Shown here piece by piece: positions 1 through 64,000 of a stretch of 64,000 nucleotides of DNA. Below the pieces are notes generated by a model. It did no database searches, was not told the origin of the DNA, and saw only the letters and a list, made by a program, of their open reading frames with translations. The stretch covers positions 47,926,001-47,990,000 of the forward strand of contig OZ024740.1 in NCBI GenBank assembly GCA_964016885.1, in the 5' to 3' direction. The position numbers were made by a program, and so were the translations under genes. This DNA comes from Eledone cirrhosa (lineage: Eukaryota). The stretch's first letter is position 1. Each line of letters starts with the position of its first letter.

Positions 1-218
1 AAGAGCTATACTTGTGCACGTGCGTAAGCATGTGTGTGTGTGTGTATGTGTTATTATACGTCCGTACGAAGCTAAGAAGAAATGTGTGTGTATATGTGAA
101 TAAAAGAGTGTGTGTGTATATATATATATGGTGTGTCTACGCTGCTAAGCCTGGAAAGACCACTAATCAAAGTAGTACTCGACGCATAATGGGATGCAGA
201 GATGGTGTATTTAGGAAG

Positions 219-299
219 AAAATATTCCTGACGTCACACAGACGCTCGTCTGTGTGACGTCACGAGCCGAAACCGCAGGAGCTCGCGGTCGAATATTTT
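219..299 (+). ncRNA. Type I hammerhead ribozyme remnant with a core deletion, in a small insert between (TA)n runs
   Basis: Stem I aaaatattc/gaatatttt; CTGA at 228; perfect 15-bp hairpin tgacgtcacacagac/gtctgtgtgacgtca; gagcc-GAAA-CCGC..GCGG-TC (GUC site). The NGA and the 5' strand of stem II are missing. Confidence 0.65.
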
Positions 300-1107
300 C
301 TTCATATATATAAAAAGTAAAGTCAGAGGGAGAGAGGGGAGAGAGAGGGATGTAGAGGTGGGAGCAGAAGGAGAGAGGGGGATATAGAGGTGGGGGGAGA
401 AGTGGGAGGAGAAGGAAAGAGAGGGGAGAGAGAGAGGGACAGAGAGGTGGGGGAGAAGGAGAGAGAGAGAGATGCACCAAATGATGTATATGATATATTA
501 ATCATTAACAGCAATTATATGCCCCTCTGACTGCGTTATCTGAAAACAAATTCCTGACTCAACATTTACTATCTTCATCAATTGATAAAGTTATAACGTC
601 ACATGCTGATAAGTCAGACTGGATGTATCAAGAACTGAAATAGTTTGAACACAGCGGTTTATCTAGTCGGTACTAGTTTGTAAAAGTTCCGGTACTAAAT
701 CAGCTGTATAATTGACTTGCTATGCTTGGCTTTAAGTTCGTATCGTGTCTTATAAACAGACATGAATGGCAATAAGGATACAAAACAAAAAAAAGAGAGA
801 GAAGATAGACAATAAAGAAGAAAAAAAAGAATTTAAGCAACGAAAGGGAAAATGGGGCGGAGTGAGAGTCTATACACCCCATTCTGAGCTGTACGTTTCA
901 GCTGCGCACCGCAGGTAAAATGGTGAAGCCATTACCTCGAAGAGTGGCCAGCGATACTCGTTGCAACAGCCACCCCACTTCATGGAGCCTCTTTTTCAGG
1001 TGGACTGCATTCCTCCAGACTTTACGGGTGAAAATAGTAGTTCGGGGACAGAGGACACATGAGGTCTTGATGGCGGCAAGTGCGAAAAGGTAGCAATTGG
1101 TCAAGTC

Positions 1108-2465
1108 ATGGAAGGAAGGGGTGATTACGTCGATTGAGGAAGGAAGGGGTGATTACGTCGACTGAGGAAGGGAGGAGTGATTATGTCGACTGAGGAAGGA
1201 AGGGTGATAATGTCGATTGAGGAAGGAAGGGGTGATTACGTCGACTGAGGAAGGGCGGAGTGATTACGTCGACTGAGGAAGGAAGGGGTGATAACGTCGA
1301 TTGAGGAAGGAAGGGGTGATAACGTCGATTGAGGAAGGAAGGGGTGATTACGTCGACTGAGGAAGGGAGGAGTGTTTATGTCGACTGAAAAAGGAAGGGG
1401 TAATTACGTCGACTGAGGAAGGAAGGGTGATAACGTCGATTGAGGAAGGAAGGGGTGATAACGTCGATTGAGGAAGGAAGGGGTGATCACGTCGACTGAG
1501 GAAGGGAGGGTGATTACGTCGACTGAGGAAGGAAGGGTGATAATGTCGATTGAGGAAGGAAGGGGTAATTACATCGACTGAGGAAGGAAGGGGTGATTAC
1601 GTCGACTGAGGAAGGAAGGGTGATTACGTCGACTGAGGAAGGAAGGGTGATTACGTCGACTGAGGAAGGAACGGGTGATTACGTCGACTGAGGAAGGAAG
1701 GGTGATTACGTCGACTGAGGAAGGAAGGGTGATTACGTCGACTGAAGAAGGGAGAGTGATTACGTCGACTGAGGAAGGAACGGGTGATTACGTCGACTGA
1801 GGAAGGAAGGGTGATTACGTCGACTGAGGAAGGAACGGGTGATTACGTCGACTGAGGAAGGAAGGGTGATTACGTCGACTGAGGAAGGAACGGGTGATTA
1901 CGTCGACTGAGGAAGGAAGGGTGATTACGTCGACTGAGGAAGGAACGGGTGATTACGTCGACTGAGGAAGGAAGGGTGATTACGTCGACTGAGGAAGGAA
2001 CGGGTGATTACGTCGACTGAGGAAGGAAGGGATGATAACGTCGACTGAGGAAGGGAGAGTGATTACGTCGACTGAGGAAGGAACGGGTGATTACGTCGAC
2101 TGAGGAAGGAAGGGATGATAACGTCGACTGAGGAAGGGAGAGTGATTACGTCGACTGAGGAAGGAAGGGGTGATTACGTCGACTGAAGAAGGGAGGGGTG
2201 ATTACGTCGACTGAGGAAGGAAGGGTGATTAAGCCGACTGAGGAAGGAAGGGTGATTACGTCGACTGAGGAAGGAACGGGTGATTACGTCGACTGAAGAA
2301 GGGAGGGGTGATTACGTCGACTGAGGAAGGAAGGGGTGATTACGTCGACTGAAGAAGGGAGGGGTGATTACGTCGACTGAGGAAGGAAGGGGTGATTACG
2401 TCGACTGAAGAAGGGAGGGGTGATTACGTCGACTGAGGAAGGAAGGGTGATTAAGCCGACTGAGA
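1108..2465. repeat. Minisatellite, ~28-29 bp unit (gaggaaggaaggg(g)tgattacgtcgact)
   Basis: Over 40 tandem near-identical units with variant subtypes; no unique spacers. Confidence 0.97.
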
Positions 2466-2808
2466 AAGGAATGGGTGTGCTTGTGTGTTTGTATCACTTG
2501 TGTGAGTGAGCGCAAAAGAACCAACTAGCCAACAAACAAACATCTTTTTTTTATATTATGTACAGATATTACAATTAGCCGTCATTTTTTGACGACACGG
2601 GGCCAGCTAGTAGATATATAATTTATGCAACAAAAAGAAAGAAAACAATACTTCATTGATAAAGTGGATTTTGTGTTTATTAGCAAACGGCCAGCTATTC
2701 ACCCCATCGTTACTCAGAGTTTCGCACACGTTCTACGTACTCTCCAATGTCAGTTTTTTTCCATACACATAAACCTTACATATTAAGGTTTATTAAGATG
2801 GAAATTCA

Positions 2809-3008
2809 GGGCGGTGGATTGGCAGTATCGGTAGAGAGTGGGACACCATCCTTTGCAGCACAGAGTTACGGTCTGAATTCAAATCCCGCCGTGATTAATT
2901 TTGCCTTTCATCTTTACGGGATCGATAAAATAAAGCACCAGTAACGTACTGGAGTCGAATTAATCGACCCCACCCCAAAATTACTGGCTATGTGCCTATA
3001 CTAGAAGT
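2809..3008 (+). mobile_element. tRNA-derived SINE with Nin/Deu-like central domain (octopus OR1-like)
   Basis: ggcggtggattggcagtatcggtagag head, ttcaaatccc B-box, gcctttcatc..gataaaataaag..ccag domain; many copies in the window. Confidence 0.85.
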
Positions 3009-3207
3009 CATGAGGATGGAAATGCAAAAAATTCCATTTTTTAATCTTTACGTTTTAATAGCATTTATATCTTTAACTGTTTTTCTATTATTTCAGATGG
3101 TATTGATTTTAAAGATTATTTTTACTTCACATACATCATCAATTGCAGACCTAGATTTTTGGAATCCTAAACTGTTAGGTGACCCCTTTTCGTAACCAAC
3201 AATTGAT

Positions 3208-3425
3208 TTCTAATTTAGGCACGAGGCCAGGAAATTTGGAGAAAGGGTAAAGTTGATTATATCAACCCCAGTACTAGCCTCGTAATTTATTTTATCGACC
3301 CCGGAAGGATGGAAGGCAAAGATGACCTTGGCAGAATTTTAACTCAGAATGTAAAGAGCCAGAACACATACCTCAATGGCATTTTATCCGACGTTCTAAC
3401 AATTCCACCAATGCACCATCCTTAC
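3208..3425 (-). mobile_element. Same Nin-type SINE, older copy
   Basis: Reverse-complement match to 2809-3008. Confidence 0.75.
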
Positions 3426-3959
3426 AACCAGCAACAATTAAAAATAACATTAGATCTGGAGCTTCATTAATTTAATAGTAGATGCGCCACTGTGCATCAT
3501 CAGTATTTATTATCTTTTAAAGACTAAAGGGATATGTCATACAGAGCAGGTGTAAACACTGTTTATATATATCTATGGTAAAATTAATGCGAAATATTTC
3601 CTTCGAGTGAGATCATTCACAACATTTCTCTGCTTTGTTGTCTGGAATTTATAGAAGATGATTTTGCATTGTAATGAAATTTAGGCAAATTTACAAAGTA
3701 GTTTGCAGCATCTTGAAATATCACAAAGATAACAGTTGATGGAAATATAGCAGAACGCATATTTGTTAGGAATAAAATACAAGCGAAAAGAAAAAATATA
3801 TAAATCCGTATATTGTGGCAAGAGGAGAAAAATTTGTGGAAAAATGAAGTGCGTGAGAACAAGTTTAAATGTAAAACATAGTCTAAAAGGTTTGATGTTT
3901 TCGAAGAGATGTTAAATGCGAAAATTAAAACATCATTTCACCGTAAAACATTATTCTCT

Positions 3960-4470
3960 CCAAAAATACTCCAACTACTTACAAACGAGGAAAACCATAT
4001 CTGAGGTAAATAAGTTTTTGTAAGTAGTGCTAAATTTAACTCAATCGCAGTCATATAGGAGAGTTGTTATATCTATGTGATATCCTTCTTATGAATGCAT
4101 TTATACAAGAGAGAACCATATCACTGTGATATATGTGGTAAACTATTCTCTCAAATTTATCAATTAACTATATATAAACGCGAAGCTTATTCATTATTAT
4201 ATCTATGGTAAAGGCGGTGGATTGGCAGTATCGGTGGAGCGTCGGACACCATGCTTTGCAGCATAGAGTTACGTCTCTTTACGTTCTGATTTCAAGTCCC
4301 ACCAAGTTTAGCTTTGCCTTTCATCCTAACGGCGTCGATAAAAAAAGTACCTGTAACGTACTGGATTGATTTAATCGACTCCCCTCCACCCCACCTTCAA
4401 ATTGTTGGCCTTGTGTATAACAATTATTATATCTGTGGTAAAGCCTTCCATGTAACTAGTGGCATAATTA
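3960..4470 (+). pseudogene. Degenerate C2H2 zinc-finger array, interrupted by a SINE
   Basis: agagaaccatatcactgtgatatatgtggtaaactattctctcaa = REPYHCDICGKLFSQ; further broken fingers (..YICGKAFH) after the SINE; stops and frameshifts. Confidence 0.7.
4212..4423 (+). mobile_element. Nin-type SINE with ~20-bp target site duplication (TSD)
   Basis: Full head-to-tail copy flanked by attattatatct(a/g)tggtaaa. Confidence 0.88.
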
Positions 4471-4897
4471 AGTTATGTGCACGCGCGTGTGTGTAATCCT
4501 TCATGTGAGAGTGAGGAAGAAAGAGAAAATAGTGTTGTTGCTTTGTTTAAAGATAAGACCATCACTATTTTCCTCGAATTCTGGATTTTACCACATGTTT
4601 ATCCAAGATTTATTTCGAATGAATTCAAACGTACCGAGATAGATTGTCTCCCTTCTCCCCCTCTCTCTCTCTCTCTCTCTCTCGATTTCCTATTTCTCTT
4701 TATTTTACTTGCTTTCTTCTTATCAATATTTTCTACATCTCTCTCTATCTTTTTTTTTAACTTGAACATTTTTGTGATTCTCGTCCTCTCATCTATGTCT
4801 TTTACTCTTTATTTTCATACTTTTCTCTGTCTTCTTCTCTCTCTCTCCAGCTTCCTCGAGTTCTCACACACTCTTGCTTTCTCTATTTGTCTCTCCT

Positions 4898-4941
<44 letters not shown>

Positions 4942-5361
4942 TTTCTGAATAACTCTCTCTATATCTCTCGAGTTATTTCTACCTTCCACTTGTATATTCG
5001 TTCTTTTATCATTTACTCACACCCCCACTATACATACACACACAATCTTCCTCACTTTACCCACCTCACTCTCTATCTGTATATATTTATCTCTTCCTTT
5101 CACTGTGTATATCTGGCCCCTTCTATCTTCCTGCTCGCCATTTCGACCCCCAGCCAACCCCCAACCCATCTATCTCCCTTCCTCTCTCTTGATCTTGATT
5201 TAAAAAATAAATAAAGATATTGGAAATAGAGAAACACCCATTCAACTGTATTACCTTATCTATTTGCACTGTTACCCAGTGGAGGAAACCAGAGCATCAT
5301 ACTTCACACATAACTTACACAACACCAACAACACACTCATTCATACACATACACATACACA

Positions 5362-5399
<38 letters not shown>

Positions 5400-6291
5400 A
5401 GAGAGAGAGAGAGATAAATAGATACAAACATGCTTATATACATGCATATTTCACACATGTGCACATACACATACAACACACACACACACACACACACACA
5501 CGTGTATGTGTGTATATATATATATATATAACATTTTTTCAACATTTGCCAGCACCCTAGTATTACACCCAACCCGACTGTCAGTCGTTTTTAGTGCCAT
5601 GCATTTACGTCACAACTCTATCTGCGTATTTGTATGTCGATGTGTATATATGTCTCTTCTGTACTTAAATGAGATTCTATCGAAAGAACAAGAATCTCTC
5701 TCTAACTAAGAAACAAGACTCTTTTATTGGCGCCTTGACAATAATAACTTCAGCTAAATCTGAAGCTTCTAAAAATTTTGCATATACGAACGCTATCTCT
5801 AATCGATTGAATTTCGAGAATACGAATCAACTATTTTTTTATCTTCTTCTAAGAACTTTAGCTTTTCAAGGTTAATATGCCTAAGCATTCGATACCAAGA
5901 TCAAATGCAATATTGATCGATTATATATTTGAATTTACGCCTACGATTGTCGTAAAGTAATTAGTTTCTGTATTAGCTGACCACAAACAAGACAAAAATA
6001 TTCCCCCTTTTTATTGACTGTTAATGGATAATAGGGAAACCACTATAGAGAGGAAATTATGTTTGTTGTCCGCCTCTGGTCTCTTAATCTTGTATTTCAA
6101 AGAAGCTTGAATCAAACGTTCTATTAATATTTCTATCCATTAGAAGCGTAAATGATTCCAAGTTCATTGGTAACTTATATACAGTTATCGACACCACATT
6201 TGTGGATGCTTCTATCAATAATATACTTCATACAAATGTTAGTTTTGGATAAAAGTCAAAAACATATACTATAACTTCCAGTGCCTTTAAA

Positions 6292-6925
6292 CCTGTGATT
6301 GGCAATCTACTGGCTGGCTACATTCTGCCCGCTGGTCACACCATAACCACAGGTCAAATCTTATTGATAGTTTGATTTCAACCGGCCTACGGATTTCATT
6401 AAATACGTGATGTTGCATAAAAAATTTCTTTGATTTTCTTGTCAGTTTTTAATTAGTGAACAATCAAATAGATTCATTTTGGCAGTGGCCTCAAATGAAT
6501 CAATGTTTTATTCTATTATATGGAGAAAAAAATGTGTGATCATTTCACTTCCTAAAAAGTGAAAGCTTGCCAAGGTGCGAGTTTTTAAACAGTAAATGTT
6601 TTCATTTTCTTAAATGAATGGAACAACAAGGAAACTAACAGCGACTCACATGTTCATAGACATTATTATATGTTGAATATATAAGCTAGCTGGCATTAAG
6701 AAACGCCTGCTCTTTATGTTATTCTTCATATCACTGATGAAAAACATTTATTTTAATCTACGTTAAACGCATCTAAGGAAAAAACATTAAAATAATTAAA
6801 AAATATAGACAAAGCAAGCTGTTTCTATAATCTTGAATCATGGTTTCATTTTTTTATTCGCCTCGGCCCGCAAGACATAAAAACATTTCTAATTCAGCTC
6901 ACCTCCAAAATATTTCCTGACCCCT
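6292..6925. mobile_element. Probable decayed non-autonomous hAT-type DNA element
   Basis: Right end ...tttcctgacccctg (reverse complement caggggtcaggaaa); degenerate left end cctgtgattggcaa; subterminal (g)gcccgc motifs. Confidence 0.4.
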
Positions 6926-6927
6926 GC

Positions 6928-7170
6928 TCTACGTGCTTATTCGACATGCTAAAAATAACAGCGAAGTTCTTCTCAATGTATACTCGAACATCTTCGAAAG
7001 AAAAGAGGAAAGGCACATTGGATAATATAGTCCTAGTTATCCCCCCAAAAGACGCGTCACGGCTGGATTACATGCGTCTTTTGATTACATGCTTGCTCTC
7101 TCAGGGTTGACTTGAGGCTAAAAACAAACATAAAAACTCTACGTGGTCGCTTGGTGCCTTAGAAATATGA
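6928..7170 (+). repeat. Old interspersed repeat of unknown class (other copies ~49075-49330 and ~58836-59030)
   Basis: Shared tgctagaaatagcagc..cattggataat..gacttgaggctaaacaac-like motifs; the start is partly repeated at the end. Confidence 0.5.
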
Positions 7171-7296
7171 GAGAGAGAGAGAGCTATTTTTTGTTGTACA
7201 AGAGAAGTGAGGATTTAGCAATTACGGCACAGGACAGCAACAATATTTTCTTTACTCGTCAGTCGCCAAACTGGAACAGACGCCTGTAATTTCGTG

Positions 7297-9030
7297 AACA
7301 TACATACAGGCTGCCAACTCGTTTTCGAGTACGGTCACTACTTTATATCCATGTAGGAGAATACCTACCGATGCGTTGAACAAGTGACTTTTTAGTCCAG
7401 CCAGCGACTTGAAAACTCTGATACAAACACTACACTTGTGACAATTATTGACACATAGTGCTGGGCCCATGGTACCATGTGACGACAAGTGCAGAGAGAT
7501 CTCCAGATACAAAGCAATGCCTGTGCCCTGAAGCTTTTATAGTGAGCAAAGGCACTGCACAAAGCCAGTCCCACTCTCTTAACCAAGACGATATTTACCA
7601 AAAAGAAGAACAAGTCAACATCATTGGATACCATCAGAGTTGCAGGTGTTATATCAGAGTTTTCCTTCTCCTAGAATTCTGCCTTGACAAAGGCTAAGGG
7701 GTCATCTCTCCCGGTGATTTTGGATGGCCATTGACTCTTAAGAGCTCCTTTGCCCTTTAACAGGTTTTGTTTTTAGTCCTGCAGGATGTCCAAAGTCACC
7801 CTCCTCACCAAGAAACCTTGGTGGGGTTGCCAGTTTAGTCGCCAACGACCCGACCATGAGACAGGTTATACTGGGATACATGTTACCAGTAGCACCAACT
7901 GGTGACCTGACATACATACATACATACATACATACATACATACATACATAATGGCTGCCCCCTCGTTATCGAGTATGGCCATGGCATGATATACCATTAT
8001 TAATAATTATTTATTAATTCTATCGTGCAATGCCTGTGCGTGAAGATATTTTTTAAAGTGAGGAAAGGCTGTGCACTGAACCAATCCCACTCTCTGAGAG
8101 ACAGTAGCTATAACCCGAAAAGAAGAAAAGATCAACATCATCGGTAACTACTGAGTCGCAGGTTTTATATCGGAGTTATCCCAGTTTCCTGAGTTGCCTT
8201 CTCCTAGAAGAATGCCTTGACAAAGGCTAGGGGTCCTTCACTCCCGGTGGTTTAACCGCGCGTTACATGTGTATATTTACACACTTTCGGATGGCCGTTG
8301 ACTCTTATGAGTTCTTCCGCCCTTTGTCAAGTTTTGTTTTTTGTCCTGCTGGGTGTCCAAAATCACCCTCCTCACTAAGTAAACTTGGTGGGGTTGCCGG
8401 TTTAGTCGCCGACGACCCGACCATGCGACAGGTTGTACTAGGTTACATGTTACCAGTAGCACTCAAGAGTGACCCGACATACATACATACATACATGGTG
8501 GCTGCCAACTCGTTTTCGAGTACGGCCACTATTTTATATCCATGTAGGAGAACCCCTACCGATGCGCTGAACGAGTGTGACTTTTTAGTCCAGCCAGCGA
8601 CTTGAAAACTCTGGTACAAACACTACACTTGTGACAATTATTGACACATAGTGCTGGGCCCATGGTACCATATGACGACAAGTGCAGAGAGATCTCCAGA
8701 TATAAAGCAATGCCTGTGTTGTGAAGCTTTTATAGTGAGCAAATGCACTGCACAAAGCCAGTCCCACTCTCTTAACCAAGATGATATTTACCAAAAAGAA
8801 GAACAAGTCAACATCATTGGATACCATCAGGGTTGCAGGTGTTATATCAGAGTTTTCCTTCTCCTAGAATTTAACAGGTTTTGTTTTTAGTCCTGCAGGA
8901 TGTCCAAAGTCACCCTCCTCACCAAGAAACCTTGGTGGAGTTGCCAGTTTAGTCGTCAACGACCCGACCATGGGACAGGTTGTACTGGGATACATGTTAC
9001 CAGTAGCACCAACTGGTGACCTGACCATAC
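7297..9030 (-). mobile_element. Three head-to-tail bipartite non-autonomous RTE-derived elements with (ATGT)n tails
   Basis: Units ~9030-8477, ~8476-7910, ~7909-7297. RTE 5'UTR-like ctaggagaaggaaaactctgat is joined to a C-terminal C2H2 remnant (CSVCIRVFKSLAGLKSHL) and a 3' end gccatactcgataacgaggggcagcc+(ATGT)n. Confidence 0.7.
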
Positions 9031-9210
9031 ATACATACATACATACATACATACATACATACATACATACATACATACATACATACATACATACATACAT
9101 ACATACATACATACATGCATACATACATATTTAGCAGAATACTGGGTTGAATGTATATATATATTGTGAAGGAGCTGCGTGTTTGAATACTCCTGTGTCG
9201 AAAGTCACCA

Positions 9211-9731
9211 GTTTTAACAGGGTGGTTTTAAGAGTAGATGTATCACCACGAAGAATTGAGGTTAGGCTGCAGCTGTGATAATACTCCTGGAAGGAATCCT
9301 TCCATATCACATTTAAAGGCATTGCTTGGTAACAGTTTGGTAGTAAGATGTTAGGAATATCAACAACGACTTTGCTTGTTTTACATTACTTATTAATAAG
9401 GTTGAGCTGAGTGGAGCTGAGTAGCTGGCATGCCAACAGAGATAAAAAACGCGAATTAAGAATTCAGGAGGCACGGTCTACTGGCTGAAGTGTGGTCAGG
9501 CCATGGTTAAGTTGTTGTGTTACATGTTGGCTAGTCATTTCACGGCGAAAGAAAGTTAGGTGTTTACCTTTTCGAAGTCAGCGTGCAAAAGAGGGATTTC
9601 TCAAATCCACGCGGGAATTTTTCCCTCAGGGCGCGTAGGGATACATTCTCTTCTACTGGCGCTAATTGGCTGAGCTGAGCTAAATCACGCACAGAGAATG
9701 TATGTGAGCCCGCGGAATGTAGGTCACTACA
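9211..9731 (-). mobile_element. LTR of a Gypsy-like family followed by a PBS remnant
   Basis: Starts TGTAGTGACC on minus; ~110 bp nearly identical to the LTR ends at 22028 and 24255; followed by tggtgactttcgac. Confidence 0.75.
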
Positions 9732-9740
9732 CATACATAT

Positions 9741-11420
9741 ATGACTGTAAAGCGGGGAAAACCCCTATCTAGCAACATTGTCATCAATGGCCTAACTCTT
9801 TCACCGATATCTGATGAGGACTGCTACAGATACCTGGGGATAGATGAGAACATATCCTCTAATGGTATCTGTAATAAGGAACGCGTAACCAGGGAATACT
9901 ACACCCGATTAAGAAAGATTTGATCATCGGAACTCTCTGCGCAAAACAAAACAGTGGCTCACAATGTTTTTACTGTGCCTGTCCTAACACCAACGTTTGG
10001 AATACTCAATTGAACGATAGACGAAATCCGAGCAGTTGATGTTAGAACTCGAAAAATACTGAAGAACACCGGAAACTTCCACATCAACAGTGACATAGAC
10101 CGCCTTTACTTGAAACGTAAGCAGGGAAGCAGAGACCTAACATCAGTCCAGACAGCATTTGAATGTCGCATCATATCCCTCCGACAACATCTACGAACCT
10201 CGAAGCGTAAGAGCCCGTCTCTCGAGCAAGTCTGTCTGCATGAAACAGATAAGATCATGAGAGTTGGGAAGGAACTCCTCGAGAGATATTCCCTGTGTGA
10301 TAATCAAAAACTCACACACAGGGAAGTCGCTCAGCAGTATCGCAGTGAATCCATGGATGAAAAACTACATGCATATCAGCAAAAAATCATGCATGGATAT
10401 GTTGCCAGGAAGCTCCAGAGTGAGAGTAATATAGATAAGGAAAGTAGTCTATCTTGGACCAACAACCGCTATATTGGCTCCCACTTTGAAGGATACGCTT
10501 TTGCAATCCAAGAACAGGAAATTAACACGAAATACCTGATTCACTAAAGAAATAGGGATGCAGGCAAAACACCTAGATGTGATAACAAGTGCAGGCTCTA
10601 CAGAATTAACATCGAAGATGTCACCCATGTCATCAGTAGCTGTCCAAAGATGTTATCGCGGTACTATCTGCCTATGAGGCATGATGTAGTGGCCAAAACA
10701 CTGTACAATGCAATCCGTAGAAAAGATAGCGCCGATGATAAACACATTAAAAGCTACAACAATGTGGAAGACATCCATGTACATAATATGAAAGAGTACT
10801 GGTGGAATGTTCCAGTAAAAACCCCAATAAAATGCAGGCATAACAGACCAGATATTATGATATGGGACAGGGAGAAGAAAACATGCACAGTAGTGGAAAT
10901 TAGCTGCCCAGCAGATGCCAATATAATATCAAAGATTAGTGAAAAGGAGAATATTTATGCAGAACTGATGAGAAATCTGCAGATACTCCACCCTGATTAC
11001 ACCTTCAGATTTATGCCTGTGATTATTGGGGCACTGGGATATGTTAGTAACTGCCTCAATACAAATCTTGAGAAGCTAGGCTTCACAGGAACAGAAAGAA
11101 TACAACTAGTTAGGAAATTACAAGTACAATCCATTAATGGAACAGTAAAAATATGTAAAACATTACAAAAATTTTGCATCTAATAACTGCATATACACAT
11201 GTACAGATACAAAGCATATACACATGCACACATACAACTCAAAACATCCACATCCACACATACAATAACATCCATATCTACACATGCATGCATGCAGACA
11301 TACATACATATCTACCTAGTTGATGTGTAAATTCCAATGAGAGAGTCTTGTGTCTATGTTAGAAACCAACTCTCTCTCTATTGGTAAAACTTTGTGAAAT
11401 TATAAAACGAGAAGAACATA
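9741..11420 (+). mobile_element. 5'-truncated R4/Dong-clade LINE (RT C-terminus, zinc knuckle, restriction-like endonuclease), pseudogenised
   Basis: YRYLGI; CRLY..EDVTHVISSC knuckle; RHDVV; RPDIMIWD..VVEISCP..K (PD-(D/E)xK); in-frame stops; (CATA)n at the 3' end. Confidence 0.9.
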
Positions 11421-11454
11421 CATGCATACATACATACATACATACATACATACA

Positions 11455-11488
<34 letters not shown>

Positions 11489-11841
11489 CATACGAAGAGA
11501 GAGCTTAAAAGAAAGTTGAACACACCTTCAACACTTAATTTTAAATTTTTTATTTTTTATTTTTTATTTTTTTATTCTTTTTAATTATAATATTCAACAT
11601 TTGATAAGATGGATTATACCGATACATCGAAACCGGTTATATTTTATATATTTTATATACATTATAAAACTTCTTTTTTTAAAAAAAATTCTTCTTCTCA
11701 TTTTTTCAATACTGTCACTATGACGGATCAAAGAAGAAAAAAAGAAAAACAGATCCTTTAAATATATTTTCCGTGCTATTTCCATTTCCACTTTTTCTCT
11801 GTATCCTCTGTTTTGTATAGGACCTTACTTCCTTCTCAAAT

Positions 11842-11874
<33 letters not shown>

Positions 11875-11929
11875 GAGAGAGAGAGAGGGAGAGAAAAATG
11901 GAGTGCGTCCAATTGACCTCAAGTCGTCG

Positions 11930-12004
<75 letters not shown>

Positions 12005-12032
12005 TGAGAAACAGACCCTCCATCTCAACTCT

Positions 12033-12070
12033 ACTTTTGAAAAGCAGAAGAACTGCGAAACCGGTAAAGG
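12033..12070 (+). ncRNA. Degenerate minimal hammerhead
   Basis: actt-TTGAAAA(mutated core)-gcag/ctgc stem II-GAAA-CCGG-TA-aagg. A similar decayed motif lies at ~11598-11640. Confidence 0.5.
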
Positions 12071-12207
12071 AACCAAATAAATATATATATTTTTTTTAAA
12101 ACAAGACTCCAGTTGCATTTTCGATTTCATCTTTTTTTCTTTATACTTTCACTCGTGTAGGACACCTCGGTTATTTTTCATTTTGTAAAATAAAACCTCA
12201 CTTTCTA

Positions 12208-12289
<82 letters not shown>

Positions 12290-12303
12290 TTAATATAGAT
12301 GAG

Positions 12304-12346
12304 ATTCTACAGGACTAGAACTGTTTCATTCATTAGAAATCATCAG

Positions 12347-12350
<4 letters not shown>
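12304..12350 (-). ncRNA. Type I hammerhead ribozyme in a ~65-bp insert between (TA)n tracts
   Basis: Minus strand: attc-CTGATGA-t-ttc taat gaa-t-GAAA-CAG ttctagtc CTG-TA-gaat. Confidence 0.8.
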
Positions 12351-12408
<58 letters not shown>

Positions 12409-12838
12409 CGACGACTTGAGGTCGATTGGACGTACTCCATTTTTCTCTTTCTCTCTGACCTATCTCAACACAAACGTTATACCAACGAAGATATTTATTT
12501 CTCCTTTGCAATGAGCCACCTATTCTTCGCAGTAATGTCAGGTAAATCGTTGAAACTTCAGGTGGTCTGAAATCTGATGAGCATATTTTAATGTCTGTGA
12601 TCTCTCCTCATCTATTCTATTTCTTCCTTCCTTTCAATTCTTCGAGTAAACTCACATCGAGCCGCTTATTTCTGTCCTTCGAGGTAATGTTTTACCGAAC
12701 GCTGCTTCGACGGCATTTTGCTGTTTTAACAGCTTCCTTACGCCGAGGTTTTCCATTTTCCTACGAATTCTAATACACACGCGTTTCAAAACTCGACATT
12801 CGAGTTAATTTTGTTTATATATATATATATATATATAT

Positions 12839-13520
12839 GATACCAATGCAACAAACCACAAACCAAACAAGATACTACATCAATAGACAATCAAACCACT
12901 CGCAACAATTTAGCTAAAAACATCTCCCTGTGAATTTCCCGCCTCTCAGCTAATGAATAGAACTTACTACAATGTGGCTCTAGAGCACAGCGGGTTCAAC
13001 GAGCAATAACATACCCCCCTCCAGCCTATAGGGGACTCAGCAGGTTTAAACTTCCGGAAAATTACCTGGTTCAACACTCCACACAATGCCAATATTTCCA
13101 CACCAATAGCTTCGACATCCGTCATACTCCTTAAAAGGCAGGCCCTCTTCAACTCTGATATCATAAAATATTCTTTAGAAACATCATTAAATTCAAAACT
13201 GGATTTTATTTCTACGGATACATCTTTCATAACCCAGCCTGGTAAAAGGCCATGACACTTTTGAACCACAGTTGGCACCTTTCAATATTCAAGCACGTGT
13301 GTTACGTGTTATCGCACCTTTCAAGATGCAATGGAGTATCATATTCAAGGCCAAACCCTACACTGGGGAAGCAATCTGTGCAACCTTTGTTCCGAAGGAA
13401 CCATATACATATTGGAAGCCAATTAATCAATCTTAATAAAAAGGAAAAAAATCCGAACTCGTCGCATAGGATTTAAGAAACATGTCATCCACAAACGCGT
13501 ATACCACCCCAGAGGTAAAA
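12839..13520 (+). mobile_element. Decayed Penelope-like element fragment (RT C-terminus/linker to GIY-YIG)
   Basis: YINRQSNH and KITWFNTPHNANISTPIA (cf. the PLE RKIIWFNPP motif), later HIGS; frameshifted. Confidence 0.6.
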
Positions 13521-13570
13521 TACGTTGTTACTATAATGCGCACACACACATACATACGTACATACATACA

Positions 13571-13636
<66 letters not shown>

Positions 13637-13641
<5 letters not shown>

Positions 13642-14441
13642 AGCGGAGCAAGCGGTTATCAAACAATTCTCTAAATAAATTAAAAAACGATTTAAATAAT
13701 CACCTGTTCTATTGCTGTTACCGACGGTTTCACCATTCCAAAAATTGGAAATCCAGAGAATTTCCAATGGAAAGAAATGGATCTTCAGACAGCTTATTTC
13801 CATACTATAAGGTTGCCAGCCTTACAGTAAGTAAATATTTCGCTTCCTGCCCAACGCATGCGGTCAAGCCGTTAAAATGACACACACGCAAAATCAGGTC
13901 GCAGATAATAGCTGTTTATTATAAACGTGTTGATATTGCCACTAAAATTAGCAGCATTATTCAACGTTTTGTTCTCTACATAAGGAGAAAAATTATATAG
14001 AGAACAAAACGTTGAATAATGCTGCTAATTTTAGTGGCAATATCAACACGTTTATAATAAACAACTATTATCTGCGACCTGATTTTGCGTGTGTGTCATT
14101 TTAACGGCTTGACCGCATGCGTTGGGCAGGAAGCGAAATATTTACTTACTGTAAGGCTGGCAACCTTATAGTATGGAAATAAGCTGTCTGAAGATCCATT
14201 TCTTTCCATTGGAAATTCTCTGGATTTCCAATTTCTGGAATGGTGAAACCGTCGGTAACAGCAATAGAACAGGTGATTATTTAAATCGTTTTTTAATTTA
14301 TTTAGAGAATTGTTTGATAACCGCTTGCTCCGCTCTTTTTATATTGTTCTGGTATCTCAAATTAGTACCATCGAACCACAAATATTATAAACACCTTGCA
14401 TATTTCTACAAGTACTTAGTGCCTGTTGAGGTATTCATCCA

Positions 14442-14445
<4 letters not shown>
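13637..14445. mobile_element. Fold-back HHR element: ~340-bp arms (13637-13978 / 13998-14339) plus 3' tail
   Basis: Near-perfect inverted repeat (2 mismatches seen), ~20-bp spacer, (TA)n on both sides. Confidence 0.92.
14183..14262 (+). ncRNA. Type I hammerhead ribozyme (mirror copy at 13714-13793 on minus)
   Basis: gctgt-CTGAAGA-t-ccatt..long stem II..aatgg-t-GAAA-CC gtc GG-TA-acagc. Confidence 0.87.
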
Positions 14446-14509
<64 letters not shown>

Positions 14510-14514
<5 letters not shown>

Positions 14515-15506
14515 GTGTTTTGCAACGGGTCACTTTGTGGCTCAATAAAGAGTTAATAAATTAAATAATCACAGCTATATATCATAAAACATGTCTATAG
14601 AATCACCAGATAAAATATATACCATTTCCTCTCCCAATTAGCATAATTAACCATATAAAAAATCGATTAGACCAAGCTAAAGGCTTCTATGAAGAAATCT
14701 CCGACAAATAACCGAAAGCAGCCCTTCGCGTCAGTTGCAACGGAATATTTATCGAGTATTTCGACAGCTTGTATGAATCGCCCAGATATACAGTCAATTA
14801 AACAGAATTAGGTGGAAAATAAACTAGAAGAAAAGTGAACACATTTAGTTACCGCTACCATGGTTTCGCCCGCATTTTAAGATATCCGATAGCATTGGAC
14901 ACCTAGAGCACTGGACTCTTCAGGAAGTTAGCTCAAATTTAGACAATAAGTTTTCCAAAGTGATCGCGCCAAGAATACATTCAAAAATGGCTAAGAATCG
15001 TGACGTAGCAGCGGTCAGGTTAGAAAGGATGTGAATAGTTGCTTACGGCTGGTGGCTTTTTGCTAGAAAGCGCAGCACAATACAGCCAAAATTTTATCTC
15101 AACCTTACGGGAGATTATTATATCACTTTGGAAAACTTATTGTCTAAATTTGAGCTAACTTCCTGAAGAGTCCGGTGCTCTAGGTGTCCAATGCTATCGG
15201 ATATCTTAAAATGCGGACGAAACCATGGTAGAGGTAACTAAATGTGTTCACTTTTCTCCTAGTTTATTTTACACCTAATTCTATTTGACTGTATATCTGG
15301 GCGATTCATACAAGCTGTCGAAATACTCGATAAATATTCCGTCGCAACCGCCGCGAAGGGCTGCTTTCGGTTATTTGTCGTAGATTTCTTCATAGAAGCC
15401 TTTATTCTTATAGCTTGGTCTAATCGATTTTTTTATATGGTTAATTATGCTAATTGGGAGAGGAAATGATATATATTTTATCTGGTGATTCTATAGACAT
15501 GTTTTA

Positions 15507-15510
<4 letters not shown>
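14510..15510. mobile_element. Fold-back HHR element, family A copy 1
   Basis: 14577-14965 is inverted at 15122-15510; flanked by (TA)n; homologous to 16027-17228 and 38711-39800. Confidence 0.9.
15158..15235 (+). ncRNA. Type I hammerhead ribozyme, canonical core, long loop II (mirror copy ~14850-14930 on minus)
   Basis: acttc-CTGAAGA-gtccg..cggac-GAAA-CCATGG-TA-gaggt. Confidence 0.88.
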
Positions 15511-15564
<54 letters not shown>

Positions 15565-15686
15565 TTTTCCGTTTATCGTTTTCGGTGCACCCGGCCGATT
15601 AACCCACTCGATATGCAAATTGAGCTACTCAGCTGTTAATATGCATAAGGTAAGTATATACGTTCAACAATCTGGCAGGAAGGCAT

Positions 15687-15729
15687 ACGTTGCTGACGAT
15701 AGCTAATAAGCTTGAAACTAGTACAGCGT
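15687..15729 (+). ncRNA. Minimal type I hammerhead ribozyme
   Basis: acgttg-CTGACGA-t-agct aata agct-t-GAAA-CTAG-TA-cagcgt; palindromic stem III ACTAGT. Confidence 0.85.
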
Positions 15730-15990
15730 TCCTTTGTCAGTGTTGAACAAACGAGCAACGATGGTTGCTGGACACTACGGCTTAATACGGGATGTTTGTT
15801 TACAAACACACCGAGCATTATAATAAATGTTCGGTGAATCCATACGTACATATATATATGTGTGCATGTATGTATATACATATACATACTACTGTACATC
15901 TGTATACATATATGTATGTACATTTACATACTTATATTTAAGTAACAGCCGTACTAAGAGTGGGAAATGAAATTTCTTTTCATTTTTTCC

Positions 15991-16026
<36 letters not shown>

Positions 16027-16030
<4 letters not shown>

Positions 16031-17222
16031 TAAATAATGTCTTTAGAATCATCAGATATTAAAATATATACTATTTCTTCTTCTAATTAGCATAATTAAC
16101 CATATACAAAATCAAATCTAGCAAGCTTTAAGAATAAATTTTCTTATGGGGAAATCTCTGACAAACAATCGATCGTAGCCTCTTCGCGGCAGCCCCGTTC
16201 CATTATTTATCGAACATTTCGACAGCATGTAGACTCCGACTAAATATACCATCAACCACACACAATTAGTAGTAAAATTAAACTTAGAAGAAATGCGCAC
16301 ATACCGTAATTATATCTCTACCGTAGTTTCTTCCTTATTTAGGACATCCAAAATAATATGAATTTCCAGAGTTAGGTTTCATAAGGAGATAAACTCAAAA
16401 TCAGACATTTAGTCTTTCAATCCGATCCCGCCAAATTTAGATTCAAAAATGGCTAAAAATCGCTATGTAGCTGTGTTCCAGTCAGAGAGAAAGAGTGTGA
16501 TTGGTTGCTTACGGCGGGTAGGCTTGCTGCTAGAAAGCGCAGCCATATATCGCCAAATTTAATCTCAACCAATTGGGAGATTATTAAATATAAAGGTTAT
16601 CATATACATAAAATTAAAGATATATATATGTTGCAACTGTTCACTTTTAAGCTCTATGAAGAATTAATACAGCTACATAGCGATTTTTAGCCATTTTTGA
16701 ATCTAAATTTGGCGGGATCGGATTGAAAAACTAAATGTCTGATTTTGAGTTTATCTCCTGATGAAACCTAACTCTGGAAATTCATATTATTTGGTTGTCC
16801 TAAATAAGGAAGAAACCATGGTAGAGATATAATTACGGTATGTGCGCATTTCTTCTAAGTTTAATTTTACTACTAATTGTGTGTGGTTGATGGTATATTT
16901 AGTCGGAGTCTACATGCTGTCGAAATGTTCGATAAATAATGGAACGGGGCTGCCGCGAAGAGGCTACGATCGATTGTTTGTCAGAGATTTCCCCATAAGA
17001 AAATTTATTCTTAAAGCTTGCTAGATTTGATTTTGTATATGGTTAATTATGCTAATTAGAAGAAGAAATAGTATATATTTTAATATCTGATGATTCTAAA
17101 GACATGATTTATGATATAATGCTCTGATTTTTTGATTTTAATTTATTAATTCTTCATAGAGCTTAAAAGTGAACAGTTGCAACATATATATATCTTTAAT
17201 TTTATGTATATGATAACCTTTA

Positions 17223-17228
<6 letters not shown>
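16027..17228. mobile_element. Fold-back HHR element, family A copy 2
   Basis: 16027-16473 is inverted at 16669-17115; HHR at 16752-16829 (tatctc-CTGATGA..GAAA-CCATGG-TA-gagata, weak stem II); 16583-16668 is the reverse complement of 17143-17228. Confidence 0.9.
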
Positions 17229-17304
<76 letters not shown>

Positions 17305-20031
17305 GGAAAAATTTGAACAGGGACAAAACAGAGAGGCAGTACAACGAATGTTTATTAATTTCACGCTCTGGAGAGTGGGGTGTTGGTGGGGGACGACGTT
17401 TCGGGCATAAGCCCTTCCTCAGGTGAGAATTGTGTGGGAGCAGAGTTCAAAGAGTGTGTAGGGGAGTGGTGGAGAGACATATAGCGAAAGGAAACGGTGC
17501 GAATGAAAAAATAAAAAATAAAGATAAAAATAAAAATAAAGCATGATCAAAATACAAGGAATGAGATAAATTTAAAAATAAAGGCATGATCAAAATAAAC
17601 TGAAATTAAAAGGGGGGTAAACAGGTGGTGGAAGGGTGTGGGGTGTGTAGGGGTGGTGGTGGGTGGAGTGGGGAAAGGGAGACGGGGTGTCCGAGCGGGG
17701 AGGGCTGAAGGTGGTGTGTGTGTGTAGGTGTGCGTGTGTGTGTGTGTGTGTATGTGAAAGTAAGGGTTGCGGGAAGAACGGGGTTGCATGTTCAGGAAGA
17801 GGTGTGTGTGTGTGGGGGGGTCGGAGTGTCTGTGCGTGTGTGGATAGAGGGGTGGGGGGAGAGGAATCAGGAGGCTGAGGGTGTAAATATGTGGTGGAAA
17901 GCACGTGTGTGTGGGGTTTAAGCGTGTTGTAGTTGTAGGTGGCGTGTGGAGAAAAAAAATTTTTGGGGGTGTGTGTGTGGGTGAGTTATATAGGTGATTA
18001 CGTAAGAGGATGGTTGAAAAGTTGGTAAATTCCGAAGATGTTTAGTGGATTGGTTGTTGGTCAATTTCTGCGTGTGGGTATTCCATGAAGTGATGGTCGG
18101 AAGAGGAGAGATGTGGGGTGCGCGCGCAACAGGAAGTGGTCAGCAGTGGGAGTGCTGTGGTCTGTTTGTGCTGGGAGGTGGTCAGAGGGCATAGCAGCAG
18201 TCGGTGGAATGGTAAAGGGGCGAGGATGGGTAGGTGTGAAAGTTGGAGTGAGGAGGGTGTGTGTGTGTGTATTAGTAGGAGTGTTAGTGGGATGAGTGAG
18301 TGTGGAGCGAGAGTGTGGGTGGAGCGGGGAGAGAAGGGTGTGTGTGGTTCTATGGAGGGAGTGTGGTGTACTGGTGTGTGTGTAGTTTGATGAAGAGGTG
18401 TTAGTGGGTGTTAGTATACGGGAGGTGAGGAGGGGTTGAATGCAGGTGTGAGTGGGGGTTAGTGGTGGTAGGGTGTGTAGAGTTGGTGGTGTACGAGGGT
18501 GTGTGGGTACGTGTGCGTGGGGTTGTGGGGTGTTAGTGATGTTAGTTGCGTGTGGGGTGGGTGGTGTAAGTGGGTGCGTGTGTTCGTGTGCTTGGGGTTA
18601 GGGGGTGTTAGTGAGGTTAGTTGCGGGGTGGTGGGATGGAGGTGTGGGGGTGAGAGGGTGGGGGTGAAGGTTAGTGGTGGTAGTAGGGTGTGTGTTTAGT
18701 GTGAGCGCGTGTATATATGTGCCGGTGGGTGTGTGCGTGTGATAAGAAGGGGGGAGGAGGAGGAGAGGGGAGGGAAGGGATGTTAGTATGTTAGTTGGGG
18801 AAGGGTGGTCAGATGAGAGGTGGAGTGGAGGTGTTAGTATTGTTAGTTGTGGAGTGGGCGGTGAAAAGGAGGGGTGTGTTAGTGGGGGATAAGTGTGGGG
18901 GGAGGGGGGCGGTCGAAGGCTAAAGGAATAAGGGTGGGGAGTTCAGGCCGGGGGGAGTGTGGGTCTGTAAGATGAAGATAGTACGTTGTTCGACCGTAAG
19001 GCGATTGGCGGGTGTTCCGTGGCACTGGAGTAGACCACAGACTGTGAGATGGCGTGCGGAATGTCCAGGGCCACCAAAGTGGCGGGCGATGGGGGAACTG
19101 CCCCCCGAGACGAATATCCCGGAGGTGCTCCGTGACTCGGTCCGCCAGGCGACATCCCGTCTGTCCGACATAAGTCGCGCTGCACTCCGTGCAGCGAAGT
19201 CCGTAGACTAGGTTGGAGGCGGTGCAGCGGAAGGCATGCCGGACCGAGAGAGAGTGGCCGTTGGGACCCTGGAAGGTGGTGGTGTTGGTGATGTGGGGAC
19301 AGGTGTTGCAGCGGGGCCTAGAACAGGGAAAGGAACCGGGGGGGAAGAACAGAGCGTGGGTTGGGGGGTAGGGAGCTGTGGACGAGGAGGGTGCGGAGAT
19401 TGCGTGCGCGTTTGAAGGAGGGGAGTGGTGGGGTTGGGAAGATGTGGGAGGTGGAGGGGTCGGACTGGAGGCGTCGGAAGAGGCGGCGGATGGTGCGGTG
19501 GAGGGGTGCGGTGGAGGGGTGGTAGGTGATGGGGAAGGGGAGACGGTGGGTGGGTGTGCGGTGGCGTGGGGTGAGGGTGGTGGAGCGGGGGACAGCACGG
19601 GCGCGGGTGAGAGCGGTGTGGACGAGAGGGAGGGGGGAGGTAACCTCTGCGGATGAAATGGCTGACTAGGGAAAGGGCCTGGGACTCAAAGTCAGCATCA
19701 CGGCTACAGAGGCGGTGGATCCTGAGAAGTTGGGAGTAGGGAATGGAGTGTTTAGTGTGGGTGGGGTGGGAAGAGGTGAAGTCGAGGTAAGAGTGGGAGT
19801 CGGTGGGTTTGAAGGAGGCGGAGGTGACGAGGGAGTGGTCGAAGGCGACGGAGATGTCTAAGAAGTGGACGTGGGTGGTGGAGATAGAGGTGGTGAAGTG
19901 GAGGGAGGGGTGGAAGGAGCAGAAGAAGGAGAGAAAGGAGTCGAGCTGTTCTCGGGTGAGGGTCGTGGCTCGTACAGTTCGGGCGTGGGGCCGGTGTACT
20001 GGGCAAAGATTTGGGCCTCAACATGGCCAAC
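17305..20031 (-). mobile_element. 5'-truncated Penelope-like element (Neptune-type): RT C-terminus + GIY-YIG endonuclease + C-rich 3' region + HHR
   Basis: Frameshifted FLDI..FKPTDSHSYLDF.SSHP..SIPYSQLLR..RLCS; CSRPRCNTCPHI; NLVYGLRC..YVGQTG..RVTEHL; SPIARHF..PPGLN; flanked by (TA)n. Confidence 0.9.
17393..17425 (-). ncRNA. Minimal PLE-type hammerhead at the element 3' end
   Basis: CTGAGGA-a-gggc ttat gccc-GAAA-CG-TC; stem I only ~2 bp. Confidence 0.7.
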
Positions 20032-20065
20032 TATATATATATATATTATAGAAACAAACGTGCAT

Positions 20066-20096
<31 letters not shown>

Positions 20097-20689
20097 CACA
20101 CACGTAAATATACGTATATATACATTCATGTGTGTTTATGGCCAAGATTCTGGGATATATTTCCCAAGAACCTCTAGCGTGGGAATCAGGTACCCGACCT
20201 CTTGTCCCGGGTGTACTAGAATTGGTCATTTCTCACCAACATTGTAATGTTTGCTGCCGTTCTTATAAACTCTGCATCTTGCCCGGATACTCTCTTTTAT
20301 ATTGTAATTAGAGTTTCTGCCTTTTAACGACTAAACATGGCTGTAGATTTCATTTGATGTCATCCGCCAGGGTTTCAGAAATTCAACAAGTTTTTGCATC
20401 ATGATTTAAAATCGGCTTTGAACCGTTTACAGGTGTTGGCGTGAAAAGGTGAAAAGAATGCAGATTGCTTTTCTTAGATGAGCTAAAATTATACTGCGTA
20501 GGTTCATGTGTATCTATCTATTATGTGTGTGTGTGTGTTTACCAATGTTTGCACCGGTCTAAAAGCAAATGTACTTGAGGTTATGCATCTTTATATCTGT
20601 AAATTCAGCACTAAACAATAAGAGACCGATAAAATAGTTACAAGACTGAAATAAGTACTAGAGTTGAACAATTATCGTATGCGAAGACC

Positions 20690-21174
20690 GAATGTACGAA
20701 GCGCCGAGGGAATAAAGTTTATAGAAGATGCAGTATGCTTAGACGCAGGAAATAACTATAAAATAGAGACGGAAGAAGTTGACAGTGGCCACTACGAGAG
20801 ATCGAACATTGTATCTCTCAGATACCGACTGAGAGCTCTAGACGTGTTTACCCAATTTTATAAGCTATTCTATAATTATTTCCTGTGCTTGAAATTATTA
20901 CATCTTATATAAACTTTATTCCCTCAACGCTTCGTGAGTTCAAAAGTTCGGGCTTTGCATGTTTGTTTACATTTTCAAAAGCTGTTAGATTCAGTTCCTT
21001 AATTTAGACGATGGGATGTTGTCAGAACTCAATAGTTAGAGCACTCCACGGTATCTGAGAGATACGAGGTTCTATCCCTCGTAGCGGCCGTTGTCAACAT
21101 CTTCTGTCGCTAAGGGTGTCTACCATATTTTATAAGATATTTTATAGTTATTTCCTGCGTCTGAGTATACAACT

Positions 21175-21180
<6 letters not shown>
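20690..21180. mobile_element. Inverted plus partially tandem element containing tRNA-Thr(GGT)-like modules
   Basis: tRNA-like at 21018-21090 (+; T-arm cgagg ttctatc cctcg) and 20785-20845 (-; anticodon arm ctcag tcggtat ctgag, ttcgatc); 20845-20890 is repeated at ~21116-21160. Confidence 0.6.
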
Positions 21181-21233
<53 letters not shown>

Positions 21234-21404
21234 GACAGTCGATTGACTTTCGTCAAATCGGACCGAGGAAACAATGTTTCCATTGGTCTTTCCAATTGCT
21301 AATACTATCTATCGGTCGCAACTCCATATATATATGACAAATTTAATATAGAAATGTATTGAGTACCTTACTTACTGTGGTTACCCCCGATTGAACCCAG
21401 GACT

Positions 21405-21446
<42 letters not shown>

Positions 21447-23633
21447 GGTTGAACAATGAAAACAAAAATGACGAGGTTCAGTGCTTAATTAAATCTATTG
21501 TTTTACGATTGTTTCAAAGGATGATTTGTCAATATATTGAAATTATTTTAGCAGCATGGTGTATAAATGTTATTGAGACACGAGTAACATAATAATAATG
21601 TCAACAGCAGAAATTAGAGATGAAATGTATGTTTATTTTTGTTGTAGCACAAATAATTGTTTCTACTTTAGGCACAAGGCCAGCAATTACCCAGTGCATT
21701 ACTGGTACTTTATTTTATCGACCCCGTAAGGATGAAAGGCAATTGGTTAACTTGTATGGTTGAAGTTACACATAAAAATGAGGTTACAAAAGGGAATGTG
21801 CCATTGCGCCGGAAAGCCGGCAGGCTAGGGTGCAATATCTCACCGTCACATGTACGTGTTGCTGGTTCGAAGTTCCTGGTGCGAGAGAGAGATTCTTCAA
21901 ATCTTCGCGGGTAATTTCTCCCTCAGGACGCGTAGGGATACATCCTCTTCTACTGGCGCTGATTGGCTGAGCTGAGCCAAATCACGCACAGAGAATGTAT
22001 GTGAGCCCGCGGAATGTAGGTCACTACAATACTCCCCTCCTAGACGGAAGTCGATACAGATTATTGAATCAGCAAGAACAAATGCTGAAAGAGCACATCA
22101 GTGAAAAAATAATTGAGCAGAAGGATGCATGCAAGAAAAAAAATGAGGCGCTAAGGGCCGTGTTGAGCCGCTGTGTCAAATGACTAGCTGTTTTGTAGTT
22201 TATACGTGACCACCAAAGGTCTAACAGAAAACGGATAAAGTCTGACATGGGCGAAGTTGCTGTTCTTGCATTAAATGTTAATGGTAAGTGCTGTACCAGT
22301 AGCTGTGGATGAAGCTATTATGGTAGTTTACCAGTGCTGGCAAGAAGATGATGGGTAGGCGAGAAAATGTTGGCCTCCCAGATGTATTGCCGAATGTGCT
22401 AGGGAGCCAGGAAAAAATGGCTGGTTGCTTTGAAAAGAAAAAAAGCAAGTTGAATCTGTAGGTGGGTTGCAGTTCCATAATTCGGGCGAATCCACAGAAG
22501 TGGTGGAAATGCTGACAAGTCCAGTTCTATTTGTTGTTTTCCCAGTGAGTTGGGTAAGGTAACAACATAGAGGTTGTTATGGACGATGAGTGTGCAACGA
22601 GATGCGAAACTGTTTGAGTTCAGCTGCAATTAGCATTCTCGTGTTGCGGTGCCTGTTTGAATCCAGGTGAATTAAGCTCTATGAGTCGCTAGCATGTGAC
22701 GGCACCTCAACCAGGTGAAAAGGGATCTCGCAGAATATTACGTTTGAAGAACATATACTAAGAACAACATGTTGGTAGGTGACAAAGAAATGTGTGCATA
22801 TGCAGGCATGTAAAACAGCAAAGGATGTGAATGAATAAAAACCATGAGCAAGCAAATAGCAAAAGAGCACAAAACAAGTAAATGCATTTTACAAAGAAAT
22901 ATGTGAATGTAACAAACTGATAATTCAAAGTCAATATAAGGGAGCAGAGAAATTAATGCTCAATGATAAGTTCAAAGTTTTTCAAAGTAAAATAGTTCAC
23001 ACATCACCAGTGTACAGACTTTCTGACACTAGTTCTATCTGAAAACTGAAAAAGAAGTTTGTTAATGCCACTAGTGGTTAGATGTATATTGTTTTTGAGA
23101 GTTTTCGTGGCCACCTTGTGTGACATAAGGTTGTGTTGCTTGTTTGTATTGCAGGAAGCCGTATCGAAAGAAAAAAAAATGTCTGCGGGCTATAATTTTG
23201 AAAATACATGTGAAAGCATAGAAGTAAACAATATGATGTGTGGTGGTTGCGTCGGTAAGGCTATGAAGCTGCCATATCACTATTCCCTGTTGTTGGTTAG
23301 TGGTTAAACAATGTTGTCGCTGCTGCTGCTGTTGTTGTTGATTGTAGACAGGACTTGTCGGTAGCCATTTTGAAAATTCCTCGTGGCGAAAAGTTTTTGA
23401 AATACTGCTAATTTTTTTAAAATTTTAAAAGGAATATTTTGTATTTACAATATTCCTCACGTCAGGTCACCAGTGTGGTAAAATGATGTATCCTAGTAGG
23501 ATTGTTTATCGACATAGACGTGAGGGAATGTCCCTCGTCTATTTACCATTTTTGTATTTTCGTAAGTTGCGAAAAGGTTGGCAACGTGGTAATAACAGTG
23601 AAGTTCAACTGAATAAAAAGGCTACATAAAATT

Positions 23634-23651
23634 ATCACGTCGGGGTCACCA
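23634..23651 (-). promoter_or_regulatory. Primer-binding site complementary to the tRNA-Trp 3' end
   Basis: Plus strand reads atcacgtcggggtcacca, matching the 3' end of eukaryotic tRNA-Trp(CCA); it abuts the LTR. Confidence 0.85.
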
Positions 23652-23761
23652 GTTTTAACAGCATGGTGTATAAATGTTATTGAGACACGAGTAACATAAT
23701 AATGATGTCAACAGCAGAAATTAGAGATGAAATGTATGTTTATTTTTGTTGTAGCACAAAT

Positions 23762-23950
23762 AATTGTTTCTACTTTAGGCACAAGGCCAGCAATTACCCA
23801 GTGCATTACTGGTACTTTATTTTATCGACCCCGTAAGGATGAAAGGCAAAGTCAACCTCGGCGGGATTTGAACTCAGATCGTAAAGGGACATAACCATGC
23901 TGGAAAGCATGGCGTCCGATCCTCTACCGATACTGCCAATCCACCGCCCT
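23762..23950 (-). mobile_element. Nin-type SINE nested in the LTR
   Basis: TSD ttgttgtagcacaaataat on both sides. Confidence 0.9.
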
Positions 23951-24374
23951 TGTTGTAGCACAAATAATGTTGGTTAACTTGTATGGTTGAAGTTACACAT
24001 AAAAATGAGGTTACAAAAGGGAATGTGCCATTGCGCCGGAAAGCCGGCAGGCTAGGGTGCAATATCTCACCGTCACATGTACGTGTTGCTGGTTCGAAGT
24101 TCCTGGTGCGAGAGAGAGATTCTTCAAATCCTCGCGGGTAATTTCTCCCTCAGGACGCGTAGGGATACATCCTCTTCTACTGGCGCTGATTGGCTGAGCT
24201 GAGCCAAATCACGCACAGAGAATGTATGTGAGCCCGCGGAATGTAGGTCACTACATTATCATGGTTAATTTCACCCTTTGAAACAAACGTAAAACTCAAC
24301 CTCATCGTCTTTTGTTCTTCATTGTTCAGCCCATGTATCTGTCTCTGTAGTTCTTTGAATATGCAAAGTCACCA

Positions 24375-24999
24375 GTTTAGCTGTTATATAATATTATGCT
24401 ATGTAATAATAATATCAACGATAATAATAATAGGAATATCAACAAGAATAATAATATTGATATGTAGTTTGTTATAACAGGAAAGGATTGGTTTGTTATA
24501 TCAATAAATGTAACGGTTTTGTTATATGGCAATGTTAGTTGAATTGAGGTTCGACTGTAAGTCTCAGGTTCTGCTGCTGCTGTGATAATAACTCTGGAAG
24601 GGATCCTTCAATATCACGTTTAAAAGCTATGACTGTGGTAATAGCATCACAAGACTTTACAATGTTTTTACATAATTTATTTACAAACCGATTACAAAGG
24701 TTGAGCTGAGTTGAGCTGGTATGCCAAACAAAGAAATAAACAAATTAAGAGTTTAGACGGTACGGTCAACTGGCTGAGGTGTTGGCCAGGCCCGTAGTTA
24801 TGTTGTCGTTACATATTAGCTAGTGGTTTCACTGCAAAAGAAAAATGGTGTTTACCTTTCCATGATCAACGCTGCAGGAGAAAAAGTTTATTAAAAGTAG
24901 CGGGGAAACTCTCAGTTTAGGCGGAAGTTGAAAATACATATCCGTGCGCGGCTCACGCATCACGCCTATCAATGCGCCAAAGGAAAGTAGCTTGCTACA
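24375..24999 (-). mobile_element. Related LTR with PBS remnant
   Basis: Starts TGTAGC on minus; homologous to 9250-9590; followed by tggtgactttg. Confidence 0.65.
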
Positions 25000-25400
25000 A
25001 ATGTACTTTGTGCGGATCAGACAGTTATCTTTTATCTTTGCAGGCATGAATCGGCCTCTCCCCATCATATATGACTTATATCGAAGGTCCTCATGCACAA
25101 TTCTTCCAATAGTGTGCCTTGAAACATTGAGTTCCTTAGTAATGACGCAAATTGATTCTGTTGGGTTCTTATCGATAATTTTCTGCACCCTGCGTACAAA
25201 TTTGGGTGTTCTGGTTGTATTAGGACCCTTAGCAAGCGTTTTATCTTTGGCTACTACTGTAGAATTCCCCGTAGTGGCTTCTAACCCTTGGCAAACTTTG
25301 ACAACAAATGACCATGCAACTCTCAGGAAGCAAGCTAACTCTAAATCACTATACTCTGCTTTTAAGGCAACGATTTTTTTCCAATGCTGGTTATTTTAAT
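25000..25400 (-). mobile_element. Tc1/mariner-superfamily transposase N-terminal (HTH) fragment
   Basis: KIIDKNPTESICVITKELNVSRHTIGRIVHEDLRYKSY. Confidence 0.75.
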
Positions 25401-25636
25401 TTATTAGGATGATTAACATTGATTTTTAATTTCAGAAACTGCCGTTGGGGATATGATACAAGCGAAATTATGTATTAGTTTGTTTTGAATTGCATCTTTT
25501 CCCTTCTTGGAAAGTTTTGTCATAAGTTAAACTATATTTATATGTTTCTCTGATCTAGGCAATTTTGGCTGTCTTGTTCATAGAGATCTTTCGTACATTA
25601 ATGACAAAAATCTTTTTCCTTTTTCTCTGTTGGTTG

Positions 25637-25704
<68 letters not shown>

Positions 25705-25708
<4 letters not shown>

Positions 25709-25960
25709 GTAGAACACTGGAAGGTAATATCCGTAGTGGTAGAGGACTCAGTCCATGGGACGAGTTAGGTAGAAGTGGTTACACAACAGTTAGTTCACCA
25801 TCCCGAGAACAATTGTTTCACCTAAGCGGATCCTCAGCTCGTAATGGACATGGTTATACGGAACTGTTCCGTATAACCATGTCCATTACGAGCTGAGGAT
25901 CCGCTTAGGTGAAACAATTGTTCTCGGTATGGTGAACTAACTGTTGTGTAACCACTTCTA
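25705..25960. mobile_element. Fold-back HHR element: 191-bp palindrome (25770-25960, centre 25865) plus tail
   Basis: Almost perfect palindrome with a 1-nt centre, between (TA)n tracts. Confidence 0.92.
25883..25932 (+). ncRNA. Type I hammerhead ribozyme (mirror copy at ~25798-25847 on minus)
   Basis: ccat-ta-cgag-CTGAGGA-t-cc gctta gg-t-GAAA-CAATTG-TT-ctcg-gt-atgg. Confidence 0.8.
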
Positions 25961-26176
25961 TATATATATATATAGATATAAGTATTGAAATTTCCGTTGA
26001 AAATTGAAAAAGTCATAGGACTGAAGAGTGCTCTATGTAAGTTACAGAGCTAAATTTAATGTATAATAAACAATACAATATAATTACTTCATTACGCGTT
26101 TCTTGTATTCGTCTTATTCGGGAAATCTCTGATAATGAGGTAATTATATTGTATTGTTTATTATACATTATATAAT

Positions 26177-28549
26177 AACACAAAAGCCTTCCCTAGTGAG
26201 GAATGTACATCCCAACATAGCTTAGTTGTCAGCGACCTCACGGTCAGAACTAGACGAGCCCTGAAACAGAGGCCAACCTGGAGAAGAAAGATCTGGAAGC
26301 TGAAAGTCCCCTCAACCAGTAACAGATTTAAAGATATTTTACTCAACGCCTACGACAGTAAAGAAGAACAGATAGAGACATTTAACGTAGAAGAGAACTG
26401 GGAGTTCCTAAAAAATAACTTACTAGAGGCGACGGATGAGGTTTGTGGCTGGAGTAAGACCTCAAGCAGGAGGAGAGTGACTTGGTGGTGGAACAATAAG
26501 GTAGATGAAGCAGTCAAGGCCAAGAGACAGGCATGGAAAGAATGGAAGAACGGGGGGAGCAGGGTACATTACATAGAGACCAAGAGGGAAGCTAGGCGAC
26601 AAGTATACTTAGCTAGGAGGGAAGCAGAGGATAGAAAATTCAAGCATGTTTTACAACGTGAGGACCAGAAACAGGAGGTATTCAAGATTGCGAGGCAGTG
26701 TGTCAGAGATAGTTGTGATGTCATTGGAGAGAAGTGTATCCGGAATGATAAAGGTGAGCTTGCCCTCACAAGTGCTGAGAAGAAAGATGCATGGAAGAGT
26801 CATTATGATAGATTACTAAATGAGGAGAATGCATGGGAAGAAGAGACCCTACCCCACGTAGACCCTATAGAGGGACCAGCAGTACAAGTCAGCGGCAGCG
26901 TAGTAAGTAAGGCAATCAGAGATATGAAGATAGGGAAGGCAACCGGTCCATCGGGTATAGCTGCCGAGATGCTGAAGGCATCTGGGTCTGTAGGTCACAC
27001 TATAACCACACGTATCGTTAACCAGGTAATACTAGAGGGGGCCATACCAAAAGATTGGTGCAGTAGCATCATTGTCAACTGCTACAAAGGTAAAGGCGAT
27101 GCACTAGATAGAGGAAACTATAGAGGTATAAAGTTGATGGACCAGGTCATGAAAGTAACAGAAAGAGTTATAGCACAGCTGATTAGGGACCGGGTGAATA
27201 TAGACGAGATGCAATTTGGGTTTGTACCAGGGAAAGGCACCACTGATGCGCTCTTCCTTGTGAGGCAATTACAGGAAAAGTACCTAGCTAAAAGTAAGCC
27301 ACTCTACTTGGCATTTGTCGACCTTGAGAAAGCCTTTGACAGAGTTCCACGTGCAGTAATCTGGTGGGCTCTTAGAAAACTAGGAGTAGATGAATGGCTT
27401 GTGAAAGCGGTACAAGCCATGTATAGGGGAGCAGTCAGCAAAGTTAGGATTGGCAATGAGTATAGCGAGGAATTTAGCGTACAGGTTGGGGTCCACCAGG
27501 GCTCTGTTCTTAGCCCTCTCCTGTTCATCATAGTCCTGCAGGCAATAACGGAGGAGTTTAAGACCGGATGCCCATGGGAACTCCTGTATGCTGATGACCT
27601 CGCACTCATAGCTGAATCTATGGTAGAACTAGAGAATAAATTCCAAACCTGGAAGCAGGGACTAGAGAGAAAGGGCCTCAAAGTCAACATGACAAAGACT
27701 AAGGTCCTTATAAGTAGACGAGAAAACAGAACCCAGATCCCCTCAGGGAAATGGCCTTGCTCAGTATGTAGGAAAGGTGTAGGTAGGAACTCCATTCTTT
27801 GCCCCAAATGCAAACAATGGGTACACAAGAGATGTAGCGGGATCTCAGGAAGCTTAATTAAGAATGTAGGATTCACATGCAGCAGCTGTGCTGAAACAGC
27901 AAGCAAACAGCCACAGGAAACAAGTACCACCAATCTCTGGGAGGGCCCTGTAGAAACAGTAGACAGCTTCTGCTACCTAGGTGACCGAATTAGCAACGGA
28001 GGTGGGTGCTCAGAAAGTACAATAACTAGGGTAAGAACGGGATGGAAGAAGTTTAGGGAACTACTACCACTGCTAGCTGCAAAAGGCTTCTCCCTCAGAA
28101 TGAAAGGCAGACTGTATGATGCGTGTATCCGAACAGCGATGTTGCATGGTAGTGAGACCTGGGCGCTGAAGGTGGAAGACTTACGTAGATTAGAGAGAAA
28201 CGAAGCCTGCATGCTCCGATGGATGTGTAACAGTAATATACGTGAACGACAAAGCATAAATGAATTGAGAGAGAGACTGAGCATAAGAGGAATCAAATGC
28301 TGCGTGCAGGAGAGGCGGTTACGCTGGTATGGACATGTGATGCGTATGAAGGATGACAGCTGCATAAAAAGGTGCAGAGCACTAGAAGTTGATGGAAACC
28401 GCGGAGTGGGGAGACCCAAGATGACTTGGGATGAGGTGATAAAAGCCGACCTTACCCAACTACACCTCTCAAAGTCAATGACACACGACCGTGACTTCTG
28501 GCGCCACGCAGTAATACAGGGTACCCGACCTCCCATGGGTACATGCTGA
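26177..28549 (+). CDS. RTE-clade LINE ORF (5'-truncated): end of APE endonuclease, reverse transcriptase, PHD-like Cys/His insert
   Basis: Frame is open from 26177 (EECTSQHSLVVSDL). Motifs NYRGIKL, QFGF, FVDLEKAFDRV, GVHQGSVLSPLLF, LLYADDL, YLG, RRLRWYGHV; no stops. Confidence 0.95.
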   Translation, partial: NTKAFPSEECTSQHSLVVSDLTVRTRRALKQRPTWRRKIWKLKVPSTSNRFKDILLNAYDSKEEQIETFNVEENWEFLKNNLLEATDEVCGWSKTSSRRRVTWWWNNKVDEAVKAKRQAWKEWKNGGSRVHYIETKREARRQVYLARREAEDRKFKHVLQREDQKQEVFKIARQCVRDSCDVIGEKCIRNDKGELALTSAEKKDAWKSHYDRLLNEENAWEEETLPHVDPIEGPAVQVSGSVVSKAIRDMKIGKATGPSGIAAEMLKASGSVGHTITTRIVNQVILEGAIPKDWCSSIIVNCYKGKGDALDRGNYRGIKLMDQVMKVTERVIAQLIRDRVNIDEMQFGFVPGKGTTDALFLVRQLQEKYLAKSKPLYLAFVDLEKAFDRVPRAVIWWALRKLGVDEWLVKAVQAMYRGAVSKVRIGNEYSEEFSVQVGVHQGSVLSPLLFIIVLQAITEEFKTGCPWELLYADDLALIAESMVELENKFQTWKQGLERKGLKVNMTKTKVLISRRENRTQIPSGKWPCSVCRKGVGRNSILCPKCKQWVHKRCSGISGSLIKNVGFTCSSCAETASKQPQETSTTNLWEGPVETVDSFCYLGDRISNGGGCSESTITRVRTGWKKFRELLPLLAAKGFSLRMKGRLYDACIRTAMLHGSETWALKVEDLRRLERNEACMLRWMCNSNIRERQSINELRERLSIRGIKCCVQERRLRWYGHVMRMKDDSCIKRCRALEVDGNRGVGRPKMTWDEVIKADLTQLHLSKSMTHDRDFWRHAVIQGTRPPMGTC

Positions 28550-28852
28550 AGCATATAAACAATATGCCCCCCCCCCCTCCCACCGCAAGGTGGTCGTGGA
28601 GGTGCCACGGCAAAAAAGCACCCAGCCCACACTGTAAAGTGGACGTGTAGGCGCCACGAAAAAGCACCCAGCACTCACTGTAAATGAGGTTGGTGTTAGG
28701 AAGGGCATCCAGCTGTAGAAATCAAGCCAGATCAGTTCCTGTATGAGCAAGGCATGGTCAGCCGACCAGACACTGCCCACAACAGGACAACCCGTCTAAC
28801 CCATGCTAGCGTGGAAGAACGGACGTAAAACGGTGATGATGATGATGATGAT
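28550..28852 (+). mobile_element. RTE 3'UTR with (GAT)n tail
   Basis: gttggtgttaggaagggcatccagctgtagaaa..aacccatgctagcgtggaa..gacgtaaaa..(gat)n. Confidence 0.9.
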
Positions 28853-28970
28853 ATATACATATATGAATAATATATGCATATATATTTATATATATATGCT
28901 ATATATATTTATATATATGCATATATATTTATAATATATGCATATATATTTATAATATATGTATATATAC

Positions 28971-29007
<37 letters not shown>

Positions 29008-29047
29008 TATATGTTTCTATATATATTTATATATGTGCATATATATA

Positions 29048-29089
<42 letters not shown>

Positions 29090-29179
29090 TATGTATCTAT
29101 CTATCTGTATATATATATATCTGTATATATATATATATGTATCTATCTATCTGTATATATATATATATGTATCTATCTA

Positions 29180-29210
<31 letters not shown>

Positions 29211-29251
29211 CTGTATATATATATATATATGCATATGTATCTATCTATCTG

Positions 29252-29287
<36 letters not shown>

Positions 29288-29315
29288 TATGTATCTATCT
29301 ATCTGTATCTATCTA

Positions 29316-29369
<54 letters not shown>

Positions 29370-29440
29370 TGTGTGTGTGTGTGTGTGTGTTATATATACA
29401 CATGTGTATGTAATAGTATAATATATCTAATTCTATATAT
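28853..29440. repeat. Compound (TA)n/(TATC)n/(TG)n microsatellite
   Basis: Seen directly. Confidence 0.95.
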
Positions 29441-30046
29441 ATGTGTGCAAGTTAGGTGCTGTGCACGCGCAATCATGTGTACGAATAAATTCTCACAAAA
29501 GAGGAACAAACAACTTCTTCCTTTTACCTTCCTCTCATAAAGCGTTCCGTGATGGAATACTGTTGCAGATAAACGATTCATTCATTAATAGTTACATTTT
29601 GTTATTTTTTTCTTCCTGTTTTCGTCATCAATCCTTTCCTTCTCTCTTTTTACCACCATTCTCTCAACAAATGGATTCCCAACCCAGCTGATTCCGTCAA
29701 ACCTACAAGATCACGTTGCCTCATACACTGCTAACCTAGCTAGCCAACCTGGCCTTGCCTGCCTGCCTGCTGCTGGGAAATGGTACACTCACTGCTGCTG
29801 CTTGCTTACTCTAGCGCCTCCTCACAAGCCCACGCCAAAAATAAAATAAATAAAAAAAACAATTAAAAAAAAATTCCACAACAAAAAAATTCTGTTTTGA
29901 TACTTTTTCTTTTTAGTTTCTCAGTTCCCAATTTAGGGTAAGTTATTATGAAGTGCTTGATTTGAACCAAAGCTATCACTTCTTTTCGCTAGGTCGAGTA
30001 TTTACAATCAGGGCGATACCAACTTATATCATATAACGTAGCAAAA

Positions 30047-30089
<43 letters not shown>

Positions 30090-31877
30090 CGACGATTTAC
30101 ATTCAGAACAATTGAGTCTCCAAGATAAAAAAAAAAAAGGAACGTAACCCGTTTTATTGTTCTTCCTCAATCACCGAGTTCCTCCTTCCTTTTATTTTCA
30201 AACACTGTTAGATTCTTTAACGGAGATATATTTATTAGAAAATAATTTTTACAGGAATATAATTATATCTAAAACGAAAGAAAATACAAATACAAATGTA
30301 AACATAAAAATAGCAACACAAAATTCAAAATACACACACAAGAAAAATATCACGAAGAATTTGTGGTAGAAAGAAACCTACGATAACCGAAACTGCGACA
30401 ATAGAGATCCAATAGAAATCTGTGAATAAAGAAAGGCACCAAACAGACAATACAAGAATTTTCGATCATTTCTTTCCTTCTCAACATGTAGAACTAACAG
30501 TATTTATTAGGCGATATTTAAATTTTAATTCCGAATCTGCTCACTACTAAACTTTTCGTTTAATTGATACATTCATCAACAACTAATACAAATAACAAGC
30601 TCGGAAAATTTTTGGAATATTGGCAGTTAAAAAAGTTATTTGTTTGTGTACACACGCAGACACATAGGAAATAAATCGAGAGTTCGTGGCAAAATATAAT
30701 TATTTTCTTTAAACGAAAGAAACTTCGTAAATAATATGAACAGTGTGTCTAACCTGTTGGAAATGACTCCTAATTCATAAATAACACATTTGGCTTTGTT
30801 AGAACAACTGAATAACTTGGAAAAACTTTTCTAAAGACAGCCTTCACAGTTCAAACTGTCACTTTTTTTCGGCAGCAAATACCTTAAATTCGCCTTTATG
30901 GATCGTCAAACTAAAGGAAAACGCGGGAAAATTAAGGAAGATCCAAGTTTAACAGACTGTGAAGATTCGGTAAGGTTCATTTAATTTTTCTTTTCTGCTT
31001 TGGAACTGATTCCATCTCATTGTTACTTTCATTTCACAAATTGCAATTTTTTTTTTTTTACCGTTGTCAGATGTCACCCAGTGAAAATTAGTGCTATGTG
31101 ACGCTGCGAGTGTCATATAATCAGACACCCACAACACGTTTCTAGCATTAATGAAAGGAAAAAGTTCTAATGTGGTATTTAACTTTAAGCTGTCATTGAA
31201 GAAAATATTTGAAGTTGTTTATTACATTTCTTTATAATGAATTTATTTACCTAACTGCTTTTCTCTTTCTTTCTTTACTTGAGAGTGAGGCGGATCGGTA
31301 TCACAAACAAGATTTAAAACTAAAGAAAATTACCCCTTTTTTAATTGAGAAACACTATTTTTTATGGGAAGTAAATGAAATGAGATGTGATGTGATGTGT
31401 GTTTTTCTGAAAGTCATTAGCGGCGAAAAGTAAAGTAGAATTGTTTCGAGAATCGAAATCGGTTCGCCGTCTTGACTGTATCGTTATGTTACTTCCTGCT
31501 CTACGGGTGCTAAGTTTGTATTTCCATACAGAAGACCTTTGAGCAGACAGAATGGAAATATCTGACACTCCTGCTTTTCGCCCCAAAACAAGCAGCTTGA
31601 ATGTTTTCAGCCAGGTTGCAATCTCAACCGGCCAGCAGTGTATCCTCTACTCATTAGCCCACACTATCTATCAGTCTGAAGAGAACATAGTTTGACTTAT
31701 GTTATACATAAGCCATACACCTTCGAAATACGAATGATAAAATAAATAGGGATTGACTAAAGTACCTGTTTTTTTGTTTCTTCTTATTCTTATATATATA
31801 TATATATATATAAATATAAATTCAGCGAGAATCGCATTTCGGCGGGTAGAAAAAAAAAAATATATATATATATATAT

Positions 31878-32083
31878 AAAGTTTAATTTAGAAATGGCTT
31901 CTACAGGACTAGAACTGTTTCATTCAAAAGAAATCATCAGGAAACGACTTGGATGGTGATTTATTTTGAATAAAACAGTTCTAGTCCTGTAGAAACCATT
32001 TCTATATTAAACTTGATGATTACACTCTACTAATGTATTGAGTCCCTTACTAACTGTGGTTACCCACGATTGAACGCAGGACT

Positions 32084-32093
<10 letters not shown>
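31878..32093. mobile_element. Short fold-back HHR element; intact HHR at 31898-31944 (-), broken mirror copy on +
   Basis: Same family as 12304-12350; its tail aatgtattgagt..actgtggttacc..gattgaac.caggact recurs at 21353-21405. Confidence 0.8.
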
Positions 32094-32118
<25 letters not shown>

Positions 32119-32364
32119 AGGGGTAACATTTACTTTTCGGTTCAAAATAAGAAGACTCGGGTATCTCGTCGGATTCACTGGATTCACTGTGCATGCTAAT
32201 GTACAGATGCACGAAGAGAATTTGCAAGTATTTCTTCACACACTCAAACGAGTCGCCGAGAGAACCCTAACGTGTATATATATGGGTGGAGCTGCTATTG
32301 TGAATTCTCTAATTTGTGCATACGTACTGAATCTGGCAAGATATTTGAGTTTTATTATTTTGAG

Positions 32365-32693
32365 CGCCGAGGTTGACTTTGCCTTTCATCCTTACGGGGT
32401 CGATAAAATAAAGTACCAGTAATGTACTGGTTAATTGATGGCTTTGTGCCAAAAAGTAGAAACAATTATTTTGAGCCATAAAGTAAATGATTCCCTCTAT
32501 AAGATAAATTTAATTGTTTCTACTTTAGGCACAAGGCTAGCAATTACCCAGTGCATTACTAATACTTTATTTTATCGACCCCGTAAGGATGAAAGGCAAA
32601 GTCAACCTCGGCGGGATTTGAACTCAGATCGTAAAGAGAAGTAACTATGCTGGAAAGCATGGCGTCCGACCCTCTACCGATACTACCAATCCA
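32365..32693. mobile_element. Two Nin-type SINEs in inverted orientation (32365-32470 +, 32512-32693 -)
   Basis: Match to the SINE family above. Confidence 0.85.
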
Positions 32694-34033
32694 ATAAATT
32701 TAATGTCAGTATAACAAGTTTTTATTTATAAGCCTCACTGAAAGTGAAGAAGTGTAAACACACTTTGTTTTCCCCTCCGTACACAGAAATACATAAGAAA
32801 TTGCCTTGACGCATTTCACAGATTATTTTAAGCATTTTACTATCAATTTTTTTTTGCTGGTTTGAGAGCAGATGAAGATGATGTGTGTGTGGACTTGTCT
32901 TGTATATCGTCGTTCTTTATTTCCTTCTTCCAATCACTTCTGTGCATCAACACACTTCTTGTTTTTCAATCTTTTCTACATTTTGTTTGTCTGTTGCCCA
33001 CCTCGTCGATTGTCTCTCTGTTGACCACTGGCCACTAGTCTCTGTCCTCTGAGGCATGTTTGCCCATCACTGTCTTTGAGAGCATTTGGCTGTTTTAGCA
33101 ATTTGGCTGTTCAAGCAATTTGTTTTCTCATTTTATATGTATTTAAATACACTTTCGCTTCGTCTCGGTCAGAGACAACAATGTTTTTCATTTATATATA
33201 TATGTGTGTGTAGTTTTCATCATTTTTATGTACACTGGCATGGGTTAGATGGGTTGTCACAATCTGAGTCAATTTTTATTTCAAGATACTACCTTCTGAG
33301 AAAGGATGGAGGACTATCTTTCAATTTTATGTTCCATTTTTGGATTGTTTTCTATGGTTTAATGTCCTTCTTAACACAAATCACTTTGTAGAGTGTACCA
33401 GGTGCATTTTATCATGCTACCAACACTTGAGAAGTTATCATGTCCTTGGCAATTCTAAAGGAGCCTTTCATCCCTACATGGTCTCTTTTCAATTTCTAGC
33501 TACTTTATTGAGTGTACTGGGTGTATTTTATTGTGGCAACTACATAAGTGAGATTATCTTGAATTTAGCAAGACTAAAGTGTACTCACTAATCAACATTA
33601 TCTAGCTTTATTCAAGGCAACTTGATCAAGAGGTTTAATAGAAGAGAGAGCAATAACAGTAGGAGAATCAATGTGAATGGGGAGAAAGCGTGGATACTGC
33701 AATAGTTTATGGTTCAAAGCCCCATCCCTGCTCTTTCATAAGCTACCAAAAAATTAGAGATCTACATGGTGTGCATGGAGATGTTTTCAAGAAACATCTT
33801 AACATTCAGCTAACCAAAATGTCGAATGAACTTGCAGCATGAGGAGAAGCACAAATAAGGGAAGCAGCCAAAAACTTCCTTTTACATCAATGGCCAACCA
33901 GGGAAGGGTAGCTATAGAAAGTGTAGCGTCAATGGCAGTGCCCCTGAATGGCCTCAACCAGTTGCCTGGAACATGTAGAAGAGTAAAGAGTGTGTGCGTG
34001 CGTGCGCTCATTCAAAACAACAGAAGGTCGGAC

Positions 34034-34073
<40 letters not shown>

Positions 34074-34099
34074 TATCTATCTATCTATATATATATATA

Positions 34100-34279
34100 T
34101 AATTGTTTCTACTTTAGGCACAAGGCCAGCAATTACCCAGTGCATTACTGGTACTTTATTTTATCAACCCCGTAAGGATGAAAGGCAAAGTCAACCTCGG
34201 CGGTATTTGAACTCAGATCGTAAAGAGACGTAACTATGCTGGAAAGCATGGCGTCCGACCCTCTACCGATACTACCAAT
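34100..34279 (-). mobile_element. Nin-type SINE, young copy
   Basis: Nearly identical to 32512-32693 and 23762-23950. Confidence 0.88.
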
Positions 34280-34884
34280 ATATATAATATAATGTTGTTT
34301 GTCCTTTAGTCAAGACAACTATGACTTCAATGTTGGGTAGAGGATCTATGGTTATGTTTGTGTGTGTGTATGTGTGTTTTGCATGCAGAACATTTTGTCA
34401 TTACTAACTTCCTAAACTGATATTTTTGTATTGTATTCCAGTTCTATATATTATGAGTAATTTTCCAAAGTTTATCAAAATTTACTCTTTCTGTCAATAA
34501 AATATGTTCCAATAAAATACTGGGGAAGTATGGGGGTAATTTTATTGATGTTCTCATTCCCTAGAAATATGTGATTTTATTTCTATGGAAGACTATCTTT
34601 ATCCTTCTTCCATCCATAGTTGAGGAAATGGACTGAAGCTTCATTGATTTCTATGATGAGTTATTCAATCAAAGGAACAACTGCCTGGCTAAGCATTCCA
34701 CAGACATTTGTCTCCTCGATTATTTATAGCATGACACAGAAATATCAGAAGATAGTGAATTTGTGATATGTTGTTTTTAATGGTTTGAATTAAATCTGTT
34801 TGGAATTTCATTGGCTTTTATCAAAACATGAATAATGTAGACAAAAATATAAATGGGGCCAGTTTGTTTTGAGTCACCCTGAAT

Positions 34885-34987
<103 letters not shown>

Positions 34988-36164
34988 TTCATATATCTAA
35001 AGATATATGGTATGTTTAATAAAAAAAAATTAATATATATATATCCCGTCCTACCCTTGCAAACAGGGAAAAGCGGATGTAAAATGATGATGATAATTAT
35101 CATCATCTCCGTTTAACGTCCATTTTTCCATGCTAGTATGGGTTAGCTGAGTTATCCTGTTGAGAGCAATGCCAAGTCAAGTGACCATGTCTTGGTCGTA
35201 CAGAACCAATTTTGGCTTGGTTTCTACAGATGTATGCCCTTCCTAACGCCAACCTCATTTACAGTGAGTACTGGGTGCTTTTTGCTGTGACATCTACTCA
35301 ACCACTTTACAGTGTGGACTGGAGGCTTCACTGGGTGTATGTGTCCTCGGTTTCTCTGTCTCTCTCTCTCTCTCTATATATATATATAATGAAACTTACA
35401 TAATACATTTATGCATGCATATTATTATGGAAACAATTGACAGAACTGTCTATGAGAATCAAACCATGTATCTGTTGTATACCAGACAACTGCATATGTA
35501 TATATGTATATAATCCACTACACTGACTTATTTTATTATGACTATACAATACATTGTTTTGTGCTATTCAAACATTGCAAGGAAACTCCTAATGAACTGA
35601 ATATCTCAGTAAAAAAAGGTTTTGACAGCATTAAATATGCAGATATTCCATAGAACGTTGACTATACGATATAGTTTAAACTGAAAACATCATTTTGCTT
35701 AAATGGAGGTCACTAACGTAAAAAAAAAGAAAATTGTCCTGGTTTAGTTAGAAATAAAAGACAATTGTTATTTCATATTTCATATTTGTAGAACCTCCGA
35801 CATGCTAGAGAGACTCAATCTTTAATAGCTATCATCAAAGTTGCTTCCTTTAGCTTCTAAAGATATATAAATGCACTGTTTCTTCTGCTGAAGCTTGCCA
35901 TATGAGAGAGCAGACATTTTGCTGTACAAATAATCTATTTGTTTCTGGTTATTTTTATGTTTCGAGAAGGTCAAAGATTAGAAACAACTCTCTTATTGTT
36001 GGAAGTTAAGAGACCCTTCTACTGTGACTTATGGAGAAAAATGAAACTTTGTTGTTTGATGTAAAGTTTTTAAACCTTCATTAATGTTCTGTTTATTAAA
36101 CAATACTTCAACAGGGGAGGTCCCCCCTCTCTCTTTCTCTCTCTTTCTCTCTCTTTCTCTCTCT

Positions 36165-36195
<31 letters not shown>

Positions 36196-36196
36196 A

Positions 36197-36529
36197 TCAT
36201 CATCATCATCATTTTACGTCCGCTTTTCCCTGCTTGCAAGGGTGGGACGGAAACTGATACTGGGTTGATTTCTACAGCTGGATGCCCTTCCTAACACCAA
36301 CCTCATTTACAGTGAGTGCTGGGTGCTTTTTTGCCGTGACACCTCCACGACCACTTTGCAGTGGAATGATAGGGACCTCAGTCCATATCATCTCATTTCT
36401 ACAGCTGAGTAAACTGGAACAATGTGAAATAAAGTCTCTTGCTCAAGGAAACAACACATCACCCGGTCCGAGAATTGAACTCACAACCTTTCGATTGCAA
36501 GGCCAATGCTCTAACCACTAAGCCATATG

Positions 36530-36532
<3 letters not shown>
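36197..36532 (-). mobile_element. tRNA/CORE-like SINE with an RTE-derived 3' end
   Basis: Head tggcttagtggttagagc..gttcaattc; tccttgagcaag CORE-like box; 3' end matches the RTE 3'UTR; (GAT)n tail. Confidence 0.88.
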
Positions 36533-36605
<73 letters not shown>

Positions 36606-36626
36606 ATCACACAATCACACACACAC

Positions 36627-36723
36627 AGTGTGTCCCCAAAAGATGTATGCACACTTTGATTACCTGTACAGGCAATATTTATTACAATGCTGACGTGTGT
36701 ATACATTTTTGGGGGACACACTG
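36627..36723. mobile_element. Tiny Tc1/mariner-type MITE
   Basis: TIRs cagtgtgtccccaaaa.atgtat.cacac / gtgtgtatacatttttgggggacacactg, followed by TA. Confidence 0.75.
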
Positions 36724-36730
36724 TATATAT

Positions 36731-36876
36731 ATAGTGAAATTCCGTTATAACGAAATTCATGGGGTATTAAAAAAATTCGTTGTAACGAGATTGCCGTAAC
36801 ACATTGAGTGTGTGGCAAGGGATTGAAAAAAATGTTGTTATACTGAAAAATTTGTTATATTGGAATTTTACCTGTA
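36731..36876. mobile_element. Pogo/Tigger-like MITE
   Basis: tagtgaaattccgttataacgaa ... ttgttatattggaattttacctgta. Confidence 0.55.
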
Positions 36877-36889
36877 TATATAGTGAAAC

Positions 36890-37905
36890 AAATACTTATC
36901 AAGAGAAAATATCCTTAGAATTTAATCAACAATAGTATCCAAAAAGCAAGTCAAATCAATATCCAAACATTCCAAGAAACAAAAACAAGAAAAAGATCAT
37001 ACCATACATTTCAACTTTCAATCCAAAGAAGACAGAGTTATACACACAAATACAACTAAACTTAACTATCTTACTAAAGGACAAGAAAATTAAAAAAACA
37101 TCTGACAAAAACACCCAATCATAAAAAGTAAACAACAACCAAAATCACTAAAAGAGATATTAACAAATGCAAAACTGAAAATTATTACTAAAGAACCAGA
37201 ATTAAAAAGGAGCAATTGACCTCACTGCAGAGTATGCAACTATCTGTTAAAGGGCAATGAATTTAATTTCAAAGACAGTCTCATCTTTAAAATTGAAAAT
37301 GACTTCTCTTGCAACTCTCATATACATTATAACATATTAAAGCTGCTTAGAAAATTATATTGGGCAAACAGGCATTTCATTACAAAGACAAATGACAGTT
37401 CACCATCAACAAATCAGGGACTCAAACACCATATCCCTCTAAACCAACATATAGAGGAATTTTGAAGGCGAATTCTGCCAAATTTCCCTGTCTTCTCATT
37501 CTACCAGTATAGTGAAAATTTCATACAGGAAAACGTATTAAGAAAAGATTTTTGTAAATAAATTCCTATCAACTTTAAAAAAATTTATTAAAGAAAAAGC
37601 CTGCATTGCATCTTTTGTAATGAACCATATTCTCCTCAATATAAGCGACAAAAATAAAACTAATTGCGTCCCTTCTGTTCATCAAGAACACAAGTGACCA
37701 ATTATATGAGATAAACATAAATGAAAAACCATTTTTTGAAAGACTGTAATGAAAATCGTTTTGGAAAGGATGTAAACACAGCTGAAACGAATAAAAGTAA
37801 ACAAAAACATAAATAATTATCAAATTACTTGACACATGAATACAAAAACTTTTTAAATAACCAAAAGGTCAGTCATTGCATTTTGAAACCCTATTATCCC
37901 AATAT
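36890..37905 (+). mobile_element. Decayed Penelope-like (Neptune-type) 3' fragment
   Basis: PHCRVCNYL; NDFSCNS; ENYIGQTGISLQRQMTVHHQQIRD (GIY-YIG). Confidence 0.7.
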
Positions 37906-37924
37906 ATATATATATATATATATA

Positions 37925-38640
37925 AAGCTTGCATGCTCCGCTGGATGTGTAATAGTAATATACGTGAACGGCAAAGCATAAACGAACTAAGGAAAAAATT
38001 AGAAATAAGAGGGATCAGATGTTGTTTACTCGAGAGAAGGCTACGTTGGTATGGTCACGTGATGCGCATGAAAGACGACAGCTGTATAAAAAAGTGCAGG
38101 GCAATAAAGATAGACGGTAGCCACGGAGTAGGCAGACCCAGAAAAACCTGGGACGACCTGATAAATTCCGACCTCACACACTTACACCTCTCCAAGACTG
38201 GACCGAGATCTTTGGCGGTACTTAGTAATAGAGAAGACCCGCCTTGCCTAAATAAAAAGTAAACCTACTACAGTCAGTAGGCATCTCTAACAAAATACGC
38301 CCCCGTCACACCACCCCCACCCCATCCACACCGCCCCTTTCAATGTAAAGTTACGTTGGTGCCACAACATCCAGGCCGAAACAAATGAGATCGTGTAGGT
38401 GTCACGACAAAAAAAACACACAGTCCACGCTGTAATGTGGCCGTGTAGGCAACACGGTAAAAACCTCCCAGTCCCACACTGTAAATGTGGTTGGTGTTAG
38501 GAAGGGCATCCAGCTGTAGAAAACCCGCCAGACAGTCCTATGCGAGCAAGACAACCACTCTTGCCTCAAGTGGGAAAACTCCCGTCCAAACCCATGCAAG
38601 CGTGGAACATGGACGTTAAATGATGATGATGATGATGATA
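37925..38640 (+). mobile_element. RTE LINE 3' fragment
   Basis: ACMLRWMCNS..RRLRWYGHV..GRPRKTW, 3'UTR and (GAT)n. Confidence 0.92.
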
Positions 38641-38710
38641 TATATATATATATGCTCACATGGAAAATGGAAGTTAAACAATGTGGATATATATATATAT
38701 ATATATATAT

Positions 38711-39800
38711 ATTCATAGGGATATATATATATATATATATATATATTTAGACAGTCATAGATACATATGAGTGTGGCTACTTTTCACGGTGTGGCTCAAT
38801 GAAAAAATTAAGCAAATAATTATTAATCAGAGCTATATAAAATTGTAAGTTTGAAGAACAGTCAGATAAAATATACCCAATTTTTCTTCTCCCTAGTCCG
38901 TAGAAATTAACTAGATAAATAATCATTTAAACGGAGCTAAGTTTAAAATATAACTTCGAAGAAATAACAGATAAATGATACAGACTATCCCCCACGAGAA
39001 ATAGTCAGATAAAATTTACCCAGTCTTTCTGCTTAGCTCGTAGAAATTAACTAGACAAATAATCAATTAAACGGAACTAAGTCTAAAATGTAAGTTTGCA
39101 GAAAAAATGCATATAAACTTTACCAAAATTCTTCCAGTCCCAACTATCAATACTTTCATTCGTACTTTGTGGATATGTCCAATCCTGGTATTATCCATGA
39201 GGTTTCGAGCTTATCAAGTTAGGACTAAAATTTCTACAATGAACGCTGGCAGAAATGAATTCAAAATGGGTAAGAATTATCACGTGGCCAGCAGTCAAAG
39301 TAGAAGGTTGTGAATGGCAGGTAGGTTGGCTGCTAGAAAGAACAGTTAGATACCACCTAAGGTTTACTCGACCAAACAGGAGTATAGAATACATTCATAG
39401 GGATATATATGTATGGTTAGAGCATTGGCTTTGCAATCGAAAGATTGTGAGTTCAATTCTCAGACCGGGTGATGTGTTGTTTCCTTGAGCAAGACACTTT
39501 ATTTCACATTGCTCCAGTTTACTCAGCTGTAGAAATGAGATGATAGGGACTGGGGTCCCTATCATACCACTGCAAAGTGGTCGTGGAGGTGCCATGGCAA
39601 AAAAGCACCCAGTACTCACTGTAAATGAGGTTGGTGTTAGGAAGGGCATCCAGCTGTAGAAATCAAGCCAGCATCAGTTCCCGTCCCACCCTTGCAAGCA
39701 GGGAAAAAGCAGACGTAAAATGAAATGATGAAATGATGATATTTAGACATAGTCACAGATACATATGAGTGTGGCTACCTTTCACGGTGTGGCTCAATAT
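38711..39800 (-). mobile_element. Family A HHR element, old copy 3, partially tandem, with a SINE insertion
   Basis: Homology to 14510-15120; 38711-38800 recurs at 39393-39410 + 39740-39800; degenerate HHR at ~39135-39225. Confidence 0.65.
39411..39740 (+). mobile_element. CORE-like/RTE-tail SINE
   Basis: Matches 36197-36532. Confidence 0.88.
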
Positions 39801-40289
39801 ATATATATATATATATCATCATCATCCTTGTTTAACGTCCACTTTCCACGCTAGCATGGGTTATATATATACATATACACACACAAACACACACACACAT
39901 TTAGTATGATTAAATAGTGAGTCTTGGTACTCTGGAGGAGTTTCACCTGCTTGCTCACAGGGTCATCAGATATATGGAGATATATATATATATATATATA
40001 TATTCAACACATTAACTTTATCAAATTGTGTTTTGAGAACCAATATATTTATCTACATATTTATCTATATATTTATCACTACCATCAAATTACTGTAAGT
40101 TGGCAACAACAAAGCTTCATGTCGACAAAGTAGATAGATGGTTTATTAAGGCAGTTTTTAAACCCAAGGTCATTATAAATAATCAAAGACTTTTAAGATG
40201 ATAGCTCAAGGAATAAAAGTGTAGATATGAATGCAAAAACATTCCATTCTACTATAATATTAGAGTAACCACTTACATATTAAGTCTAA

Positions 40290-40555
40290 GTCTGTCTCAA
40301 GCTCAGAGGCTCATCAGACCAGTGCCTATCCTGGTTTCCGTGGTGGAAAACGACAGAGTTCAAGACTTCCACTGGACAGGGCGCCAGTCCATCCCAGGGT
40401 TAAACCCCCAGCTATTACTGGTATTCATTTTTAGCTGAGTATACTAGAGAAACATGAAATGAAGTATTTTTCTTAACACAGCACACAACCCAGCCCAGGA
40501 ATCAAACTTACGACATTATGATCGTAAGTCCAACACTCTTATCACTAAGCCACTC
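40290..40555 (-). mobile_element. tRNA-derived SINE of another family (V-domain-like)
   Basis: Minus strand: gtggcttagtgataagagtg head, then taaccctgggatggactggcgccctgtccag. Confidence 0.6.
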
Positions 40556-40909
40556 AAATACATGATGATGAATTCCAGAGTTAACATGAGATAATATTAT
40601 TCATTAGCCTCTTCATACAATTGGTCACTGGTCACATTCCAAATCCATGTAAACATTTAATTAACTTTAACTTCAGTTATAACTTTTACTTCTTACATAG
40701 CTTTGACTTTAAGGTCTGCTGTATGCAAACCTTTTTCCATTATACATAGATCCATTTCCCATCATTCATTGTATTGATAAACCTACATTGAGTAAAAAAT
40801 ATTGTTACCATATTATCACAAAGAATAGGGTGCCTGCAATGTTTCTGGGAAAGATGAAAATACAATTTGTCCATTTTAAACATTTAAAAAAATTAATATT
40901 TAATCCCAG

Positions 40910-41110
40910 AAGGATGGTGGATTGGCAGAATTGGTAGAGTGTCAGATAAAATGCCATTGCAATATTTGTTCTGGGTTCAAATCCCACTGAGGTCAACTTT
41001 GCCTTTCATCCTTCTGGGGTGAGTAAAACAAAGCACTAGTCAAAAACTGGGGTTAATTTAATCAACTTTGACCGTCTTCCAAATTTGCTGGACTTGCGCC
41101 TTAATCGGAT
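40910..41110 (+). mobile_element. Nin-type SINE, diverged
   Basis: Family match. Confidence 0.75.
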
Positions 41111-43729
41111 ATCAGTATTTAGTCTTAAATGAATAACTTGCATTTTAACCTTGTATAAGGTGTCATATTCTTTATAAGAATGTATCAAAATTGTTTCTCA
41201 CTACATTTAGGTTTTGTGGTCATGATTGCCAATATAATGTAAAAAGGTAACGGTAATGTGCCTTTAACCCCTGATCGTGTCTTTAGGGTGCCGTCCTGAT
41301 ACAGTGTGTCTTGTGTATTTCAAATCTGGTGGAACCCACCCCTCTCCATGTTGTAACACAACTGATTGTTTCCATTGAGAGAGAGGGGTGGGTGGCAAAA
41401 TACCCCCCCCCCCTCCACAGTCTGGACTGGTACATTATTTATCAACCTCGAAAGGAATCACAAAGTAGACCTTGGCAGGATTTGAACTCATGACTGCCAC
41501 ACTATAATGTACAATGTGCAAATGTCCATTTAGGCATCTTTTCTGGTTATTTTTTTAAATATTTAGTCAAAGAAAGGTGGTATATAAACAGAATCATTAG
41601 AATGTCATGAATAAAATGTTATATTTATTTGTGATCCTTTACATTCTAAGTTCAAATTCTGTTGAGGTCAACTTTGCCTTTCATCATTCCAGATTTACTA
41701 TACTCATTTTTTTTTTTTTTTTTTTTTTTTAGGGATTAATGTTTAGTTCAAGGATAAAGAATATGTCTTCATGTGCTTTGTAGTTTCTCTCTCAGACAGA
41801 TGAGTCAATGTAGTTGATGTTCAACTTGAAGTTAGTGGAACTTATCCACTTCCATCCTAGAACAATCAAGGAATAATATAACAATAAACTACTTTTTGCT
41901 TGCTATATAGAATACTTGTATGAACAACTATGGCAATATCTCATATACATAATGGGAGGTACATTTGTGCTCTGCAGAAATTCAAACAATGTTGAAGCCT
42001 GAAATATTTTGGTAGCTCCAAAAAGAAAAAATAATGTTTGTGCTACAGTTTTGGCTGTTATAAATATGCAGTTAGAATAAGAAATCAGAAATAGGGAAGT
42101 GAAGCACTTGTAAAGATTCCATTCTACTATGACATCAGAGGAAACACCCAATCAGAGCTAAACTTACCACTACTCAAGGGGCTCTGAGATTTTATTATTC
42201 ATCATTTCATTACTATATTTCTAACAGCCTATGATTTTCAAATAATCAAGAATTTGGAGAGATTTAGTAATATTGCCAACTTTTGGAACTTAACTAGTGT
42301 TTGGAACATAATTTAATAAAGAATTATGATGGAAGGCCCTCTTAGATAAAACCAGGGACATTTTCAGATGGTTAGCTATCAAACTGGCTACTAGTCATTG
42401 TAAAGTCTATGGTATGAAATATGAGGTCATTGCAGGGCTTGTGAAGGCTAGGATTTAGCTGTTATAAATACTTTTGAACTTTTAAGTATAAATCCTTCAG
42501 TAAGTCTCTTGATATTAGTGTTTGTTATTTTTCATATGAATGGATGTGTAGAAATAATACAATTTATTGAATATTTAAGTACAGTTAATAGATGCTGGAT
42601 TGGATGGCTATTAGATGGAATTTTGTTCAGGATTAAACATTAGTCTGCCAATAATAATAGTTATTGGAATTATATTTTGCTGTTCAGTTTCAGTCTTTAA
42701 CAGAAGAGATTTAAGAGAAATTCAGGCCTAAATTTCTTGCAGTTTGAAACTAAAGATTGAACTTTTAATGTCCTATACCGCATAACACTGCATTAACAAG
42801 ACATTCTTGAAGAGTACAAAACAGCACTATGATTGCATAACATAAAAAAATTGAAGTCTTTATTTTAGTTGACTTTAAATTTTCCCAATGATCTGTCGAC
42901 TAGTAAAGATACCATAACCATTTGAATTAACAAAGCTTTTTTTTAGAGATTTTCTGCTAAATCATTACAGGATTTAAAAGATCAAATGACGATAGGGACT
43001 CTAATTTTTATAGATCTGTTATGATAGGAATAATATATACTAGCAAGTATAAAAACTATGCAGAAATTTAAGTGTACAAACAGTGCAACTAGCAGAATGT
43101 ATAAATAGTGTGGTGTCCTATCCTGGCAATGTAATAATGCACCTATATGATCAAGTACATTGACAGTCTGAATAGAGCACTGACGTAAGAGGAAGTGTAC
43201 TAGAAATATAGAAATATATCTACAAAGACTATGAGCTGTGGCAAAGTATATAAGATAAACACGGTTACATGGGGGACTTAATTACTACAAGCAGCGAAGC
43301 TAGTGACAGCAATGCAGTTGGGTTTCACAGTATTTGGAAAAACTCTAAAAAAATTAAATCTATGTTGATAACAAAAAAAAAATAATAATAAAGATTTTTT
43401 TTTTTTTTTAATTACATATGTTAGGTTGTTTGTTATTTGTTAATAAAGTTGTTCTGCAGTATTACACCACCATCTTCAAATGAGAGGAATACCTTCAGGA
43501 GTAATTTAGATATAAATTACATGCTGTAAATAGTTGCTTTTTGTCTTGGAATTAATAAAAAAAACAAAAAACTAAAAATAACTGCATGAACCAGTGTTGT
43601 TTGTTAGAATTAAACCTGAAGTTATGTGGCCTATAAAACTGAAAAATAATCAAATTAAAGCCAGACAATATCACCATCTTTTTACATCCAATTTTCCATG
43701 CAGATCGGGCGTTTAGCTGCTACTGACAT

Positions 43730-43900
43730 CATGCAACCTAGTACAACCTGCTTCATGGTCGGGTGGTCGGCAACTAAACTGGCCCCCTAGACTCTTATCT
43801 GCTTAGTAAGTGATACACCAGCAGCACAAAAAAATGAGCTGTATAAAGGGTGGATGAATTCATCAGTCAATGACCATCCACCTCAACAACTGATTAAATA
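43730..43900 (+). mobile_element. 5' fragment of the RTE-derived family seen at 7297-9030
   Basis: aacctagtacaacctgcttcatggtcgggtggtcggcaactaaactgg. Confidence 0.65.
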
Positions 43901-44039
43901 GCCTCCCTAACCTGCAATTGGCCAAGCTACACCCCTGAAGACATGACCAAAACCAAACCAAACCAAACCAATAGCGGTAGAGGTCAACCAGGAAGGGGTT
44001 CCTCCATCAATAGTGAGAAGGCCCTGGATTGGATTGGCA

Positions 44040-44240
44040 TGGGTTGGATGTGTCATTTTCAGCATAGTTTCCCTCCATCTGCTGCATTCCTTCATTATAA
44101 ACTCTAGGTTCAGCCTTTTGAGATCTGTTCTCACCCCTTCTGCCCAGGTTTTCTGTGGTTTTTCTCTACTGCAGCTTCCTTCCACTTGGAACTCCTGGCA
44201 CTTCTTCACCCAAAAATCATCATCCATACACATACTAGTG
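44040..44240 (-). mobile_element. Old RTE 3' fragment
   Basis: MDDDFWVKKC..VEGSCSREKPQKTW. Confidence 0.7.
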
Positions 44241-44294
44241 CAATGAAATAAAATATGAAATAAAAAGAGATAGTTAAGGATATGCATTTAAAAA

Positions 44295-44625
44295 TAAGGC
44301 ACCATCAGTCATTAATGACCATGGTTTTGCACCTAGAAAGTTTCCCTTCAAGGTACAAGACTGGGAAAGGTTTGTTTATGGATGATCAGCAGTCACCCAT
44401 GCATACTATCCTCCTCTCTCCATGCCACCAATGTTGTCCAAAGGAAAGGCAATGGCCGATACAGCTTGGCACCAGCGATGTCACAACTCATTTCTACAGC
44501 TGAGTAGACTGGAGCAACATGAAATAAAGTGTCTTGCTCAAGGACACAGCACATCACCCAGTCTGAGAATCAAACTCGCAACCTTTCTATTGCAAGCTCT
44601 AACCACTAAGCCATGTGCTTTCACA
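44295..44625 (-). mobile_element. CORE-like SINE with a different 3' module
   Basis: Same head and core as 36197-36532; unrelated tail. Confidence 0.7.
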
Positions 44626-44932
44626 CACACATATAAACACAAAAACACAGTGTTGTAGTTTGCTTGAAGCATTGTGGAATAGGGAATACAAATTTAAATA
44701 AGTTTAAAAGCCTTTACAATGCATAGAAGATTGAAGATGCCAAGATAACAATAGAATTTTACCGTGGCAAATTTATCTCAAATATTTTCGGGTTTAAAAA
44801 CCCACTATCAAGAGAGGAAGTGTGTGAAGGTCTTCAAAGACCAGTCAGTGATGAGGTAAAATTCTCTCGTTATCTTTGCACCCTTTAATCTTCTATACAT
44901 TGTAAAGGGTTTTAAACTTATTTAAATTTGTG

Positions 44933-47437
44933 AGGAACAGTGGGAAATCTTGAAAGTTAACCTGCTGAAGGCAACAGATGAAATCTGTGGTTGGAGCAGA
45001 CCTATAGGCAGGAGGAGAGTAACTTGGTGGTGGAACAGTAAGGTGGAGGAGTCAATCAAGGCCAAAAAGCAGGCTTGGAAAGTATGGCGGGATGGGGTAA
45101 GTAGAGAACACTATCAAGTGGCCAGGAGAGCAGCTAGGAGATATGTGTACTTTGCAAGAAAGGAAGCAAAGGAAAGAAAGTTCAAGCATGTTCTACAACA
45201 CGAGGACCAAAAACGTGAGGTGTTCAGGATTGCAAGACAATGTGTCAAGAAAAACCGTGATATTGTCGGGGAGAAGTGTGTCCGTAATGATGATGGTGTA
45301 CTTGCCATCACTGACGCTGATAAGAAGGTAGCTTGGAAGTGTCACTATGAGAGACTACTAAATGAGGAGAATAAATGGGAAAAAGATAGTCTGCCCCAAA
45401 TCGATCCAATAGAGGAACCAGCAGTTAAAGGTAGTATAATAAGTGAGGCAATCAAAGATATGAAGACAGGCAAGGCAGCTGGGCCTTCAGAAATAGTTGC
45501 TGGAATGGTGGGACACACTATGGTCACCCGGATAGTAAACCAAGTCGTACAGAATGGCGTCATACCAAATGACTGGCGTAGCAGCATCATCATTAACTGC
45601 TACAAGGGTAAAGGAGATGCCCTAGATAGGGGAAACTATAGAGGTATTAAATTAGTTGACCAGGTCATGAAGATCACAGAAAGAGTAATAGCGCAACTAA
45701 TCAGAGAACAAATTGATCTAGATGAAATGTAGTTTGGGTTTGTGTCAGGTAAAAGTACCACAGACGCCCTTTTCCTTGTACGACAACTACAAGAGAAGTA
45801 CCTAGCTAAAAGTAAACCCCTCTACGTAGCTTTTGTAGACCTGGAAAAAGCCTTTGACAGAGTCCCCCGCTCTATTATCTGGTGGGTTCTTAGAAAACTA
45901 GGTGTAGATGAATGGCTTGTGAGCTATACAAGCTATGTATAATGAAACAGTCAGTAAGGTTAGAATTAACAATGAATATTGTGAAGAATTTTGTGTAAAA
46001 GTTGGTGTTCACCAAGGCTCTATCCTTAGCCCCCTCCTATTTATTATTGCCCTTCAGGCTATAATAGAGGAGTTCAAGACCGGCCGCCCATGGGAACTTC
46101 TATACGCAGATGATCTAACTCTGATAGCTGAATCGATGGCTGAACTAGAGAAGAAATTCCAAACATGGAAGCATGGCCTAGAATCAAAAGGCCTTAAAGT
46201 TAACTTGTCTAAGACTAAAGTTCTAGTATGTAGAAAGGAAAATAGGACACAAGTACCCTCTGGGAAATGGCCAGGCTCAGGAAAGGAGTAGGCAAAAATT
46301 CCATTTTATGTCCCAAATGCAAACTATGGGTACATAAAAGATGTAGTGGGATCACAAGTAAGTTATCTAAGAACGTAGATTTATATGTGGCCGATGCTCA
46401 GGTGCAATAAGTAGCAAGCGCCCACAGGATACTAGCTCCTTCTATTGCCCAGATGGTTCTATAGAAATAGTGGACCCTTTCCGTTACCTGGGGGACAAAA
46501 TCAGCAGTGGTGGCGGGTGCTCTGAAAGTACAGTAGCTAGAGTCAGAACGGGATGGAAAACGTTTAGAGAGCTTATACCACTATTGGCCACTAAAGGTTT
46601 CTCTCTAAAAATGAAAAGCAGATTGTATGATGCCTGCATACAAACAGCAATGTTACATGGCAGTGAGACATGGGCATTGTGTGCAGAAGAACTGCGCAGA
46701 CTGGAGAAGAACGAAGCATGCATGCTCCATTGGATGTGTAATAGCAATATACGCGAACAGCAAAGCATAAATGAACTAAGTGAGAAATTAGGAATAAGAG
46801 AGATCAGATGGTGTTTACTTGAGAGAAGACTACGTTGGTATGGTCACGTGATGTGCATGAAAGATGACAGCTGTATAAAAAAGTGCAGGGCGATCAAAAT
46901 TGATGGAAGTTACGGAGTAGCTAGACCCAGAAAAACCTGGAACGATTTGATAAATTCCGACCTTACACACTTACACCTCTCTAAGACAATGTCACTGGAC
47001 AGAGATCTTTGGCGCTACGCAGTAATACAGAAGACCCGCCTTGCTTATGTACAAAGCGAAACCTACAGCCAGTAGGCACCTCTTAACCAAATATACACCC
47101 CCCACACTCCCACCAACACCACCCTTTCTCTCTAAAGTTATGTTGGTACCACAACATCGAGTCCAAAATAAATGAGGTCGTGTAGGTGTCACGACAAAAA
47201 AACACAGTCCATGCTGTAATGTGGCCGTATAGGTAACACAGTAAAAACCTCCCAGTCCACACTGTAAACATGGTTGGTGTTAGGAAGGGCATCCAACCGT
47301 AGAAAACCTGCCAGACAGTCCTATATGAGCGAGACATGGTCACCCAACCAATCTTGCCTCAAGTGGGACAATTCTCGTCTAAACCCATGCTAGCGTGGAA
47401 TATAGACGTTAAACGATGATGATGATGATGATGATGA
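44933..47437 (+). pseudogene. Second RTE LINE copy, 5'-truncated, with stops and frameshifts
   Basis: ORF pieces 44950-45732, 45742-45942, 45935-46291 and 46470-47075 are colinear with the 26477-28549 protein; (GAT)n tail. Confidence 0.95.
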
Positions 47438-49596
47438 TATGTGTGTGTGTCTACATTTTAAAATAAACAGCAGCATAAATAACTAGACAAGCTCCCCAAA
47501 CATTGTTCCAAGATGCAAAGCACACGACTAGGATGCTGAAGAACTGTAACTATCTTGCTTGACCTCATAACCTGCTTCCAGTGTGTTTACCATCAGAACT
47601 TATAAACATACAAGAAAGCTTCTACATGTTTTCTTGATCTGTGAGTGAGCGTGTTTGTGTCTTACATGATTGCCTGAGTAAATGTTATCTCTGTAGTACA
47701 AATGAGGTCATCTGGAATCTAATCTGGCCTACCATGTGATGAAGCCTTCATCTTTACACTCCACTCCCCACTTACAACACCCAGTCCATTGTTCCACTGC
47801 TTTAGAATGCTACTTCACCACATCACCATGAAAACCCAATTTCTTGCCCAATCATTGATGTTCAGCCATGTTAAACCAAGTTAGTAACTTAGATGAGTAA
47901 GTGTTTGTGAAATCTAGGTAACATGTCTTTTACAAATTAACGAGAATTCATGTGCTAAAAGTTGCAGTCAAATTGCCCTCAGGTCTAACCCTAGTACCTT
48001 AAAAAATGGAAAGGACACATCAGATAGTGTAGATCTAGGTACACTACATCTGATAGTGTACAAAAAAACAACAAAAACATTATGGTCATAGTTATGTCTT
48101 CGATCATAGATCTGCTTGATAAGGACTGAATTCTTCCTCGTCTTACTCCACTCATCTGTTTCCTCCTCTCACCCCTCCTCACCACCTCTCTCTCCCCTTA
48201 CCCCCTCTCTTTTCACTTTCAACTACACATCTCTTCCTTTACGTTTTGCTATACTTTTTGGGTATTTTGTAATTTCATTCATAAAACAAGATTGGATTGA
48301 AGAATTTAATTCTCTCCTTTATAATGTGGTTGAAAATGATGATGATGATGATGTAGAGGAAGAGGATATCTATAGAAGTTAAGTTACCTAAACATACAAC
48401 ATACACTCTCATATATACATACATATACATGCATCAATACATATTTTTTTTTTCATCTTTTCTGGAAAAAAGCCATTTGTTGATAAATTGACATCCACCA
48501 AAATATTTCCAGTATTTACAAAATTTCTTCATCTTACATCACTTCAGTATTCATATTTTTAGATGTTTATTTGTTTTTCTGGCCCTGCCCCATGCACCTA
48601 CACACCTCCCAACTTTGTGTGTTTGCTTCATTTTTTTTCTACTCCCACCCACAAGAAAACTAGAATACAACAACCTCCACCATCAAAGTGTGATGGTTAT
48701 CTCAAGGTATTTCTATACTACATCATCTTATTCTCAAAAATAACACAAAAAACTCTGAAGCTTCAATTGCACATAGCTTGTATTTGTTTCCTTTATTCCA
48801 GCTTTTTTGTCAAGTTCATTTTCTTTTTAGTGATGTATATCATGATCATTTTTATGTTGAATTTTCCATCCTAGCATGGGTTGAATGGGACTTTTTGAGG
48901 TAATGTTTTATAGGAGTAGTTGTAGTTGATTAGCTCTAAGTTATACTAATCCATTGGTATAACTTATACCAATCCATTGAAGTTGACATTGGCTAAGGGA
49001 AGAAGTGACCTGATCACAACAATCAAATTAACTACTGTGATCACTTATAGTATCTACTAGGAGCCAATGAAGGAGTTTCCACATGGTCTCTTGATCTGCT
49101 AGAAATAGCTGACAAATTTATTTCACTGTTTTGAAAATGGAAGGATACATTGGGCAGTGACATTCTAAAAATACAAAAAACATGATTATGGCTGAAATAG
49201 TTTTGATGATAGGTCTACTAAGTCAGAGCTAACTTGGAGTTAAACAACAGGAACAACTTAGAATCAAATAAAACCTCATGGGAGCTCCAATGAGGTTTCT
49301 CAACCTGCAAGAAATAGCAGCTAAAATTCGTATTCTGCTGTCTTAAAATTTGAATTGCATATTTGATAATTCAATCCTAGTGCAAAGAATTGAAGAAAAA
49401 AAAGATGACAGGATAGTCACAGCTGGAATAGTTTTGATTATTGGACCCAAGATCAAGAAGTGAATTATACCATTCACAGTGCAAAACGAATATAAAGTGC
49501 TGAATTTCCTACTGATTGTTGCTACTCTATCATTTTGTTCATCCACGTTGTACTTCAGCAAATGTTTTATGCACAATTAGGAGTTGCAACTATGTT

Positions 49597-49826
49597 TAAC
49601 CCTTTAGCATTTAAACCAGCCATATCCGGCCAGAATTTTCTTACCTCTTTCTGTTCAAACTGGTCGTAACTGGCCACTCATACTGACATTGAGGTATAGT
49701 TCTCAAAATAAATAATATCAAAATCTCATAGATTTGATATTATGTGAGATAATTATGTAAGATAAAATATTTGCCACAAAAAAACAATAGTATATATATA
49801 GAGTAATGTAAATGCTAAAGGGTTAA
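49597..49826. mobile_element. piggyBac-like MITE
   Basis: TTAA-ccctttagcattta ... taaatgctaaaggg-TTAA. Weaker relatives at ~51315-51557 and ~53716-54008. Confidence 0.8.
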
Positions 49827-50443
49827 GAAAATTAGCTGAGGTCACAGCATTATGGCTAGCTGAGTCAACAGCATAGTAATCCCTGTCAGTCAAGGGATGC
49901 AAATGCAGTCCTGACACTGCACCACATCTATGAGAAAGCCACTGAAATATCAATAGCTAAGTCTATACATTCATGCAGTGATATTTCAGACCTTCCAGCA
50001 CATTTCAGCATTTTCTTGTTGAGACAGTTTTTTTTTAATGGGTTTTTATCTTAGTAATCATTTGACTATGAAGAGAGAATGTTAAGTACTCTTTGATAAT
50101 CATCTGGATGACAAAACAAGTATTCATCTGGATGACAAAACAAGTATAGCCTAAAGAACATTTGATAAAGTATTTAATTAACTTCTAATAACAAAGTTTT
50201 TATTCCAGTATTTCAGTCACTAATTCAATAATTCAATAATTTGATATCTATTTCTGGTATTTCACTGAGCTATCTGGATTTATATCTGGCTGAATTAATA
50301 GAAAGTCAGCCAATTAGGTAAAGAACTGATGTTCATATACCACCACCAGTGCTGCATTGAATTTGAAAACATAGTTACTTAGTCTCATTAACTCAGTTTA
50401 TTTACATGTAAAAAGATTTAATATCAAGTCAGAAGAAGTAGGA

Positions 50444-50783
50444 CATCATCATCATCATCATCATCATTTTACGTCCACTTTTCCCTGCTTGCAAGGGTGG
50501 GACGGGAACTGATTCTGGATTGATTTCTACAGCTGGATACCCTTCCTAACACCAACCTCATTTACAGTGAGTGCTGGGTGGTTTTTGCCGTGACACCTCC
50601 ACGACCACTTTGCAGTGGAATGATATGGACCCAAGTCATCTCATTTCTACAGCTGAGTAAACTGGAGCATTGTGAAATAAAGTGTCTTGCTCAAGGAAAC
50701 AACACATCACCCGGTCTGAGAATTGAACTCACAACCTTTCGATTGCAAGGCCAATGCTCTAACCACTAAGCCATGTGCCTCCT
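50444..50783 (-). mobile_element. CORE-like/RTE-tail SINE
   Basis: Family match; candidate short TSD taggaca on both sides. Confidence 0.9.

Positions 50784-64000: not shown

Follow-up and report, generated by a model that had tools for sequence, protein, structure and literature searches.

We propose that the fold-back inserts in the 64,000-nt stretch of Eledone cirrhosa DNA analysed here (the window) are head-to-head insertions of the ends of Hydra-type PLEs and of hammerhead units, each joining a short (S) to a long (L) 3' end, and that a Hydra RT-endonuclease would prime both sides of (TA)n at two hairpin-marked sites, with one RNA as template; we place the probability of this reading at roughly 0.68. 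The PLE architecture of the inserts is already known, and the inserts do not form one new non-coding class.

Inserts and hammerheads in the window

The six inverted repeats reported in the preliminary description are present, with arm identities of 99.4, 93.9, 98.4, 98.9, 91.8 and 100% for E1 to E6, the last measured across 38 nt only. As claimed there, (TA)n borders all six, and in 6/6 the left arm is sense on the minus strand and the right arm sense on the plus strand, with the 3' ends facing outward. The inserts exceed their palindromes in length, because one arm of each runs on as a tail of 66-144 nt (lengths measured for five families; the sixth, about 70 nt, estimated by eye). A seventh hammerhead insert, F7, had been overlooked. 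The layout is as follows.

12432-13449, plus strand: decayed Hydra-type RT/endonuclease remnant, directly left of E1
13639-14445: E1, fold-back of family F1, whose tandem hammerhead unit is 467 nt long; the minus-sense left arm (13639-13997) ends at the short site S, the plus-sense right arm (13998-14445) at the long site L
14511-15509: E2, fold-back of F2, a unit of ~695 nt inclusive of an internal TA run; the minus-sense left arm (14511-15122) has the long end and stops within that run, the plus-sense right arm (15123-15509) has the short end
15557-15995, plus strand: F7, seventh hammerhead insert, a direct copy between TA runs; motif 15693-15723
16028-17226: E3, fold-back of F3, a unit of 669 nt; S is on the minus-sense left arm (16028-16669), L on the plus-sense right arm (16666-17226)
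17303-20031, minus strand: Neptune-type PLE, 5'-truncated and frameshifted, with CX4CxxC linker and GIY-YIG
25706-25960: E4, 3'-terminal fragment of F4, a family of coding Hydra-type PLEs; L on the minus arm, S on the plus arm
31879-32085: E5, short fold-back of family F5
61669-61845: E6, 3'-terminal fragment of F6, a family of coding Hydra-clade PLEs; S on the minus arm, L on the plus arm

A TA array occupies 62-64 kb of the window.

Complete or partial hammerheads had been noted in both arms of each insert. The motif is complete at five sites, and direct reading shows it mutated in the left arms of E2 and E3 (in E3 within the core) and in the right arm of E5. The complete motifs, all type I and matched by descriptor, are these.

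13719-13788, minus strand: E1 left arm, core intact, U-U at the base of stem II
14188-14257, plus strand: E1 right arm
15163-15230, plus strand: E2 right arm
16758-16823, plus strand: E3 right arm
31940-31902, minus strand: E5 left arm

Direct reading further gives E4 a stem II of just 2 bp over a U-U pair and E6 the 3' half of a hammerhead only, and longer F6 copies have a core variant with A at position 8. Rfam searches at E<=1 returned 105 matches in the window, none of them to a hammerhead family and the top ones being chance palindrome matches, so the motif calls depend on the descriptor and on conservation across copies. The core is intact in 33/35, 33/38 and 33/36 copies of the three families of E1-E3. 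As a chance control, evenly spaced stretches of the genome totalling 400 kb hold 27 intact-core motifs, where a single shuffle holds 0. Minimum free energy folding did not recover the hammerhead fold for most motifs, and the 5' ends of copies show no clustering at the hammerhead cut site. The short palindromic stem III predicts that self-cleavage depends on dimers (PMC4209133).

Families to which the inserts belong

The view that these inserts are a distinct non-coding fold-back class is not supported, as other copies of the E4 and E6 families extend on their upstream side into Hydra-clade RT/GIY-YIG coding sequence. From sequence comparison we identify E4 and E6 as truncated ends of protein-coding Hydra-clade PLEs. 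The statement that no credible ORF is present is true of the copies in the window and of the E1-E3 units, but false for the E4 and E6 families. Translations of L301, L302 and L306-L308 show an RT and, C-terminal to it within the same reading unit, a GIY-YIG endonuclease; every coding copy of F4 and F6 examined is broken. DKG is changed to DKT (SDKT in L301 and L302 of F6 and in the F4 locus L309), a CxCX5C linker is found in L301, L307 and L308, and the coding stretches carry CxxC-E in 6/6 and a terminal CxH in 5/6 cases. At the N-terminal RWK position F6 reads RWR across a frameshift, and the F4 copies examined are without an N-terminus. Both families combine a hammerhead in the pLTR with insertion into (TA)n. 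Their Atlas look-alikes bear HTH_animal, DUF8422 and RVT_1; Pfam scans of 11 PLE proteins returned 0 families, and a PDB sequence search with the PLE proteins gave no match.

E1-E3, judged by their unit structure, are non-LTR retrozymes, built of tandem hammerhead units of 467-695 nt. Natural tandems, cut between two hammerheads, yield units of 460-467 nt (F1), 664-669 nt (F3 type) and 695 nt (F2), the F3 and F2 units being 72% alike, and copies of F1-F3 run through the hammerhead cut site. Their longest stop-free frames are 103, 72 and 82 aa, and tblastn against the six PLE coding stretches at E<=0.05 found no match. The analysis found no autonomous parent for F1-F3 and no parent for F5, and the end regions of F1-F3 have no extended sequence in common with F4, F5, F6 or Neptune.

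Paired ends, the bulged hairpin and the route of insertion

Every family has a pair of 3' end sites, S and L, separated by 66-144 nt. To describe how they are combined we sampled best-scoring copies, which are not a random sample, and after removal of ten duplicates (150 to 140) obtained 140 distinct genomic loci. The 85 fold-backs among them are all of the minus-plus, 3'-outward form (plus-minus 0). S is paired with L in 76/76 fold-backs with assignable ends (F1 11, F2 10, F3 17, F4 13, F6 25); in the other 9/85 the ends are not assignable (locus edge, complex or odd ends). F5, whose 'single-arm' query still contained the palindrome centre, is excluded from all fold-back counts, and the first searches with whole F4, F5 and F6 palindromes went unused in them; loci from these whole-palindrome searches entered the tail collection, and the F5 loci also the hammerhead core count. 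The inverted arm is absent in 55/140 sampled loci, which indicates that the fold-back results from the way an element inserts rather than being the element, and a tiny inverted arm was hidden in 2/37 of the single-arm copies checked. Of the 66 inverted repeats in the 400 kb of evenly spaced stretches, 31 directly abut TA at one end and have a tail of 30-200 nt at the other, and the hammerheads inside such inverted repeats face outward in 17/17 cases. The two arms of F3 fold-backs are each other's closest match among sampled copies in 8/8 cases sharing at least 200 nt, a likeness for which gene conversion is an alternative source. Microhomology was reliably measurable at 23/67 junctions only.

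A bulged hairpin (NYUC…UN-GARN') follows 4-11 nt downstream of 9/10 S/L sites tested by descriptor, and is common to the retrozyme units and the Hydra elements. Its first pair covaries (8 A-U, 7 G-C, 0 discordant), and the descriptor matches only 2-4 places per retrozyme unit. The hairpin is present in 19/46 tail groups, which are not independent of one another, against 0.8+/-0.9 in 200 shuffles, and 27/46 are without it. Since it was first spotted by eye in the same tails, the L sites alone are a fresh test, and there the descriptor matched 3/4. Energy folding of the tails gave z of -1.06 to -1.95 in five and +1.09 in E2, no strong hairpin signal, and an alignment of the 6 tail sequences yielded nothing informative. 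In the window the hairpins lie as follows.

14346-14376, plus strand: directly 3' of S, E1 tail (GUUC/GAAC variant)
15097-15114, minus strand: after L, F2 unit; seen by eye in the window, the reference F2 unit copy having failed the descriptor
16563-16580, minus strand: after L, F3 unit
17121-17162, plus strand: directly 3' of S, E3 tail (GCUC/GAGC)
25746-25765, minus strand: E4 tail
32024-32043, plus strand: E5 tail
61773-61796, plus strand: E6 tail

The earlier suggestion that these families share one PLE-type route, with priming from either side of a cut (TA)n, is supported by the orientation (85/85) and pairing (76/76) of the fold-backs, from which we infer the twin priming itself. In the proposed sequence of events, a dimeric enzyme would bind two hairpins and nick both strands of (TA)n, and copying would begin at a UA that precedes each hairpin by 4-11 nt. 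Both cDNAs would be templated by the same RNA, a multimer or a circle, and halt at variable points, after which repair would join them end to end into a palindrome with a one-sided tail. The non-coding units, because they have kept the hairpins, are likely to borrow the Hydra enzyme in trans, while the hammerhead, with no footprint at insertion ends, likely processes or circularises the RNA. A more pointed version, on which we are evenly divided, is that the hairpin pair would be the loading code of a dimeric Hydra-clade RT: two protomers on one RNA, each priming one side of (TA)n, would alone yield the PLE inverted arm and one-sided tail, and retrozymes would hijack the enzyme by keeping the hairpin pair.

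The enzyme had been sought in Neptune-type PLEs such as the window copy, which is split over three frames. The Neptune family is indeed abundant and young in this genome (copies 97-99% identical) and inserts in (TA)n, and inverted arms and tails have been described for several PLE clades (PMC8557442), so that a Neptune-type or another non-Hydra PLE (Poseidon, Naiad) might supply the enzyme for F1-F3. We consider this quite improbable. The Neptune family has a single 3' end in 30/30 copies and an inverted arm in 0/23 copies with the 5' end in view, whereas two Hydra families searched with the same query design gave fold-backs in 16/29 and 27/30, and the hairpin is common to the Hydra families and F1-F3. 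The clades compared in this genome are the Hydra-type families and one Neptune family, and within that comparison the enzyme behind the fold-backs is likely Hydra-type, not Neptune.

The same PLE origin may also be combined with another source of the inverted arm, namely two RNAs, template switching or fold-back repair of one cDNA. A single L+L case, the large F6 insertion L301, which lies outside the set of 76, fits this alternative, as do chimeras of families in the same direction (F2-F3 in L032, F6-F1 in L014); both arms also often exceed the tail in length, so that the one-RNA model needs strand displacement. However, fold-back of one cDNA or a free choice of two RNAs predicts S+S, L+L and mixed families, which were seen in 0 of the 76 fold-backs, and inter-family junctions in opposite orientation number 0 among the 6 listed, which leaves this alternative unlikely. 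With their palindromic form, TA at either end, many copies and, in F5 and F6, stereotyped short copies, the inserts also recall DNA transposons of the MITE-like or Foldback kind that target TA and carry hammerheads by chance. Their ends, however, are unequal (S, L) and their centres vary between copies, in place of equal TIRs and a fixed interior; moreover, some copies are head-to-tail tandems or have a single arm, two families enter RT/GIY-YIG coding sequence, and an origin of this kind seems very improbable to us. Least probable of all is an artefact of assembly or sequencing. Reads over E1 contain the family sequence at high depth, and its junction is bridged by none of the contigs or reads among those listed, in runs that may come from other individuals. 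An artefact would mirror the flank as well, but here the flanks differ, the arms differ by substitutions and stop at two distinct sites under a family-specific rule, and the same assembly never folds the Neptune family.

Significance and comparison with known systems

The origin of the inverted arms of PLEs (PMC8557442) and the enzyme that moves animal retrozymes (bioRxiv 10.64898/2026.07.22.740005) are both stated open questions. The S+L rule and the shared hairpin make them testable, through one protein clade, a 20-40-nt RNA motif and two predicted starts. A literature search, with subscription papers and Repbase outside its coverage, found neither the pairing rule nor the hairpin stated. 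If the hairpin-pair reading is true, it identifies the enzyme and the cis-signal by which animal retrozymes move and points to a programmable insertion system targeted to (TA)n. The scars also make up a substantial share of the genome: 31 in 400 kb amounts to about one every 13 kb, or roughly 2 x 10^5 if the density is the same across 3 Gb. They would easily be mistaken for MITEs or hairpin RNA genes.

In L1 twin priming, an inverted 5' segment is produced with both 3' ends outward, which is the polarity of the inserts here. In L1 the second primer pairs with internal sites that vary and the two segments have no overlap, whereas here the sites are fixed and hairpin-marked and the arms duplicate each other.

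The closest likeness of F4 and F6, by motifs and not by a tree, is to the Hydra clade of C-terminal EN+ PLEs (Craig et al. 2021, PMC8557442), with which they share DKT, CxCX5C, and CxxC and CxH around E and N, the GIY-YIG at the C-terminus, a 3' repeat with hammerheads, insertion into (TA)n, and a pLTR tandem with an inverted 5'-truncated copy and one-sided tail. Published descriptions of PLEs already include 5'-truncated inverted arms, a tail on one side only and targeting of (TA)n (PMC8557442). F4 and F6 differ in their tails of 66-80 nt, against 30-40 bp described for PLEs, and F6 in its RWR, against RWK in the Hydra clade (PMC8557442); strict S+L pairing and the hairpin are seen here but were not found in the part of that account of the clade at hand.

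F1-F3 resemble metazoan non-LTR retrozymes (Cervera and de la Pena 2020, PMC7229834; Li, Clavereau and Pollet 2026, bioRxiv 10.64898/2026.07.22.740005) as ORF-less, low-GC tandems with one type I hammerhead per unit, a short palindromic stem III and many dispersed copies, and F1 has in common with an axolotl motif the U-U at the base of its stem II. PLEs have been proposed to move such retrozymes. Unlike the metazoan retrozymes in the portions available, F1-F3 have units of 467-695 nt rather than about 300-390, form arrays of at most about two units, have many inverted insertions and target (TA)n; the words 'inverted' and 'microsatellite' occur 0 times in PMC7229834.

The Poseidon PLE of Anolis, studied in vitro (Frangieh et al. 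2024, PMC11167929), belongs to a different clade, and its starts lie in an AC-rich stem-loop with no difference between strands; a start site that is the same on both strands counts against the S+L model, and neither S+L pairing in single insertions nor trans-mobilisation was found in the portion of that account at hand. In other respects, however, Poseidon parallels the inserts: both strands are cut and extended, two internal start sites bound the tail, as S and L do here, and the target is AT-rich. The Poseidon enzyme is predicted to be a dimer, and hammerhead cleavage is dispensable to it (PMC11167929).

Inverted-repeat inserts and their hammerhead motifs

Masked self-BLAST of the window recovered all six (TA)n-flanked inverted repeats claimed in the preliminary description (E1-E6, at 13639-14445, 14511-15509, 16028-17226, 25706-25960, 31879-32085 and 61669-61845), with (TA)n on both sides of each and arms that are 92-100% identical. 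The inserts exceed their palindromes in length because one arm bears a tail. They belong to genome families F1-F6, each high-copy in the host assembly (3.0 Gb, 1796 contigs), with 323 to 3575 first-look candidates, of which 40 were scored per search. Around E1-E3 lie:

12289-12349, minus strand: single-arm F5 copy whose hammerhead is intact, with a TA run on either side
12432-13449, plus strand: decayed Hydra-type RT/endonuclease remnant, immediately left of E1
15557-15995, plus strand: a seventh insert with a hammerhead (family F7), located between E2 and E3, whose compact motif lies at 15693-15723
17303-20031, minus strand: Neptune, a 5'-truncated Penelope-like element (PLE), next to E3

One F7 frame gives a marginal tblastn match (E 0.03) to a Hydra-type stretch. 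The window also holds older or SINE-derived palindromes without TA flanks (20696-20935, 44688-44931, 32365-32613), a 28-bp satellite repeated about 50 times (1110-2477) and a TA array that extends for 2 kb or more (62015-64000). One SINE in the window may be octopus-like.

Hammerheads had been described as complete or partial in both arms of every insert. With a custom descriptor, E1 has a complete type I motif in each arm, E2 and E3 have one in the right arm and E5 has one in the left, but the remaining arm motifs of E2-E6 are, by direct reading, mutated, weak or half hammerheads, and an Rfam scan made no hammerhead call on these window motifs. The motif is not due to chance, since evenly spaced genome stretches totalling 400 kb contain 27 with an intact core, against none in one shuffle. 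Across F1-F4 copies, per-base divergence is 0.006-0.028 in the core versus 0.028-0.062 in the rest of the motif; across copies of the older F5, core positions are no less divergent than the rest. In longer F6 copies (L218, L224, L226, L234, L301), U3 and A8 replace C3 and G8, a natural compensatory variant of the core.

Paired end sites and a bulged hairpin

Single-arm queries (F1-F4, F6) fetched 150 loci, and removal of 10 duplicates left 140, including the five in the window. Two 3' end sites recur in each family, short (S) and long (L), each at TA and separated by 105 (F1), 144 (F2), 108 (F3), 66 (F4) or 80 nt (F6). Fold-backs make up 85 loci, the other 55 being without an inverted arm; all 85 run minus-then-plus and none plus-then-minus, and all 17 hammerheads within 11 repeats of the 400-kb sample point outward, bearing out the earlier claim that both 3' ends face outward. 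When masked calls were combined with unmasked end reading, S was paired with L in 76 of the 76 fold-backs with both ends assignable, the other nine of the 85 lying at a locus edge or being complex or odd; L301, outside the 140 loci, has L at both ends. Among 66 inverted repeats in the 400 kb, 31 are TA-flush on one side with a 30-200-nt tail on the other, and three are flush with TA on both. Because of this end pattern across the sampled fold-backs (orientation, S+L pairing and one-sided tails), mirror artefacts and MITEs are excluded. The long end of F5 (L121-L150, L310-L339), whose own last bases are ACTCA, often abuts (CA)n instead of (TA)n, which could reflect target choice or terminal addition, and the F2 unit (L051, L033, L054) carries a variable-length (TA)n run inside its own tail, copied along in tandems.

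The S-L tails (276, clustered in 46 groups) share a further feature, first spotted by eye: RYUC soon after S and, farther downstream, the exact complement of that motif, in 18 of 46 groups against 1.7 ± 1.3 in 300 shuffles, and in 11 of 21 groups of the unbiased sample alone. The first pairs are A-U in eight and G-C in seven, with none discordant. A stricter hairpin (NYUC, inner stem, U-led bulge of 1-2 nt, GARN') occurs in 19 of 46 groups versus 0.8 ± 0.9 in 200 shuffles, the motif having been defined on the same data and the groups being related, one of them merging F2, F3 and F5. Applied to the ends of F1-F6, it lies 4-11 nt past S in all six families and past L in three of four (F1, F3, F6; the F2 reference unit fails, the window F2 copy matches by eye, and F4 has no read-through copy for L), and it is confined to 2-4 places per retrozyme unit. 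Folding energies of the hairpin tails are unremarkable. A degenerate fold-back right of E4 (25975-26175), with a hammerhead-like core on its minus-facing tail side, is similar to tail groups L262/L293, and the F7 3' end matches a group without the hairpin that is present in fold-backs elsewhere in the genome.

Coding and non-coding families

E1-E6 are not all non-coding elements: other genomic copies of F4 and F6 extend upstream into RT and GIY-YIG coding sequence, and L301 is a unit of two pseudo-LTRs around an ORF, with an inverted, truncated copy of 3.3 kb in front of it. The F4/F6 proteins bear DKT, CxCX5C, CxxC and CxH motifs, given as defining the Hydra clade in the consulted part of PMC8557442, which also has nearly all Hydra-clade families inserting in (TA)n. 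RT identity is about 43% between F4 and F6, versus 29% to Neptune. A Neptune-type PLE had been suggested as enzyme source; its family, with a single 3' end site in 30 of 30 copies, argues against this, since an inverted arm of at least 30 nt occurs in 0 of 23 copies with a visible 5' end, versus 16 of 29 F4 copies and 27 of 30 F6 copies. F6 (32 segments in the 400 kb) forms stereotyped palindromes of about 180 bp, yet their junctions differ; its 5' truncation points (L211-L240) cluster in a stretch of hammerhead stem II that is a few bases wide and where the RT likely stalls.

The repeat unit, arranged head to tail, measures 467 nt in F1, about 695 nt in F2 and 669 nt in F3; each unit has one hammerhead and no coding trace, and F2 and F3 are 72% alike. 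Copies of these three families continue across the hammerhead cut site and reach 927, 1332 and 1324 nt, just below two units, from which we infer an uncleaved multimer or circle as template; arrays beyond about two units are absent from 81 F1-F3 loci with flanks long enough to reveal more. The families fit non-LTR retrozymes, which, in the portions consulted of PMC7229834 and bioRxiv 2026.07.22.740005, are likewise head-to-tail non-coding hammerhead units.

A model for insertion and its relation to known systems

Most likely, a dimeric Hydra-type RT-endonuclease would bind two hairpins of one RNA, nick both (TA)n strands and prime at the UA preceding each hairpin; the same RNA body would be copied twice, and repair would unite the two cDNA ends. 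The retrozymes F1-F3, with their putatively self-cleaving hammerheads and RNA circles, would be mobilised in trans by such an enzyme. One RNA per event is favoured on sequence grounds, because in all eight F3 cases with 200 nt or more in common, no other sampled copy is as close to either arm as its partner (F1, one of three), and none of the six inter-family junctions listed is head-to-head; arm-to-arm conversion is a possible source of the similarity. Same-direction fusions (L032, F2-F3; L014, F6-F1; L299, F5-F1) are possibly template jumps or nested insertions. In two read sets, the E1 family is at high depth, but none of the records listed spans the E1 junction.

Neither the S+L pairing rule nor the hairpin was found in literature searches or in the consulted portions of PMC7229834, PMC8557442, PMC11167929, bioRxiv 2026.07.22.740005, PMC4209133 or PMC13282606. 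The PLE fold-back layout, and PLEs and retrozymes themselves, are already known, and the fold-backs are a real, abundant and mostly known phenomenon, to which a testable mechanistic refinement is added. They match the layout in the consulted text of PMC8557442, an inverted 5'-truncated copy with a tail at one end, and the in vitro finding in that of PMC11167929, two start sites with both strands extended.

Follow-up and report, generated by a model that had tools for sequence, protein, structure and literature searches.

A tail-to-head junction in a hammerhead-bearing repeat family of Eledone cirrhosa and its bearing on a circular or multimeric template for Penelope-like insertion

The insertion at positions 16024-17228 of the window, i.e. 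the whole stretch of 64,000 nucleotides of Eledone cirrhosa DNA that was analyzed, belongs to a large family of ORF-less units of roughly 670 nt that very probably represents a non-LTR retrozyme mobilized by Penelope-like elements (PLEs). The layout of the locus is the insertion footprint of a PLE, i.e. an inverted 5′-truncated arm together with a one-sided tail, which was overlooked in the earlier note on this DNA. Apart from 3′-end similarity to an autonomous PLE, for which no match was obtained among the PLEs sampled, the family displays every feature of non-LTR retrozymes and of non-autonomous PLEs that was tested at the sequence level, with cleavage and circle formation being predicted. 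On its own, it is an ordinary member of a described class. For the complete route by which its copies may arise, i.e. copying in trans by a PLE from an RNA circle that was cut by its own ribozyme and ligated, we estimate a probability of about 0.55.

The locus is a single insertion composed of two back-to-back arms with (TA)n tracts on both sides. Its parts and two related copies in the window are as follows:

15994-16023, unstranded: (TA)n target, left flank.
16024-16668, minus strand: left arm, 5′-truncated, with 98.2% identity to the right arm across 454 nt.
16319-16385, minus strand: left-arm hammerhead whose core is mutated (CUUAUGA) and whose stem III is altered, predicted to be inactive.
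16575-16600, minus strand: tail-to-head junction, with the tail end at 16583 and the head start at 16582.
16666-17228, plus strand: right arm, a 5′-truncated single unit that ends at 3′ site 2 with the tail.
16752-16829, plus strand: type I hammerhead of the right arm, with the core CUGAUGA at 16758-16764 and GAAA at 16812-16815.
16840-17076, plus strand: predicted rod-like hairpin of ~240 nt, its limits read by hand from alignment A3.
17111-17118, plus strand: 3′ site 1 (ATGATATA), the putative first internal start of reverse transcription, at which 62 of 115 arms end.
17119-17228, plus strand: optional tail of 110 nt that ends at 3′ site 2, with 40 of 115 arms ending in it or at its end.
17229-17302, unstranded: (TA)n target, right flank.
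14511-15515: independent two-armed insertion of subfamily B with 72% identity, its minus arm running from ~15117 to 14511 and its plus arm from 15122 to 15515.
38772-39400, minus strand: decayed copy of the distant sister family C, a family that has 59% identity to B and a U3-A8 hammerhead core.

On the minus strand, the 85-nt tail stretch passes unbroken into AATCTCCC at 16582 and continues to 16024. All 85 positions of 17144-17228 are identical to those of the reverse-complemented stretch 16585-16669. The direct passage of the tail into the unit head, as previously claimed for this locus, is thereby borne out. The left arm comprises the final 86 nt of one unit, the junction and 559 nt of the next unit, and it stops at 3′ site 1 without a tail. 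As the distance from the head to the first 3′ end amounts to 559 nt and the remainder to 110 nt, the unit measures 669 nt here, in agreement with the previously deduced monomer of ~670 nt with one hammerhead (a single core and a single GAAAC...GUA per unit). Natural tandem periods in close relatives of the window unit are 671-672 nt, and A-like tandems, i.e. those of subfamily A and close kin, have units of 657-672 nt. The claim that no ORF lies between tail and head likewise stands, with a longest stop-to-stop frame inside both units of a natural dimer of 77 aa; the GC content of the unit is 0.33-0.36. The locus itself contains no direct pair of hammerhead-bearing units and is predicted to be a dead end for further copying, because its two hammerheads oppose each other in strand and one core is broken.

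Other readings of the earlier note require revision. Position 17143, taken there as the start of the tail, only mirrors the 5′-truncation point of the left arm, and the optional 3′ extension spans 17119-17228. The beginning of the neighboring copy near 15117, which was noted to coincide with the unit head, is a truncation coincidence. Among 72 heads in 74 position-ordered loci (see below), 69 have tail sequence upstream (68 by pattern and one more by eye), three start with the head and none follows an ORF. The head is thus no natural start of the unit, and its interpretation as a transcription start or jump point was rejected.

Searches over the 3.0-Gb genome yielded 1,842 exact matches for the junction pattern versus 2 for its reversed control, and 2,661 exact matches for the hammerhead motif pattern versus 1 for the control; since these counts far exceed those of the controls, neither junction nor hammerhead is due to chance. 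With the minus arm as query, 3,165 first-look candidates were obtained genome-wide, the best of which cross the junction with 92-98% identity, some of them in tandem at 671-672 nt. The first 100 of the 2,661 hammerhead matches, taken in position order, gave 81 stretches besides that of the window and a few obtained before and, after removal of 7 duplicate loci, 74 loci that were thus ascertained on the hammerhead motif and on one contig. All 74 belong to the family of the window. Clustering of 179 near-full units resulted in 11 clusters of four or more members that are at most 27% apart, with subfamily A, to which the window insertion belongs, being among the youngest (4.6% divergence within). 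The junction is common to subfamilies up to 27% apart. Subfamily B, whose insertion at 14511-15515 carries hammerhead cores at 15163-15169 (plus) and 14923-14917 (minus), has the same tail-to-head junction as A and forms tandems, too. The family is also present in three contig sets of one sample, in which molecule ends are not visible. Sister family C, with 2,836 candidates, exhibits the same tail-to-head, two-end tandem layout (loci L228-L247).

The earlier note had suggested to look for tandem arrays in the genome, and these were found, ranging from partial dimers to an array of 45 units that covers 29.6 kb (G000:C1:92985619-93016033; loci L221-L223, L226 and L227). Its short inverted arm ends at site 2 and its long arm at site 1. 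Blocks of 5 to 6 units diverge by 0-2%, with around half of the units being near-identical block copies, while the rest differ by ~5%. The near-identical blocks possibly result from duplication or from an assembly error. The array is compatible with long rolling copying or with growth at the DNA level, and it could supply linear multimers. As grounds against a tandem template, the earlier note had named copies that extend upstream into a PLE ORF and a junction unique to this locus. Neither was found, as the junction is family-wide and shared among subfamilies, arrays exist, and a broader profile applied to all loci revealed no PLE protein in the 700 nt that precede any of the 463 element hits (182 loci).

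The ends of the copies are polarized. Site 1 is the terminus of 62 of the 115 arms at the 74 loci, and a further 40 terminate at site 2 or in the microsatellite that immediately precedes it, so that both sites together account for 102 of 115; 12 arms have other ends and one is cut off at the locus edge. These two fixed 3′ ends lie ~110 nt apart, the 5′ ends are scattered, and 55 of the 115 arms are multi-unit. The 35 back-to-back pairs comprise 26 with one end of each kind, two with the same end twice and seven that were left unclassed; at even odds, the one-sided probability of 26 in 28 classifiable pairs is ~1.5e-6 (hand arithmetic). A (TA)n tract follows the great majority of 3′ ends among those listed, as an estimate rather than an exact count. 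This agrees with the footprint of PLEs described by Craig et al. (2021, PMC8557442), who report partial tandems, an inverted 5′-truncated copy, a one-sided tail and (TA)n targets; the window family likewise combines 5′-truncated partial tandems, an inverted arm, a one-sided tail and a (TA)n target. The same account includes non-autonomous Chlamys families with head-to-tail multicopy insertions, e.g. MRC1, and states that canonical hammerheads are absent from Naiad and Chlamys (PMC8557442). In contrast, the unit of the window family carries a hammerhead, its tail is longer than that of Chlamys and other endonuclease-bearing PLEs (110 nt versus 30-40 bp) and, unlike for the non-autonomous Chlamys elements, no 3′-end similarity to an autonomous family was found in the sampled PLEs.

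A biochemical precedent is provided by PAc, the Poseidon element of Anolis carolinensis, whose protein cleaves AT-rich DNA on both strands and for which two internal starts of reverse transcription bound the tail (Frangieh et al. 2024, PMC11167929). Similarly, two strands appear to be cut in the window family, and two putative internal starts downstream of the hammerhead bound the tail, with 3′ site 2 at the end of 17119-17228 as the probable second one. PAc differs in being autonomous and in that its starts are located ~90 nt past the cut, compared to 295 and 405 nt in the window family. Moreover, the PAc ribozyme is dispensable for insertion in vitro.

The footprint, along with the abundance of ORF-bearing PLEs in this genome, suggests mobilization in trans by a PLE RT-EN. 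The genome contains 10,596 GIY-YIG candidates, and ORF-bearing PLEs at L213, L214, L216 and L219, which had been chosen as opposed hit pairs, show the same two-end inverted layout. The same applies to a young PLE family, referred to as family P, with 32,203 candidates and frames of up to 1,167 aa. Some PLE frames with a Zn-finger-like linker were read as Neptune-type on the basis of the published description. No sequence shared with an autonomous PLE was detected in 50 GIY-YIG stretches, in 8 long family-P stretches or in any of the locus flanks; the 50 stretches (30 top and 20 long-frame ones from 150 listed among the 10,596) represent a small sample of the non-Naiad PLE families of the genome. 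None of the sampled PLEs shares the unit sequence, and the driver PLE is a putative one.

Several individual PLE sequences are worth mentioning. Family P is represented at L213:2688-6188 (plus) by a very young and abundant element with a 1,167-aa frame, a hammerhead in the 3′ end and a 56-nt tail, and the window holds a 3′ end at 60167-60427 (minus) with 66% similarity to that of family P. At L024:1169-2219 (minus), a subfamily A arm stops ~11 nt before site 1 and abuts the endonuclease-coding 3′ part of a family P element; this join, a single case, is situated wholly between TA tracts and possibly reflects nested insertion or a switch of template by a single enzyme. At L198:3851-4816 and L090:2190-3008 (plus), the TA tract immediately downstream of subfamily B tails contains 5′-truncated PLE frames of another clade in the same orientation, which were read as nested insertions. 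The window further contains a decayed PLE endonuclease remnant at 37094-37549 (plus; 34% identity to the frame at L109). An 801-aa frame at 26144-28549 (plus) was dismissed as a partner, as it encodes a reverse transcriptase and a PHD finger without a GIY-YIG domain; it is presumably a 5′-truncated LINE of the RTE type.

Each unit comprises CUGA(U/A)GA, a stem II region of 47-59 nt, GAAA and the cut triplet GUA, with a stem III of 2 bp closed by the palindrome CAUG. In the hammerhead of the right arm, GAAAC...GUA is located at 16812-16823, the 2-bp stem III is palindromic and cleavage is predicted after 16823, and its long stem II has two A.A mismatches at the base. In the subfamily B copy, the corresponding GUA site ends at 15230. 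Of 89 units ascertained by similarity, 67 agree with the motif in both core and stems; at the Rfam gathering threshold, no hammerhead match was obtained in the window. Among 14 subfamily representatives, 6 of 19 pairs of the hammerhead fold display two-sided changes, with a covariation score of 0.274 versus 0.163 for shuffled alignments (0/500) and at most 0.10 for slid controls. Judging from these substitution patterns, the ribozyme appears to be under selection. In subfamily A, an A.A mismatch replaces the first pair of stem II in 42 of the 44 matched copies and the second pair in 31 of them, so that this subfamily has spread with a weak ribozyme. The rod of ~240 nt has 97.5% of cells paired and four two-sided pairs across subfamilies, although the controls favor the rod because the structure was derived from the same alignment. 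G-U pairs are numerous in the covariation of both rod and hammerhead. Folding of single sequences gave weak evidence, with z = -2.07 for the monomer (20 shuffles) and z = -0.3 and -0.7 for hammerhead fragments. In alignment A3, RNAalifold pairs the head (columns 5-19; 16568-16582, minus strand) with the strand bearing the cut site (columns 271-285; 16814-16828). According to this model, such a helix would block the active hammerhead fold. Its pairs are mostly invariant or differ by G-U changes, and it did not form when single A and B units were folded as circles.

In family C, 12 of 20 loci are matched by the census pattern, and all 12 read U3 and A8, most of them with intact stems. These hammerheads mostly possess a 6-bp stem I, a stem II of 4-5 bp and, preceding GUC, a stem III that is palindromic and longer; their 3′ half gave 90 exact matches versus 0 for the control. 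By its sequence, the U3-A8 core qualifies as a compensatory core pair, a covariation that is natural and active according to Perreault et al. (PMC3088659). Near 39740-39797, a piece of a family C tail was observed, with another repeat lying between tail and head.

With regard to the template, none of the 115 arms has its 5′ end within 8 nt of the cut site, while a second hammerhead site is crossed by 12 of 55 multi-unit arms and two or more sites by 13 of 115 arms. Hence, the template is not a cut linear monomer with run-off, and the lack of 5′ ends at the cut site leaves either a circle or an uncut multimer. The earlier proposal of a tandem or circular non-coding template is sustained over that of a solo pseudo-LTR (pLTR) by the family-wide junction, the arrays and the lack of ORFs upstream of the 463 element hits; this support does not extend to the circle itself, as an uncut read-through multimer would be equally expected to yield a tail-to-head junction.

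Sequence variants are informative in this respect. Unit positions above 600 (microsatellite) were excluded from the counts, as was alignment A2, in which L111 is misaligned, and the duplicates L013, L015, L029, L069, L078, L086 and L061 were left out. Alleles found in two pieces only (n=219) fall into the same direct tandem in 14 cases versus 0.45 expected and into inverted arms in 10 cases versus 0.49. Two-piece alleles thus cluster within insertions, and both arms as well as successive units derive from one source. In 30 insertions with at least three overlapping units, eight derived variants are present in all units of both arms (in eight insertions), 14 are shared by a subset (nine across arms, four of them in L160, and five within an arm) and 128 are single. 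Variants in all units are the prediction of a circle, whereas subset variants are predicted by a mixed multimer or by later gene conversion. In L196, one such variant tags the upstream unit in each of the two arms, as would be expected from a heterogeneous multimer template. Overall, the shared variants lean towards the circle, but they are mixed. The distance within insertions (0.032) is not below that to the nearest foreign copy (0.028) and does not discriminate. No overall strand bias indicative of RNA editing was found (A>G 5.10 versus T>C 5.17 per 1,000). Among shared alleles, A>G is modestly enriched (9/61 versus 24/372; 12/59 versus 20/322), an excess that was given little weight because the pair counts are not independent.

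In the route that we favor, a source locus with two hammerheads in direct tandem would be transcribed, and the hammerheads would excise one unit, the 2-bp palindromic stem III probably favoring a dimer. The excised unit may then be closed by a host ligase, in analogy to axolotl and mussel retrozymes. By reference to PAc, a PLE protein would cut both strands of a (TA)n target, as visible in the footprint, and prime each strand at its own internal site, the two sites being separated by 110 nt. Each cDNA would extend back across the junction and past the hammerhead site to halt at a random point, before joining of the two cDNA 5′ ends would afford the back-to-back arms, the last two steps likewise being reflected in the footprint. 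Several observations speak against this sequence of events, i.e. the 14 subset-only variants including the multimer-like one in L196, the spread of the youngest subfamily A with a weak ribozyme, the 45-unit array as a conceivable supply of linear multimers, the lack of unit sequence in the sampled ORF-bearing PLEs and the within-insertion distance that is not below the nearest-foreign distance. In addition, the anole PLE inserted in vitro without ribozyme cleavage (PMC11167929), and 8 of 9 Xenopus retrozyme dimers were reported as uncleaved in vitro (Li, Clavereau, Pollet 2026, bioRxiv 10.64898/2026.07.22.740005).

A rival explanation is PLE-driven insertion from an uncut linear read-through transcript of tandem source loci, with the hammerhead as a relic or serving another role and with units being homogenized at the DNA level. 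Such a scenario is a serious candidate, even though we would not expect it to be correct. It is in line with the 29.6-kb array, whose blocks of 0-2% divergence point to DNA-level duplication (or assembly over-expansion), with the excess of subset-shared (14) over all-unit (8) variants, with the weak stem II base of subfamily A and with the use of unprocessed RNA by PAc in vitro (PMC11167929). In three-way comparisons, the deviating unit is also slightly more frequently the upstream one (133 versus 100 versus 104, with the misaligned L089 dropped), but this excess is small (chi-square ~5.8 on 2 df, hand arithmetic) and driven by L199. The uncut transcript is further opposed by a hammerhead fold that is kept through compensatory changes, including the core pair of family C, and by the spread of new variants to all units on both arms in small insertions, which requires a bottleneck at the monomer level.

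Alternatively, the copies could be truncated pLTRs of an autonomous PLE yet to be found, with the junction arising by a template jump from the RNA 5′ end to site 2. The coincidence of site 2 with the junction would suit this idea, as would the many PLE families in the genome of which few were sampled (50 stretches from 10,596 GIY-YIG candidates). It is nevertheless improbable, since the junction sequence is clean and subfamily-specific and hence templated, heads are no hotspot of 5′ ends (3/72), and the 463 element hits have 0 ORFs within 700 nt upstream. Even more remote is a DNA-level repeat, such as a satellite or foldback element, that spread without an RNA step. The palindromic look and the block duplications in the 45-unit array may evoke it, yet it is largely refuted by the polarity of the ends, with fixed 3′ and scattered 5′ ends, lacks fixed terminal inverted repeats and is at odds with the RNA-type covariation that features many G-U pairs in rod and hammerhead.

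Compared to metazoan non-LTR retrozymes, the family shares ORF-less tandem units of 33-36% GC with one type I hammerhead, a short palindromic stem III, an occurrence from dimers to multimers and a length within the reported range. The latter is given as 51-972 bp, with a mean of 650 bp in ray-finned fishes (Li et al. 2026, bioRxiv 10.64898/2026.07.22.740005), so that the impression that the unit is unusually long for animal non-LTR retrozymes applies solely to the experimentally shown circles. These measure ~170-400 nt, and cleavage was dimer-dependent in axolotl (Cervera and de la Pena 2020, PMC7229834). The window family has a longer unit than these circles, with its own cleavage and circle being predicted. 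It further deviates from metazoan non-LTR retrozymes by a stem II of 47-59 nt and by mostly short two-armed insertions with fixed 3′ ends. A PLE origin of retrozymes has been argued (Li et al. 2026), and 21 PLE matches are reported for the Xenopus retrozymes, whereas the stretches sampled here revealed no autonomous PLE with pLTR homology to the window family. Circles were proposed as templates of PLE tandems already in 2014 (Cervera and de la Pena, PMC4209133). The hammerheads considered in that work resemble the present one in being type I and in having a small palindromic helix III that depends on dimer formation; yet, the proposal was made for ORF-bearing PLEs, while the window family is ORF-less.

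A more far-reaching and speculative interpretation, which we hold to be rather unlikely, is that the family consists of long-lived circular RNA parasites of ~670 nt that are selected as RNA, with one PLE enzyme dimer starting at two internal sites of a single circle and copying it into both strands of a break. It would build on the core-swapped hammerhead, the 240-nt rod and the predicted helix between head and cut site that might silence the ribozyme in the circle. Primary sequence would no longer be shared with any autonomous PLE, so that recognition would then depend on structure. If true, the family would offer a compact donor with which rolling-circle reverse transcription by PLEs could be proven. 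Irrespective of this, the family bears on the role of the hammerhead in PLEs and on the origin of tandem and inverted insertions. It provides test material in the form of a donor of 670 nt, dated insertions in the thousands and natural ribozymes of strong, weak and core-swapped type; since all of these are united in one family, the question becomes testable by simple RNA assays.

The window harbors additional repeats. A further element with a hammerhead-like motif at 15688 is located at 15562-15980 between the two insertions, and a similar motif occurs twice in L101, 511 nt apart. A small palindromic (TA)n insertion at 25706-25959 carries a different hammerhead-like motif in either orientation, at 25842 (minus) and 25888 (plus). 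The sole Rfam match, Plastid-psbJ-2 at 61602-61761, was judged spurious, resting on a TA tract and a hairpin, and a sigma-70 scan was set aside as having no bearing on an animal repeat. The long perfect hairpin at 61602-61761 beside the TA tract is likely a small foldback element, and its ends recur beside TA tracts at several loci. Finally, 13632-14344 forms a 352-nt inverted repeat (99% complementary, 9-nt center) between TA tracts, and related sequence flanks a PLE in L092.
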